Assembly (NCBI GenBank): GCA_050950765.1
Contig: JBMNIF010000003.1
Coordinates: 160,001 to 224,000, forward strand
Direction of reading: 5' to 3'
Source: Bdellovibrionota bacterium
GTDB taxonomy: Bacteria > Bdellovibrionota_C > UBA2361 > JAAYZI01
Length of the DNA: 64,000 bases
Numbering within the stretch: the stretch's first letter is position 1; each line of letters begins with the position of its first letter. Both the position numbers and the translations under genes were made by a program. Positions 1 to 64,000 of this stretch are shown one piece after another. The notes under the pieces are model-generated. The model was not told the DNA's origin, did not search any database, and saw nothing but the letters and a program-made list of their open reading frames with translations.

Positions 1-352
1 TTACGAAGAAATTTTCAGCCAAAGCGCCTTTTACGAAACTGAGAGTTCTCGGCACCATCCCGATGAGAATCACTACATCAATTAAGGTAAGATGATTTGC
101 AACAATGATTGTACTTCTGCACCCTTTTAAAGGTAGAAGGTGTGTTGTGTCGACCTTGATTAGACGCAGCACACTCATTAAAGACACAAAAAGCTTCCAC
201 GCATAATGAATAACAGTAGCGATAACTAAACGACGTTTATCCTTCTTAACTAAAATAGTAATTAACGGGATTACTATAAATCCGATCAGCAAGCTTCCCA
301 TTCCAAAAACAAAGAAGCAGAAAACCGTTAAAATTGAACGCAAAAAAACCAT
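1..352 (-). CDS. Lysophospholipid/1-acyl-glycerol-3-phosphate acyltransferase family protein, 5' part (runs off the window edge)
   Basis: Manual translation from ATG at 352: MVFLRSILTVFCFFVFG...STIIVANHLTLIDVVIL, containing the NHxxxxD acyltransferase motif; overlaps the stop of the preceding gene. Confidence 0.8.
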   Translation of the reverse strand, partial: MVFLRSILTVFCFFVFGMGSLLIGFIVIPLITILVKKDKRRLVIATVIHYAWKLFVSLMSVLRLIKVDTTHLLPLKGCRSTIIVANHLTLIDVVILIGMVPRTLSFVKGALAENFFV

Positions 353-1005
353 TAGGGAACCCTCACTAGGGAGAAGTTATCGGCATGGATATGATCTTTT
401 TCCCCCTTTAAAAAGGTGTGCATCTCATCAAAAGAGAAATCACTCTCTGCCTCACTATTGTTGCGATATGTAACTTTAACTTTAAAATCAGATTCTTTTT
501 CAGAGAGAAAGAGAGAGAGTCCGTGCGCCGCAACGCTCGGAACATATCCATTATAAAAATCGGGGGTCTCTTCCTCAGCGTACACGAAAAGAGTTGATCT
601 TCGAAAAAGGGTCGCTTCTAAGAAACCCATCTGTAAAGTCTTAATCCCTGCCGAAATCGTTGTATACTCGGCTTTATTATTAAAAAGGAGTGAGAAAAAT
701 CCTGCCGCTGCGTTATGAACAGAAGAGCTAAAAACTGCTGGAGAAAGCTCCTTTTCTACAAAAAACTGCTTAAATAGCTTTAGTGCCAACCCCCATTCAC
801 CAAATTGCGAGGCGAAGACAGAGGGAAAGTCATAACTTTCCAAATTGTAGGGAATTGCTTTTTTAGCTAAAAACAGTGATTCTTTTTGTAGAAAGGACAT
901 CCGCCTGCGTAACATCGGCGGGATAAAAGAAACATCCTCGGAAGAAAACGTTGACTCCGGTGTTATGATACTAGGATTATGAATATAAAAGATAAAATTT
1001 TTCAT
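352..1005 (-). CDS. Beta-ketoacyl synthase chain-length-factor-like protein (ApeC-like)
   Basis: PPMLRRRMS, VFASQFGE, LSPAVFSSSVHNAAAG and VYAEE motifs typical of this family; next to KS genes. Confidence 0.8.
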   Translation of the reverse strand: MKNFIFYIHNPSIITPESTFSSEDVSFIPPMLRRRMSFLQKESLFLAKKAIPYNLESYDFPSVFASQFGEWGLALKLFKQFFVEKELSPAVFSSSVHNAAAGFFSLLFNNKAEYTTISAGIKTLQMGFLEATLFRRSTLFVYAEEETPDFYNGYVPSVAAHGLSLFLSEKESDFKVKVTYRNNSEAESDFSFDEMHTFLKGEKDHIHADNFSLVRVP

Positions 1006-1614
1006 TTTCTAATTTTTATATCGGTAATACCACTATTGTTATTTTTAACAACGTGCAGCTCTCGCACTCAAACAATCGACAACACCACAAAGCCCGATCC
1101 AGATCTCATATATCTCACTAACGAAGAGCCTGTTTTAAGCAGTTGTCTACTTCCACACTTATTGGAAAAGTCAGGTCTCTTCATACACTATATCAATGGA
1201 AAATATAAAGATAAAAACTTTTATTTTGAAAGTATTATTAAGATAACAGATGAAACTTTTAAAGTCGTTGCCACTACTTCCATCAATAGACTTTTTTCAT
1301 TATCACTGGGGAGATCAGGAGAAGTCTCAATTGAATCGGAGCTTTCTTCTGTAATAGGTTTTCAACCTGAATATATCGCCACAGATCTGGCCTTAATTTA
1401 TCTTCCTACCGCTACGTTGCGTACATGCTTACCAAGTAACTATTCAATAACAGAAACACCACTTACGGAGAGAGGTTTTCTTAGAACAATTTCACATAAA
1501 GGTGCAACTATCTTCAAGATTACTTATTATACGGCGGATCGATATAACAGTGATGTCGATCTAAAAAATCTTCTTAGAAATTATCAATACAGTATAAAAT
1601 TAGGATCACAGTAG
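979..1614 (+). CDS. Putative lipoprotein, DUF3261/ApeN-like
   Basis: Hydrophobic N-terminus ending LTTC; FQPEYIATDLALIYLP motif; directly upstream of the KS gene as in aryl-polyene-type clusters. Confidence 0.6.
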   Translation: MNIKDKIFHFLIFISVIPLLLFLTTCSSRTQTIDNTTKPDPDLIYLTNEEPVLSSCLLPHLLEKSGLFIHYINGKYKDKNFYFESIIKITDETFKVVATTSINRLFSLSLGRSGEVSIESELSSVIGFQPEYIATDLALIYLPTATLRTCLPSNYSITETPLTERGFLRTISHKGATIFKITYYTADRYNSDVDLKNLLRNYQYSIKLGSQ

Positions 1615-2785
1615 ATGATAACACTTTCAGATCTAGGGATAATTTCAGCATTGGGCGAAGGGAAAACTTCCACACTTAAAAACGCCCTTAGTGGTAATAC
1701 TGCAGGGATGCAAAAAGTAAGGGGGATTATCCCGAATCAAGAGATAATCTGTGGCGTTGTTAACTCTACCCTCCCTCAAATTAACCTTCCTCAATACGAT
1801 ATCAGAGCAAATAGACTCCTCCTTGCTGTTGTAGAGCAATTAAAAGAGAGTATTGCAAGATTAAAAAAAGAATATCCACTAGACAGACTCGGCATAGTGC
1901 TCGGTAGTAGTAATACCGGAATTGAAGAGGCTCAAAATAACATCAACCACTGGCTTGCTGAAGGGGTTTGTCCAAAAGACTTTGATATTTCGCACCTAGA
2001 GCTGGGCTCACCGAGTGCTTTTTTACAAGATCTCTGCGGTTTTCGTGGTCCTGCTTATACCGTTTCGACAGCTTGCTCTTCGGCTGCCAAAGCTATTAGC
2101 TCAGGCAAGAAGTTACTGCAATATGAGATATGTGATGGTGTACTTGTAGGCGGTGTTGATGCTTTATGTAGCCTTGCAACAAACGGCTTCTTTGCACTAG
2201 AAGCTCTTAGTACAACACTAACTAATCCGCTCAGCATAAATAGATCTGGGATCAACTTAGGAGAAGGTGCTGCTTTATTTATTATGGAAAGAGATAAAGG
2301 TGGGATCCAACTTTTAGGCGCGGGAGAATCTTCAGATGCTTACCATTTAACAGCGCCCGATCCGGAAGGAGCAGGTGCAAAAAGTGCCATGTTGGCAGCT
2401 TTAGCTGAAGCAGAGATCCCCCCCCAGCGCTATCGATTATATCAATCTACACGGAACAGGAACTACACATAATGACAAAATGGAGACTAAGGCTATTTTT
2501 GAACTCTTTTCTGATTCTGCAATCTGCGCTTCCACAAAACCGTTAACGGGACATCTTTTAGGGGCTGCGGGAGCGCTTGAATTAGCCCTATCTTGGCTAA
2601 TGCTCTCAAACTTTAATAAAGAAAAAGAGTTAATTCCGCACGTTTTTGATAACGCACCAGATCCGGAGCTCTCTCCGATCAGGCTTGCCCAAAAAAACGA
2701 GCACGGCATAATAAACACTATTTTAAGTAATTCTTTTGCCTTCGGCGGCAGTAATGTCACGTTAATAATAGGAAAAGACTTTTAA
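1615..2785 (+). pseudogene. Beta-ketoacyl-ACP synthase (ApeO-like) split by a +1 frameshift; true pseudogene or assembly error
   Basis: STACSS active-site Cys; removing one C from the C8 run at 2418-2425 gives EIPPSAIDYINLHGTGTTHNDKME, joining to STKPLTGHLLGAAG and SNSFAFGG. Confidence 0.85.
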
Positions 2786-2796
2786 CAGAGATAGAT

Positions 2797-3256
2797 ATGG
2801 ATTTAAATTTACTTTTTACCACATAAGCCTCCTATGATCCTTCTTTCCGATGTAATAGCGGAATCACAAACTCCCGCTGGTATTACCACAAAAGTAACTA
2901 TAACCGAACAGGATGTTTTTTATGATGCAACGTTACAAGGCACCGCCAGCTACATTGCTCTTGAATATATGGCTCAAAGTATCGGTGTATTCGCAGGTTT
3001 ATACGATCTTTCTAAAGTCCCACCACGTCAACCTAGCGTCGGTTTTATCTTAGGAACTCGTAAATTTAAAACTTACATCCCTGTTTTTAAAGTAAATGAA
3101 ACGTATTTTATCCGAATTAAGCAGGAATTATTTGATTCTGAAATGGTATCTTTTGATTGTTCAATATATGATTGTGCTGATAAGTTGTGCACAGAAGCAG
3201 TTATCAATGCTTATCGTCCACAAGATTTAAAAGCGTTTATGAAGGATTATCAATGA
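2797..3256 (+). CDS. Hotdog-fold 3-hydroxyacyl-ACP dehydratase (ApeP-like); 5' end has an apparent +1 indel
   Basis: LPHKPPMILL and EYMAQSIG motifs; ATG at 2797 comes into frame if one T is removed from the T5 run at 2813-2817. Confidence 0.8.
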
Positions 3257-3978
3257 ATAAATCCGTTTTAATTACAGGATCGAGTCGAGGAATCGGAAAA
3301 GCTGCCGCCCTACACTTAGCCGCAGCCGGTTATGATATAGTTCTGCACTACCATAAAAATAAAGAAGGTACTGAAGCACTCCGTGCACACTTGAACGATC
3401 TCGGCAGATCGGTCAGAGTTTTATCTTTCGATATTGCGAACAGAACAGAGACAGAGGCTGCCATCTCTAAAGATATGGCAACACACGGTGTTTATTACGG
3501 CGTGGTTTGTAACGCTGGAATATGTGATGATAACGTTTTCCCGCTACTGGAACCTGCGCAGTGGGACCGTGTCTTACGAACCAATCTTGATGGCTTTTAT
3601 AATGTATTACACCCTATTATTATGCCGATGGTAGAGAATCGCATTCGTGGACGTATCGTTACGATCTCTTCCATCTCTGGCATGATCGGCAATCGTGGAC
3701 AGGTTAATTATAGCGCTGCCAAAGCCGGTATTATAGGAGCGACAAAAGCCTTAGCCCTAGAGCTGGCAAAACATAAGATCACTGTTAATTGCATTGCACC
3801 AGGCGTTATTGAAACTGATATGACTAGCGACCTACCTCTCGATGAAATCAAAAAGATAGTTCCTGCTAGACGGATGGGACAGCCGCATGAAGTTGCAAGC
3901 TTAATCACCTATTTATTTTCTGAAGATGCTGCCTATTTAACGCGGCAGGTAATTGCAGTTAATGGAGGGATGTTTTAA
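3253..3978 (+). CDS. fabG: 3-oxoacyl-ACP reductase (SDR; ApeQ-like)
   Basis: TGSSRGIG, CNAGI and YSAAK motifs. Confidence 0.9.
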   Translation: MNKSVLITGSSRGIGKAAALHLAAAGYDIVLHYHKNKEGTEALRAHLNDLGRSVRVLSFDIANRTETEAAISKDMATHGVYYGVVCNAGICDDNVFPLLEPAQWDRVLRTNLDGFYNVLHPIIMPMVENRIRGRIVTISSISGMIGNRGQVNYSAAKAGIIGATKALALELAKHKITVNCIAPGVIETDMTSDLPLDEIKKIVPARRMGQPHEVASLITYLFSEDAAYLTRQVIAVNGGMF

Positions 3979-5204
3979 TGCAACGTGTTGTCGTGACAGG
4001 GATGGGGCTTATCAGTGCACTAGGGCAAGATCTTGATACAGTTTGGGATCGTTTGCATATCTATAAAAACGCAGTTCGCGTACTTCCTGAATTGAAGACA
4101 TTTAAAGGATTAAATTCACATTTAGGTTCTGTTATTGATGATTTTCAAATACCTCAAAGCTTTACTAGAAAAACCATAAGAACGATGGGGAAAGTGGCTT
4201 TATTGGCGACCGCTTCTGCTGATAAGGCAGTCACCCAAGCGGGGCTTTCTGCAGAAGACTTAACAAACGGTAGAACGGGAGTCGCTTACGGCTCTTCTTC
4301 AGGATCTCCAATTAGCTTGGTTGATTTTTATGAAATGTTAAAAACACATGAGGTGAAAACTGTTTCTTCCGGCACTTATATAAAGATGATGCCACAAACT
4401 TGTGCGGTAAATTTATCCCTATATTTTAAAACAACGGGGCGTTTAATACCGACCAATACAGCTTGCACTTCGGGAGCGTTAAGTATCGGCTTAGCCTATG
4501 AGAGCATTAAACACGGTCTGCAAGATGTTATGATAGCAGGCGGAGCTGAGGAGTTTAGTTCTACTCAAGTTGCAGTTTTTGATACCCTTTACGCCACCAG
4601 CACCAAGAACGATGATCCTCAAAAAACCCCCATTCCCTTTGATAAAAATCGCGATGGCTTAGTTATCGGAGAAGGTGCAGGCACACTTATCTTAGAAAGC
4701 CTTGAACACGCTCAAAATCGTGGTGCGAAAATCTATGCGGAGATAGTAGGTTTCGGCACCAATACTGATGGTGCGCACATCACACAACCCTCAACGCAAA
4801 CTATGGCACTCGCCTTAAAAAATGCTGTTTCTGACGCTAATATTTCGACGGCTGAGATCGGGTATGTCAATGCACACGGCACAGCAACACTTCAAGGTGA
4901 TATCGCTGAAACAACTGCCGTAGAAGCCACTTTTCAACGTCCTGTGGCGATTAGTTCTTTAAAAAGTTATATCGGACACACCCTTGGAGCTTGTGGTACT
5001 CTTGAGGCTATTATTACTATCCTAATGTTAAATAATAACTGGTACGCTCCTACTTTAAATCTAAGTGAGATCGATCCCGCCTGCGCTAAGTTGGACTATA
5101 TTAAAGATGAAGGTCGTGCGATCGAGACCTGCTATGTTATGAGCAACAACTTTGCTTTCGGCGGAATCAACACGTCTTTGATTTTTAAGAAGTTTGAACA
5201 ATAA
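3978..5204 (+). CDS. Beta-ketoacyl-ACP synthase II-like (ApeR-like)
   Basis: RVVVTGMG, TACTSG, NAHGTAT, SLKSYIGHTLGACG and NNFAFGG motifs. Confidence 0.9.
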   Translation: MQRVVVTGMGLISALGQDLDTVWDRLHIYKNAVRVLPELKTFKGLNSHLGSVIDDFQIPQSFTRKTIRTMGKVALLATASADKAVTQAGLSAEDLTNGRTGVAYGSSSGSPISLVDFYEMLKTHEVKTVSSGTYIKMMPQTCAVNLSLYFKTTGRLIPTNTACTSGALSIGLAYESIKHGLQDVMIAGGAEEFSSTQVAVFDTLYATSTKNDDPQKTPIPFDKNRDGLVIGEGAGTLILESLEHAQNRGAKIYAEIVGFGTNTDGAHITQPSTQTMALALKNAVSDANISTAEIGYVNAHGTATLQGDIAETTAVEATFQRPVAISSLKSYIGHTLGACGTLEAIITILMLNNNWYAPTLNLSEIDPACAKLDYIKDEGRAIETCYVMSNNFAFGGINTSLIFKKFEQ

Positions 5205-5300
5205 GGTGTAAAACACCAAGACCAACTCTACACGCCTTATTTAGTTATCGATTGAGCTTTAAGGTAAAAGATGTTCAAGGCTGTTAGTATCAATTGAGCT

Positions 5301-6341
5301 TTAGGGTAAAAGGTGTTCGACGTACCAATCCAGAGCTTCCTCCATCCCCTCTCTAATTCGATACTGCGGAAGATAACCGAGATCTTTACTGATAGCAGAG
5401 ATATCTGCTAGTGATTTTTTTATATCTCCCTTTCTAAAATCCTCATATTGGGGAGTTTGTGGAAGGGTTGTTTTTAGCCGTTTCTCCAAACCTTCTCGAA
5501 TAATCTCATAAAGTTGATTTAGGGAGGTCTCTTCTCCACAACTTACGTTATAAGCTGTTAAGATCTTCGGGGAGTAATCAACGGTAGCTGCTAAGAGATT
5601 AGCCTGTACAACATTTTTAATATAACAGAAATCACGTGTAGTTGAACCATCACCAAAAACGACGCACTCTTTCCCAGAGACTAACCTCGAGACCCACCTC
5701 GGTATCACAGCAGCATAAGCTCCATTAGGATCCTGTCTTCTACCGAAAACATTGAAGTAGCGAAGTCCAATTAGCTCCAGACCGTATAGATCTGAAAAAA
5801 CATCTGCATATAATTCATTAACAGTTTTTGTTACAGCATAAGGAGAGAGAGGTTTACCTAAGTCAATTTCTCTTTTAGGAGAAGCTTGGCTATCACCATA
5901 AACAGAGCTTGATGAGGCATAAACGAAACGTTTTACCTCACCATCTCTAGCTGCCAAAGCCATATTGATAAAGCCATCTACATTAACGGCATTACTGGTA
6001 GCAGGATCTTTAACTGAACGTGGAACAGAGCCTAGTGCTGCTTGATGCAAAACGTAATCAACTTCGGCGCAAAGTGTATTACAGATATCACGATCTCTAA
6101 TATCGCCCTCAACCATCTTAAAAGAATTTTTTTGATCAGCGCTAAGTCCTTTTAAAAGATCGCTAATATTAGATTTATGCCCTGTGGAATAATTATCAAG
6201 CCCCACCACAGATTGTCCGAGTTTTAGTAACGTTTCAACTAAATTAGATCCGATAAATCCAGCAGCACCCGTTACTAACCATTTTTTAGGATCTTCAGAA
6301 AGGTTCCTTTTGCATTGTTCAAATTTACTTTCAGTTGTCAT
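5301..6341 (-). CDS. UDP-GlcNAc(A) C4 epimerase (TviC/WbpP-like extended SDR)
   Basis: GAAGFIGS, HQAALGSVPRS, YAVTK and RYFNVFGRRQDPNGAYAAVIP motifs. Confidence 0.9.
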   Translation of the reverse strand: MTTESKFEQCKRNLSEDPKKWLVTGAAGFIGSNLVETLLKLGQSVVGLDNYSTGHKSNISDLLKGLSADQKNSFKMVEGDIRDRDICNTLCAEVDYVLHQAALGSVPRSVKDPATSNAVNVDGFINMALAARDGEVKRFVYASSSSVYGDSQASPKREIDLGKPLSPYAVTKTVNELYADVFSDLYGLELIGLRYFNVFGRRQDPNGAYAAVIPRWVSRLVSGKECVVFGDGSTTRDFCYIKNVVQANLLAATVDYSPKILTAYNVSCGEETSLNQLYEIIREGLEKRLKTTLPQTPQYEDFRKGDIKKSLADISAISKDLGYLPQYRIREGMEEALDWYVEHLLP

Positions 6342-6343
6342 CG

Positions 6344-7625
6344 TTACAAGCTCCAGTACGTTATGCTTTTAGGGCAATCTTCACCATTAAAAACAGCCTT
6401 AACATCTACAAAAACGCCAGCACTTTTTAACATTGAAAAGATCTGATCTTTAGGAAGTTCTAGATACGCTTTATGCGGAACAGCAAATACAACTGCATCT
6501 AAGTTTTTAAAATCAGATAATTCTGAAAGAGTCAGACCGTACTCTTTTGTGGCTGATTTCGAGTCGGCATAAGGATCATGAACCACCGTTTGCACTCCAA
6601 AATCACGCAGCTCATTAATTATATCTGGCACCCTACTATTACGTAGATCTGAAACATTTTCTTTAAATGTTAGACCCAAGATACCAACCTTTGAATTTAA
6701 GATCTTTACCCCTGTTCTCGCCAAAAGCTTGACCAACTTCTGAGCTACAAACTTGCCCATATTATCGTTAATTCTACGTCCCGCTAGGATCACCTGCGGT
6801 CGATATCCTAACCTCTCTGCCAAAGTTGTTAAGTAAAAAGGATCTACCCCTATACAGTGTCCCCCAACTAATCCAGGGGAATATCTCAAAAAATTCCACT
6901 TTGTAGCAGCAGCATCAAAAACTTCTTTGCTGTTAATACCCACCAGATCAAAGATAATCGCCAGTTCATTCATAAGGGCGATATTTAGATCACGTTGTGT
7001 ATTTTCAATAACCTTAGCCGCTTCTGCCACCATAATTGATGAAGTTTTATAAACCCCTGCCTCTATAATCTCGCTATATATTTCAGCTACGATCTGTAAT
7101 GTTTCCGCATCTTGCCCCGAAACAATTTTAGTTATCTTTTCAAGAGTATGTTTTTTATCTCCAGGATTAATACGCTCTGGAGAATACCCTAACTTGAAAT
7201 CAACTCCGCATTTTAATCCTGAAGCCTCACTTAGCCATTTTCCGCAGAACTGTTCTGTCACACCAGGATAAACTGTCGATTCAAAAACGACGATGTCTCC
7301 TTTTTTTAAAGATGCGCCAAGCATCTTACAGGCGCTCTCAAGTAGAGAGAGATCGGGACGTTTTTCTAGATCAATTGGTGTCGGCACCCCTACAACATAA
7401 AAATCACATTTTTTTAGGACTTTGGGATCTGCTGTTATATCTAATGTTGTCTCTTTTAAGTCTTGATCGTTGTCCCTCTCCAGTCGCATCCACACCACCT
7501 TTAAAAAGCTCAATTTTTTCACTATTGATATCAAACCCAACAACGATGGGAAATTTTCGTGCGAAAGCAAGTGCTAACGGCATTCCAACATAACCAAGAC
7601 CTATTATACCGATTTTTCTTTTCAT
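6344..7625 (-). pseudogene. UDP-GlcNAc/GalNAc 6-dehydrogenase (TviB/WbpO-like) with a frameshift near 7475; true pseudogene or assembly error
   Basis: GLGYVG Rossmann N-terminus (ORF 7404-7625) and ESTVYPG, YSPERINPG, GLVGGHCIGVDP (ORF 6344-7570) lie in different frames; one added base near 7474-7476 joins them. Confidence 0.85.
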
Positions 7626-7816
7626 ATCAGTGCTTTATAAAGAGAGACAAAAACGCCATATATACAAGATCCGAATATAACTTCACTACGCTTCGGATAT
7701 CAAGACTCACCTTAACACGACAACACAAGATAAATCTTTCCCTCTTTTCATTGTAATCCTATCGCGATAACATGATGAGTTGGGAGTAACTTGCATAAAA
7801 GCACGGAGGCCAACGG

Positions 7817-8014
7817 ATGGTTAGCGATAAAAATATGAGATTTTACACTAATACGCTTATGATTCTTTTTATCTTAGCTATCCTAGTTCGTCTGTATTTA
7901 AAGTTTGCTGGTTATATCTTTGTTGTCCCAGTTTTAGATCCGATTTTAGATATCATCTGGGCGACTATTCTTTCTGTATTAAACTTTATTAGTCAGATAA
8001 CGACCCTCGGTTAA
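7817..8014 (+). CDS. Small hydrophobic membrane protein
   Basis: 65-aa ORF with GGAGG ribosome-binding site and two hydrophobic segments. Confidence 0.6.
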   Translation: MVSDKNMRFYTNTLMILFILAILVRLYLKFAGYIFVVPVLDPILDIIWATILSVLNFISQITTLG

Positions 8015-8111
8015 GGTGAATGGTAACGGTCGCTGTATCGCCTTTTATTCGTAAGAGCACTCAAAAAAAGCAAAGGTTACTATTATATTTATTTTGTTAA
8101 TTTGAATAACT

Positions 8112-9206
8112 GTGAGCATGAATATTTGGAAAATTAAACTCTTTACTCGTAATAAGGCAACTCTATACCTTCATTTTACAACATGTCTCTTTTATTTGTT
8201 AATTTACATTGATATCATTTCAGACAAAGCTAGAGCTCCTTTTTTACTACCTACCTTTTTAGCTTTGATCTCCACACTGGCGCTTAGAGAATTCTCCCGT
8301 TCTCTCGTCTCTATCTTTTTTTTAAAAGCCAATCCTTCAGAGATAATCCTCTACCCGCTCGGTATTTATGTAGAAAATAGAGACCGACTTAATCGGCTTA
8401 AAGCTATCATTTACACCTTGATAGGATCTTTTACCAATTCTATCACTGCTTTGATTCTCTTTAATTATCTAGATTTCTCTAACTTTACCCTTACAGCCAC
8501 TCACTCCTTTCCCACTGCCCTAGCGCATTGGAGCGTTTTTATTGCTGCTGTACAACTTCTGCCGGTTTATCCTTTTGATGGATTAACTCTTTTAAAAACA
8601 CTACTCAAAAGCGATGATTCAAGCACAGCGCTAAAAAACACACTCCGTATAGAGTGGTTTATTGTTTTAGCACTTGCACTAATCGTTTTTCTCTCCGCCG
8701 ATAGTAAATATCTCTTGGTTTTTATAAATTTAATAATCCCCTACTTCCTTTATAGTTTTCAAAACAAAGCTATCGCATATGCTAAGCCGTTTAATTGCAA
8801 AGATGCCGTGCTGCCGTTTGATAATATGACTCATTTTCCTCACAACTTCACAATTTCATCTGCGCTTGAAAAGACCTTAAAAACTCCTCAAACACTCTTC
8901 CCTGTTTTTAATGGCACCAATTTTATCGGTTTAATCCTTAGAGATACACTACTAAATGGAGTTTTTAACCTCAAAGAGTCCTATATTACTGAAATAACGG
9001 AGCGAGAACTACGGCGTATTAGTTTTTCAGCCCCTCTAACTGAAGCTCTAACCATGTTTGATAATAATCGAACCCCCATTGTTGTAGAAGAAAACGGAAC
9101 GCCAATAGGTATTATAACCACATCCAGTTTAAGTGAGTTTCTAATGATTAGGGAAACTCAACGTGTTATCAAAGAATCGGATTATCTTATTGATGATGAA
9201 ATTTAA
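8112..9206 (+). CDS. Site-2 protease (M50)-like membrane protein with C-terminal CBS pair; metal-binding motif degenerate
   Basis: Multiple TM segments, IILYPLG, QLLPVYPFDG, CBS-like FPV...GLI and PIV...IGIIT; the HExxH position reads REFSR. Confidence 0.7.
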   Translation: MSMNIWKIKLFTRNKATLYLHFTTCLFYLLIYIDIISDKARAPFLLPTFLALISTLALREFSRSLVSIFFLKANPSEIILYPLGIYVENRDRLNRLKAIIYTLIGSFTNSITALILFNYLDFSNFTLTATHSFPTALAHWSVFIAAVQLLPVYPFDGLTLLKTLLKSDDSSTALKNTLRIEWFIVLALALIVFLSADSKYLLVFINLIIPYFLYSFQNKAIAYAKPFNCKDAVLPFDNMTHFPHNFTISSALEKTLKTPQTLFPVFNGTNFIGLILRDTLLNGVFNLKESYITEITERELRRISFSAPLTEALTMFDNNRTPIVVEENGTPIGIITTSSLSEFLMIRETQRVIKESDYLIDDEI

Positions 9207-9227
9207 TGTATTAAACGTATATTATCT

Positions 9228-10169
9228 ATGAAGCACAAAACATCGCAGATATTGACAAAGAGAGAAGCTCTTTTAGCAAAAGTTTTAATGGGGTGCACCA
9301 TCTATCCACTCAGTATACTGCCGCTTTCGTTTAGGTGCTTTTTGGGACGTCAAATTGGTGTAGCTTTTTCATATTTTGAGACACGTGACAGGTTAATTAC
9401 TGAGTTGCAGATCAAATGGATCTTACCGCAGATCTCACCTAAAGAGATACTTCCTAAAATTTTCGGCAACATCGGATCTAATATTTTCGAAGCCCTCAAT
9501 TTAAAGCCGATTATAAACAATATGGATCGTTATATAGAGTGTCCTAATGCAGAGATCCCAAAAACTATCAATAAACGGGGTCGTCCTGTTGTTGCACTAA
9601 CGGCGCATATGGGGAATTGGGAGTTGATGGCGGCGTATATGGTTAAGGTGGGCGTTCCACTTACCACAGTTGGTAGACAAGCAAGAAACCGTTTCGGGCA
9701 GTATTTACTCTCTCATTTACGTGCTAGATACGGAGTTAACACCATGTGGAAGGAGAATCGTTCGGGGTTGCGTGAGATGGTTAAACACCTTAGTCCAGGT
9801 CACACCATAGCAGCGTTAATTGATCAAGACACGCACGTACGTAGCGAAAATATACCTTTTATGGGGCATTTGGCAAAAACTCCCGTCGGATTGATTGATA
9901 TCGGCAAACGCTTTAACGCTATTTTTGTAACTTCATTTATTGTGAAGGATGGAGATAAGCACGTTATTCACGTTGAAGAGATCCCTGATACAGCAGATCA
10001 AGCCGAGATCCTTGAAATTTACAATACCCGTTTAGAAGAACTGATTAGACGATATCCCGATCAATGGATCTGGATGCATAAAAGATGGCGCAGTTGCGTA
10101 GCGGAGAAGCCACTTTCCAGTAAGGAGTATATTCAATTTTTAAAAGAGCAAACTAATTATGGGGAGTAA
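9228..10169 (+). CDS. Lipid A lauroyl/myristoyl acyltransferase (LpxL/HtrB family)
   Basis: TAHMGNWE, LIDQD and PDQWIWMHKRWR motifs. Confidence 0.85.
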   Translation: MKHKTSQILTKREALLAKVLMGCTIYPLSILPLSFRCFLGRQIGVAFSYFETRDRLITELQIKWILPQISPKEILPKIFGNIGSNIFEALNLKPIINNMDRYIECPNAEIPKTINKRGRPVVALTAHMGNWELMAAYMVKVGVPLTTVGRQARNRFGQYLLSHLRARYGVNTMWKENRSGLREMVKHLSPGHTIAALIDQDTHVRSENIPFMGHLAKTPVGLIDIGKRFNAIFVTSFIVKDGDKHVIHVEEIPDTADQAEILEIYNTRLEELIRRYPDQWIWMHKRWRSCVAEKPLSSKEYIQFLKEQTNYGE

Positions 10170-10632
10170 TTATTTACCACATCGCACCTTTGTTTTTTTC
10201 TGTTTATTTTTACTAAACTCTTGCGGTCCTACGGAGAGTAGCCGTTCAAAGGCAGATACCTATTCAAGGGAGCATCGCTATGAAGAAGCTATCGCCGAAT
10301 ATCACCGTCATATTAACGATCGTCTTGGTGTAAAGAATCGACCGGAGTGGGAGAATCCTTATCTTTACCTTTTGGATATAGGAGACATCTACCTTGAACA
10401 GGGAGATGTGGAAAAAGCCTTAGAAAATTACAAATTAGCAGAAGATAAAGAGGTAAAGGAGAGCTATGTCATTGATCGTTACCGCTATATAGCTACTTGG
10501 TACGAAAAGAAAGGAGATCTTAAGTCCGCATTGAAACACCTTGAAAAGTATCGCGACAAAGACCCCCTTCTTTTTGATCTGATGTTAGATCGCATCTCAA
10601 GGCAGATGGTCAAAGAGGAAGATTCTAAATAG
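10159..10632 (+). CDS. TPR-containing lipoprotein
   Basis: Lipobox LNSC; TPR-like helix pair LLDIGDIYLEQGDVEKALENY. Confidence 0.7.
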   Translation: MGSNYLPHRTFVFFCLFLLNSCGPTESSRSKADTYSREHRYEEAIAEYHRHINDRLGVKNRPEWENPYLYLLDIGDIYLEQGDVEKALENYKLAEDKEVKESYVIDRYRYIATWYEKKGDLKSALKHLEKYRDKDPLLFDLMLDRISRQMVKEEDSK

Positions 10633-10666
10633 TCGTGTCTAGCTGACTATTTTTTAAGAGTGGTTA

Positions 10667-11272
10667 TTAATTCTCTCCCAAAGATCGACGTGCCTCATCA
10701 ACAGCTTGTAAAAAACCGGCATCTTTTAAAACACCCTCTATGGCTGTCTGCATAGCTTCACCTAGAACTCTTTTTACTTTAGACTCGGTTAGAAACGGAT
10801 GTTGCAACGAAGAGGCTCCATTATAAACAGCTGAATATATGGTGCTTCCCCTATCATCAATCACTAAAATTCTGATAGCCGCTTTGGCTGATTCTTTAGA
10901 AGTCGGAAAGCCTGTTTGGACATCAGCAAACCACTCTAAGACCTCACCTCTTAACAACGGCCCACGCATCTGTGCCAATCTGTAATCATTTAACCTTAAG
11001 TAATCTTCAAAAGCGTGCGTCACGTGTAGGGCAACGGTATCATCTGGCATAACCGCCCTCCCGTTGATACTTATCAACGCCTCTTTTTCTCGTGCATCAG
11101 AGAAAGCATCAACCCTAACCCACCTATCGCCGAACGGAACTCTTCCAGGTGTTGGATCAACGATATTAATCAGATCTGCCACAGGGACAGTGCTATCAAA
11201 ACCCGCGGCACATCCCGCGCAACAGAACAACAAAACTATAAATGGTAACAATCTCATCTTTAATTTTTCCAA
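10667..11272 (-). CDS. Putative lipoprotein (YajG-like)
   Basis: Lipobox CAGC after a hydrophobic stretch; VRVDAFSDAR motif; start probably the ATG at 11257. Confidence 0.55.
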   Translation of the reverse strand: MEKLKMRLLPFIVLLFCCAGCAAGFDSTVPVADLINIVDPTPGRVPFGDRWVRVDAFSDAREKEALISINGRAVMPDDTVALHVTHAFEDYLRLNDYRLAQMRGPLLRGEVLEWFADVQTGFPTSKESAKAAIRILVIDDRGSTIYSAVYNGASSLQHPFLTESKVKRVLGEAMQTAIEGVLKDAGFLQAVDEARRSLGEN

Positions 11273-11534
11273 AAAAACTAGCCTATCGTGCTAAATAAAA
11301 TAACCGATACACTTTTTCTCCTCCCTTTAACATACTCTAAGCCACCTAAAGATGGGAAAGAGGTTAAAAAATGCTTCTTTTAAGTGAATCTTAGCATCCA
11401 ATAACTACTGGAGGTGCCGCACGGCTTTTATTTAACGATACCTTCCGAAAGGGAGAATATTAACACCTTTTGCTTTTTCAAAAAAAGTACTAAAAGAGCA
11501 TTCAACTAATGTATTTTATTAAGGATACCTTCTT

Positions 11535-12221
11535 ATGCGCATGGATAAAGAGCCCTCACTGATCGGAACGGTAGTCGGATTGATCTGTGCTCCAAAAAGC
11601 ACTTGTGAAATATTATTAAAAGCTGAAAGACCCAGACACGTTGTTTCAATCCTTGCCCTTCTTTACCTTATTATCTTAGCGCCCATTGTCATTACCTCTT
11701 TTACAACAAATCAACCTCTGTATAATACGAATTCTATCGCCGTGCTTTTTGCTGTCTTTACTATCGGATTGATTTTATTCATTATTTTTGAATATCTTTT
11801 TCTAAGGCTAATGGCAGTAAAGATAACCATTCCGCGACTAACTGCTGCCATAGTTTATAGCCTCATCCCACTTATTGGGATTATTCTAGCGATGTATGTA
11901 TTAAATTACTGCTTTAACGATAATTTAATCTACATCTCATTCGTATTGAACGGACTTGCTAGAGGGAATCCAGCAGCCAATGCTTTTATCCCTTGGATCT
12001 TATACATAGGGGCGATAACCTCTTTTCTGATCTACTTTTTCTCGCTGCACGCCATCTCGGAGATGCTTTATCCTTCATCTTTTATTACTGCACTTTTATC
12101 CGTTCTTCCTATGGCACTTGCCGCACTTGTTGCATCCTTAATCTCAAGTGTCTTAATTCCAGGGAGTGTTAATAAATTTATAAGTATCTTACAGGCACCA
12201 ACATCTATATTAGGGGTCTAG
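11535..12221 (+). CDS. Yip1-like multi-pass membrane protein
   Basis: About five TM segments; LICAPKST N-terminal and YSLIP motifs. Confidence 0.5.
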   Translation: MRMDKEPSLIGTVVGLICAPKSTCEILLKAERPRHVVSILALLYLIILAPIVITSFTTNQPLYNTNSIAVLFAVFTIGLILFIIFEYLFLRLMAVKITIPRLTAAIVYSLIPLIGIILAMYVLNYCFNDNLIYISFVLNGLARGNPAANAFIPWILYIGAITSFLIYFFSLHAISEMLYPSSFITALLSVLPMALAALVASLISSVLIPGSVNKFISILQAPTSILGV

Positions 12222-12229
12222 AATTTTTA

Positions 12230-12680
12230 GCCGCCCTTTAGGGACAGCAGGACGGGCTGCTAAAAATTTGGTGCCACCCTTCAGAAAAAACGAATCAGCT
12301 AGATCTGGACGGGGGTTAAAAATTTGGTGCCACCCTTCATTTTGGGCAGATCTGGCAAATTTAGCTGGGAAAATTTGGTGCCACCCACCAGTGCTAAAAG
12401 ACTCTAAAATTACAATAGCTAATAATATCAATATGTTAATAAAAACTTAAAATTCGGCGAATTTGGTGCCACCCAACAGGGATGCTAGGACGGGCTGCAA
12501 CTGAAGACAAGACTAGCTAGATCTGGACGGGGGTTAAAAATTTGGTGCCACCCTTCATTTTGGGCAGATCTGGCAAATTTAGCTGCGGCTTAAATTGACC
12601 GATAACACCCAAAAGAGATGGGTGGCACCAGATCCTGACCCTCTCAATAAGGTTTTAGCAGGTGGGTGGCACCAAAATTT
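12230..12680. repeat. GGTGCCACCC mosaic array 1 (7 cores: 5 on +, 2 on -)
   Basis: Cores at 12270, 12326, 12377, 12465, 12544 (+) and 12620, 12664 (-). Confidence 0.9.
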
Positions 12681-12752
12681 CCCCTCTTCCTATTGACGAA
12701 AAAGTCTACATCATGTAATCAAACGCTGCTCTTTATTCTTTGACTTTTACGC

Positions 12753-12829
12753 GTCCTCATCGTCTAGTCAGGTCAGGACAGCAGCCTTTCACGCTGTAAA
12801 CATGGGTTCGAATCCCATTGAGGACGCCA
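12753..12829 (+). tRNA. tRNA-Glu (TTC)
   Basis: Acceptor stem GTCCTCA/TGAGGAC, anticodon arm GCAGC-CTTTCAC-GCTGT, T-loop GGTTCGAATCC, encoded CCA. Confidence 0.95.
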
Positions 12830-13024
12830 TTTTTTTATCTATCAATCTTCCCACCCTAATTACTTTTCCAAAAGAACCCCTAAGTACCTCTAATTCTCTA
12901 GTGTTTTTCTGAACCACCTTTTTAAGTTGAATCATCAAAGTATGATGTGCAGATTTCATCTATGTGATAATTTTAAAAAAAATCGCTAGCGGAGCTTTAA
13001 AATTTAAAAAATCAATTATTTCAG

Positions 13025-13567
13025 ATGATTAACAAAACACCTAAAAAAATCTCCCCTTCTATGACGCGACGTTCTACGTTTTTCAGAAGTAAACGTGAGC
13101 GTGGCGCCACTTTAGTAGAGCTTGCCATCTCGCTCCCCATTTTCTTATTCCTCCTCTTTATACTTTTTGACCTCTTACTATTTGGGTGTGATGTCCTTTC
13201 AACAAAGTACGTCGTTAGCCGTGCTGCCAGAGATATTGCAACCGGTACATATGATATAGAAACAGCTAAGAACCATGTGCTAACGTTATCAAGGCAATAT
13301 ATTATCAGTAGAAGTGTTCGTAATGCCTTAAATAACAATAATATATCCATCTGTGCAGTTGGAAATGGTAAACCTTGTGGCTGGAAGAACGAGGAAGAAG
13401 GTAGTAAGTACGGTGAGACTGAGCCAGAAGGACAAGCCCTTCCCGAAATGGGATACCCTGTTTCAATTGTTTTACGGACTTCATACAAATTTACAGGCTT
13501 CCATTGGTTAACAGGGAGGGTGGTTCCAATTCAGGCTGAAGATATTGTTAGGATTGAACCCAAATGA
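13025..13567 (+). CDS. TadE family pseudopilin
   Basis: RGATLVELAISLPIF prepilin cleavage motif and AAR motif. Confidence 0.85.
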   Translation: MINKTPKKISPSMTRRSTFFRSKRERGATLVELAISLPIFLFLLFILFDLLLFGCDVLSTKYVVSRAARDIATGTYDIETAKNHVLTLSRQYIISRSVRNALNNNNISICAVGNGKPCGWKNEEEGSKYGETEPEGQALPEMGYPVSIVLRTSYKFTGFHWLTGRVVPIQAEDIVRIEPK

Positions 13568-14130
13568 TGAATAAACACCACTTAAAAAACAACTCTGCTG
13601 GCGCAGTTCTTGTTGAATTAGCGCTGTTAGCTCCTATTTTATTACTCCTTACCTTAGGCGGGATAGAGTTAGTCTTTGAGTTACGTCATATTAACTCTGC
13701 TCTTACCTTAAGTAACACCGCCGCCACTTACGCCTTTAGAGAGTGCTCCTCTCACAAATATATTCACGGTCCTGGTAAATGTCTTGATCGTATTGAGCGC
13801 GAGATGACAACCTTTGCTCAAAACAATATTGACCAACACTCCCATGTCGTACTCTCTGCATATTATAACGATGGAACAAACCGTGAATACCACGCCTCTT
13901 CCGGAACCCTCCCACCTAAAGATAAAAAGGTAAAACTAGGCGGTCGTTGTCTTAATATGTGGGATCGTGACCAAATCGGTAATGATGCAAAACAGATCTC
14001 AGACAGGGCAGGAGGAATGGTTATTATAGCGCAGTCTTATATCTATTATGAACCGTTAATCGGAGTGCTTAGAGCTCTTTTTATAGGTGATGCAAGTAAT
14101 AAATACATCTGCGAACAGACAATAATTTAG
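13564..14130 (+). CDS. TadE/TadF family pseudopilin
   Basis: GAVLVELALLAPILLLL motif. Confidence 0.8.
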   Translation: MMNKHHLKNNSAGAVLVELALLAPILLLLTLGGIELVFELRHINSALTLSNTAATYAFRECSSHKYIHGPGKCLDRIEREMTTFAQNNIDQHSHVVLSAYYNDGTNREYHASSGTLPPKDKKVKLGGRCLNMWDRDQIGNDAKQISDRAGGMVIIAQSYIYYEPLIGVLRALFIGDASNKYICEQTII

Positions 14131-14151
14131 TATCGTTAAGGAAGAAGTAAT

Positions 14152-16329
14152 ATGAAGCAACAATCCTCTAATAAAGAAGCAGGTGCATATCTTCTTTTTG
14201 CAGCTATCTCGCTAATTGTTATCTTGGGCGTTGTTGGACTCGGACTCGATCTCGGCAAACTGTATCGAGATAAACTTTGCATTCAAAAAGCAGCAGATGC
14301 TGCTATCGCTGCCGGATTACGAGATAGGGGAATAAGAACTAATATCTTTACACGTGAAACAGATCAGGTCGGTCAAGACTCTATGCAAACAGCAACGATT
14401 ATCGCTAGAGCCAATTTAATGGGGCTAGATTTCTCTGAAGACAATAATAATAATACTATCGTTACAAATTTTGATGGCGCCACAGAAACTCTCAGCATTA
14501 CAATTACCTACACGGATCCTCTTTTCCTCCTCTCGCATATCCCGTTTTTCGGAGTTGGTAACGGAGTGAGGATAAGTGCGACTGCTCAAGGACGTTTAAA
14601 ACCTGCAAACATTGCACTTGTTTTAGATTATTCCGGATCTATGTGCTGCGATATGAACGGACTTAATTGTGGCACTCTCTCATGTAAAGCTGACTCTACA
14701 GATAGTAAAGCTAGCCATTTAATAAACGCAGTTGATAGCTTTTTAGCCAAATTTAAAAACGGTTATGATCGCATTTCATTTATCCCGTTTGATACAGTCG
14801 CTGAAGTTAGCGCTGGGATGGCGAGAGATTACATTAAAAACTGGACTGATTTAGACAGTGGTGCAAGAAATAGACCTTTTGGGGGTGATACAAATCCCTC
14901 AGATGCTCTACTTCACGCCTTTGTTGATGCACATCAAGTTAATCATTTAGATGAGGTGCACTACGTCTTTTTCACGGATGGAGCGCCAACAGCAGGAAGG
15001 TTTTTAGCTGAAGTTAATAACGGGAACAATCGCTTAACTGATAGATCGGGGAATTATTATCAAGTAGCATTAAATCCGTATCAACTTGAGTATTACGGGG
15101 GTAGTAATCACACCAACCGAAGCGGTCAAAACATAGATAACCTTATTGATTTCTATAACTATAAAGTACAGTGGTCATGGTTTGATAATTTCGGGAATTT
15201 ACGCGCCTTTACCTATGCGCCATCTCCCGTTATCCTTGCAGCTGTGCGTGGTCCTGGAATATTTACTGCCCAAACCAATATCTGGAGAGGTATCTGGAAA
15301 GGTATGTACTACCCCGTACAAGATGATATAGGAGATCTTCTACGATTAAATCAAGGTCAATTCGGTTATAATAAACATAATCAAATTGATTCTACTGCCA
15401 TGGGTAATATATATAATGATTTTAATCCCTATGCTGATAAGTATAACCCACCTACGGCTCCGATAACTCGTAACAGAGCAAACTTTATAGCACCTTGTAG
15501 TTACGGTTATAACCCTAGCGGATGTGGCAATACTTCAGGATTTTGCCGAGCTACACCCTATACTAATGCTGTAGATATTATAACGAATGCCAATGCGCAT
15601 CCTAACGACCCAGCCAATTTAAATCAATTAAGTGATACACGCCATACACCACCCGACACCGATCGTGTCTGGGATAAATTAGAGAACTGCTTTAACGATT
15701 CTTTAGGTAATAGTAATTTTGAACTAGTTGTTCCTTTTTCAGATTATTCGTATGGCAGATCAACCTCCACCAATACTGATGATTGGTCACAACAATACTA
15801 TAACGCCGCCATAGCGTATGGTGATATGATTAGAGATAATGGTGGTATTATCCACGCTATCGGTCTAGGGCCACAACAACCTAATATTACACCGACAGAC
15901 TTTTACCAAGACCCAAACGATGATAAAACACGTAAAGATTACTTCTTAGCAAGACTTGCCCTTGACCCTGAAGTTTGTCAGGAAATTGATGAAGGGGCAG
16001 GAGATACGAAGTGTAAAGGTTCAGCAAATATAGGTGAACCTGCCACAGGTGATTGCTGTTATAATTCTCTAAGAGATTCAAACGCCGGAGGTAATTTAAG
16101 CCCTTGGAGTGAGTTTTTCCAGGAAACATCGGGTGAAAATTGTTGTGGTAATAGTGGTGCCGGACAGATTGGAGCGGCTTGTATAAATTGCCAAGAAATA
16201 AACTATTCCAACCGCTACCGTTTTGGAGAGTATGAACCTGTAAATGATCCTAACCAGCTCACTGACGTTTTCCAACGCATAGCACAGAAGATCTTACTAA
16301 GCCTCGCTGATCAACAAGTTAATCAGTAG
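14152..16329 (+). CDS. TadG-like pilus protein with vWA domain and large insertions
   Basis: GLGLDLG...QKAADAA Tad N-terminal motif; MIDAS motifs LVLDYSGSM, GGDTN, FFTDG and IHAIGLG. Confidence 0.8.
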   Translation: MKQQSSNKEAGAYLLFAAISLIVILGVVGLGLDLGKLYRDKLCIQKAADAAIAAGLRDRGIRTNIFTRETDQVGQDSMQTATIIARANLMGLDFSEDNNNNTIVTNFDGATETLSITITYTDPLFLLSHIPFFGVGNGVRISATAQGRLKPANIALVLDYSGSMCCDMNGLNCGTLSCKADSTDSKASHLINAVDSFLAKFKNGYDRISFIPFDTVAEVSAGMARDYIKNWTDLDSGARNRPFGGDTNPSDALLHAFVDAHQVNHLDEVHYVFFTDGAPTAGRFLAEVNNGNNRLTDRSGNYYQVALNPYQLEYYGGSNHTNRSGQNIDNLIDFYNYKVQWSWFDNFGNLRAFTYAPSPVILAAVRGPGIFTAQTNIWRGIWKGMYYPVQDDIGDLLRLNQGQFGYNKHNQIDSTAMGNIYNDFNPYADKYNPPTAPITRNRANFIAPCSYGYNPSGCGNTSGFCRATPYTNAVDIITNANAHPNDPANLNQLSDTRHTPPDTDRVWDKLENCFNDSLGNSNFELVVPFSDYSYGRSTSTNTDDWSQQYYNAAIAYGDMIRDNGGIIHAIGLGPQQPNITPTDFYQDPNDDKTRKDYFLARLALDPEVCQEIDEGAGDTKCKGSANIGEPATGDCCYNSLRDSNAGGNLSPWSEFFQETSGENCCGNSGAGQIGAACINCQEINYSNRYRFGEYEPVNDPNQLTDVFQRIAQKILLSLADQQVNQ

Positions 16330-16455
16330 AGCAATAAAGAACAACAATAACGTATCTTATAACGAGATTAACATTACATCTGTGAAATTTACCTTAGAAC
16401 ACCCCTCCTCTGATAATTGAAAATTATTCTCGTTTGTAGTACGACTCTTAAGGAG

Positions 16456-18059
16456 ATGGTCTACTTTTTACCATCTGGGAGGCGATTATTACAGAAGCAA
16501 CACTCAAAATCTTATTACTTGAAGACAACGAAGATGATTTTCAAGAACTTGAAGAGCTTCTTTCTCGTGTAAAAGGGGTGCCCTTTGAGCTTGACTGGGG
16601 GCAAGATTTTGATGACGGCATCAAAGTTCTAAAAGAGGGAAGGTATGATGTCTGCTTATTGGATAGCTCGTTAGGCACTAGAGGTGGTGTTGAGTTTATT
16701 AGAGAAGCTAAAGCAAACGGCATAAAAACTCCGATCATTTTTTTAGCAGAGGGCAAAGAGGCCGATCGGGATGTAACAGCATTACGTGCTGGTGCTGCAG
16801 ATTATCTAGTGAAGGGGCGTATCCATCCTGTATTTTTACGCCGTGCTATCCGTTACGCTCTTGAAAGATTTAGATCTGAACAGAAAGTAGATCACTACAA
16901 TAAAGTTCCCCTACCACACCGTCACGATCTCCCACCTCTCAGCACAGCACGAGAGCTGCAAGAAGTTCTTAGCAAGGCAGCAGGATTAATTAAGATTGCA
17001 CAGAGCAAAACAAAGCAGGATAAATCGGATAAAGGGCTTCCAAAACTACTGAATGATGCTTTCGATTATTCTCTGCAAGCGCTATCCCTTTCAGAGACTT
17101 TACTAGGCAAATTGAGTAGAAACTTTACGCTACAACCTGCTGTTAATGTACAACAACTGATACTGGACACCATAGACCTTTTAGCACCACATATTGCAAA
17201 AAATATCTCCCTAACAACCTCAATCAACCGCAGTAAACAGTTTTTAATTGAGGGGGATGTCACACTACTTCGGCAAGTTCTGGTTGATATTATCCTTTAT
17301 AGAGCGGAACAGATGCCACAAGGGGGCACTATCAATACAGCAGTTACCCTCTATAAAGCTGAACACGATTCGGAAACAAAAAATGATGCTCCCCACTCCA
17401 TTGAATATGTCTGCATAGAGATGAAAGATCTATCAGCATCTCTCAACACCTACGACATTACTAAGATCTTTGCGCAGAAAAAGCATCTCGGTCTTGTCGG
17501 TCTCTCTTTAACAGCAGTACCGTCTATCATTCAAGCTCATAACGGTTGGTGCACTCTAGCTCCGATTCGAACCACTACGGACGACGACCCTCAGAAGCCG
17601 TTAGGCGCTGTTTTTTCGATCTATATTCCACTTTACACCCCCCTCTCCTTTAAAGCTCCCTTACCCCGTAAGGTAGCGCCTCCGCTACGTGGTGAAATTC
17701 TCGTGATCGATGAAGACGGATCTTTTGCGGAGTTAACAAAACTTTACCTCGATGCTGCCGGAGTAGGAGCAAAAAGTTTTTCAAGCGCAGCAGAAGCGTT
17801 GGCTTGGTATTCAGCTCATACTAAGGAAACAGATCTAATTCTTTTAGATATCTCTATCTCTGACATCAATAGTAGCGAATGTTTTTCAATCTTGAAAAAG
17901 ATAAATCCACAAGCAAAAATTGCGATTTTCTCGGCAGAGCCTGACATTGAAGCTAAAGAATTGCTAAATCAAGGCGCGCTTAAATATTTTCAAAAACCCA
18001 CCCACTACCCGCTCATCCTCGCTTGGATTATGGAAGAGCTAAAGGAATCTAAAAATTAA
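16456..18059 (+). CDS. Hybrid REC-(degenerate HisKA/HATPase)-REC signalling protein; start uncertain
   Basis: Frame is open upstream of 16578 (LKILLLEDNEDD); YDVCLLD and GAADYLVK; C-terminal ILVIDED, DLILLD, YFQKP; no in-frame ATG upstream of the REC start, ATG at 16456 is one base out of frame. Confidence 0.75.
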
Positions 18060-18065
18060 CTGACC

Positions 18066-19082
18066 ATGACTAAACTACAAAAACAATCGATAGACTCAGA
18101 AGACCTTTCCAAGATATTGCAAGCGCTACCGGAGGTACCTCTAATTGATGCAAAGATTAGATCTGCTTTTCTCTCTGAAGCTCCTACTTTACAGACAGTC
18201 TCGAATTACCTCTATTCAACAGGGGGAAAACATCTCCGTCCTGCCCTCTGCGTTCTCTCTGCGAAGTGCTTTAATCTGCAAAAAACTGATGAGAGAGTAA
18301 TTAATGCTGCCGCTGCTATTGAGTTGATTCACCACGCTTCACTCCTACACGATGATATTATTGACAACTCACTAACCAGACGTAAGCAACCCTCTCCTTT
18401 TGCTAAGTATGGCCTGCCTGCCACATTGCTAGCAGGAGATTTTTTATACCTGCGAGCTTTCGGATTGTGCATCACTTTAACGGAAGGTATCGTTAAAGAG
18501 TTTGAGAGATCTTGCCTCAATCTAACTGAAGGCGAGATGCTTGAAACACCCCTATATAACGAAAGACACTCTTTAGAATCTGCACTTCAGATCGCTCGTA
18601 AAAAAACAGCCTCATTATTTACTTTAGCAGCCGTTACAGGCACACACCTAGCTGAGGCTAATCAAGAAGTGATAGAAGAGATGCGCCTTTTCGGAGAAAA
18701 TTTAGGTGTCGCTTTTCAGATTTTAGATGACATCCTTGATGTTACCTCAACCACCGAAATAATGGGGAAAAAACCAGGAATAGATCTACATGAAAGAAAG
18801 CCCTCGTGTATAAACGTTTTGTGGCTAAACTCAGCTGCTCCCCTAGCAAAAACACTCCTTACTCCCCCCGCAACAGATGACTGGTCAACATTTATCCCCA
18901 AAGCGTTAAAAGAGTTAAAAGCAAGCCCTATCATTTCTGAGGCTCAAAATTTAGCTGCAGATTTTGTTAAAAAAGGCGAACAACACCTGCAAAACGCCAT
19001 ACAGATAGCACCAACTACTTCAGAAGAAGCCGCTAAAGCCCTACATTATCTTCTTAATTACTCACTAAAACGTAATAATTAA
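18066..19082 (+). CDS. Polyprenyl diphosphate synthase (IspB/HepT-like)
   Basis: GGKHLRP, LLHDDIID...RR, KTASLF and FQILDDILD motifs. Confidence 0.92.
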   Translation: MTKLQKQSIDSEDLSKILQALPEVPLIDAKIRSAFLSEAPTLQTVSNYLYSTGGKHLRPALCVLSAKCFNLQKTDERVINAAAAIELIHHASLLHDDIIDNSLTRRKQPSPFAKYGLPATLLAGDFLYLRAFGLCITLTEGIVKEFERSCLNLTEGEMLETPLYNERHSLESALQIARKKTASLFTLAAVTGTHLAEANQEVIEEMRLFGENLGVAFQILDDILDVTSTTEIMGKKPGIDLHERKPSCINVLWLNSAAPLAKTLLTPPATDDWSTFIPKALKELKASPIISEAQNLAADFVKKGEQHLQNAIQIAPTTSEEAAKALHYLLNYSLKRNN

Positions 19083-19349
19083 AAAAATAATTTTCTTAAA
19101 TATTTCAATCGGTTACTCAAAAAAGTGGCTACTTTTTTGCTTTTTATTTAAAAAATCAAACATCTTTATATAACCATCCTGATTTTATTTGCATAACGTA
19201 ACAAAGAGTGTGGTCATTAGTCATGACTTACTTCTTCCATGTCTAAATCTCCCCGCTAACGGAATTCTCCGTTTGGGAGGCTTTGTTTTAGGTTAGGTAT
19301 TTAAGAGATTAGCTCTACGGGTTTTTTAAGGTAATTCAATGATCTTTTT

Positions 19350-19649
19350 TTGGAGTACACCGTGGGCAATAGTAGAAGCTTACCTGAAATGGACATGTCT
19401 TATAACTGTGGCAAAGGCTATAACCCGGTTAGTGAATTGATGCGTGCTATGATCCTTAGAACGGTTGAGGATTATAATTCTAAAGGAGAATTCCATGATG
19501 AAGCGCTTGCTTACATGATGAATCCTGATGAAGAATATATCTTCTCATTCAGAGCTATCTGCAAGCAGATGGATCTGGATCCCGATAAGACGAGATACGC
19601 CATTATGAATGCGAAGCATCGTATTAGCACAAGACGTAGAGCCGCATAA
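19350..19649 (+). CDS. Hypothetical protein
   Basis: 99-aa ORF with YIFSFRAICKQMDLDP motif, followed by a terminator; exact start uncertain. Confidence 0.65.
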   Translation: MEYTVGNSRSLPEMDMSYNCGKGYNPVSELMRAMILRTVEDYNSKGEFHDEALAYMMNPDEEYIFSFRAICKQMDLDPDKTRYAIMNAKHRISTRRRAA

Positions 19650-19686
19650 TTATTACAGGAGTTTGCAGCTTTTTGCAGACAGGGCA

Positions 19687-19720
19687 GCCCCGTACGAGTT
19701 TTCGTGCGGGGTTTGTTTTT
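19687..19720 (+). terminator. Rho-independent terminator
   Basis: GCCCCGTACGA-GTTT-TCGTGCGGGGT hairpin followed by a T-rich tract. Confidence 0.8.
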
Positions 19721-19771
19721 TCTCCTCTTCAATTGCCGTTTAAATCTAAAAGATCTACAATCTCAAACGTT

Positions 19772-20257
19772 ATGAATACTCAACCTACGCCAAAAGTTTG
19801 TAATAAAGAGTGCAAGTTTTGCATCTCTCGCATTATGGAAGATTTAAAAGAGATCGAAAGCGGAGAGGATCAACTCCAGTATATAGTCGACCTTGTAAAA
19901 GATATCCCCTGCCTTAATGAAGAGTTTAAATGCGATGATTTTAAGGTAAAAGGGTGTATGTCTAATCTTTGGCTAGTGCCAGAGATGAAAGATGGTAAGT
20001 GTTATTTTTATTGTGACGGAGATGCCGTTATCCCAAAAGGGATCGCTTTTATCATCTCAGCCCTGCATAGTGGTTACACTCCGGAAGAGGTGCTTAGCTT
20101 AGACCTTAGCTGCATAAAAAAATTAGGGTTGGAGAAATATCTTTCTCCAAATAGAAGAAACTCCGTCTCGAACCTTTCAACAACGATCCAAGAATACGCT
20201 AAAAAGTTTCTCAACGATCGTGGTTGCGAGAAGTGCCCCAAGCTCCATATTATTTAA
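19772..20257 (+). CDS. sufE: SufE family sulfur-acceptor protein
   Basis: KVKGCMSNLW, DGDAVIPKG and LSPNRRN motifs. Confidence 0.85.
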   Translation: MNTQPTPKVCNKECKFCISRIMEDLKEIESGEDQLQYIVDLVKDIPCLNEEFKCDDFKVKGCMSNLWLVPEMKDGKCYFYCDGDAVIPKGIAFIISALHSGYTPEEVLSLDLSCIKKLGLEKYLSPNRRNSVSNLSTTIQEYAKKFLNDRGCEKCPKLHII

Positions 20258-20741
20258 TATAATACGACGCACCTCTTAATCTTTTAGCTTTAATTTGTTA
20301 TGCAGGTACGCGATTGCCGAAATAAGGCCTCTATCTTCTGCAAGCTCTGAAAAATTCTCTTCCAATTTTGAAAGATCAATTTCTTCTACTGAATATCCTT
20401 TAGCATAGGGACCATTACCAATTGTATATCCGATACTTAAAAGATCTTCTCCCTTAAGTGCTCCGTGAACATAGATCATGGCGTTAGAACCAGCTTCACC
20501 AGTATAAAAACTAAACTTTTTCTCTTCTAATTTCTTAAGGTAGGTAACAACCTCCTCAATCTGTGTAACATACTGTGGCGTTTCATTAATCTCCTGACTC
20601 TTCTGACTTTCGGCTATCGTAGAACGTGCCTTTTCCAGAAAGTGCTTATCCTAAATTCCGCAATTTTTATCTTTTCTCCATTCCAGAAATAAGCCACCGT
20701 ATTTTTTATTGATATTTTAGTTAGTTATATATTTTTCTATA

Positions 20742-20769
20742 TTGACATTTCCTGTTTGTATGGTATGAT
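20742..20769 (+). promoter_or_regulatory. Sigma70-like promoter of the IS transposase (also at 43562-43589)
   Basis: TTGACA-N16-TATGAT upstream of GGGAGG and ATG 20798. Confidence 0.6.
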
Positions 20770-20797
20770 TGCCCTATACATATTAGGGAGGTTTTTT

Positions 20798-22411
20798 ATG
20801 AAAAAAATAACTAAAAAAGTTGACTTACCAGATAGGCAAATTGCTCGTAAGAAAAACAAAAATGGGACTACTTATATCTATTACAGGATGAACTTTCGTC
20901 GTGAAAATGGAGAGCCTACGTTTGATGAAATAGGTATAGGGAAGCTAGATGAAAGCGGTAAGAAATTAATTCCTAATAGAAATTACTATGATTTGTTTCC
21001 AGATGATTCTAATAGATATGTTATTAGCAATAAATCTTTTGGTCTTACTTATGTTTTAAATAAGATTGTAAAAGATTTAAGGTTAGACAAGACATTGCTT
21101 TCAATTTTTGGAAATGACACATACGAGATTTTAACTTTAGCGTTTTATATTCTAGCAAATGGAAATGTAGTATCACATGCTTCAAGTTGGATAGATGATA
21201 GTGTCTTACCATATGAAATTTCTGAATTAACAAGTCAAAAAATAAGTCGTCTTTTTGAACGTATTGACTACGAGAAAAGACTTAATTTTTTTAAGAAATG
21301 GACGAAGCGATATTTAGCTCAAGAATGTTGGTATTATGACGTAACTTCCATATCTTCTTATAGTAAAAAAATAAGCATATTGGAGTTTGGCTATAATAGG
21401 GATATGGATAAATTGCCGCAAATAAATATAGGTATGTGCTACGGCTCTACAACGAAGCTTCCTTTATTCTATCAAGTTTATAATGGCAGCATTACAGATA
21501 AGACATATTTTAGTTTTCTTTTAAGAGACTTTCCATTTATTAGTCTTAATAATCGTATTAACCTTGTTACGGATCAAGGTTTTGTGACGCAAGATAATTT
21601 AGCGGAAGTAGCAAATGAAGAAGGGCAAAAGTTTGGACTACTTTGTCCTTTGCCACTATATTGGAATGACGCTAAAAGAATATTAGAAAATCACACTGCA
21701 CTTATTAAGCAAGATGCTAATTATATAAAAGGAACCTCTACTTTTGGTTGTTCTGTAATAGATACTGTTATGGGACAACCTGTAAAGATTTATGTTTATT
21801 ACAATATGGGAAAGGCGCCATATGAGATAGTTCAATTTTACGAGAAAATTTCTAGAATGGAAGAAGAGTTAGAAGAACTGAAAAAATTAAAATACTCTTT
21901 GCTGGATCGTAAAAAATATAGGAAATATTTTGATATTAAAATAAATGAAGATGGTTTCACTTATGAAAAAAAATCAGAAGCTATAGATGAATACTTGAGA
22001 AATTGTGGCTTCTTAATTTTGATTGGTATTGGTTGTGATTCAAATCCGAGTGAAGCACTTTTTCGTTATCGTCAAAAAGATGTAATTGAAAAACAATTTT
22101 TCCAGCTAAAAAATGAAATTGATTTTAGAAGACTTAAAACACATAATCTTCAAACCACAGAAGGAAAACTTTTTGTTGGATTTTTAGCTCTTATACTTAG
22201 AAGTTATATTCTTAATTTACTTAAAAATGATACAAGGCAAAAAAAGTTTAATATACCTGATGTCATTAAAGAGCTTCAAAAAATTAAAGTTATAGAAACT
22301 AAAAATGGCAGTAAATTAATGGTTCCGTTAACAAAAAAACAAAAGGATATTTTGAAAATTTTCAATATTGAAGAAGATGACTTTCTAAAAAGTATTTTTA
22401 AGAAAAAGTAA
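20798..22411 (+). CDS. IS1634-family DDE transposase
   Basis: YYDVTSISSYS, FGYNRD...LPQIN, VTDQGF and YRQKDVIEKQFFQLKN motifs. Confidence 0.9.
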   Translation: MKKITKKVDLPDRQIARKKNKNGTTYIYYRMNFRRENGEPTFDEIGIGKLDESGKKLIPNRNYYDLFPDDSNRYVISNKSFGLTYVLNKIVKDLRLDKTLLSIFGNDTYEILTLAFYILANGNVVSHASSWIDDSVLPYEISELTSQKISRLFERIDYEKRLNFFKKWTKRYLAQECWYYDVTSISSYSKKISILEFGYNRDMDKLPQINIGMCYGSTTKLPLFYQVYNGSITDKTYFSFLLRDFPFISLNNRINLVTDQGFVTQDNLAEVANEEGQKFGLLCPLPLYWNDAKRILENHTALIKQDANYIKGTSTFGCSVIDTVMGQPVKIYVYYNMGKAPYEIVQFYEKISRMEEELEELKKLKYSLLDRKKYRKYFDIKINEDGFTYEKKSEAIDEYLRNCGFLILIGIGCDSNPSEALFRYRQKDVIEKQFFQLKNEIDFRRLKTHNLQTTEGKLFVGFLALILRSYILNLLKNDTRQKKFNIPDVIKELQKIKVIETKNGSKLMVPLTKKQKDILKIFNIEEDDFLKSIFKKK

Positions 22412-23402
22412 GATTATACCGCTCGAAAGCTACCTTTAAAAACACGTTTGTATGGTATAATTTCGCGGGAATTCAGGTTATCCAAAATATTTATTGCTCC
22501 TTCTGGAATATTTTTAGCAGCTTTTAATTTCGCAGAGATAGCAACTATAAGGGATTTTGAACTTTCCTCATCTAATTGATTTTTATGAGGCTTTGATTGG
22601 TCATTACGAACATCATTTAATCCTCTCATTAAACCACAAACGCTCTTATAAGTATCCAGAAGTGACTCCTTAGAGCACTCTCTCACTAAAATATCCTCTA
22701 TTTCTCTTAAGACATCACCACCACCAATCATTTTTGCAATACCCAAATTGGGCCCTTCCTCTTGAGGTAACCTAGCGATATTTCTTTTATACTCCTTAAT
22801 CACTTCATTATTTTCTAAGATCTGACACCCTTTTGAAAAAATATCTTTAAGGTTAACACTCGCACCATCTTTTGTGACTATTGCAAGATCTGGCAGCCTT
22901 TCAAGACTACGAAAAGAAACTCCGTTATCATCTAACCGATCCAGCAACCCATTTATTTTTGAAATAATATCTTCACTTGATATACCTTTCTCTACGCCAT
23001 TTTTATCAAGATATCTGCACTTGGAGTCAGACGTTAATGCCGCTTCCTTTTCAATAAAATCCTTAAAGATCTTTTTCAGATCACCTACCTCAAACGTTTT
23101 ACTAGAAAAATTATAATCGGCTAAGCCTGTTCCTCCACTTAGACTAGCACCTGCAATGTGAGCACCTGATCCCCCTACTTTTGGCATACTAACTTCCTTA
23201 TTGTTATTAAGTGTAATTTCTTAGAATAACTCCTAGAAGAAGATGCTGATCGTACTTTTTTAGATTCAGAAACTTTTTTTATTATTAAAGATATCTTTGC
23301 AGAAGTTTATCTTCTCAAGAGAGACCTACCCTTAAAGGGATTAGACAAAAATCCCTCCGCCTGCTCCCTTTTATTTACGAGAGCACTTGATAATCATCAT
23401 AT

Positions 23403-23431
23403 AAAAAGCCACCCGTTTTCAGGGTGGCTTT
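23403..23431 (-). terminator. Rho-independent terminator
   Basis: AAAGCCACCC-N7-GGGTGGCTTT hairpin with a T tract on the minus strand, downstream of 23482-23718. Confidence 0.7.
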
Positions 23432-23481
23432 ACAGAAAAAACCTATTTTTATCTCTTATTTTTTATCTTTGTATATTATCG

Positions 23482-23718
23482 CTATATCATAGCAGCAGTT
23501 TCTCTATAACGGCTGAGAATACTCATCATCTTATCAACACCTACCAATTTACGTTTCTTCAACCTCTGCACTTCCAGTTGTTCTTCAGAGGTAAGGAATG
23601 CCCTCGAGGTAAACTGGTCAAGCATACTCTCTAGCACATTATGTTCTCGATATAAGCGCTCCAACGTTGAATCGTGTAACATAAATTTAAGAATTAACTC
23701 CTTATCTACAGTCTCCAT
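23482..23718 (-). CDS. DUF465/YdcH-like small coiled-coil protein
   Basis: LYREHNVLE...LTSEEQLEVQRLKKRKLVGVDKM pattern; GGAGG ribosome-binding site. Confidence 0.75.
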   Translation of the reverse strand: METVDKELILKFMLHDSTLERLYREHNVLESMLDQFTSRAFLTSEEQLEVQRLKKRKLVGVDKMMSILSRYRETAAMI

Positions 23719-23923
23719 ATTATTTCCTCCATAGAATGAAAGTTTCAGAATTGAAAAAACCTAGAAAAACAGAACGGGTACAGCAAGCAAGAACACTTGA
23801 AAAAGAAATCGCAATAAGAATATTAAGATTTGCAATCATAGTCTGATGCAATTCTAAACCACTAGGGCACCAAAGGTCAAAGGAATAATTATTTTTTTGC
23901 AGATTATCTCTACAAAACGGAGG

Positions 23924-25384
23924 CTAAGCACCGTCATTAGCGACGGATTGCTCTCTTTTGCCGATTTTATCTTTAAAAACATCAAAGGTTTTTAACACCT
24001 CTAAAGCTTTCGCCACCTGAGAATCTTGCGCTAACCACGCCTTTAGATCTCCCTTCTCAGGATCTATCTTAATAACACCTTTATTCGGTTGCGGCGTCTT
24101 GTTAATCTTGCGCAACACTCCGGCATCATCAACGCCATCAGGATTTTTTATAGCACCATCCAACTCGCTCTCCCTAAGGAAGACCGGCACATCCTCTTCC
24201 TCCTCTTCCTGCAACTCGCCCCTCGCTTTTCGCTTAGTGCGCTCAATATCAAACTCAATATCAGGGGCAACACCCGTCGCCTGAATAGAACGCCCACTTT
24301 TTGTATAATATAAAGCTGTGGTTAAGGTCAGCGCCCCGCCATTTTCAAGGGGTGTAATAGTTTGCACAGACCCTTTCCCAAAAGTACGGGTTCCTAAAAT
24401 AAGCCCCCTACCATCATCCTGAATAGCACCTGCTAAAATTTCAGAGGCGGAAGCAGAGCCACCATTTATCAGAACAACCAAGGGATAATCAGCCTCTGTG
24501 CCCCTTTCATGCGCAAAAAACTTCTTTTTCTGTCCTGAGACACGACCATCAGTATAAACAATTATCCCTTTTTTCAAGAACATATCAGAAACAGCCACCG
24601 CCTGATTCAAGAGCCCACCAGGATTGTTTCTCACATCTAAGATCAAACCTTTAAGCTCCTTTGAACCGTTCTGTTTTCGCATGGCATTAAGAGCTTTTTT
24701 CAGATCGTGTGCGGTATTATCCATAAATTGCGTAATGCGCACATAGCCGTAACCTTCCCCCAAGAAACGGCTTTTAATACTCTGCACCTTAATCTCTTCA
24801 CGAACGACAACGACATTAATCAGTTTTTTTCTGCCTTTTCTAGCTAAAGACAACTTAACTTCAGTGCCTTTCGGACCTCGCAACTTCTTAACAGCTTCTA
24901 CTAAAGAGAACTCTTTTGTGTATTTATCACCGATCTTAATAATAGCATCGCCAGCCATAATACCAGCTTTTTCAGCCGGAGAACCACTCATAGGCGACAT
25001 CACCACCAACACGCCATCATTATTCATAGTGATCTCTATTCCGAGACCACCAAAGTGTCCCTTAGTTTGCACCTGCAGATCTTGATAGAAATCCGGATCG
25101 AGATAACCGCTATGCGGATCCAGAGCAGCCAACATACCACGAATTGCGCCCTCTACTAACTTTTTACTCTTTACATCCTCAACGTAATCTCTCTGCACAA
25201 TCGTCAAGACATCAGTAAAAACTTTTAACTCTTTTAAGAGCTCTTCACTTAAGGGACCTTCATTGCCATCATTAGCAAAAGCATCTGCACCCTTATACGT
25301 GCAGATAGAGACTGCAAGAAGAGAGAGGAGTACCGAATAAAATAAGATACGTGAGAATTTTAAAAAATGACTGGGCATCGACAA
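23924..25384 (-). CDS. ctpA: Carboxyl-terminal processing protease (S41)
   Basis: LDPHS, FGGLGIEI PDZ, LDVRNNPGGLL, SASASEI and TFGKGSVQT motifs. Confidence 0.92.
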   Translation of the reverse strand: MSMPSHFLKFSRILFYSVLLSLLAVSICTYKGADAFANDGNEGPLSEELLKELKVFTDVLTIVQRDYVEDVKSKKLVEGAIRGMLAALDPHSGYLDPDFYQDLQVQTKGHFGGLGIEITMNNDGVLVVMSPMSGSPAEKAGIMAGDAIIKIGDKYTKEFSLVEAVKKLRGPKGTEVKLSLARKGRKKLINVVVVREEIKVQSIKSRFLGEGYGYVRITQFMDNTAHDLKKALNAMRKQNGSKELKGLILDVRNNPGGLLNQAVAVSDMFLKKGIIVYTDGRVSGQKKKFFAHERGTEADYPLVVLINGGSASASEILAGAIQDDGRGLILGTRTFGKGSVQTITPLENGGALTLTTALYYTKSGRSIQATGVAPDIEFDIERTKRKARGELQEEEEEDVPVFLRESELDGAIKNPDGVDDAGVLRKINKTPQPNKGVIKIDPEKGDLKAWLAQDSQVAKALEVLKTFDVFKDKIGKREQSVANDGA

Positions 25385-25469
25385 AACCTCTTAAAGGAGA
25401 AAACTGCACTAGTACGATAACAAGAAGTGTGCCAAAGGTTCAAGATAACAACTGGATATATAGTATTTT

Positions 25470-26636
25470 TTAAAGGCTATCATAAAAGATCTGTGGGTTA
25501 AGCGGCTTCCCCTCTTTTCTAATCTCAAAATAAAGCGTTTCAACAGAAGGTGGGGCTTTAGCTATCTCTATTCCAGCGCTTAAAACAGCACCAACAGGCA
25601 CCGCTACCTCACCTAACCTGCCGTATAAACTATAAAAACGCCTACCATGATCAACTATTACAATCTTCCCATAACCAGGCATCTCACCTTTGTAGATAAC
25701 TTTCCCAGCAGCGACCACAAACACCCCCTCCCCCTTAGCAGTAGAAAACTCCACCCCCTTTTGACCGACTAGCCCCTTAAATCCGGCAGCCTTTTGCCCA
25801 AACTTTTTTACAAGGTGTCCCGCCGTAGGGCGTAATAATTTACCTTTCTCCAAACCCTCACCTTCAAACTTCTCTGTCACTGCCTGACCATGCGCTGAAA
25901 GGATATCCTTTTTATGAACAAGAGGAGTTTTCTCAATATCATCTGTTAAAGATCTAACAACTGTCTCCAACCTAAGCGCCTCTGCTCTCAATGCTACTAA
26001 AGCCTTCTCCTTACGAACCTCTTCAACTTTTAATTTTTGTTGTAAGTCCTGCTCCTCCCTGATCTTTGCAGCGATAGCACGCTCTTCCCGCTTTAAGCTC
26101 TCTCTTAAAGCATCTCGATCTACCAATAAACGTTTCTTTTCCTGCACAGCCTTAGTTCTTGCTTGGTGCAATATCATTAAATCTTCTAATAATTTTTTGT
26201 CGTATTCTTCAAACTTAGAAAGGAAAAAAGCATCTCGTAAAAACTCACTAGAATTGGAAAGTAGCGCCAGCTTCGCTGTATAAAGATCGTGTCTTTTAAG
26301 GTACAACGCTCTAAAACGGTTTAATGATTGCTGTTTAATATCCGTTTGCTTTTGCTGAATCCCTTGAATCTCATCTTGAACTTTTACGATATTTTCTTTG
26401 ACGGTTTTTAATTCATTATTTAAATGTTGCGAGCGATGTGTAAGATCTTTTAACTGTTTTCTCTTGTTAGAGATACCAACTTCTAAATCTTTCTGCTTAA
26501 GCGCTATCTCCTTTAAATCTGCTTCATTTTTATTAACGGCGTTTTTTATCTTTGATAGATTAGACTCATCCTCTGCCAGCCCCATAACAGGCGCTAGCAA
26601 TAAAAAAAGAGTTATCAGAACACTTCTCTTAGGCAT
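25470..26636 (-). CDS. envC: Murein hydrolase activator EnvC-like (coiled coil plus degenerate M23 domain)
   Basis: Signal peptide, long coiled coil, GYGKIVIVDHG and LYFEIRK motifs; follows ftsEX. Confidence 0.8.
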   Translation of the reverse strand: MPKRSVLITLFLLLAPVMGLAEDESNLSKIKNAVNKNEADLKEIALKQKDLEVGISNKRKQLKDLTHRSQHLNNELKTVKENIVKVQDEIQGIQQKQTDIKQQSLNRFRALYLKRHDLYTAKLALLSNSSEFLRDAFFLSKFEEYDKKLLEDLMILHQARTKAVQEKKRLLVDRDALRESLKREERAIAAKIREEQDLQQKLKVEEVRKEKALVALRAEALRLETVVRSLTDDIEKTPLVHKKDILSAHGQAVTEKFEGEGLEKGKLLRPTAGHLVKKFGQKAAGFKGLVGQKGVEFSTAKGEGVFVVAAGKVIYKGEMPGYGKIVIVDHGRRFYSLYGRLGEVAVPVGAVLSAGIEIAKAPPSVETLYFEIRKEGKPLNPQIFYDSL

Positions 26637-26704
26637 TTTTTCTAATTAGCAGACATGATTAAGTAAAACCTCTAAAGTTCCTATCTCGAAATTTCTAAAA
26701 AATA

Positions 26705-27676
26705 TCATCTTTCTGATAACCTCCAAACAGCAGTTGCGCTACTAAGCACTCCGACTAAAACAGCTACAAAAACTAATACCACCATCTGATAAAAGGAGAG
26801 AAAGTGCACGTTGGAGAAAAATAGCTGCCAAAGAGGCACCTCCCCCATAATGCGTATTAAGAAATTCCAAGAGAAATAAAGTACAACGAGACTTGCGGAG
26901 CCCCCTAAAAGTCCATATAGACCACCTTCAATAATACAGGGAGCTTTTACAAATAAGGTATCCGCACCAACCAAACGCATAATCACTATCTCATCACTTC
27001 TATTAACCAATGTCAGTCGTACTGTATTCGCTATAATGACAGCAGTAATAAGTAGTAAAGCGACAATTGAAAATATTCCGCTTTTTTTAAAAAAGCGTAA
27101 GATCTGAGCAAAACGAGTGACAAACTCCTTATCATACTGCACATACTCTATCGCTTTATTATCAGTATAGTGCTCAAAGATCTCCGCAACAACCTCTTCA
27201 TTATCTTGATCCAATGTTACTAATAATGAGATCGGCAACGGATTTTCCTCTTCTAAATTCTCAAAGAGATCTACATATTTTTCAAGCGATTCTTTAAACT
27301 CATTCAATGCTGCTTTTTTATCTATCTCCTTAACTGCCACTACCCCTTTTCTCTCTTTTAATTCCTGTGCTATTTGCTGCCTTTCACCCTCAGCAACCCC
27401 TTCTTTAAAATATAACCTGCAAGAGAGATCCTCTTTTGAAGACTGCATCACATCTCCCACATTATCCATCAGCAGCAGCACTCCTCCTAAAACAATCATG
27501 GCTGCCGTTACCGTTAAGATACAAGATAAAGATGTTATGGGAGAGATAACCAAGCTGCGTAACGCCTGAAAAAAGAGGTACAGCACCGCTTCCGATCTTT
27601 TAATTACAGTTAAAGAACCTAAGTTAGTCCAGACTGTGGCAAGTTTTTTTTCTCCTTTGTTATTTTGCATATCCAA
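26705..27676 (-). CDS. ftsX: Cell division permease FtsX
   Basis: ENPLP, IANTVRL, EIVIMRLVGA and PCIIEG motifs. Confidence 0.9.
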   Translation of the reverse strand: MDMQNNKGEKKLATVWTNLGSLTVIKRSEAVLYLFFQALRSLVISPITSLSCILTVTAAMIVLGGVLLLMDNVGDVMQSSKEDLSCRLYFKEGVAEGERQQIAQELKERKGVVAVKEIDKKAALNEFKESLEKYVDLFENLEEENPLPISLLVTLDQDNEEVVAEIFEHYTDNKAIEYVQYDKEFVTRFAQILRFFKKSGIFSIVALLLITAVIIANTVRLTLVNRSDEIVIMRLVGADTLFVKAPCIIEGGLYGLLGGSASLVVLYFSWNFLIRIMGEVPLWQLFFSNVHFLSFYQMVVLVFVAVLVGVLSSATAVWRLSER

Positions 27677-27792
27677 CCGTACTTAATTAGTTCCTCTGAT
27701 TTTTTAAAATCACTTCTTAATTATCTTTCCCCCGAAGTTGCAAGGAGTGTTTATTTAATCAGTTAAAAAAGCATCTTCATCTACAACCATTA

Positions 27793-28473
27793 TCAATCTA
27801 AAGGTAGTGGTCTCTTAAAATCTCCAATTATCTTCCCTCGATCTAAGACAACAGTTCGTAAACGTAGCTCTTCAATAACAGAAAGATTGTGAGTTGCCAC
27901 CACAATCGTCACACCATCAGCATTAGCCTCCAGCAGAAGATCAAAAACCGCTTGTGTCATGTCCGGATCTAAGTTGCCAGTCGGCTCATCTGCCAATAAA
28001 AGCTTAGGTCTATGAATTAAGGCTCTGGCTAAAGAGACTCGCTGCTGCTCACCACCGGAAAGGGTTAGCGGCATTCGATCCGCTTTATCAGACAATCCAA
28101 CAGCATCAAGCATAGACTGCGCCACCTTTTTTCGTTCAGAAGCGCGCACACCTTTTACCTCCAAGCCAAAGGCAACGTTTTCCCAAACGGTTCGCCGTTG
28201 TAAAAGTTTATAATCTTGAAAGACAACCCCTATATCTTTCCGTAAATCAGCGATACCTTGACTATCCATCTCTGAAAGATTTCTACCCGCCACCACAACT
28301 TGTCCAGATGTAGCACGTTCTGCACCAAATAAAAGCTTAAAGAGAGTGGTCTTACCAGCACCACTGGCTCCAGCAACAAAGACAAAACTGCCTTGAGATA
28401 TTTTTAAATCAATCCCTTTTAAAGCCATCTGGTCAGGTGGATATAATTTTTGTACATTATGAAGGGTTATCAT
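27793..28473 (-). CDS. ftsE: Cell division ATP-binding protein FtsE
   Basis: GASGAGKTT, IGVVFQDYKLL, LSGGEQQRV and ADEPTGNLD motifs. Confidence 0.93.
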   Translation of the reverse strand: MITLHNVQKLYPPDQMALKGIDLKISQGSFVFVAGASGAGKTTLFKLLFGAERATSGQVVVAGRNLSEMDSQGIADLRKDIGVVFQDYKLLQRRTVWENVAFGLEVKGVRASERKKVAQSMLDAVGLSDKADRMPLTLSGGEQQRVSLARALIHRPKLLLADEPTGNLDPDMTQAVFDLLLEANADGVTIVVATHNLSVIEELRLRTVVLDRGKIIGDFKRPLPLD

Positions 28474-28519
28474 GACTTATGTTCCCCGACTCTTTTTGAA
28501 ACATTTTTAAACATTTTTT

Positions 28520-29044
28520 TTGCATTTAAAGATCATGAATAAATCATTAAAATACATCCTACACATTTCATGTCTGTTTACTATAATTACAGGCTGTACC
28601 GTTTTCAGCAATAACACAACAACACCTTTAACTGAAGAAAAGCCTCTTCAGATCGCAGACCTCTCTTTAGAGAACGTCCCTGATCTATCCAACGTTTATC
28701 GTATTCATGGCATAAAACTAGATGAAGATCTCTTTTTTACAAAGTTGCCTAATTGCCGAGAAAACGGAACTTCCATAAGTTCCCTAATCACTCAAATTTT
28801 TAGAGGCTTTACACCTCCAAAAATTATCACGCAAAAAGTTTTTACTATAAGCGAGACCGAACTCCAGCTATCTCAGATAAAGACTGAGTACGCTTCAACT
28901 CCCCTCTTCATCGCTTTATACTCAACAACTTCTCTAGAATGCACTAAAGATTTCATCTTCTGGAGCTCATCAGATCTAAATCAATTACAAGAGACCGATC
29001 TTAATAAATTAACTCGCCTTATCGCAGCACTTCTTGAAAGGTAG
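28520..29044 (+). CDS. Putative lipoprotein
   Basis: Lipobox ITGC; start probably the ATG at 28535. Confidence 0.55.
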   Translation: MHLKIMNKSLKYILHISCLFTIITGCTVFSNNTTTPLTEEKPLQIADLSLENVPDLSNVYRIHGIKLDEDLFFTKLPNCRENGTSISSLITQIFRGFTPPKIITQKVFTISETELQLSQIKTEYASTPLFIALYSTTSLECTKDFIFWSSSDLNQLQETDLNKLTRLIAALLER

Positions 29045-29052
29045 GGTGTCTT

Positions 29053-32000
29053 TTAGGAGAGTCGAATAAACTTTAAGAGATCTGAAAGCTCAACCCCTTT
29101 CCGCGTGGCGTAGTCTTGTAACTGATCTTCTGCGAGACGACCCACTGAAAAATACCTCGCTTCCGGATTCGCTAAATATAAACCGCAAACGGAGGCAGCG
29201 GGGTACATAGCAAAGTTTTCAGTGAGTGTAATCCCTGTGGCTTCTGTAACACCTAAAAGATCGAAAAGAACCTTTTTTCCAGAATGATCTGGCAAAATAG
29301 GATATCCGATAGCGGGACGAATCCCTTGAGCACCTAAAAGATCGAAAAGAACCTTTTTTCCAGAGTGATCTGGCAAAATAGGATATCCGATAGCAGGACA
29401 AATCCCTTGAGCACCTAAAAGATCGAGAGAAACCTTTTTCCCAGAGTGATCTGGCAAAATAGGATATTCGATGGCAGGACGAATCCCTTGAACACCTAAA
29501 AGATCGAGAGAAACCTTTTTTCCAGAGTGATCTGGCAAAATAGGATATCCGATGGCAGGACAAATCCCTTGAGCACCTTCGCAACATCCACAAGTAACAT
29601 TTTTTTTCGAGGTAGTCGCTTCATATCCCCACAATTTCTGTCTAATTTCACGATGTAAAGTTTCAGAAAAAGCTTCTACCAATCTATCTGCTAACGCTTT
29701 AATCATTATCAAACGGTAATCATCATTTCTTTTTTCAGCAGCAGCGATTAATCTTTCAATCCCCTTCCCAGCAGTTAGTGCAAAAAGCCCGAGATAATCT
29801 TTTAATCCGGAATCTTTCGGTGCAATAAAATCAGAGAGTGCCAAACACGGCTCGTCCTGCACTGCACAGAGCTGTCGTCTCATGGTATGAATAGTAGCTA
29901 TAACAGTACTTCTATCTTCATCAGAATAGATTTCAATATCATCAGAGAGGGCATTAGCAGGAAAGATCCCAACTACACCAGAAGCTTCAAGTAGCTTTTT
30001 TTCAACTATCTCATGCAAGACATTTTCAGCATCAGTAAAAAGTTTTTTTGCAGGATCTCCATAAAGAGGAGAACGTAAGATTTCAGGATACCTTCCTTTT
30101 AATCCCCATGCACTAAAAAAGCCCGTCCAATCAATAGCAGCGAGGAGCTCTGAGAGAGGAAAATTCTGATATTTTTTTATTCCTAAAAACTTAGGAGTTT
30201 CAGGGAGAGTTTTTGCAAAATTACACCGATACCGTTTCGCCCTCGCCTCTTCTAATGAGAGTGTTTGGATCATTTTATCGGCATATTCAGATCTGATCAT
30301 CTCTTGCTTTCTTTCTAGATCCGCCAAGAAAGCTCCCCTTGTTGTATCTTTTGTGATCTTTTTTAGAACAGGCACCATGCGTGAAGCGTCAGGAACGTAC
30401 ACCACTCCGTGTTTATAAGCAGGCGCAATCTTTAAAGCGGTATGAGTTTCAGATGTAGTGGCTCCACCGATAATAAGTGGCATAGTCAAACCAGATCTCT
30501 CCATCTCACTTGCTACATGAACCATCTCATCTAAAGACGGCGTAATTAATCCACTCAATCCGACAGCTACCACACCATCCTGTTTTGCCGCAGCAATAAT
30601 CTCTTCACACGGCACCATCACTCCGAGATCTATTATTTCAAAGCCGTTACAGGCTAATACCACAGAAACTATATTTTTCCCGATGTCATGCACGTCTCCC
30701 TTAACGGTAGCTATCACAAATTTACCAACAGACTTTGCCAGATCGGGATTGTTTTTCTTCTCTTCTTCAATCACGGGCATCAAACAAGCAACTGCTTTTT
30801 TCATTACTCGCGCACTTTTTACAACTTGAGGGAGAAACATTTTGCCAGCACCGAAGAGATCTCCGACTCGATTCATTCCCGCCATTAACGGACCTTCAAT
30901 TATAGCAAGAGAGGTTTTATAACTCTCTAACGCCTCTTTGATATCCTCAGCGATAAAATCATCTACCCCCTTAACCATAGAATACGCCAAACGCTCGGAG
31001 ATATCAGATCCTCTCCAAGCATCATCTCTGTTTTGGTGTTTAGATTGGATCTGCACTCCAGCTTCTTTTAATTCTGCTGCGAGGGTTAGTAATCTGTCGG
31101 TAGCATCAGAGCGTCTATTTAAAATTACATCTTCTACGGCGCTCCTAAGGTTAAGTGGAATCTCTTCATAGACTAAAAGTTGTTCTGGATTAACAATCGC
31201 CATATCCAGTCCAGCGGAAATGGCATGATATAAGAAAACAGTGTGCATCGCTTCTCTAACGATATTATTGCCTCGAAAAGCAAATGATACATTACTGACA
31301 CCTGCGCTTACTTTTGCTGCCGGTAAGTGTTGTTTAATCCAACGTACACTTTCAATAAAAGCCACTCCGTATGTATTGTGTGCTTCAATCCCTGTTGCCA
31401 CTGTCAGCACATTGGGATCAAAGATAATATCTGCCGGATTAAAACCGTGTTGACAAAGTAAGTGATAAGATCTTTCACATACAGCGATCTTCTTTTCAAA
31501 AGTGTCTGCCTGACCCTGTTCATCAAAGGCCATTACCACCACAGCTGCACCACACGAAGCGATCTCCTCTGCTTGTTCTAAGAACTCGCTCTCACCGTGC
31601 TTCAGACTTATTGAATTTACGATGCACTTTCCTTGCACACACCGCAACGCAGCCGAAATGATCTCCCACTTTGAAGAATCTATCATTAACGGCACACGTG
31701 CGATATCAGGCTCCCCCGCTAAGAGATTAAGAAAGGTCGTCATGGCGGACTTGCCATCAATTAACCCGTCATCCATATTAATATCTATAATCTGAGCACC
31801 TGCCTGCACTTGAGCACGCGCCACTACCAAAGCAGAACTAAAATCTTCATCTTTTATTAGGCGTAAGAATTTTTTTGAACCAGCAACGTTTGTACGCTCC
31901 CCGATATTAATAAAACTTGCGCCTCCCTCTGTTTCAGCTCCAACCGTTAGCGCTTCTAAACCACTAAGCGTTAAATACTTTGATCTTTTTAAGTTTTGTC

Positions 32001-32982
32001 GTGGTTGATATCTCTTACTAATTTCAGCTATCGCTGCAATATGTTGCGGCGTTGTGCCACAACAGCCACCGACAATATTCACCAACCCCTCTGCCATAAA
32101 CTCAGCCAGATTTTCAGCAAACATCTGTGGAGTTTCATCATACCCACCTATTTCATTAGGCAAACCCGCATTAGGGTGTGCTGAGATTAATACATCTGCC
32201 TGCGAGGAAAGCTCTTGAATATGTGGCTTTAACTGTTTTGCTCCAAGCGCACAATTAAATCCGATGCTGATTAAGGTCGGTATATGTTGCAAGGAGAAGA
32301 GAAAGGCTTGCGGTGTTTGCCCTGATAAGGTTCTGCCACTCTGATCCGTTATCGTTCCAGAAATCATTACAGGTATATTAGTACCCACCTCTTTTGAAAG
32401 CTTAGCAATAGCGTAAGCAGCTGCTTTAGCATTAAGGGTGTCAAAGATCGTTTCAATCAATAAAGCATCAGACCCCCCCTCCCACAGACCTTTTGCAGCG
32501 TAACCATAAGCATCGACCAATTCATCAAAGGTAATATCTCTTTTTCCAGGATCGTTTACATCAGGTGAGATGGAAGCAGATTTTGAGGTCGGCCCCAAAA
32601 CGCCACAGACGAAACGGGGCTTTTGAAGATCTTGTGTTGTAAATTCATCAGCTGCTGCACGTGCGATTGCGGCACCGTAATAATTTAATTCAAAGACCGT
32701 TTTCGGATCGATCTGATAATCCGCCTGCGAGATTGTAGTAGAATTAAAGGTATTTGTTTCTATCAGATCAGCACCGGCAGCTAGATAGCTCTTATGGATC
32801 TCTTTAATAATTTCCGGCTTAGTAATGTTTAAAATATCGTTGTTACCTTTTAACTCCTGAGGGTGATCTATAAAACGTTTGCCTCTAAAGTCTTTTTCAG
32901 AGAGAGCATACCCTTGAATCATAGTGCCCATTGCACCATCAAGGATCAGAATTCTTTTTTTTGCACCTTCTAAAATTGACAT
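29053..32982 (-). CDS. metH: B12-dependent methionine synthase
   Basis: [39 protein letters not shown] and SGLITPSL motifs, plus activation domain. Confidence 0.97.
29250..29577 (-). repeat. Four tandem 81-bp (27-aa) in-frame repeats inside metH
   Basis: CACCTAAAAGATCG recurs at 29250, 29331, 29412 and 29493. Confidence 0.95.
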
Positions 32983-33071
32983 AACGGAGTAGGAAGAACC
33001 ACAACGGGAAGTGAGTTGAGAGCGGTGCGGATAACTTTTCTCACTACTTCCGCACCGACACAGAATATCTT

Positions 33072-33497
33072 CTATGCAATAGTGATCTTTTTAACTTGCG
33101 TACTGGATGACTTTACTAAACGAATTTTCAAAACTCCATCTTTCAATTCGGCAGACGGATCATCTGTTGCTGATAAGGCTGAAAAATCAAAGCTCCTGCT
33201 CCCGACCATAGCCCCCCTTTCTTGTAAGAGATAATCTTTTTCCACCTCTTCCTCTTCAGGATCTGTAACAGTAATAATTAATTTTCCACCTTCAAGACTA
33301 ACAGCAATATTCTCTTTCTCCACACCAGGGAGATCCACCTGCACAAGATAAGCATCACCCTCCTCAATGACATCAGCAACGAACGGTCGTCTTCCGGTAA
33401 AAGAAGAGATCTGACGTTCTGCCATTTTTATAGCATCACCAACAGATGAAGAGAGATTATCAATAATATTTCCAATTCCTTGATCTCTTAACACCAT
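33072..33497 (-). CDS. Hsp20/alpha-crystallin small heat-shock protein
   Basis: DVIEEGDAY...[16 protein letters not shown] and [10 protein letters not shown] motifs; start after GGAGG at 33497. Confidence 0.88.
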
Positions 33498-33734
33498 TTT
33501 AGCCTCCCTATATTCGTAGGATTTAACAACGACAGAGCTAGTATAACCGCTAAAAATAGCGCTGCACAACTGGCACTTTTTTATCCAAAAAAGTATTATT
33601 TTAAAAGAGGCATGAGGATAAAAGTTAAAAACAATCCCTACGAAATGTAACTTTTGGGATGTTTTTAAGGTACGCAAACAGAAGGATTAAAATACTCTTG
33701 CCTACTTTTAACTCTTACGGAAGAATCGACTTCT

Positions 33735-34772
33735 ATGAAAATTATCTTACGCTTTTTTATCTTAGCTATTGTTATAGCGATCGTTGTACTTGGGGTCGGA
33801 GGATACACCTATCACCAATTAAAACTTTGGGGCACGCGCGTTACCCCCTTAGAGCAAGCAGTAGTAATTGATCTAAAAAAAGGTTCTTCCTTAAGGGAGT
33901 TCAGTAAGCAGCTAGAGAGCGCCCAGTTGATCGATAAAGCTATTAAGTTTGAAGTTTGGACACGCCTTTTCTCTTCATATTCCCGTTTTCAAGCTGGTCC
34001 ATATCGCTTTAAAAATAAAGTTTCTCCCCGCTTGATAGCAAGGAAGGTGATAAAGGGTGATGTTTATCGTCCTGTCGTCTTTAAGATTACCATCCCAGAA
34101 GGGTTCACATACAAACAATTTGCTGCAAGAATGCAGCAGCAAGGTGTCGGAGATGAAGAAGAATTTAAAGCTCTTTTTACAGATAAGGATCTTTTGTCGG
34201 AGTTGAATGTACCCTCCACTTCACTAGAAGGCTTTTTATATCCGGCTACATACTCTTTTATTTATATGCCTACTGCAAAAGATGTAATAAGAAAGAGTGT
34301 AAAAACTTTTTACCACAACCTGCCTGAGAATTACGTTGAACACCTTGCGCCACTCGGAATAAACCTCCTCCAAGCAGTTACGATAGCGTCATTAATTGAG
34401 TTAGAGACTCCGCAGAGATCAGAGAAGCCCCTTATTTCAGAGGTCATCTGGCGCAGATTAAAAGCTGCCATGCCACTAGGTATTGATGCCGCTATTATTT
34501 ACGGCATACCTGATTATAACGGCAACATTTCAGCCAAACACCTAGCAGATGCTACAAATCCCTACAACACAAGGATCCATAAAGGGCTACCGCCAACGCC
34601 GATAGGTTCTCCTGCGCTAGATTCGTTAATGGCAGTTATACACTATGCAGACGCTGGGAATTATTATTTTGTAGTAGATCCGGATAATCCGAAGCGTCAT
34701 ATTTTCTCCAAAAACTTTAAAGAACACTCTAAAAACGTGCGCAAATATGTCGCTGCAATAAAACGTCGTTAA
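33735..34772 (+). CDS. mltG: Endolytic transglycosylase MltG
   Basis: ITIPEG, LEGFLYPATY, IASLIELE and NPYNTRIHKGLPPTPI motifs. Confidence 0.92.
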   Translation: MKIILRFFILAIVIAIVVLGVGGYTYHQLKLWGTRVTPLEQAVVIDLKKGSSLREFSKQLESAQLIDKAIKFEVWTRLFSSYSRFQAGPYRFKNKVSPRLIARKVIKGDVYRPVVFKITIPEGFTYKQFAARMQQQGVGDEEEFKALFTDKDLLSELNVPSTSLEGFLYPATYSFIYMPTAKDVIRKSVKTFYHNLPENYVEHLAPLGINLLQAVTIASLIELETPQRSEKPLISEVIWRRLKAAMPLGIDAAIIYGIPDYNGNISAKHLADATNPYNTRIHKGLPPTPIGSPALDSLMAVIHYADAGNYYFVVDPDNPKRHIFSKNFKEHSKNVRKYVAAIKRR

Positions 34773-34992
34773 TATGCTTTTTTACACGGTTTTTTACATG
34801 AAAGATCTATTATTTTTTTAATTATCGAACAGGTTTACCTTGCTGATAAGATAGCAAAGTGTAATAGTTTAGAGGTTGTTTATAAACATTAGTTTTAGTA
34901 TGCGCTAAGATTAAGTGTTTACTTTTCAGATCGATCTCCTTGTATTAAATGATCGGTCGTGCGCTTTTTTTTCTTCCATTTTGGAGTGTCAG

Positions 34993-35700
34993 ATGCGTTT
35001 ACGTAATTTAGTTACAATATTATTAACTTTGGTTGCTACTCCGGCAGGAGCAGAAGAACCTGCTGTCAAACTTACTACTGATGCAGAGAAGCTTAGCTAC
35101 GCCATTGGAGTTGATATGGTTGAGGCGATGGATCAGATGCCGAAGGATCTAAATCTAAATAGAGAGCTTGTTGTAAGGGGTCTTCAGGATGCCTTAAAAG
35201 GCAAGGAAGTTTTAACTTCTGACGAGAGAAAGAAGATCAAGATCGATTTTGGAAAAAAGATGCAGGAAGAGATGGAAAAAAAGATTGAAGAGAAACGGAA
35301 CGAAAATATCGCTAAAGGCAAGGAGTTTTTAGAGAAGAACAAAGTTCGCCCTGAAGTGAAGACCACCGCTAGCGGACTTCAATATGAAATACTTACGGAA
35401 GGTACAGGTGAACAACCACAAGCAACTGATACAGTGAGTGTTCATTATAAAGGTTTTCTTATAAATGGCGAAGAGTTCGACAGCTCATATGCTCGTAAAC
35501 AACCAGCTTCATTTCCACTTAACGGCGTTATTAAAGGCTGGGGCGAAGGTGTGCAGTTAATGAAAGTAGGTTCTAAGTTCAAATTTTATCTACCTTCAGA
35601 TCTCGCTTATGGAGAACGTGGAGCTCCACCAAAAATCGGACCAAATGAAACTTTAATTTTTGAAGTTGAATTATTAAGTATCACTCCTTCAACGAAGTAG
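34993..35700 (+). CDS. FKBP-type peptidyl-prolyl isomerase (FkpA/Mip-like)
   Basis: SYAIG, TASGLQY, VHYKG, FDSSY, VIKGW and TLIFEVELL motifs. Confidence 0.93.
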   Translation: MRLRNLVTILLTLVATPAGAEEPAVKLTTDAEKLSYAIGVDMVEAMDQMPKDLNLNRELVVRGLQDALKGKEVLTSDERKKIKIDFGKKMQEEMEKKIEEKRNENIAKGKEFLEKNKVRPEVKTTASGLQYEILTEGTGEQPQATDTVSVHYKGFLINGEEFDSSYARKQPASFPLNGVIKGWGEGVQLMKVGSKFKFYLPSDLAYGERGAPPKIGPNETLIFEVELLSITPSTK

Positions 35701-35728
35701 TCACTACTTAATACAAAGTTGATACAAT

Positions 35729-35790
35729 AAGTGCCTCTTTATCGATTCAATCAAAGCGCAAAATAAAGCGTTGAACGATAAGAGGCACTT
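35729..35790. terminator. Long inverted repeat between convergent genes, probable terminator
   Basis: AAGTGCCTCTT...AAGAGGCACTT stem with further internal pairing. Confidence 0.55.
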
Positions 35791-35883
35791 CATAATGATA
35801 AGTGACGATAAGGTTTATCGTCAGATTTTATAATGTAAAAAATTATAATTATATTATAACTACAAAAGTTTTAATTTATATAT

Positions 35884-36186
35884 CTACAAAATCCTATTCG
35901 GAGTAGCTAACGACCTAGCAATCTGCAAGCCGCCTTCTGTTATCTGCCACATCTTGGAGGTAAAATCTCCAGCAGGATTTGGAGAAACAAACTTGTGACC
36001 TTCTAATATAAATAAAGATCGTTGTGCTTCACCCTCATCACTACCTAATGCAGCTGCCAGTTCTTGAATATGATATTGTCGAACACTATGCGCATCAGCT
36101 CCCTCTGACATCTTTCTAAGAAGCGCTATCTGCGGGATTAGCCGATCTGCATCATTATTTTTTTTTCCTGTTTTGGAGTTGGTCAT
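35884..36186 (-). CDS. Hypothetical protein, possible winged helix
   Basis: IQELAAALG...AQRSLFILEGHKFV...WQITEGG pattern. Confidence 0.55.
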   Translation of the reverse strand: MTNSKTGKKNNDADRLIPQIALLRKMSEGADAHSVRQYHIQELAAALGSDEGEAQRSLFILEGHKFVSPNPAGDFTSKMWQITEGGLQIARSLATPNRIL

Positions 36187-36380
36187 ATAAATTATCTTTC
36201 CTCACAAAAAAATACTTATAAAAAGGGACACTGAAGGATATAACACTATCTCAAATAAAGCAAGGCGAACGGTATTTTACGCTATGCCTCATTGTTAGTG
36301 TCGCCGCACGAAAAAGGTTTAGGGAACTTTCGGGGGGTGCTAGTTATAGCAGTTTTACTCCTTCAGAGGGCAATTTAACT

Positions 36381-37034
36381 TTATTCCCCCAACTGTTGTT
36401 CAACTAAGCGAGTATATTCATCTTCAAGATCCTGTTTCTGCTGTTTAATCTGAGTTAGGCGTTCATTAATGGAGGCATGCTCGGTTATTAGATCCCTAAG
36501 CAAGGCACCGGCAGAGCTTAAAACTTTTGAGAGATCATCTAGGACATCTTTCTGATCAGGAGTTAGCTCCAACTCCTGAACCATCCCATCCAACTCCTTT
36601 AAAGCCTCTGCCAAACAGCGTTCTAATGCTACGGACTCCGTCGAGATATCCTCATAAGAAGACAATAGACCGGCCAATCTTGACTCATCTTCCTCATTGG
36701 AAGATTTCAGCTCTTGCTGTTGTGCTTCTTTTTTCTCAACGAGCTCCTGAGCTTGATCTAGTTTTGACTCAATCCCCTCTAGGCAGGCACGCCCCTTCTC
36801 TAAGTCTTCGGTAACCTGCTTAAGCATATTAGTTAGCGTTTCCAACTGAGCCTTTGAAGCACACATCTCACCACTTTTAATTAAGTTGGCGATCGTTTCT
36901 TCAATTTTTTTAATATTACTGATGGTCGCATCCTTTGAAGAACTTTGAGAAGCTCCCATTTCTTTATAAACAAAGAATGCAGCACCAACTATAATTACTA
37001 TAGCCACTATTAGAGCAATAATAAGTCCTGTCAT
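36381..37034 (-). CDS. Membrane-anchored coiled-coil protein
   Basis: N-terminal TM helix followed by acidic heptad-rich sequence. Confidence 0.7.
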   Translation of the reverse strand: MTGLIIALIVAIVIIVGAAFFVYKEMGASQSSSKDATISNIKKIEETIANLIKSGEMCASKAQLETLTNMLKQVTEDLEKGRACLEGIESKLDQAQELVEKKEAQQQELKSSNEEDESRLAGLLSSYEDISTESVALERCLAEALKELDGMVQELELTPDQKDVLDDLSKVLSSAGALLRDLITEHASINERLTQIKQQKQDLEDEYTRLVEQQLGE

Positions 37035-37130
37035 TATTTCACCTACCTAAAGTGATAAAAAACGCACTCAAACTTACACTATGTTGTAGCAGAATTACAA
37101 AATACTGAATACAGGGAAAAAAATTTTCTT

Positions 37131-37512
37131 AAAATGTTATGGTTCTTATAGTGGACACATATTTAGTGTCTGTTGGGAAATACCAATTTCTAGGGGAAAA
37201 AGATCTTCGCAAAATGTTATGGTTCTTATAGTGGATACGTATTTAGTATCTGTTGGAAAATACCAATTTCTAGGGGAAAAAGATCTTCGCAAAATGTTGT
37301 GGTCTTATACTAGACACCTAATTATATAAAAACAGGGGGTGTAAGATTTTCAAGGAGGAAAAAACTTTCTTGAGATGTTGTGGTTCTTATAGTGGGTACG
37401 TATTTAGTGTCTGTTGGGAAATACCAATTTCTAGGGGAAAAAGATCTTCGCAAGATGTTGTGGTTCTTATAGTGGGCACATATTATACTAAGCAGGAGGT
37501 CGTAAGATTTTT
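37131..37512. repeat. Five ~80-bp tandem units (A-A-B-A-B pattern) in a divergent intergenic region
   Basis: ATGTTRTGGTTCTTATA-like leader recurs in units starting near 37131, 37211, 37291, 37372 and 37452. Confidence 0.88.
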
Positions 37513-37577
37513 AAACAATTTTTCTTACAATCCCTCAAAATTTTAGCCTCAAATTTAAAATTTTAGGAGAATAAGTT

Positions 37578-38745
37578 ATGCCAAGTCGATTTTTTAGTTT
37601 TTTTATTTTCCTTTACTCTCTTACCATCAATCTTCAACCGGCATATGCTGACGAAGCAGCCAATATTAAAGCATTAGAGCAAACAGGGTGTACAGCTGAA
37701 ATCCTGATGGAGGCTGAAAGTGGTGACATAATCTATGAGATAAATTCAGATAAGCCCCTACCACCTGCTTCTATGGTAAAAATAATGACCACATATATTA
37801 CACTACAACAGGTAAAAAGTGGTGATTTAAAATGGGACGATATAGTTACGACATCGGCGTTTGCCTCTAAGATCGGGGGTTCTCAGGTTTATTTAAGAGA
37901 GAAGGAGCAATTTACTTTACGTCAGATGCTTGATGCCGTTTTGATTCAATCAGCGAACGATGCTGCTACTGCCATAGCCGAGCATATCGCTGGTTCTCAA
38001 GAGGGGTTTGTTGAATTGATGAATGCAGAGGCTGCAAGGTTAGGGATGAAGAACACCTCATTTCATTCTGCTCACGGACTTCCGCCAGCTAAGGATCAAT
38101 TACCTGACCTCGTTTCCGCACGTGATATGGCGATCCTTTCTAGGGCGCTAATCACAGATTTTCCCGAAGTTTTAGAGACGACTTCTAAAAAAGAGGCGGG
38201 CTTTAGAGATGGAACATTTATTATGCGCAATCACAACCACCTCCTGCATAGATTTCCAGGTTGTGACGGTATAAAGACAGGTTACTATGCGAAAGCTGGA
38301 TTCGGTGTTTCTACGACTGCCCTAAGAAAAGGGGGTGCGGCTAATTGCCGTCGTAATGGGATGTCAAAAACGCGACAAGCGCGATGCTGAGGCAGCACGT
38401 CTTCTTTCAAGTGGCTTTGCAAAATATCGTGCTCTAAATATCGTAAAGAAAGGAGAGGCGATAGCGGAGAAAGTTCCTGTCATTGATGCTTTGGAGAGAG
38501 AGATTTCGCCTATTGCTAAAGATGATATTAAAGTTATTATCAAAGCAGAAGATCGGGAGAACGTAGTAACAGATATTAAACCTTGTGAAAAAGTAACGGC
38601 ACCGGTGGAAAAAGGCTCAACTTGTGGTGAGATAACGGTATCTTTAAATGGTACTGTTATAGGCAGGACAGATCTTATTATCGATAAGGATCTGTCAAGG
38701 TTAGGTTTTAAGGACCGCTGGCTGCGCAAGATCGGGTGGTTCTAA
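37578..38745 (+). pseudogene. D-alanyl-D-alanine carboxypeptidase (S11, DacA-like) with a +1 frameshift; true pseudogene or assembly error
   Basis: PASMVK, SANDAA and GIKTG motifs; removing one G from 38331-38335 gives ALRKGVRLIAVV and joins the PBP5 C-terminal domain. Confidence 0.85.
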
Positions 38746-38809
38746 CGTATCGCACTAGATTTAATCTGATGGCGTTAAGTTTAGTGCGTGTCACTCCCTT
38801 CAGGGGCTC

Positions 38810-39987
38810 TAGCCCTTCAGGGGCAGTTGAGCGGGCGATACTACAAAACGACTTAGCTAGACCTGTACGGGGGGGTAAAAATCTGGTGCCACCCTTTGGT
38901 TTGCGCTTTGGGTTGGCTAGGCACTGGTGCCACCCACCAGTGCTAAAAGACTCTAAAATCACAACAGCTAATAATATCAAGACGTTGGCAAAAACCAAAA
39001 ATCTGGTAGTTTTGGTGCCACCCTTCAGTTGGGGCAGTTCAGCTAGCTTTGTCACTGGTGCCACCCTTTAGTGACGACTGGATGGGCTGATACTACAGAA
39101 CGACTTAGCTAGACCTGTACGGGGGTTAAAAATCTGGTGCCACCCTTTAGTTTTGCCGCTTTGGGGCTAGGCTTTGGTGCCACCCTTTAGTTTTACCGCT
39201 TTGGGTTGGCTGGTAGTTTTGGTGCCACCCTTCAGTTTGGGCAGTTATCACTGGTGCCACCCTTTGGTTTGGCAGTTTTGGTGTTTGGCAGTTTTGGTGC
39301 CACCCTTTAGTGACGACTGGACGGGCTGATACTACAAAACGACTTAGCTAGACCTGTACGGGGGGTAAAAATCTGGTGCCACCCTTCTGTTTTACCGCTT
39401 TGGGTTGGCTAGGCTTTGGTGCCACCCTTCTGTCTATGGCTGAATGGCTGGTGCCACCCACCAGTGCTAAAAGACTCTAAAATCACAACAGCTAATAATA
39501 TCAAGACTTTGGCAAAAACCCAAAATTCGGTAGTTTTGGTGCCACCCTTCAGTTTTACCGCTTTGAGTTGGCTAGGCTTTGGTGCCACCCTTTAGTGACG
39601 ACTGGGCGGGCTGATACTACAAAACGACTTAGCTAGACCTGTACGGGGGTTAAAAATCTGGTGCCACCCTTTAGTTTTGCCGCTTTGGGGCTAGGCTTTG
39701 GTGCCACCCTTTAGTTTTACCGCTTTGGGTTGGCTGGTAGTTTTGGTGCCACCCTTCTGTTTTACCGCTTTGGGTTGGCTAGGCTTTGGTGCCACCCTTC
39801 TACTCTACCACCTTTAAAAAATCCTTAGGTACTTTTTCTAGGTACTTTTTTAAAAGCACTCTTCTGAACAATTCTTCTTATATTTCAATATGTTAACTTT
39901 TAGCACAACCAATTTTTAACAAAAAATCAGAAAAAACTCGGAAGTCAGCTAACGGAGAACGGTTAAAAAAACTGGTGCCACCCTTTA
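38810..39987 (+). repeat. GGTGCCACCC mosaic array 2 (19 cores, all +)
   Basis: Cores from 38885 to 39974 separated by recurring spacer modules. Confidence 0.95.
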
Positions 39988-39993
39988 GCGTTA

Positions 39994-40485
39994 TCACCTT
40001 ACATATTCTTTAACGATATCCAAATCATTATCAACACCTTTAACAACACCATCAGGACCGATGATCACGATAGTTGGTATCGCAATCATACGAAATGAAA
40101 CATAAGCCTCATCACGAACATCATTACCGGAGAAGGCGTGTTTTACTCCATCCAACCCTTGCAAATAAATCATATTTTTTAAGGTTGATAATCTATCAAA
40201 TCTGTCAATACTGACCGCAATAAATTCAGTATTCGGATTTTTATGTGTTCGGGCATAATCGCTTAATTCAGTGATAAGAGTTTTTGAACGACTACACCAC
40301 GTCGCCCAAAACATTAAAACGACCGTCTTGCCACGGTATCGACGTAAAGAAACATAATCACCGTCAAGGAATGAAACCCTTGCCGCAGGAGCTGTTTTAT
40401 TCACTAAAGCTAACGTTTCATCAGAGATAGTTGAGCAACCTGTTAATAGAGAAAATAATAAGGAGGCTAAAAATATCTTTTTCAT
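39994..40485 (-). CDS. TlpA/ResA-like thioredoxin-fold lipoprotein (CxxS)
   Basis: Lipobox LTGC; GKTVVLMFWATWCSRS and AIPTIVIIGPDG motifs. Confidence 0.8.
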   Translation of the reverse strand: MKKIFLASLLFSLLTGCSTISDETLALVNKTAPAARVSFLDGDYVSLRRYRGKTVVLMFWATWCSRSKTLITELSDYARTHKNPNTEFIAVSIDRFDRLSTLKNMIYLQGLDGVKHAFSGNDVRDEAYVSFRMIAIPTIVIIGPDGVVKGVDNDLDIVKEYVR

Positions 40486-40671
40486 GATCAATAAATCCAA
40501 AATGATAGACAAAAAAAGTTGAAAGATTTTTTTCCTTTCAGTGACAGACTTGACTACCTCAAACGCGGTAATCTAGATCTATAAAAATACGATCGCAACA
40601 AACAAAAAGCATTTACCATTTTAAGCGGTGTACTTCACTTGGAAGGGTTCCATTGCAGCAGTAGAGACTTC

Positions 40672-41256
40672 TTACAGTTCAACAACTTCTCGACCTATCC
40701 GATCAAGGAGTTGTACAGGCTGCGGACGCATCATCCATAAAAGAAGGATACTAAAAACAGTGAGGAGAAGAGCACTGCCCACGCTCTTTAAAACAGTCAC
40801 ACTAAGCACAAAGCCCACTGAGGATATTAACCCAGCAAGCCCATAACAGATAATTAAAAAGGGGGTGTACCTTCTAAGGACTTCAATAATTCTCACCTCC
40901 CTTTCTGTAATCTCCTCTACTGCTGCCGTAGGTATAGCAAGTTTTATATTGTTTTTTAGGGCTGCTATAAATCCTTCAGAAAAGTTAGTTTTTTGATATA
41001 TTTTCTTCAAAAATTTTGTAGAATCGATCCTTTTACAGATATAAAAAACAACGAGTACCCATAATAAAGCAAAAAAATACCGTGGCATTATAAAAAACAC
41101 ATCGCTGGATGGCAGCTCACCTCTTTCGACGGCATATTCAACCATAGAATTGCAGACGAAAAGATTTATTAGATCTCCCATTATAATAGAGCCCCATACG
41201 ATCGTAAGCACTATCTGTTGTTTTTTGACATATTTAGTTGTCGCACTTGAAAGCAT
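40672..41256 (-). CDS. Hypothetical membrane protein
   Basis: 194-aa ORF with about four hydrophobic segments. Confidence 0.6.
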   Translation of the reverse strand: MLSSATTKYVKKQQIVLTIVWGSIIMGDLINLFVCNSMVEYAVERGELPSSDVFFIMPRYFFALLWVLVVFYICKRIDSTKFLKKIYQKTNFSEGFIAALKNNIKLAIPTAAVEEITEREVRIIEVLRRYTPFLIICYGLAGLISSVGFVLSVTVLKSVGSALLLTVFSILLLWMMRPQPVQLLDRIGREVVEL

Positions 41257-41346
41257 ATCTGCACACCTTTTAATAAAGCATAAATAGTAACTTCTTTCTT
41301 GTTAATATAATAAGATAAGATCTAGACTCCCTTCAATCTGATATTT

Positions 41347-41768
41347 TTAAAAACCTTTTATCGCTCGATAAGGCCCTAATATCTTGTCTATTGTTGATTT
41401 ACTGATTGATAAAAGCAGCGCCTTTGATTCTTCCTTATATTGCCTAATTTCGACCTCCTCTAGCCCTTTCATCCAAGCTGCCATGTCAGCTTTCATAATT
41501 GCTGAACAGGGATACTCTTTTATTCGCCACACCTGCCTAAGAGCTTGCTAAATTTTGGATCTTCGTACTATTTGATCGCACAAGATGTCTAATTTTACAC
41601 GGCAACCAACATTTTTGGGCTTACTTAGACGCAATGATTGATGTCCAGTTTATTTTCAACCTTCTTTAAATATTCCTCTTTCTTCTTCTTATTTGCACTC
41701 TGATATTTACGCCTAACGTATTCTAAAAAATACTCTTTTTCCTCTTTGTCCATACCCTCTTTGTCCAT
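41347..41768 (-). pseudogene. Truncated and decayed transposase N-terminus (integrase-core type)
   Basis: EKEYFLEYVRRKYQSANKKKKEEYL...ALRQVWRIKEYPCS...LLLSISKSTIDKILGPYR; internal stops; no catalytic domain. Confidence 0.6.
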
Positions 41769-42217
41769 AATCCCTCCCCACTATTTCAGTGACATTAATT
41801 ACAAGCCATAACGTAAGAATATAAAAATTTACTTAGTTTTTGAAAGCTAGTAAAATACCAGCGGTAAATATTGGTGCAATAAGTATCGATATTTATTTGC
41901 TGACATTGGCGCTTTGCACTGGCATTGCGTCAACAAGGTTCATACTGAATGTTTCACAATAAATAATCGAATTCGATTATCGTGAGGATTTGGTGTGTCT
42001 AAAAGTGCAAAAACAGTCTGCCTAGCGCAGTAGCTTTTACAGCTACGGTGATCTTGGCAGTGTATGTATGGTGTGCTGCTTGGTTGTATTGACTTCTTAC
42101 TAACTTAAAGAGAGTCAAGATAATTACAGCATAAAAAATGAAGCAATTATACTTTTAGCGTAATTGCTTTAAAACAATCCGCTAGTACTAGCTTCTGCTA
42201 GTTAGGAAGGACTTGCT

Positions 42218-43018
42218 ATGAAAAATAGTAGCAAAAAAACAGATCCAGTACACTGGCTCTGCACTATCGGCTTCTTTTGCATCATCTTTTTGGGAGGTGC
42301 AGTTACGAATGAAATTTGTAACGACTTGGAATCCAAAAGGAATCAAGCTCAAGACGTCGCCGCTCAATCGAACGGCACGACCTTCTGTGATGACGAACGC
42401 TTCCTTGACTACGACGGTAGTTGTAGTGGGAACGGAACCCACTTCCAAGTGGTGAAGTGCGGCGAAGACCTCAGCTCTGCGGGCGATCTCATTGCTGAGG
42501 AGATTGTTCGAAATCGGCGAGGCTCGTTTGACCCGTTCAAAGAACATCCCCTCAAAGTGTATGTCGATGGATTGGTATCATCAGTCGACATGGACAGTTG
42601 GCGAGGAAGTTATGTCTCGCATATGAGTGGCGATCCCGAAGCTACGGATACCTCGCGCGACATGCTGCAAGCTTTTGGACTTATGGCTGAAAATGCCAAT
42701 CGTTTAAAAGTAATTGCAGAAAAAGAGGGCAGCGACGCTCTAAAGAACCCAGAGGCATTACGCTGTGCAGCTAAAATTAAAGTTACTGCATGGTGGATTG
42801 AAAAATCCTTCAGCAATCTCAAATGCAGCGAAGAGCAGCGAGAGGTTTTTAAGACCTACCTTGAATTGCTGTTCTCGTATTGCGACGTAATTATCGCAAG
42901 AGCGTTGCAATACCAAGAGTCGGTGCCTGCTGACTTATTGTCTGATTGTAGATTGCGTGTTTCTGGCGTAAGAATCGAGAAGATTTCAGAGCCTACGACG
43001 AACGCCCTTGCACTTTAG
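42218..43018 (+). CDS. Hypothetical exported or membrane-anchored protein
   Basis: 266-aa ORF with an N-terminal hydrophobic helix; visibly more GC-rich than its neighbours; terminator follows. Confidence 0.65.
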   Translation: MKNSSKKTDPVHWLCTIGFFCIIFLGGAVTNEICNDLESKRNQAQDVAAQSNGTTFCDDERFLDYDGSCSGNGTHFQVVKCGEDLSSAGDLIAEEIVRNRRGSFDPFKEHPLKVYVDGLVSSVDMDSWRGSYVSHMSGDPEATDTSRDMLQAFGLMAENANRLKVIAEKEGSDALKNPEALRCAAKIKVTAWWIEKSFSNLKCSEEQREVFKTYLELLFSYCDVIIARALQYQESVPADLLSDCRLRVSGVRIEKISEPTTNALAL

Positions 43019-43059
43019 ACGACACACTAGATGTTGCTCGTCAGCAACAATCTTTTTTG

Positions 43060-43089
43060 GAAGCTCTCTTCGGGGAGCTTCTTTTCTTT
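43060..43089 (+). terminator. Rho-independent terminator
   Basis: GAAGCTCTC-TTCG-GGGAGCTTC followed by TTTT. Confidence 0.8.
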
Positions 43090-43469
43090 AACGCGTTTGG
43101 AGTGCTACTACAATTGATTTCCCAATAAAGTATGGAAATTATGACAATGAAACAATTAATGGATTGGCACTTTAATGTTCGAAAAGGAATGTATTTCGAT
43201 CGAAAAATCTCCGTAGTTTCATGTTCAATTTATCTGAGTGATATTATTGAAGATGGATTTTGGAACTATGCCTTTGTTCCCTCTAGCGTGGATTTATCAG
43301 AAAAACTAGAACTTATTTCTAATCAATTCATCTCTCTGAATCGAAATCCATGCATTTATACAGTAGAGAATGATACACAACAAAAAACTGCTGATTTACT
43401 AACAAAAGCGGGCTATGTACCTTTGTCAGAAGAATCTTTTATGACATACACCTTGAAAAGTAGTATCAA

Positions 43470-45297
43470 CCTAAATTCCGCAATTTTTATCTTTTCTCCA
43501 TTCCAGAAATAAGCCACCGTATTTTTTATTGATATTTTAGTTAGTTATATATTTTTCTATATTGACATTTCCTGTTTGTATGGTATGATTGCCCTATACA
43601 TATTAGGGAGGTTTTTTATGAAAAAAATAACTAAAAAAGTTGACTTACCAGATAGGCAAATTGCTCGTAAGAAAAACAAAAATGGGACTACTTATATCTA
43701 TTACAGGATGAACTTTCGTCGTGAAAATGGAGAGCCTACGTTTGATGAAATAGGTATAGGGAAGCTAGATGAAAGCGGTAAGAAATTAATTCCTAATAGA
43801 AATTACTATGATTTGTTTCCAGATGATTCTAATAGATATGTTATTAGCAATAAATCTTTTGGTCTTACTTATGTTTTAAATAAGATTGTAAAAGATTTAA
43901 GGTTAGACAAGACATTGCTTTCAATTTTTGGAAATGACACATACGAGATTTTAACTTTAGCGTTTTATATTCTAGCAAATGGAAATGTAGTATCACATGC
44001 TTCAAGTTGGATAGATGATAGTGTCTTACCATATGAAATTTCTGAATTAACAAGTCAAAAAATAAGTCGTCTTTTTGAACGTATTGACTACGAGAAAAGA
44101 CTTAATTTTTTTAAGAAATGGACGAAGCGATATTTAGCTCAAGAATGTTGGTATTATGACGTAACTTCCATATCTTCTTATAGTAAAAAAATAAGCATAT
44201 TGGAGTTTGGCTATAATAGGGATATGGATAAATTGCCGCAAATAAATATAGGTATGTGCTACGGCTCTACAACGAAGCTTCCTTTATTCTATCAAGTTTA
44301 TAATGGCAGCATTACAGATAAGACATATTTTAGTTTTCTTTTAAGAGACTTTCCATTTATTAGTCTTAATAATCGTATTAACCTTGTTACGGATCAAGGT
44401 TTTGTGACGCAAGATAATTTAGCGGAAGTAGCAAATGAAGAAGGGCAAAAGTTTGGACTACTTTGTCCTTTGCCACTATATTGGAATGACGCTAAAAGAA
44501 TATTAGAAAATCACACTGCACTTATTAAGCAAGATGCTAATTATATAAAAGGAACCTCTACTTTTGGTTGTTCTGTAATAGATACTGTTATGGGACAACC
44601 TGTAAAGATTTATGTTTATTACAATATGGGAAAGGCGCCATATGAGATAGTTCAATTTTACGAGAAAATTTCTAGAATGGAAGAAGAGTTAGAAGAACTG
44701 AAAAAATTAAAATACTCTTTGCTGGATCGTAAAAAATATAGGAAATATTTTGATATTAAAATAAATGAAGATGGTTTCACTTATGAAAAAAAATCAGAAG
44801 CTATAGATGAATACTTGAGAAATTGTGGCTTCTTAATTTTGATTGGTATTGGTTGTGATTCAAATCCGAGTGAAGCACTTTTTCGTTATCGTCAAAAAGA
44901 TGTAATTGAAAAACAATTTTTCCAGCTAAAAAATGAAATTGATTTTAGAAGACTTAAAACACATAATCTTCAAACCACAGAAGGAAAACTTTTTGTTGGA
45001 TTTTTAGCTCTTATACTTAGAAGTTATATTCTTAATTTACTTAAAAATGATACAAGGCAAAAAAAGTTTAATATACCTGATGTCATTAAAGAGCTTCAAA
45101 AAATTAAAGTTATAGAAACTAAAAATGGCAGTAAATTAATGGTTCCGTTAACAAAAAAACAAAAGGATATTTTGAAAATTTTCAATATTGAAGAAGATGA
45201 CTTTCTAAAAAGTATTTTTAAGAAAAAGTAAGATTATACCGCTCGAAAGCTACCTTTAAAAACACGTTTGTATGGTATAATTTCGCGGGAATTCAGG
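43470..45297 (+). mobile_element. IS1634-family insertion sequence, copy 2 (1828 bp)
   Basis: Appears identical to 20650-22477 (offset 22820); 6-bp target duplication TATCAA. Confidence 0.93.
43618..45231 (+). CDS. IS1634-family DDE transposase
   Basis: Translation identical to 20798-22411. Confidence 0.9.
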   Translation: MKKITKKVDLPDRQIARKKNKNGTTYIYYRMNFRRENGEPTFDEIGIGKLDESGKKLIPNRNYYDLFPDDSNRYVISNKSFGLTYVLNKIVKDLRLDKTLLSIFGNDTYEILTLAFYILANGNVVSHASSWIDDSVLPYEISELTSQKISRLFERIDYEKRLNFFKKWTKRYLAQECWYYDVTSISSYSKKISILEFGYNRDMDKLPQINIGMCYGSTTKLPLFYQVYNGSITDKTYFSFLLRDFPFISLNNRINLVTDQGFVTQDNLAEVANEEGQKFGLLCPLPLYWNDAKRILENHTALIKQDANYIKGTSTFGCSVIDTVMGQPVKIYVYYNMGKAPYEIVQFYEKISRMEEELEELKKLKYSLLDRKKYRKYFDIKINEDGFTYEKKSEAIDEYLRNCGFLILIGIGCDSNPSEALFRYRQKDVIEKQFFQLKNEIDFRRLKTHNLQTTEGKLFVGFLALILRSYILNLLKNDTRQKKFNIPDVIKELQKIKVIETKNGSKLMVPLTKKQKDILKIFNIEEDDFLKSIFKKK

Positions 45298-45774
45298 TAT
45301 CAAAACAAAACCTACCTCACTCACGGTAAAATGCGTTACAGACGAAAAAACACGTGTTGACTTTGAAGATGTGTTCACTAGTGCATATGGAGGCGATAAA
45401 ACGCCGAGCAACCATATGGCGAATTAGATGAATCTTATATAAGAGCTTTAAGACAATCTTTTAGCAACAAGCAAAAATTTTATCATTTTGTTTGTTACGA
45501 CAATAAAACACCCGTTTCAATAGCTACATTGTGCTTTTTGGATGGTAAGGGAGGACTTTATAATGTCGGAACTGTCCCATCATATCGAAGCAAAGGTTGT
45601 GGAACAGTCGCAACTAAAGCTTGTATAGATAAGTGGATAGAACTAAAAGGGGATACACTTTTTCTCCAAACTGAAACTGGTAGTTTCGTTGAGAAGTGGT
45701 ATTACAAGTTAGGATTTAAGCTAAAATTTACAGCTTAAACCTACTACAAGAATATTTAGTTGTCACACTTAAAA

Positions 45775-47539
45775 CCTAAATTCCCGTAAAATTATAGTAT
45801 ACGTGCCCGCATCTTCATTCTTCGTAGTAATGATACGATTTTTATTTTTTGAATTGTTCCACTCCTATGGCTTTTAAAATGTTTCTTTGCATCTTGGATA
45901 TGGTCAGTAAATCTCTTTTCCCTTCAGAATGAAGTTCGCATATGTTTTCTAATTGCTTAATTGCTTGTTTTATTGTCAAGTTTGAAGTTTCTTCATCTTC
46001 TTTGAGCTTTTTAAGCATGACGCTTCTCACAATAAGGCTAATAAAGACTACAAATGTTTTTCCTTCTGTTGTTTGTACATAATGTGTGCGCATACGACGA
46101 TAGTCCATGCCATTTTTTAATTGGTCAAATGCTTTTTCAATAACATCTTTTTCACGGTAAATAGTCAGGGTTTCTTCAGCTGATAAACTTATGTCCGTTG
46201 ATATGAGCGCAAAATAACCAAGCTTTGATTTGTATTCATCAATGGCATCATAGTCCATCTCGTAGCTAATATCGGTTTTTCCATCCTGATGTATTTTGAA
46301 ATATTTAGTTTGACTTGGTTTAAGCTTCTTTTGTTTTACGATTAAATCTAATGCCTCTTTTTTTCGTTTAATGTCAGCATACAATGCTTTTTCATCCAAC
46401 CTAGCCTTTTCAGAGTTGTAGTACATGTGGACTTTAACTGGAATGCCCTCATAGTTTGCTGTATAACTCCTAGCATAAATATCAACAGAGCTTATGAATT
46501 CCCTAGAAGAAAAAGGCTTCTTAATAGTCTTCTCAATCAGTTCTTTGTAGAGCTTGTAGTTTTTTGACAATAGGGATAATGCTTTGTAGCCCGCATCGCA
46601 AACCATCTTAAAGTTCTTTGGAGACAATAGCCCTTGATCTATAACAATCCGTAGGTTCTTTAAACCGAAGTGCCGACTGTAGGCAAGGATTGACTCAAAG
46701 TAAGATTTATCAACGATACTTCCAGGATAAATCTTGTAAAATAAGGGCAACCTTACATCTTCTCCATAGTACATTCCTAAGTTAATTTGAGCCAAATTGT
46801 CATCATCACGATTATATCCCCATTCAACCAAATGCATGTCGTTGCTATAAGAAGAGATGGATGTGACATCATAAGCGACATAACCATCTGTTTTATTGTA
46901 ATTTGTCCATTTCTCAAAAAAACGAATACGCTCCTCCTCAGTAATGGAAGCAAAGAACTCACTGATTGCTTGAGAACTTAGGGGAATTAAGTCTTCATGA
47001 TAATTACTTTGCGCCCAATTAGGGTAATCCATCATGACATTGCCCTGACTTAACATATAAGAAGCTAAAGAGAGAGCCGCCTTTGCTCTCTCTTGACCCA
47101 TAGTATTTACCAAGAGATTGGTTAAACTTAACTTTTGAGCAATTTCCATAAAGCTCGAAATATAGCCAACAGATTGGACTATTTTCTCTGGAGCATGCTC
47201 TGGGAATAGATCATAATAGTTCCTGTTTGGGATGAGCATTCCCGTTGCGTTGTCAAGTTTCCCAATACTTTTTTCATCTGAAGTAGGCTGACCTTTTTTG
47301 TTTCGATAAGCCCTGAGAGTGTAGTAAACGTACCTCGTATCTCCCTTTCCTTTTTTATAAGTTATTCTTTTTTTTGGTAATGGAACCATTTTTTTTGCCA
47401 CAAAACCACCTCCTTGTATACTGCCATTATAGTATACAAAAAGAAAAAAAGCAAGAGATTAAAATCAAATAAATGCTTGAAATCTCTTGTTTTACAGACT
47501 TTTTTAACTAGGTATACTATGGAAACTCAGGAATTTAGG
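45775..47539 (-). mobile_element. Second IS1634-family element (1765 bp)
   Basis: Terminal inverted repeats CCTAAATTCC/GGAATTTAGG; 6-bp target duplication TTAAAA. Confidence 0.92.
45842..47401 (-). CDS. IS1634-family DDE transposase (diverged from copies 1 and 2)
   Basis: AYDVTSISSYS, WGYNRD...LAQINLG, VIDQG and YREKDVIEKAFDQLKN motifs. Confidence 0.9.
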   Translation of the reverse strand: MAKKMVPLPKKRITYKKGKGDTRYVYYTLRAYRNKKGQPTSDEKSIGKLDNATGMLIPNRNYYDLFPEHAPEKIVQSVGYISSFMEIAQKLSLTNLLVNTMGQERAKAALSLASYMLSQGNVMMDYPNWAQSNYHEDLIPLSSQAISEFFASITEEERIRFFEKWTNYNKTDGYVAYDVTSISSYSNDMHLVEWGYNRDDDNLAQINLGMYYGEDVRLPLFYKIYPGSIVDKSYFESILAYSRHFGLKNLRIVIDQGLLSPKNFKMVCDAGYKALSLLSKNYKLYKELIEKTIKKPFSSREFISSVDIYARSYTANYEGIPVKVHMYYNSEKARLDEKALYADIKRKKEALDLIVKQKKLKPSQTKYFKIHQDGKTDISYEMDYDAIDEYKSKLGYFALISTDISLSAEETLTIYREKDVIEKAFDQLKNGMDYRRMRTHYVQTTEGKTFVVFISLIVRSVMLKKLKEDEETSNLTIKQAIKQLENICELHSEGKRDLLTISKMQRNILKAIGVEQFKK

Positions 47540-47639
47540 TTAAAAGCATATCTGCACACCTTTTGATAAAACATAAACAACAACTCCTTTAGCTCTTAGT
47601 ATATAAGATAAGATCTGGATCCTAACTTCCGCTCCGCTC

Positions 47640-47790
47640 TCTACTGGTGTCACTGGCAGGCTTGTCACTGGCGCTCTCTCTACTGGTGCCACCCTCTTTT
47701 AACCTTTTAAATTAGCAATTATTATAGGCTTGCTTTTAACCTTTTAAATTAGCAATTATTATAGGCTTGTCACTGGTGCCACCCTTCAGC
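47640..47790 (+). repeat. GGTGCCACCC mosaic array 3 (2 cores plus a duplicated AT-rich module)
   Basis: Cores at 47685 and 47775; CTTTTAACCTTTTAAATTAGCAATTATTATAGGCTTG occurs twice. Confidence 0.85.
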
Positions 47791-47863
47791 TGGCCAGCTA
47801 AAAGCTTTTTTAAAAAAATGTCTAAGCTTAGAAGTTAGGAAATTATTTACAGAGCCAATTATT

Positions 47864-48763
47864 TTACCGAACCCCTATTTTCCCAGTTCTGCGCTTGTCT
47901 TCAATCAGGCGTTTTTGTTTAAGAGCCTCCACATTTTTTGACGAAGTATCATAGGTTCTTATCATTTTTGCATGCTTAATATCTATCTGAGACTTAACGG
48001 TAGAAAGCTCGTTAGTGGCTTTTTTTAAGCGCTCACTACAGGTAGATAGAGCTTCTTTTGAAGGGGAAGCAGATTGTTTTCCCCTTTGCCCTCTATTTGC
48101 CGCTATTGAACAAGAGGATCTATCCTTAATAATAAGATCCAAAACTTTACTGGCGGCAATTAAATCTTTTTCATAACGAAGTTGCTGAGCATCCAAGGAC
48201 ATTTCAAGTTCCTTAAACCATCTCAAATCAGAATTTGAAAAAATGTCTTTTGTCGCCTTTTCACGCAAAAGTTTTTGCATACTATCTTTAAATTTTTTAC
48301 ATTTTATTTGAGTCTCTTTTTTTAGCATTGTTAAGTTATTTAGTAATACCTTACTTTCTTTTTGCACCTCCAAAAACGCACCTACCTCTTCATGAAATCG
48401 GACATTTTTTGGATCTGGAGTTGGAGTTGAACTCTCTTTCATCTCCTTAGCTGCCTTCTCCTCTTCTGCCCTCTTCTGCTTAAGACTCTTCGACTCTTCT
48501 TCAAACTTATCGAACTCCAGATTTAATCTATCAAAAGTATCTAGTGGAGGTTCTGCCTCTGTGGCTTTAGGTTCCAGCTCTCTGACCAACGCTTCAAGAG
48601 GGCTCTCTTTTTGCTGCGCAAAAGCAAGCGGGGTTATAATTAGTGAAAATAAAACACATTTGAAAAGATATCGTGCATAACCACACCTTTTAAGTTTAAG
48701 CATTTTAGGGTGCATTTCAATTTTTACTCCTTCAATATAGTATCGATTTTTTAAATATAGCAT
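47864..48763 (-). CDS. Hypothetical secreted coiled-coil protein
   Basis: Signal-like segment ending AFA, then charged helical sequence; start probably the ATG at 48715. Confidence 0.65.
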   Translation of the reverse strand: MLYLKNRYYIEGVKIEMHPKMLKLKRCGYARYLFKCVLFSLIITPLAFAQQKESPLEALVRELEPKATEAEPPLDTFDRLNLEFDKFEEESKSLKQKRAEEEKAAKEMKESSTPTPDPKNVRFHEEVGAFLEVQKESKVLLNNLTMLKKETQIKCKKFKDSMQKLLREKATKDIFSNSDLRWFKELEMSLDAQQLRYEKDLIAASKVLDLIIKDRSSCSIAANRGQRGKQSASPSKEALSTCSERLKKATNELSTVKSQIDIKHAKMIRTYDTSSKNVEALKQKRLIEDKRRTGKIGVR

Positions 48764-48949
48764 TATTCAGCAGTAGTGTGCCTTACACATTAATAACATT
48801 GCTTCATTCATTACATAAGACTATCCTAAGAAGCCGATATTGCTTTAAGATTATTGACTATATCACAATCTTTAGCATATTTTAGGGTACTTATCTTTTG
48901 TACCGATCTTTTGTACTGAAGGTTTCTGGCGCCTATTAGGAGAATAATT

Positions 48950-49312
48950 ATGCCACAAGGAAAAAATACATTCGTCGCAGATGACGCTAATCCTATTTTA
49001 TTAACCCCTACTGCTATTGCCATGGTCAAAGAAGCTATCAAGGAAGATGGTCAAGTCGGAGATGGCTTAAGAGTTGCCGTAGCAGGTGGCGGCTGTTCAG
49101 GCTATCAATATTCACTTGATTTTGAGCAGAAAAAACGTGATGAGGATGTTATTTTAGAATACGACGGTCTTACAGTTTATATTGATCCAATTAGCGCCTT
49201 CTATCTACGTGGCACAATCATTGACTATGTTTCTAATGAAGAAGATTCAGGGTTTAAATTTAACAATCCGAACGCGCACTGCAGAACCTGCAGCGGCTGT
49301 TCATGTGGCTAA
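48950..49312 (+). CDS. IscA/ErpA (HesB) Fe-S carrier protein
   Basis: LRVAVAGGGCSGYQY, YLRGTIIDY and GFKFNNPN motifs. Confidence 0.9.
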   Translation: MPQGKNTFVADDANPILLTPTAIAMVKEAIKEDGQVGDGLRVAVAGGGCSGYQYSLDFEQKKRDEDVILEYDGLTVYIDPISAFYLRGTIIDYVSNEEDSGFKFNNPNAHCRTCSGCSCG

Positions 49313-49775
49313 AACTGGTGCCACCCACTTTTAACCTTTTAAATTAGCAATTATTGCAGGCTTGTCACTGGTGCCACCCTTCAGGGACGACTGGACGGGC
49401 TGATACTACAAAACGACTTGGCGGGGGTTAAAAAACTGGAAAAAACTGGTGCCACCCACTTTTAACCTTTTAAATTAGCAATTATTGCAGGCTTGTCACT
49501 GGTGCCACCCTTCAGGGACGATTGTGGCTAAAACTGGTGCCACCCTTTAGTTGGGGCAGTTCAGCTAGGGGCAGTTTTGGTGTTTGGCAGTTTTGGTGCC
49601 ACCCTTCAGGGACAACTGGACGGGCTGATACTACAAAACGACTTAGCTAGACCTGTACGGGGGTTAAAAATCTGGTGCCACCCTTCAGGGACGATTGGGC
49701 GGGCTGGAACTGCAAAACGACTTGGCTAGACCTGTACGGGGGTTAAAAAACTGGAAAAACTGGTGCCACCCTTCC
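49313..49775 (+). repeat. GGTGCCACCC mosaic array 4 (8 cores, all +)
   Basis: Cores at about 49317, 49370, 49448, 49501, 49536, 49595, 49674 and 49762. Confidence 0.93.
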
Positions 49776-50073
49776 AGTGTCCAGCATTCACAAAACATAC
49801 AGTGTCAACCTGCAACAGGTGCTCATATATGTAAAATTCCATGTTTTTCTTATTTTTCAGAACTATGTTTTTTTATTGATGCAAATTATAAAGCTAACAC
49901 GATATAGAGACGACATCATAAGTACTCGCAAGAGGAACAGGTTGACATGGGTTGCATAGTGCCGTCTGTGTACGGACTTATGCGCAGAACTATCAGATCG
50001 ATAATATTTTACACAAAAATCGCTAGGTAGTTTTTGTGAGCACGATCGGGGATAGGAAAATTGCGGAGGTACT

Positions 50074-50340
50074 ATGGATATAAGCGAGATATCGGGTTTC
50101 CCAAGAGGGCAAAAACTTGCGCCTCGTGAAAATCTTGAAAGTAAAAGAATTAAACTTCAAGAAAAACAAGAAAAATGTGAAAATACGGAATGTGTTTCTG
50201 ATGAGATACACCTTGAAGAAAACCAACGTGCACAGCGTATTAAAGAAATTAAGGCACAAATTTTAGGAGGAACATATAAAATAGATTCTTTTAAGGTAGC
50301 AGATAAAATCTTGCGAGATACCCTAATAGGCATCGCTTAA
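50074..50340 (+). CDS. FlgM-like anti-sigma-28 factor
   Basis: RAQRIKEIKAQILGGTYKIDSFKVADKIL matches the FlgM C-terminal pattern; GGAGG ribosome-binding site. Confidence 0.75.
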   Translation: MDISEISGFPRGQKLAPRENLESKRIKLQEKQEKCENTECVSDEIHLEENQRAQRIKEIKAQILGGTYKIDSFKVADKILRDTLIGIA

Positions 50341-50354
50341 CTACTGACTTGTTA

Positions 50355-50645
50355 CTGCCAGCCCCCCTTGTCACTGGCCTTGTCACTGGTGCCACCCACC
50401 AACGCTAAGCCCTTGTCACTGGTGCCACCCACCAGTACGACCTGCGTTGCTGTTTTTGCTCTTCTGACAGCCTTTTTTCTGCTTACACCACTGCCACCAC
50501 CCACCAGTACGACCTGCGCCCTGGCCCCACCCACCAGCCCCAAGCCCTTGTCTCTGGCCTTGTCTCTGGTGCCACCCACCAGTACGACCTGCGTTGCTGT
50601 TTTTGCTCTTCTGACAGCCTTTTTTCTGCTTATGCCACTGCCAGC
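50355..50645 (+). repeat. GGTGCCACCC mosaic array 5, downstream of the RAYT gene (3 intact cores plus degenerate ones)
   Basis: Cores at 50388, 50421 and 50568; internal duplication of 50410-50485 at 50557-50632. Confidence 0.88.
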
Positions 50646-50794
50646 AAGCTTAACTCACCTTAAATTTCCTTAAATTTGATACTACAACTTACGATTAATT
50701 GACTATTTTCAGATTTTAGATAGATCTTCCCTGTTGAAATTTAGATTTCATATTATTATCGGGTCAAAAAAGCAGCTTTTTTAGGTTACTTTTT

Positions 50795-51763
50795 TCAGGT
50801 CGCCACCCCGCAAAGCCTACCTACAATAGGCATACTCGGACGAAATGCCCCATAAACAAACTTAGCTGAAATATCACCTTGCTTCCACTTCTTCCAAGCC
50901 TTTCTACACTCTTCACAAAAAGCCTTATATTCTGCTATCGCTTTTATCCGTAACTCCTTAATCCAACAAATTAAATACGGCGTACGTGTCTTCTTCTTAG
51001 GTACATACGCAATATTTATCGATTGTTGCTGCACTTTACGCATCCCCATAAAATGCCCCTTCCTTTCAAGTGCAATCTCTTCTTCCCTTTTTGAAATCTC
51101 TGTCATTATTGTTTTAAAGATCTCTTCAGACGTAAGATTTTTTGATTCTTCAAAACAATTCTTCCAAGCATCAGGGGTAATCTTAAGCTCATGACAAGTG
51201 TGCGGAAACATATTAAGCATTTTTAATAAAATAGCATCGCTTATTTTATGAAGTCTCTGCGGTAACTTACGTAAATTAGTAGAAGAGGTATACTTACCCT
51301 GCACTGTTAAAGAACCTGATTTATACATTCTAAAACTACTACACCCTTCCCAATCATCAGCGTGTGCAACAAGGCCTGCTTTTACAGGATTTATATAAAT
51401 ATAGACTATCTTATCGATAACATCATTATGAGTTAACAAACGTTGCTCCTTAAAACGTCCATCCCAAACGTTTCTCCTATATTGCGGCGTTAGTTTCTTA
51501 ATAGCACGTGCAACTGCACTTTCCATCTCTCCCATAAATGAAGAGATGTGCTTTCCTTCACCAACTAATATCATGTGAAAGTGGTTACTCATCCAATTAA
51601 AATGAGCAATTCTAACACGATGGTGCTCTTGGCAACGTGCCATAATCCCTAACAGGATCCATTTCATAAAAAGGCGTGCTAGAAATGGCAAGCCAGATAA
51701 TGTTCTATTGGTGACATGTACCACCATTTTATTAGGATTTCTCCTATCTCGACGATTTCTCAT
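50795..51763 (-). CDS. HUH/Y1 REP-associated tyrosine transposase (RAYT-like) with C-terminal extension
   Basis: VHVTNRT, WMSNHFHMIL (HUH), VWDGRF and IVYIYINPVKAGLV...W...SS motifs; flanked by repeat arrays; no tnpB adjacent. Confidence 0.85.
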   Translation of the reverse strand: MRNRRDRRNPNKMVVHVTNRTLSGLPFLARLFMKWILLGIMARCQEHHRVRIAHFNWMSNHFHMILVGEGKHISSFMGEMESAVARAIKKLTPQYRRNVWDGRFKEQRLLTHNDVIDKIVYIYINPVKAGLVAHADDWEGCSSFRMYKSGSLTVQGKYTSSTNLRKLPQRLHKISDAILLKMLNMFPHTCHELKITPDAWKNCFEESKNLTSEEIFKTIMTEISKREEEIALERKGHFMGMRKVQQQSINIAYVPKKKTRTPYLICWIKELRIKAIAEYKAFCEECRKAWKKWKQGDISAKFVYGAFRPSMPIVGRLCGVAT

Positions 51764-51909
51764 AAGACAACTCCAGATGAAAAATAAAAATAATCAATAA
51801 ATTGGCAGAATTGCCGGTTAGTTTGGCAGGATTGCCAAATTCTAACGCTTAATTGTCGCTAGAGTTGGGATTTTATTGTGGGTAAAAATGAAAAAAGTTT
51901 GGAGATTGG

Positions 51910-52195
51910 GATTGGTGCCACCCTTTAGTGTGAGGATGGTGTTAGAGAAAGAAAAGAAGGGTGGCACCAGTTTACCCCCGTGAAGACCTAGCTGATTCGT
52001 TTTGCAGTTCCAGCCCGTCCGGTCGTCCCTGAAGCGGTCGTCCCTGAAGGGTGGCACCAGTTTTTTAACCCCCGTAGAGATCTAGCTGATCCGTTTTGCA
52101 GTCCCAGCCCGTCCAGTCGTCGTTAAAGGGTGGCACCAGTGACAAGCCTGCAATAATTGCTGATTTAAGGGCAAAAAGAAGGGTGGCACCAGTCT
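51910..52195. repeat. GGTGCCACCC mosaic array 6, upstream of the RAYT gene (1 core on +, 4 on -)
   Basis: Cores at 51914 (+) and 51959, 52049, 52127, 52181 (-). Confidence 0.92.
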
Positions 52196-52217
52196 AGCCA
52201 GTTGAACAGGCAACTAG

Positions 52218-53153
52218 CTATTTTGCAGCAGGCGGGGCTTTTTTTCCTTTTTTGCTTACGGTTCGTTTGACAGGAGTTTTTGTTTTGACTTTTCTTTTAC
52301 GATTTTTCTTTTTAATAGACTTCTTAGATGGCTCTTCAGAAATTGGTGCCGACACAACACCATCCTCATTAAAGGAGCCGGTAAAGACGGTTGTTCCTCC
52401 TAAATTGATCTGAATTACTTCATGTCCAAACAACTCAATACACGTTAACATATTTCCATAAACCAAACCTGTATCAACTCCAATTTTTGAAGGAAGATCA
52501 AGGTAGACATCATGGTAGGGAGTATGCCCGAAAACTACGGTTTTATTAAAATAATGGGGGCTTAAGATAAACTCATCTCGAATCCAGAGCATATCTTCTT
52601 CAATTTGAGCATCTAGCGCACGTAAGGGATTCAACCCAGCATGTACAACCACAAAATCCCCGATCATTACACATGGCTCCAACGCTGTAAAAAAATTTAG
52701 ATGTGTTTGTATTAGCTTTCGCTCTTCTTCTTCCGGTAATGAAAATTCATCATTCGGCATATTATAACTCTCAAGAGTCTGCATCCCGCCATTAGCAAGA
52801 TATGAATTTTTTAAGATACTATGTTCAGAACTGAGATACGCTAACAACATCTCTTCATGGTTACCCTTTAAGAAAACGGTATCTGGGAATTTTTCTTTAA
52901 AATCTATTAAATACTGAACAACGCCTCTAGCATTATAACCTCTATCTATATAATCCCCACAAAAAACAACCAAATCTTTCTGACAGAGGTGACGCTCTTC
53001 TAAAAGAAACTCTATTATCAGGCGCAACTCATCCAAGCAGCCATGAATATCCCCTACGACATAAAGCCGTTCTGGTATCTCCTTTATCTCTCTAGGATTC
53101 GACACGCTTCCCCAAACTCCTGATAGTCCTACCAAATATAAGAAACAGTACAA
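52218..53153 (-). CDS. Calcineurin-like metallophosphoesterase (PPP Ser/Thr phosphatase family)
   Basis: GDIHG, GDYIDRG, KGNHE, VHAG, FGHTP and VDTG motifs; start probably the GTG at 53105. Confidence 0.9.
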   Translation of the reverse strand: MYCFLYLVGLSGVWGSVSNPREIKEIPERLYVVGDIHGCLDELRLIIEFLLEERHLCQKDLVVFCGDYIDRGYNARGVVQYLIDFKEKFPDTVFLKGNHEEMLLAYLSSEHSILKNSYLANGGMQTLESYNMPNDEFSLPEEEERKLIQTHLNFFTALEPCVMIGDFVVVHAGLNPLRALDAQIEEDMLWIRDEFILSPHYFNKTVVFGHTPYHDVYLDLPSKIGVDTGLVYGNMLTCIELFGHEVIQINLGGTTVFTGSFNEDGVVSAPISEEPSKKSIKKKNRKRKVKTKTPVKRTVSKKGKKAPPAAK

Positions 53154-53266
53154 AAACTGTCCTCGTCATACATCTTCGACATCCGTGAATTAAAACTATA
53201 CATAAATAAAAAAATATTAAAAATTCAATTTGTTAGACAGATGCAGCAGATAATGATAGAGAGAAA

Positions 53267-54943
53267 ATGTTTTTATCTACTAAGCAATGCCGCTTCAAAG
53301 ATTCACCTATGAAAACACAACCAAAATACATTACTTTCCTTGGCTCAACTGTCTCAGTTTTATTCACTCTGATAGGATTTGTCTTGGTTCTAATCTACGC
53401 CACACTTTATGAAGCACTACAAGGAACAGAATCACCTCACCGTCACGTTTACGATAATCTTTTCTTCGAAGCTATCATCCTCCTAATAGCTGCCAACCTC
53501 TTCATCGCTATTTTGCGCAATTTATCCTCCATAAAAAAAAATTATGCCCTACTCTTAATTTTTCTAGGGCTGGAACTCCTCATCGCAGGAGGGCTTTACA
53601 CCAAACATTACGGCGTACACGGCACAGTACTTTTAGCACAAAATGAAAAGAGCTCTGAAATCGTTAAGGAAAATTCTTATAATTTGCTAATTGAAGAAAA
53701 TAACAAACTTAGATCAATCCCCTTTGATTCACTAAAAAAAGGGCAGATTGTCGCCAAAAATGCTTCAAAAACATTTACAATTGATGATGTAATGAATAGA
53801 TCGTACCTTGATCTACGTGTCCATAATTCAACACAACGTAATCTTGGTATAGATCTAACTTATTCAAATACACAAAACAACACCGAACACAGATTCTGGC
53901 TGATTGCGAATAGCCCTTTCCCTGAGATTCGTAGCGAACGACTTTTTGCTGATACCCTACTCGCGCTTAGAACATTAGATACAGAGCCACTTGATACGCC
54001 ACAATTAAAGATCATCTCAAAGCAAGATAATACCATCTCCATTTTTAATCCCTCTAAAGATCTGAATAATATTACCATTGCTAAGAAATATAAGTTTGAA
54101 AATTTTAAATATTTTCAGAAAGCAGAGGTACATAATGGCGCTCTTGAAGATACAGCATCTTTAAGCAACCCTGCTGTTGAGTTCGATATTATAGAGATCA
54201 AGAGCGACGCTAGAGAAAGTCATACCCGCTTTGCCTTTATCCCGAATTTACCATCTTTACACGGCAAAGCTTCAGATAAAAGCTTTCCACTCTGGATTGA
54301 ACTTGTACCTGCGGTGACAGATTTTCCACAAACATTAACAAAATGTGTATTTGAAGCCTCCGCCACTGACGAGTGGTATTACAGTACAGATTTGACAAAC
54401 AAATTTCCCCTCTCAGTTGGAACAGAGATTCAACTTCCTAACAACAAGAAAATTCATGTAAATAGATTACTAACAAATGCGAAACTTCGTAGGACTGCCA
54501 TCCCTGCACTTGATGGAGATCCCGCACTTCTTATAAAAGATCAATCAGGTAAAAACAGCGATTGGGTATCACCTCTCTTCCCGCTAAAGAGATACCCAAA
54601 TATCTCCTTCTATATTACTCAAACAACACAAACACTGCCCTTTGCTATTGAACTACTAAATATAAACAAACTTTCTCAAGGTAATTCTTTTCATCTTCCA
54701 TCATATCAAGCAGATATTGCACTACATTTAGCGCCTGATACAGAAAGTATTGCAGGTACAGTTACAGTTAACGAACCATTCTACTATAACGGCTATCGTT
54801 TCCTCCTTGATTCATACAAAGAATTTCCTGTAATAGGTAGATTTATTATCGATAGATCCCCTGGCACTCCGCTCTTATGTCTCGGTGCTACCTTAATATT
54901 ACTCGGCATTATTACTGCTTTTCTAGGCAAAAAAGGAGACTAG
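53267..54943 (+). CDS. ResB/Ccs1-like cytochrome c biogenesis protein
   Basis: N-terminal TM segments, large periplasmic region, VTVNEPFYYNGYRF, PG then a C-terminal TM; upstream of ccsA. Confidence 0.7.
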   Translation: MFLSTKQCRFKDSPMKTQPKYITFLGSTVSVLFTLIGFVLVLIYATLYEALQGTESPHRHVYDNLFFEAIILLIAANLFIAILRNLSSIKKNYALLLIFLGLELLIAGGLYTKHYGVHGTVLLAQNEKSSEIVKENSYNLLIEENNKLRSIPFDSLKKGQIVAKNASKTFTIDDVMNRSYLDLRVHNSTQRNLGIDLTYSNTQNNTEHRFWLIANSPFPEIRSERLFADTLLALRTLDTEPLDTPQLKIISKQDNTISIFNPSKDLNNITIAKKYKFENFKYFQKAEVHNGALEDTASLSNPAVEFDIIEIKSDARESHTRFAFIPNLPSLHGKASDKSFPLWIELVPAVTDFPQTLTKCVFEASATDEWYYSTDLTNKFPLSVGTEIQLPNNKKIHVNRLLTNAKLRRTAIPALDGDPALLIKDQSGKNSDWVSPLFPLKRYPNISFYITQTTQTLPFAIELLNINKLSQGNSFHLPSYQADIALHLAPDTESIAGTVTVNEPFYYNGYRFLLDSYKEFPVIGRFIIDRSPGTPLLCLGATLILLGIITAFLGKKGD

Positions 54944-54948
54944 ATACA

Positions 54949-55827
54949 ATGCTATTAAATATCATTACCTGTTTATACTTCTTAATCTGCTTATTAGCAC
55001 TGTTGAAAACAACTACATGTTTAAAATTGAATACTTCCGTTCCGATTTTAACCATCATAATTTTTATAGGTGCCTTTACATTACATTCTTATATCATTGC
55101 AAGCAGAAGCAACTTACTTCTTTATCCGGCTATTACAAACACCTATGAAGTAACGGTCTTTTTGAGTTGGTGTATCGCCTTACTAGCACTTATTTTTTCT
55201 ATGTTAAAGCATAACGTTACGATTCTACACCTAATATCTCTCGTCTGTGGGGTCTTGTTACTCAATGCAAGTCTTACCCCTTTCAATCAAGAGATACAGC
55301 CACTACCAGCAGTGCTGCAAACAAAATTTTGGCTAATCTTACATGTAGTAACAATTATTTTCGGATATGCAGCAATTACATGTAGTATGGTAATAGCTCA
55401 TAAGTACCTTATAAAAAGGTGGTCAAAACCTGCACAAGCAGAGCTTATTCTGCGCCTATTGCAGATCGGCACCGTTGCTATTGGATTAGGAACAGTTCTG
55501 GGAGGATGTTGGGCAGAAGTTTCATGGGGGCGTTTCTGGGACTGGGATCCTAAAGAAAGTTGGGCTTTAATTACTTTTTTAAGCGCACTAACAATACTTT
55601 TACTATATCACCAAAGTATCATTACAAAACGGGGATTAGCTTACGGAGCTATCATCTCTTTTCTTTTTATATTGATGACTTGGTACGGCGTTAATTTTAT
55701 TCTACAATCTGGCTTACACAGTTATGGATTCGGATCAGGTGGAGGAGCCGTCGTTGTCGTATATTTAATCTGTGAATTAATTTTCCTTATGAGGCTTTCA
55801 GGCTTTTTTATAAAATTTTTTAAATAA
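54949..55827 (+). CDS. ccsA: Cytochrome c biogenesis protein CcsA/ResC (system II)
   Basis: WLILHV, GGCWAEVSWGRFWDWDPKESWALI and GLHSYG motifs. Confidence 0.92.
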   Translation: MLLNIITCLYFLICLLALLKTTTCLKLNTSVPILTIIIFIGAFTLHSYIIASRSNLLLYPAITNTYEVTVFLSWCIALLALIFSMLKHNVTILHLISLVCGVLLLNASLTPFNQEIQPLPAVLQTKFWLILHVVTIIFGYAAITCSMVIAHKYLIKRWSKPAQAELILRLLQIGTVAIGLGTVLGGCWAEVSWGRFWDWDPKESWALITFLSALTILLLYHQSIITKRGLAYGAIISFLFILMTWYGVNFILQSGLHSYGFGSGGGAVVVVYLICELIFLMRLSGFFIKFFK

Positions 55828-55926
55828 CAACTCAGGGGAAACACGAAAAGGGGAAATGGTGCCGCCCACCTGCTAGAGGTTGTCCTAAGAAAGTGCCTCA
55901 ACTTAAAAAATCAATTACGAAACAAC

Positions 55927-56310
55927 TTACAGATCAAGATCAGCGCGTGTTTCGAACCTTCCACGAACTTCCCTAAAAGGTGGTTCACTCTCTTCTTTAT
56001 TAACGTATTTCTTCCTGTCGGATTTTTTTTCAACGATGTCAGTGAATCTGTATTCCGCTAATCTCTTTTCAATATTCTGTAGACCAAGCGCACAACACTT
56101 CCGAACAGCCTCTACTGAATACAATGCAGCTCTTTTTACTAAAGCATATTCATGTTTTGACAATTCACGACGTGCGCGCTCTAAGACCTCTTTTGACTCA
56201 TACATCCCTTTGGAGTAGCCGGAGTCATCACTATTACGGAGACAAAGATACGTTTTCACTATCTCACGTTGAAACTCTAACACGAATGAAACGGCCAATG
56301 TCTGTTCCAT
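55927..56310 (-). CDS. Hypothetical protein
   Basis: 127-aa ORF with an AAGGTG ribosome-binding-like site; no family recognised. Confidence 0.5.
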   Translation of the reverse strand: MEQTLAVSFVLEFQREIVKTYLCLRNSDDSGYSKGMYESKEVLERARRELSKHEYALVKRAALYSVEAVRKCCALGLQNIEKRLAEYRFTDIVEKKSDRKKYVNKEESEPPFREVRGRFETRADLDL

Positions 56311-56554
56311 ATCGTCACCTTTCGTCCTTAGTGTTTATAACAGCTATCCGTTCCCATAGTTAAAAAACAAACGAAAACGGCACAACCATCTCTTTTTTGG
56401 TACGATTCGTTAAAGATAATAAAACAGAATTAAAAAATCAACAAAAAAATGATTTTTAGTCTTGACACGATTTCGCCAAAAGCCCCCTTTTAAAACTATT
56501 GCAGATTTTTCAAGACTAAATATCTCGCACAAGCTGCATGTCATGAGACAACTG

Positions 56555-56860
56555 TGGTGCCACCCTTTAGTTTGGGCAGGATCGGCTGACTTTAGCTCGG
56601 CTGCCACTGGTCAGTAGTTTTGGTGCCACCCATTAATCCGCGCAGCCATTTTTCAAATAGGACACCCAAACTCTAAAACTATAACATCTAATAATATCAC
56701 GATGTTAGCAAAAGCTTAAAATTGACAGATCTGGTGCCACCCTTTAGTTTGAGCGGGATCGGCTGACTTTAGCTCGGCTGCCACTGGTCAGTAGTTTTGG
56801 TGCCACCCACCAGTAAAACGGGTTCGACAGGTGGTTAAAAATTCGGTGCCACCCTTCAGT
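56555..56860 (+). repeat. GGTGCCACCC mosaic array 7 (5 cores, all +)
   Basis: Cores at about 56556, 56622, 56733, 56799 and 56845; spacer 56566-56621 is duplicated at 56743-56798. Confidence 0.9.
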
Positions 56861-56916
56861 TGACCAGCTTGAAGTTTAAAAAAAGTTCTTGGTCTCGGAA
56901 AGTCGACTCAAGATAA

Positions 56917-57333
56917 CTACTCTGCACCCTTTTGACCATCAACACTAAAGCAACCTGGACCACTAGCAAGTAATGATAAGGAAACGAAAAATAAGATAAT
57001 ATCCTTATTAGGCAATTCTGGGATAGCAGGATAAGGGAAAAAGCCTATCGGTAAGATAAAGGTTATTATCATAATAGCGGAAAGAACAGCCGCTAAATTT
57101 GTCCATAGCCCGATCAATAGTAACCCACCTACAGTTAACTCAAGATACGGCAAGACAGCAGCATAAAGCATAGAGAGCTTACCCGGTAAAAAGTGAAGTT
57201 GATTTACCGCCTCTACAAAGGTATGCATATTTTGAATTGTAACATACCCTACTATTAAAAAATAAATAGCAAGGGGAATCCTTACTAATAACCCTGTCAA
57301 TCTGGAATCCCATATCGGCTGCCCTAAACTCAT
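56917..57333 (-). CDS. DoxX/MauE-like membrane protein
   Basis: LLVRIPLAIYF, LELTVGGLLLIGLWT and GPGCFSVD motifs. Confidence 0.8.
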   Translation of the reverse strand: MSLGQPIWDSRLTGLLVRIPLAIYFLIVGYVTIQNMHTFVEAVNQLHFLPGKLSMLYAAVLPYLELTVGGLLLIGLWTNLAAVLSAIMIITFILPIGFFPYPAIPELPNKDIILFFVSLSLLASGPGCFSVDGQKGAE

Positions 57334-57488
57334 ATAAAACTCCTTATAAATCTTGACATCCCGTGCCTAAAATAAACTTGTCGTGGATTTTACCCCCTCA
57401 AATAAGACTTTGCCAATACCGTAAAAACATACGCTTATTCTTAAGTTAACTACTTCCTACGATCTCCCCACTCAAACATCTTACGTAA

Positions 57489-58667
57489 CTACCTTCTGCG
57501 CAATACGACAGCTACATTCTTTTTACTCGCCCGTGTATTCTCTCTCGGTTTTAAACAATTTTTAAGGGTTGGCTGTTTTTGTCTAATCTCAACAGAACAC
57601 TCAGCCTCCCAATACCTACCAAGTTGCTGAGAGACCATCTTAATTAGCATCTCATCCAAAGAGAGAGAGGTATCCTTTCTACGCACATCACTTAAATTAA
57701 AAACAGCTCGGCGGCCTCCTTTTGTAACACGTGCAAGCTCTAATAAAAGCTCATTCATATAATCAAGCCACTGCGGCACACTTTCACACTCTTGCGGATA
57801 CTCTTCCTTCATAGAACATCCTGCAAACCAACGTCGTAACCACATCTCTGACTTATATAAACGGTGATTCGGCAAAGGGGGTGTTGTTAAAACCAAATCC
57901 ACAGAATTCGGTTGCAGTTCAAGAAGGTTACGAGGATCTGAAAGAAGTGCTCTACTTTCAGAAGAAGCCTGATATAAACTAGAAGGAAGCCCGTCTCTAA
58001 GCACCACAGCAGATCGTCTTAAAATTCTTGGAATCGTTGCTCTATAATCAGGTTCTTGACTACGCTTAGCATTTAGTGCCAGTTGATCAGCGGGCGAAAT
58101 AGAAATTTGAGCCCCCGTATAAACAGAAAAAAATCCTGCTCCATGTCCATGCAATAACCCTAATGTGATAGCCTCTATAAAACGTGCCACCCTGCTATTC
58201 TCATGATCTCTTACATAACGACGTAAGTTTACGAGCTCTCTAAAGGTAGCCACATCATAGAATGGAGCAAAATATTGCAGATACGCCCCTAACTCTACCG
58301 GTCTTCTTAGATCTATCATCTGTAAAGCTAAAGTAACTTCTGTAATATCAGCAGGATACATTTTAGAGGCAGTAATTCGAAGCCCCAACGGATCTGTATC
58401 GACTGCAAAAACACATCTCCCCGAAAGCAAAGCCTCTAATGCCACATCCCCTGATCCTGCAAACGGATCTAAAACCAGATCTCCTGTTCGTGAATAATTC
58501 TTTAAAAAATGAGCCATCACATCAGGATTACCACGTTCCGGAATGGGAACTATATAGTGTAAAGAATGAGACCTCTCCTCACCTGAAGAGGATGTAAGAT
58601 CTAATGTTTTCTTTAAGAATGGTATATCTTCTGCGATTTTCATCTTTAAAGCTAACTGACCAGCCAC
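57489..58667 (-). CDS. Amino-DNA methyltransferase-like protein with an altered catalytic motif
   Basis: GDLVLDPFAGSG SAM-binding motif; SVDLVLTTPPL where TSPPY is expected; ELARVTKGG. Confidence 0.7.
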   Translation of the reverse strand: MAGQLALKMKIAEDIPFLKKTLDLTSSSGEERSHSLHYIVPIPERGNPDVMAHFLKNYSRTGDLVLDPFAGSGDVALEALLSGRCVFAVDTDPLGLRITASKMYPADITEVTLALQMIDLRRPVELGAYLQYFAPFYDVATFRELVNLRRYVRDHENSRVARFIEAITLGLLHGHGAGFFSVYTGAQISISPADQLALNAKRSQEPDYRATIPRILRRSAVVLRDGLPSSLYQASSESRALLSDPRNLLELQPNSVDLVLTTPPLPNHRLYKSEMWLRRWFAGCSMKEEYPQECESVPQWLDYMNELLLELARVTKGGRRAVFNLSDVRRKDTSLSLDEMLIKMVSQQLGRYWEAECSVEIRQKQPTLKNCLKPRENTRASKKNVAVVLRRR

Positions 58668-59010
58668 CCCACCATCCTCTTAAAACGGGAAAACAATTAA
58701 AAAATCATGGCTCTTAAGATCTAAAAAACTATCAACCTAACTCGCCAAGCAGCAATCTACGTTCCTCATAGTATAGGTAGAGAGCTTCTTACGCTACACA
58801 CTATCTGAATATAGCTAAATCAAAAAAAGCCGTCATTTGCATATTAATGCACTATTCTGGTCACTTTTTTCACCTCCTCAAGGTTTACCTCTCAGGACAA
58901 ATAAGCGTAGAACAAAGCACTTTTACTTTAAGTACCTTTAAGAATTAGTTAGATCGGGATCTTATTTTGAATTGAAAAAAGAATTTGCAGTTTAAATAAA
59001 ACTATGGTTG

Positions 59011-59062
59011 TTTTTACTCGCAAGCGATTGTAGTGCAGCTCCAACTCTTCTTTCGCTTCTCC
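59011..59062 (-). repeat. Diverged copy of the 3' end of the TPR gene
   Basis: TTTTTACTCGCAAGCGATTGT...AACTCTTCTTTCGC matches 59436-59483. Confidence 0.8.
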
Positions 59063-59079
59063 TGACTTCTCTTTAAACT

Positions 59080-59372
59080 AAAGGGTGGCACCAAATTTTT
59101 AACCGGCTGTCCAGATCTAAGCGATTCGTTCTGAAGTTTCAGCCCGCTTAATTCTCACTGGTGGGTGGACGATAGTCCTTGAAGGGTGGCACCAAATTTT
59201 CCACCTGCCGAACCCGTTTTAGTGGTGGGTGGCACCAGCTGCAAAGCCAGCTAAAACTGCCAGATCTACCCCAATTAATGGGTGGCACCAAAACTGCCAA
59301 ATTTTAATTTTCTGCCAACATCTTAATATTATTAGATGTTATAACTTTAGAGTTTGGGTGCCGTATTTAAAA
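59080..59372 (-). repeat. GGTGCCACCC mosaic array 8 (4 cores, all -)
   Basis: GGGTGGCACC at about 59082, 59184, 59227 and 59280, plus the AT-rich module at 59305-59372. Confidence 0.88.
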
Positions 59373-59431
59373 ACCTCTGCCGCTCTAAAAGGTAGGAGGA
59401 TCGTCTGAAGGATGAAAATTTCTATCTATAG

Positions 59432-60562
59432 TTATTTTTTACTCGCAAGCGATTGTGCTGCCGCATCAAACTCTTCTTTCGCCTCCACAGCACGCCCTGT
59501 CCGTTCAAAAAGAAGCCCTAAATTGCGATGAGCGGCGGAATTTACAGGATTAAGTTTAAGAGACTCTTTTAAAGATTTTTCAGCTAAGTCATATTTACCC
59601 AACTCAAGTTGAGCCCAACCCAAGACCCCTAATAACCTAGGGAGATGCGGATCATTCTGAAGCAACTTCTCCTTAGCTTCAATAAGCAACTCTTCAGCTT
59701 GAATCTCGGAGTTTTTGCGAATTTTAGAGATCGCAAGATTAATTTTTGAATCGAGATCTGACTTATCAAGCTCAACAGCCCTACTAAAAGCTAATTCGGC
59801 TCTGTCATTCTCTCCAAGCTTATCATAAATCACCCCTAAAGCCCGAAATGGAGCAGCGTCCTCTCCATTTAATTCAGTTGCCCTCGTAAGATTTTTTAGA
59901 GCAGCTTCATAACGGTGCATTTTTTTATTGAGAAGCCCTGAAAAAAGCAAAGTGCTATAATTAGCACCATCTAAATCAAGCGATCTTTTATACGCCTTTA
60001 ATGCCTCTTCACTCTTCTCCATTTTTTCATATAGAACACCTAAATTAAAATACGTCAGCGCATTTCTTTCATCAACTTCTTGAGCTTTTTTAAGATACTT
60101 CAAGGCACGATCGATCCGATCTGTTTTCTCATAAATCACTGCCAACCCCTGCAACGCTCTCACTTCAGATCTATCTTTATCTAAGACCTCTTCATAAAGT
60201 TGTCGCGCACTATCAGGATCCGCAGTCTTTAAACGAACTTCAGCCAAAGCCAAGAGAAACTCTTTTCGACGTTCTTTCTCCAACGCCTTCTCAAAAAGCG
60301 CGATAGCCTCCTCTTCATGACCTTTTTTAAATTCGATTAACCCCAAATTAAAGTTTGCTTCAACTAAATTTGGACACAATTCTAAAGCTTTTTTATAAAG
60401 TTGAGCCTCTTCATCTGAAGCATCAGCAAGATCAACTCCCCTTCTAACTAAGCGCCCCGCCTCCTCGCACTTATCTTCGGCTTTTAATATTATGGAAGGG
60501 AAGCACAGCCCTAAAAAAAACAACGCTAGAAATGAATATTTGCAAGCCTTAGGAATTAGCAT
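59432..60562 (-). CDS. Secreted TPR repeat protein
   Basis: Signal peptide followed by many TPR units (ANFNLG, TYFNLGVLY, AHRNLGLL). Confidence 0.9.
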   Translation of the reverse strand: MLIPKACKYSFLALFFLGLCFPSIILKAEDKCEEAGRLVRRGVDLADASDEEAQLYKKALELCPNLVEANFNLGLIEFKKGHEEEAIALFEKALEKERRKEFLLALAEVRLKTADPDSARQLYEEVLDKDRSEVRALQGLAVIYEKTDRIDRALKYLKKAQEVDERNALTYFNLGVLYEKMEKSEEALKAYKRSLDLDGANYSTLLFSGLLNKKMHRYEAALKNLTRATELNGEDAAPFRALGVIYDKLGENDRAELAFSRAVELDKSDLDSKINLAISKIRKNSEIQAEELLIEAKEKLLQNDPHLPRLLGVLGWAQLELGKYDLAEKSLKESLKLNPVNSAAHRNLGLLFERTGRAVEAKEEFDAAAQSLASKK

Positions 60563-61766
60563 AGATATGCCCTTTTCCCGAGTCAGCGCTTAATACACTT
60601 AAAGAATCAAGCACCTTTTGTAATTTATCTTCAGACGCAACCAGCGCAAATCGAACAAAATTTTTGTAAGCATCACCAAAAGTCCCTCCTGGTAACGCTA
60701 CAATATTAAAAGATTCCAGCAGACTATAAGTTAGATCATCTCCACTCATCCCCATAAACTCTGGAACCTCCGCCCACACGGAAGTACCAGCTTTAGGCAT
60801 GGTAACATTCCAACCGATTTTACGCAGTCCTGACACAAACATCCGACACCGTCTTCGGTATTTATCCATAATCGGCAAAGTCAGATCAGTTGTAGAGGTT
60901 AATCCTGCAGCCGCAGCATCTTGAATCGGTAAAAAGATCCCATAATCAATCCTAGATTTCAATCTTCCAAGTTTAGCTATTAGGTCAGGATTCCCAAGTG
61001 CTGCCGCCACACGCCAACCTGGAACACTATAAGATTTAGAAAGGCTGTAAATTTCGATACTATGATCCATGGCATCAGGAGTAGCCAGTAAGCTCTCTGC
61101 CGCTCCTGTGTCGTACGCCATCTCGCCATATACGAAATCATTAATAATAAAAAATCCTCTCTTAATAGCTAGTTCATGCAACTCATCATAAAATTTCCTA
61201 CTTACGACCACACCACTCGGATTATTAGGAAAATTAAGCAACAACACAGCATAACTTTGACGCGCTGTCATCTCATCAATTTCAGCAAGCATCTTACCTT
61301 CATCATCAGAGATGTGAAAGAAATCATAGTCCATTCCAGCCATATCCAATGCCGGTTGATACGTTGAATATGTTGGTGCCCCTAATAATGCTTTAGATCT
61401 CCTTGAGTCTAGGGCAGATAACGTGTTTAACACCCCCTCTTTTGATCCCATAACAGAACAGATATCTGTCTCAGGATCTAAATCAACATTGAACACAGTT
61501 CTGTATTTGTAAGCAAAAGCTTCCCTTAGTTTTCTAATACCCCGCGAAACTGCATATCGATGTCGATCCGTATGCAAAGAACTTTCAACCAGTTTATCGA
61601 GTAAAAAACGAGGCGGCTCTATATCAGGATTAATCATCGACAGATCAATTATATCCTCACCGGAATAAACCTTTTTAAGCTTCAATTTATTAAACTCTTG
61701 CAAGCAATCCACCCGTAACCACTCAAATGGATTATGCACCCTCGCTATTGCACTAACAGACATCAC
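60549..61766 (-). CDS. PLP-dependent aminotransferase class I/II (AlaC-like)
   Basis: NFPNNPSG, DFVYGE, SLSKSYSVPGWRV and FVRFALV motifs. Confidence 0.9.
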   Translation of the reverse strand: MMSVSAIARVHNPFEWLRVDCLQEFNKLKLKKVYSGEDIIDLSMINPDIEPPRFLLDKLVESSLHTDRHRYAVSRGIRKLREAFAYKYRTVFNVDLDPETDICSVMGSKEGVLNTLSALDSRRSKALLGAPTYSTYQPALDMAGMDYDFFHISDDEGKMLAEIDEMTARQSYAVLLLNFPNNPSGVVVSRKFYDELHELAIKRGFFIINDFVYGEMAYDTGAAESLLATPDAMDHSIEIYSLSKSYSVPGWRVAAALGNPDLIAKLGRLKSRIDYGIFLPIQDAAAAGLTSTTDLTLPIMDKYRRRCRMFVSGLRKIGWNVTMPKAGTSVWAEVPEFMGMSGDDLTYSLLESFNIVALPGGTFGDAYKNFVRFALVASEDKLQKVLDSLSVLSADSGKGHIYANS

Positions 61767-62125
61767 GCCCCAAAATAAGCAAAATAAGAAAAAATCCCTC
61801 TAAAACAAGAATCATCACTCTCGAAACGGCACTATATAGCAACCCCCCTTTAAAATAAAGCAAATACCCGAAATTGCTGTTTTTAACACTCTATTTTCTT
61901 TGATATTTTCAGCTTTTAAAGAAGATCCCTTCCCTTTTGTTATAATTTAATAAGAAAAGAACCTTTTTAAAAAAATAATTCCCCAAGAATCCTAAAGAAG
62001 TGGATATAACGTACCGTTATTAAAAGTATTGCTGATAAATAATGCTTAATCCTTTTTATTATTTTTAACAAGGGGGCTTTCCCTTAGAAAAATAAAGAAA
62101 AGTTTCTTGAACAGAGGTATGTATC

Positions 62126-62338
62126 ATGGAAGTAATCCTTGGGAAAACAGACATCCCTAATGAAGCAGAGATCGAACGCGAGCTTGAGAAACGCCCTCGC
62201 AGTGCCACTCTCCTTAGCTTGAAATGGCTAGCTGAACGACTAAAGAAAACTAGAACAATTAAACGTGACTTAGAAAATGGTAGTTATAAAGTGGATAGCG
62301 AAAAATTAGCAAAATCCATTCTTAACGAAGAGGATTAA
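62126..62338 (+). CDS. Second FlgM-like small protein
   Basis: IKRDLENGSYKVDSEKLAKSIL matches the FlgM C-terminal pattern; GAGG ribosome-binding site. Confidence 0.65.
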   Translation: MEVILGKTDIPNEAEIERELEKRPRSATLLSLKWLAERLKKTRTIKRDLENGSYKVDSEKLAKSILNEED

Positions 62339-62344
62339 GATTAT

Positions 62345-63330
62345 TGCCCCACCCCAGACATGTTTTTAAAAGATCAACGGCTTTCAATTAGGACACCCAC
62401 TTTTAGCTGGTGGGTGGCACCAGTTTTTTAACCCCCATAACAGAACCCGTCTTACTGGTGGGTGCACCAGATTTTTCCCAGCCTAAACCAAACTGACCTG
62501 CCCAAATTGAAGGGTGGCACCAAATTCCCCAAGCCCTAAGCTTTTGCCAACATCCAGATATTATTAACTATTGCAAATTTTGAGTTTGAAAATTCTTGAA
62601 GGGTGGCACCAATTTTTTAACCCCCATAGCAGAACCCGTCTTACTGGTGGGTGCACCAGATTTTTCCCAGCCTAAACCAAACTGACCTGCCCAAATTGAA
62701 GGGTGGCACCAGATCCAAGCCACCCTAGACTTAAAAGATCAATGGCTTCCAATTAGGACACCCACTTTTAGCTGGTGGGTGGCACCAGTTTTTTAACTCC
62801 CGTAGGGATCTAGCTAATCCCACTTTGCAGTCGCAGCCCGTTCAATCATCCCTGAAGGGTGGCACTAGATCTAAGCCCAGCCAAATCTGCCAGATCCCGT
62901 CTTACTGATGGGTGGCACCAAATTCCCCAAGCCCTAAGCTTTTGCCAACATCCAGATATTATTAACTATTGCAAATTTTAAGTTTGAAAATTCTTGAAGG
63001 GTGGCACCAGTTTTTTACCCAACTGACCTAGCCAAATTGAAGGGTGGCACCAGTTTCTTAACCCCCGTAGCAGATCCCGTCTTACTGGTGGGTGGCACCA
63101 AATTCATCCAGTCGCCTAAGCCGTCAAAACGGCAAAAAGAAGGGTGGCACCAAATTCCCCAAGCCCTAAGCTTTTGCCAACATCCAGATATTATTAACTA
63201 TTGCAAATTTTGAGTTTGAAAATTCCTGAAGGGTGGCACCAGTTTTTTAACCTCCGTAGAGATCCAGCTAATCCCGCTTTGCAGTCGCAGCCCGTTCAAT
63301 CATCCCTGAAGGGTGGCACCAAATTCATCA
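62345..63330 (-). repeat. GGTGCCACCC mosaic array 9 (about 12 intact cores plus variants, all -)
   Basis: GGGTGGCACC from 62412 to 63311; AT-rich module present three times; variant cores GGGTGCACC and GGGTGGCACT. Confidence 0.95.
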
Positions 63331-63391
63331 ACCCAGCAGCTAAGTCTGGCAGAATCAGCCAGATCTCCCTAAAAGATCAACAGCTGCACTA

Positions 63392-64000
63392 TCAGGAAAG
63401 TCTGCGTAACGTTTCAGAGCCAGAATGTGTCCTTAACTCTACAACAAAACGTGTGCCATTCGGATAATTATCGAAAACCTTTATCTCGGCATGGTGTTCA
63501 GCAAGAATAGAAGCCACTATTGCCAAACCTAACCCCGTACCCTTCTCCTTTGTCGTGACGTACGGTTCGAAGATCTTACTTCTCTGGCTTTTCGGAATTC
63601 CTGGTCCATTATCAGCCACTTCAAGAGTAACGATATCACGCTCAATATTATACCCTGTTTTAACAACCAACCTTGGACAGCCACGTTTCATAGTAGCCTC
63701 GTCAGCCGAACAAGCTGATAGCCCGTTGTCTAAAAGATTAATCAAAACTCGCCTAATCTGCTCCCGATCTAACGGAATCTGCGGGATCGTATTATCTGCT
63801 ATAAATTGGAAAATAGCTTCAGGATGTTGATCTACAAAACCATTTAGAACATCAGAGATTAAAGTATTCAGATTAATCTCCTCCATCTCCACAGGCGGCA
63901 TCCTAGCAAATTTAGCAAACTCATCCGTTAACCTTTTAATAGATCCAACATGTTCAAGGATAGTTTGCGTGGACTCCATTACAGAAGCTTCAAACTCTCC
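63392..64000 (-). CDS. NtrY-like sensor histidine kinase, C-terminal part (start outside the window)
   Basis: EFAKFARMP, QIRRVLINLLDN, DNGPGI, IFEPYVTTK and GTGLGL motifs. Confidence 0.9.
   Translation of the reverse strand, partial: GEFEASVMESTQTILEHVGSIKRLTDEFAKFARMPPVEMEEINLNTLISDVLNGFVDQHPEAIFQFIADNTIPQIPLDREQIRRVLINLLDNGLSACSADEATMKRGCPRLVVKTGYNIERDIVTLEVADNGPGIPKSQRSKIFEPYVTTKEKGTGLGLAIVASILAEHHAEIKVFDNYPNGTRFVVELRTHSGSETLRRLS

Follow-up and report, generated by a model that had tools for sequence, protein, structure and literature searches.

The 64-kb stretch of DNA analysed here (the window) contains a Y1/HUH transposase gene lying between two host genes, flgM-like and metallophosphoesterase, that converge on each other across it, with repeat arrays on both of its sides (Table 1). 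The protein of 322 aa carries NHFH at residues 60–63, as the initial annotation had seen, and a tyrosine motif, YIYINPVKAGLV, in which Y121 and N125 belong to YIYINP (121–126). The spacing from H63 to Y121 is 58, W100 and S142-S143 are also present, and at least 90% of 132 homologues keep the catalytic residues. The ORF list contains no tnpB in the element core, and a 101-aa ORF at 50368–50673, which overlaps an array, is considered spurious.

Table 1. Features of the transposase locus and its surroundings (positions in the window; a slash marks the putative nick).
Feature	Position	Strand	Details
Separate array of eight copies at the 3' end of a HesB/IscA-family gene	49317..49772	+	9-nt scar at 49746-49763; example of the dispersed arrays
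Host flgM-like gene	50074..50340	+	Left flank of the insertion
12-nt tandem duplication	50366..50389	+	Ends exactly at TGG/TGCCACCC; putative nick scar
Downstream-end array	50387..50566	+	Motifs at 50387 and 50420; 33-nt unit common to other element copies; 86-nt partial element-end copy
12-nt tandem duplication	50546..50569	+	Ends exactly at TGG/TGCCACCC; putative nick scar
Element core common to all six copies	50567..51969	.	98-98.5% identity over about 1410 nt; inward-facing TGGTGCCACCC at both ends
End motif TGGTGCCACCC downstream of the gene	50567..50577	+	Head ACCAG
Y1/HUH transposase gene	50795..51763	-	322 aa; H61, H63, W100, Y121, N125, S142-S143
C-terminal domain coding region	50828..51316	-	Residues about 150-312; long helices; closes with the family's signature PPGxFxP, which reads VYGAFRP in this protein
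6-nt tandem duplication (GATTGG twice)	51904..51915	+	Ends at the TGG/TGCCACCC junction within the inner upstream motif
Inverted doublet	51913..51969	.	Plus-strand motif at 51913 and minus-strand motif at 51959; stem of 13 bp; found upstream of each of the six gene copies
Upstream-end array	51970..52191	-	Motifs at 52049, 52128 and 52181; two 79-nt units of a genome-wide family and one 53-nt unit
Host metallophosphoesterase gene	52218..53153	-	Right flank; converges on flgM across the element

Profile, Foldseek and structure comparisons all favour TnpA-REP over the IS200/IS605 TnpA type, as the initial annotation supposed. The NCBIfam RAYT model NF047646 gives 67.4 bits, short of its curated cut-off of 80 bits, while the IS200 model NF033573 gives 18 bits; 129 of the 132 family members match the RAYT model at E≤0.001. 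With the predicted structure Foldseek finds 4ER8 at E 1.4e-6 and IS608/ISDra2 at about 3e-3, and pairwise comparison yields Z 14.3 for 4ER8 (rmsd 2.7, 154 residues aligned) against Z 7.8 for IS608. The predicted core fold matches the E. coli TnpA-REP type, not IS200 TnpA. These whole-model searches barely probe the C-terminal domain. The long C-terminal extension noted at the outset is present, whereas FVYGAFRP, described as its end, occupies residues 302–309 and is followed by 13 more residues. No Pfam family corresponds to this roughly 160-aa domain, and an HTH or Bac_DnaA_C domain is found in 0 of 132 family members at E≤0.01. Folded by itself without an alignment, the domain reaches a pLDDT of 46. 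The ESM Atlas yielded unnamed clusters only, mostly from Myxococcota (0.85–0.88 by features, TM 0.65–0.81 by structure). A homodimer prediction scored 0.00, which is evidence neither way.

The window contains 65 copies of the repeat core GGTGCCACC, where shuffled sequences have 0.07 ± 0.26, and these copies fall into nine clusters of 7, 19, 2, 8, 3, 5, 5, 4 and 12 copies; the early hand count of about 65 in nine arrays was thus exact, and so was the description of arrays in mostly opposed orientation on the two sides of the gene. The conserved unit is not the 9-bp palindrome GGTG-C-CACC originally proposed, which is missing from most relatives' end motifs, but the 11-mer TGGTGCCACCC, since T precedes 97% and C follows 98% of the 986 GGTGCCACC sites in the genome. 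The exact 11-mer is found 943 times genome-wide, in polar mosaic arrays that make up 2.6% of the genome, and the intergenic-versus-coding count suggested earlier places 884 of these copies outside ORFs of at least 100 aa in a genome that is 81% coding. Copies are indeed mostly tandem: 878 of 906 adjacent pairs are head-to-tail and 28 inverted, and there are 23 facing inverted doublets with a variable spacer. A CRISPR-like reading of the arrays was set aside because 648 of 878 array units are matched over their full length by another unit. The tail class and the head class of the units are linked weakly (Cramer's V 0.11), and broken units retain the 3' part of the motif in 37 of 104 cases and the 5' part in 2 of 158. 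Of 42 element-linked copies, 34 have a C immediately before TGG.

The absence of a long stem, which had been taken as general, holds for single copies, around which covariation does not exceed that of shuffled columns, but not for the inverted doublet of 46 nt that lies upstream of the gene, which pairs over its 13-bp stem. A universal hairpin around the motif was rejected, pairing being no better than in shuffled columns; a stem of 5–6 bp is limited to copies with the ACCAG head, about 30%. In 74 of 98 arrays the motif is found on the upstream gene's sense strand, so that the strand which we infer to be nicked (below) would be the template and not the strand normally exposed by transcription. 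Local GC skew gives no replication-strand bias (46 vs 52, p 0.61; arrays only), and replication-strand targeting of the arrays was rejected on this count. Arrays of the 79-nt unit with decayed motifs are also present, which suggests that some expansion may proceed without the motif. An IHF-like consensus lies 38–39 nt before GGTGCCACC 107 times. A literature search with the motif letters returned no title on bacterial repeats among the matches listed.

Beyond the view of the window, the genome carries six full-length copies of the gene, 99% identical (0–14 nt apart), at unrelated loci on four contigs. Among them 15 variable sites are synonymous and 3 non-synonymous (p 1e-5 or lower), a pattern of purifying selection. 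Fourteen of 28 informative site pairs are incompatible, which implies gene conversion or assembly mixing. The element-linked units outside the shared core have their best match beside another element copy in 20 of 26 cases and elsewhere in none, with 6 unmatched; the 53-nt unit of the upstream-end array occurs only beside element copies. Partial duplications of the element ends span 86–420 nt, and their inner ends vary. The depth of the gene contig is about 5–7 times that of flanking contigs in all four runs, from four studies, one of which may be the source sample, depth being a rough guide; the gene, its flanks and the raised depth recur in independent sequencing runs. No joint across the element, i.e. 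no empty site, was seen in runs X1, X2, X3 and X7, and no flush target-site duplication was found at the 4 of the six copies checked. Compared with shuffled sequences, folding is somewhat better for the 149 nt upstream of the gene (z -2.5) but not for the downstream end (z -0.8). Rfam gave 0 matches over 47000–57500, and a scan for promoters and terminators remained at chance level.

Short tandem duplications end at one particular base. Among 62 distinct perfect tandem duplications, 16 end unambiguously at TGG/TGCC and 25 are compatible with it, while the runner-up offset has 3. Counted with inherited copies, duplications end at 32 of 943 motif TGGs as against 12 of 3835 other TGGs in the arrays, with a rate of about 1 per 1000 outside them; for the opposite strand's TGG the count is 0 of 943, and none begins at the TGCCACCC offset. 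We take the junction TGG/TGCCACCC as the likely nick position of the enzyme, on the evidence of these scars, which locate the phosphodiester position and not the strand.

Relatives of the enzyme, about 30% identical, are present in 37 of 41 genomes searched and carry end motifs of their own. Of 51 family genes, 20 lie between inverted repeats of at least 12 nt, a feature seen in 2.3% of mismatched flank pairs; at the other 31 loci no such repeats were found. Direct repeats of this length occur at 6 of 51. In genome G025 two copies are 94% identical over 1325 nt and the match ceases within about 12 nt outside the shared motif at both ends, while the pair in G065 has only about 1 kb around the gene in common. 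The same 11-mer flanks the enzymes of G025 and G040, which are about 28–30% identical and not nearest relatives. The co-occurrence of motif and enzyme proposed as a test in the initial annotation holds across the relatives, where an enzyme and its own end motif are found together. One of the refuting conditions set there turns out adversely in G019, a genome of another family, which has 37 motifs, inverted doublets (MITE-like) and scars (6 exact and 7 compatible of 13) and in which three queries detected no homologue; this genome is 92% complete and motif copies adjoin three contig ends. Among the other relatives, 16 of 25 duplications stop between -1 and +7 relative to the respective end motif, and only 5 of 25 are compatible with +3.

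The genome also holds a second Y1/HUH gene of 350 aa, subclass-2.3-like with a 55-aa core insertion, which forms a separate clade. It is flanked by a different motif, which recurs inside the arrays, in opposite orientation in 123 of 131 cases, and shows no scar peak (0/17 at the equivalent offset). The tree sets the 320-aa and 2.3-like proteins apart from both the short RAYTs and the RayT protein of E. coli (SH-aLRT 99) and is used only for this split because of its limits (a quick method with 80 rows and 141 columns, long branches, no IS200 rows, 7 truncated or mis-parsed proteins omitted). A metagenome scan found 2 distant loci only and a GTDB scan with a 15-sequence alignment found 8; plasmid sequences gave no match and phage sequences 1 weak match.

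We consider it probable, from the sequence patterns above, that these features belong to a dispersed 1.4-kb element in six copies, whose enzyme would nick the motif at TGG/TGCCACCC, move its own gene and build the roughly one hundred arrays. Following HUH chemistry (Ton-Hoang 2012, Fig. 7B model), the enzyme would nick the strand reading GGGTGGCA/CCA; the tyrosine would keep the 5'-CCA end while outward synthesis by a host polymerase lengthens the strand from its free 3'-OH, after which the extended end would be rejoined by the enzyme. Early rejoining, after 6–30 nt, would leave the scars, whereas copying on to the next motif would add one unit or release it as a circle, which could re-enter at any other motif and so mix tails and heads. 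Use of the outermost motifs of both ends together would move the gene with its companion units, and the C-terminal domain would be the likely reader of the element-specific bases. The shared boundaries, the companion units common between copies, the polar mosaic arrays, the one-base precision of duplication ends and the relatives' own ends count for this mechanism. Against it we count the absence of an empty site in the four runs and of a flush target-site duplication at 4 copies, the G019 motifs with no gene found, the -1 to +7 spread of scar ends in relatives, the 31 of 51 loci where inverted repeats were not found, the direct repeats at 6 of 51, the G065 pair, the motif-decayed arrays, the incompatible site pairs, the 11-mer shared by enzymes that are not nearest relatives, the putative template-strand nick and the second enzyme's motif inside the arrays.

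Since the scars leave the strand undefined, the same enzyme could act at the same site on the other strand: nicking of the motif strand would give TGG-3'OH, a single-strand site-specific recombinase would swap tail and head cassettes, and scars would arise when the free end slips or when it is joined to a second upstream cut whose position is loosely chosen. In 74 of 98 arrays the motif strand is the non-template one, the C that mostly precedes TGG recalls the C/T cleavage of TnpA-REP in the excerpted text of PMC8266576, and the partial end duplications with variable inner ends also fit; extension of TGG-3'OH and rejoining, however, predicts duplications that begin at TGCCACCC, and none do. 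We regard this version as unlikely. More doubtful still is a domesticated RAYT-like gene that spreads repeats while itself immobile, host recombination between the repeats on its flanks having carried the extra copies along passively and gene conversion keeping them alike. Purifying selection, the recombination signal among copies and the missing target-site duplications (at 4 copies) and empty site would agree with it, but six unrelated loci on four contigs with inward-facing motifs at both ends, companion units whose best matches are not in local or other arrays, and the same end-to-end pattern in G025 speak against it.

Very little weight goes to a motif that is the target and not the element's own end, with arrays that arise otherwise (by slippage at a host-protein site, or through the second, subclass-2.3-like HUH enzyme) and into which the element inserts. 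The second enzyme's oppositely oriented motif, the recurrent IHF-like consensus, the motif-decayed arrays and the undetected gene in G019 could be read in this way; yet relatives carry element-specific inverted ends of like build, units travel with the element, the second enzyme's motif has no scar peak, and G019 is an incomplete genome in which motifs lie at contig ends. The reading as an ordinary IS200/IS605-type element that has subterminal hairpins of its own, or as an assembly artefact, is largely refuted: the high identity of the copies is IS-like and the region upstream of the gene does fold somewhat better than shuffles, but the protein has YxxxNP and not YxxxQ, the profile and Foldseek scores favour RAYT, the core lacks tnpB, the downstream end folds no better than shuffles (z -0.8), and gene, flanks and raised depth recur in independent runs.

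Taking the nick-extend-rejoin mechanism further, we can tentatively envisage an unrecognised family of autonomous single-strand transposons, common in the bacterial class, in which a RAYT-like core with an undescribed 160-aa domain reads a hairpin-free linear end of 11 bases and cuts at a fixed base; such a cassette-shuffling recombinase would move its own gene and, through rolling-circle copying in abortive and complete rounds, write polar arrays of kilobase size. If so, the nick-extend-rejoin step that has been proposed for REP amplification would have its first genomic footprint in these scars, and the family would stand as a living intermediate that connects IS200-like transposons with domesticated RAYTs. 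The locus offers a minimal substrate, a predicted cut position and an apparently recently active enzyme under purifying selection, dozens of relatives with differing end motifs suit specificity-swap tests, and the system gives a testable handle on the spread of short repeats by such enzymes. A sequence-specific ssDNA nickase and ligase needing only about 11 bases could be a useful tool.

Among known systems TIRYT/TIRtron (class-2 TnpA-Y1, subclass 2.1-like) comes closest, as judged by published descriptions. A multicopy gene bounded by terminal inverted repeats is the TIRtron arrangement, already described in 2013 (Di Nocera, De Gregorio, Rocco; PMC3733652); the excerpted text of that paper has a RAYT-like tyrosine transposase gene between terminal inverted repeats (TIRs) that bear no relation to GTAG REPs, repeats that can disperse as singles, dimers or clusters, and four TIRYT protein groups. 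The distinct RAYT class with a minimal motif suggested in the initial annotation survives as a class-2 RAYT-like enzyme tied to a minimal, non-hairpin tandem motif, and not as a domesticated REP system whose gene stays in place as a single copy. In the same excerpts TIR families are 'moderately abundant' and TIRYTs less productive, in contrast to the 943 exact copies, polar mosaic arrays, six near-identical genes, 11-bp end and base-precise scars found here; their GGGGWSAS consensus (some TIRs only) is absent from our motif and from relatives' ends. TIRYTs were named in 2013, and the literature searched contained no biochemistry on them.

Subclass 2.1, or RAYT group 1, shares NH[YF]H, W, Y[IV]xxNP and SS, an HUH-Tyr spacing of 58 (range 58–67), a long C-terminus and no canonical REP, and no other RAYT group duplicates at so high a rate as group 1, 6.2% (PMC6006769, PMC5581495). 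Our protein has 322 aa against a reported median of 238, and intragenomic identity is 99% against 49% (PMC6006769, PMC5581495); its family gives no Pfam match to the C-terminal HTH/Bac_DnaA_C domain of subclass 2.1.2 (0 of 132 family members), it lacks the 55-aa core insertion of subclass 2.3, whose motif is YVDLNP, and it has abundant linked repeats where Quentin 2018 found none for subclasses 2.1 and 2.3 (PMC6006769). Subclass 2.1.1 is defined, in the excerpted text of PMC6006769, with a conserved C-terminal extension of its own.

IS200/IS605 TnpA (IS608, ISDra2) shares the HUH/Y1 chemistry and multicopy genes at over 95% identity; our protein is twice as long (IS200 about 150 aa), has YxxxNP and none of the tnpB genes that often accompany IS200/IS605, and comes with inverted sequence ends and arrays without replication-strand bias. 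With E. coli TnpA-REP/RayT the system shares the catalytic fold (4ER8) and extragenic mosaic arrays, some with an IHF-like linker, and the scars fit the amplification model proposed for that enzyme (Ton-Hoang 2012, PMC3333891); it differs in having no GTAG-footed hairpin, a direct rather than inverted layout, a multicopy gene and an apparent cut within the motif rather than at distant CT sites as in the excerpted PMC8266576. As in classical REPtrons, the repeats are extragenic (884/943), numerous and flank the gene (six of six copies), whereas GT[AG]G-footed hairpins of 20–40 nt, mainly inverted doublets and a single-copy, non-mobile gene are not found. Inverted doublets with a variable spacer recall REPIN-RAYT systems (23 facing pairs; MITE-like in G019), but they are a minority (28/906) and the gene has more than one copy; tandem REP arrays, few in number, have been described in P. 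fluorescens SBW25 (PMC3116915; bioRxiv 10.1101/2021.07.10.451892). GGTGCC-footed hairpins are given for some Acidobacteria and Planctomycetes enzymes (PMC6006769 Table S1), and their first bases alone resemble the motif.

The 322-aa Y1/HUH protein with an NHFH motif claimed in the initial annotation is indeed encoded in an element, a ~1.4-kb core between inward-facing copies of an 11-base end motif (50567..51969), which lies where a flgM-like gene and a metallophosphoesterase gene converge, between their 3' ends. The genome, in which the window occupies G000:C3:160001-224000, amounts to 2.64 Mb in five contigs, is 94% complete, and the sequencing runs containing the window are for the most part from digesters and bioreactors. 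In the HMM check the protein gives a Pfam match to Y1_Tnp (E 7e-7). Grouping with IS200/IS605 TnpA, named initially as one outcome that would count against the RAYT-like reading, fares poorly, as the protein does not match the IS200 catalytic motif and the NCBIfam scores are 67 bits for RAYT (below the cut-off of 80) versus 18 bits for IS200. The AlphaFold model, confident on an alignment of 132 homologues (pLDDT 94.6, pTM 0.92), has E. coli TnpA-REP 4ER8 as its top structural match (Foldseek E 1.4e-6; Z 14.3, rmsd 2.7, 154 aligned), with IS608 behind it (Z 7.8). The sequence motifs fit class 2, subclass 2.1, as laid out in the accessible text of Quentin 2018 (PMC6006769), and the subclass 2.3 insertion is absent. 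Across the 132 homologues the conserved domain (residues ~150-312) ends in PPGxFxP and matches no common Pfam family, while its ESM Atlas matches are unnamed clusters only. The palindrome-bearing region upstream of the gene folds at z -2.5, and the palindromes are possibly an operator or subterminal hairpins.

Coordinates of the element gene and associated features (G000, own genome; G002-G065, relatives; C, contig; L, locus)
Feature	Location	Strand	Remarks
Y1/HUH transposase ORF, 322 aa	window 50795-51763	minus	NHFH (H61, H63), YIYINP (Y121, N125)
Motif-like GGTCGCCACCC	window 50798-50808	+	overlaps the gene's last codons
Two short palindromes	window 51800-51845		GGCA-N4-TGCC type, 40-80 nt upstream of start codon
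IS1634-family transposase	window 45842-47401	-	NF033559, 240 bits; multi-allelic in sequencing runs
Partial downstream-end duplications	G000:C2:8905-9324; C2:891672-891924; C2:891441-891588; window 50414-50499		motif at start, variable inner stop
Second Y1 HUH gene, 350 aa	G000:C1:418239-419291 (L008:1090-2142)	+	NHLH / YVDLNP, subclass 2.3-like
79-nt-unit arrays, still tandem	G000:C2:794000, C2:169200, C1:77250, C2:1031500, C3:493000		motif decayed or without 5' half
Long stretches nearly free of arrays	G000:C2:500000-800000; C3:600000-709000		the former includes a GC-skew switch near 600 kb
MITE-like doublets	G019:C9:10193-10325, 97491-97665, 172178-172319		loci L090, L093, L094
Y1 gene pair	G065:C1:870500-874800; C2:1453700-1458000		L128, L129; 96% identical, common stretch only ~1 kb
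Tandem end arrays next to a gene	G002:C23; G015:C30; G030:C232; G027:C38		L043, L017, L016, L055

The genome holds six full copies of the gene and one 3' fragment, with pairwise distances of 0-14 nt among the six (15 synonymous versus 3 non-synonymous sites) and ~1410 nt common to all at ~98% identity. In gene orientation all follow one layout, in which host sequence gives way to inward-facing motif-units, then to a 46-nt inverted doublet and 150 nt ahead of the gene; beyond the gene come 220 nt, a second set of inward-facing motif-units and host sequence again. The number and order of units vary. The best match of element-linked units lies beside another element copy in 20/26 cases and elsewhere in 0/26, so that the end units travel with the gene and get reshuffled. 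Against an artefact stands the depth of the gene contigs, ~5-7 times that of the flanks in 4/4 runs (depth not being equal to copy number). Among the copies 14 of 28 informative site pairs are incompatible, which stems from gene conversion or assembly mixing. Neither an empty site across the element, in these four runs, nor a flush target duplication, in four of the six copies, was found. One-ended partial duplications of the downstream end measure 420, 253, 158 and 86 nt, the longest including the gene's 3' fragment.

The hand count of about 65 motifs in nine arrays was accurate: the window has 65 copies of GGTGCCACC, in nine clusters, versus 0.07 expected. The whole genome carries 943 exact and 1083 near-exact copies, with 1020 grouped into 114 clusters, and the arrays total 67.8 kb (2.6% of the genome). 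Adjacent motif pairs are direct in 878/906 cases and 774 of the 878 units are distinct; tails and heads, the sequences either side of the motif, combine almost freely across it. One 79-nt unit family, to which the element's own upstream units belong, accounts for 198 units in 77 arrays. The proposed intergenic character holds genome-wide, with 884/943 copies outside ORFs of at least 100 aa (crude ORF calls), and 74 of 98 arrays begin where a gene in the same orientation ends (p 4e-7); no replication-strand bias was found among the 98. As had been noted from the window, a long stem is not a general property of the motif. In 107/395 genome sites an IHF-like consensus, WATCAANNNNTTR, precedes GGTGCCACC by 38-39 nt and forms part of one unit family.

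The cut site is suggested by 62 distinct perfect tandem duplications, 6-30 nt long and no more than 60 nt from a motif, probable nick traces which we call scars. Of these, 16 have TGG|TGCCACCC as their unambiguous end point and 25 are consistent with it, the next offset having 3; three scars lie inside 50355..52195. Motif TGGs carry scars at 32/943, other array TGGs at 12/3835, and elsewhere the rate is ~1 per 1000. The relative G019 shows the same end point (6 exact of 13), and ends are looser in other relatives (16/25 at -1 to +7; 5 compatible with +3). Broken units retain the 3' part of the motif in 37/104 cases and the 5' part rarely (2/158), these copies not being independent.

HUH enzymes nick DNA to yield a 5'-phosphotyrosine and a free 3'-OH. 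It is rather probable that the 322-aa enzyme nicks, extends and rejoins at the motif, both moving the gene and building the arrays. Nick, extension and rejoining were proposed for unit gain in BIMEs, in the text available of Ton-Hoang 2012 (PMC3333891). Since this process duplicates sequence 3' of the nick and the scars lie 5' of TGG|TG, the nicked strand would be the opposite one, GGGTGGCA|CCA; this assignment is the least secure part of the scheme, as exposure of the other strand would be the simpler consequence of the sense-strand bias. Early rejoining after extension would leave scars, copying as far as the next motif would produce an extra unit or a circle, circle re-entry at another motif would generate mosaic arrays, and action at both outer ends would mobilise the gene. 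The inverted ends may pair on one strand, the doublet offering a 13-bp stem. The single-copy 350-aa gene is flanked by (T)AGGACACCC(A), and many of the genome's 221 GGACACCC sites fall within the main arrays, oriented the other way round, so that two enzymes may have left their mark there.

Among known systems, the element is real and belongs to a known but unstudied kind, as a variant of the TIRtron type (PMC3733652), which works alike judging from the published text consulted. Its arrays are mosaic like BIMEs. Of the initial proposal of a RAYT class with an atypical REP system, the RAYT-like assignment stands, in line with class 2 membership and the 4ER8-like fold; the element departs from classical REP systems in hairpin, doublet and its multicopy gene. 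In the consulted portions of earlier studies, subclasses 2.1 and 2.3 are without REP-like repeats and class 2 without mobility evidence (PMC6006769); the others give a highest RAYT duplication rate of 6.2%, in group 1 (Bertels 2017, PMC5581495), a few tandem REP arrays (PMC3116915) and cleavage mapped for groups 2 and 3 only (PMC8266576). A literature search with most subscription journals and ISfinder outside its coverage found nothing on this enzyme family, motif or scar pattern.

Homologues ~30% identical and mostly ~320 aa long occur in 37/41 genomes searched (own genome counted), and homologues are found in records labelled Bdellovibrionota and similar; representatives matching the protein number 2723 at E<=0.001 and 91 at 1e-30. 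The suggested phylogeny bore out a separation in part: in a quick tree, weakly resolved and containing no IS200 rows, short RAYTs and E. coli RayT fall outside the part that holds the family together with 2.3-like proteins. Inverted repeats of at least 12 nt flank 20/51 family genes versus a null of 2.3% (direct repeats, 6/51), many starting (C/T)TGG and continuing with bases specific to the element; tandem end arrays lie beside some family genes. Two element copies in G025 match up to just outside TGGTGCCACCC at both ends. We suggest, tentatively, that the family might consist of autonomous single-strand transposons which cut an 11-base end signal at a fixed base and shuffle cassettes.

Expected co-occurrence of motif and enzyme is seen in some relatives only. 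More than 5 copies of the motif are present in three of 40 relatives, G019 (37), G025 (16) and G040 (9), and in the latter two the motif adjoins a family gene. In G019, with its MITE-like doublets, no enzyme gene was found, which argues against strict co-occurrence, softened by its 92% completeness and by motifs within ~260 nt of three contig ends. These doublets, of 130-175 nt, end in TGGTGCCACCCT(G/C)TTT and have A/T-rich interiors. The G065 Y1 pair has no evident end motif at its boundaries, and the end array at L043 comprises 22 copies of TGGAGCAGGGC.
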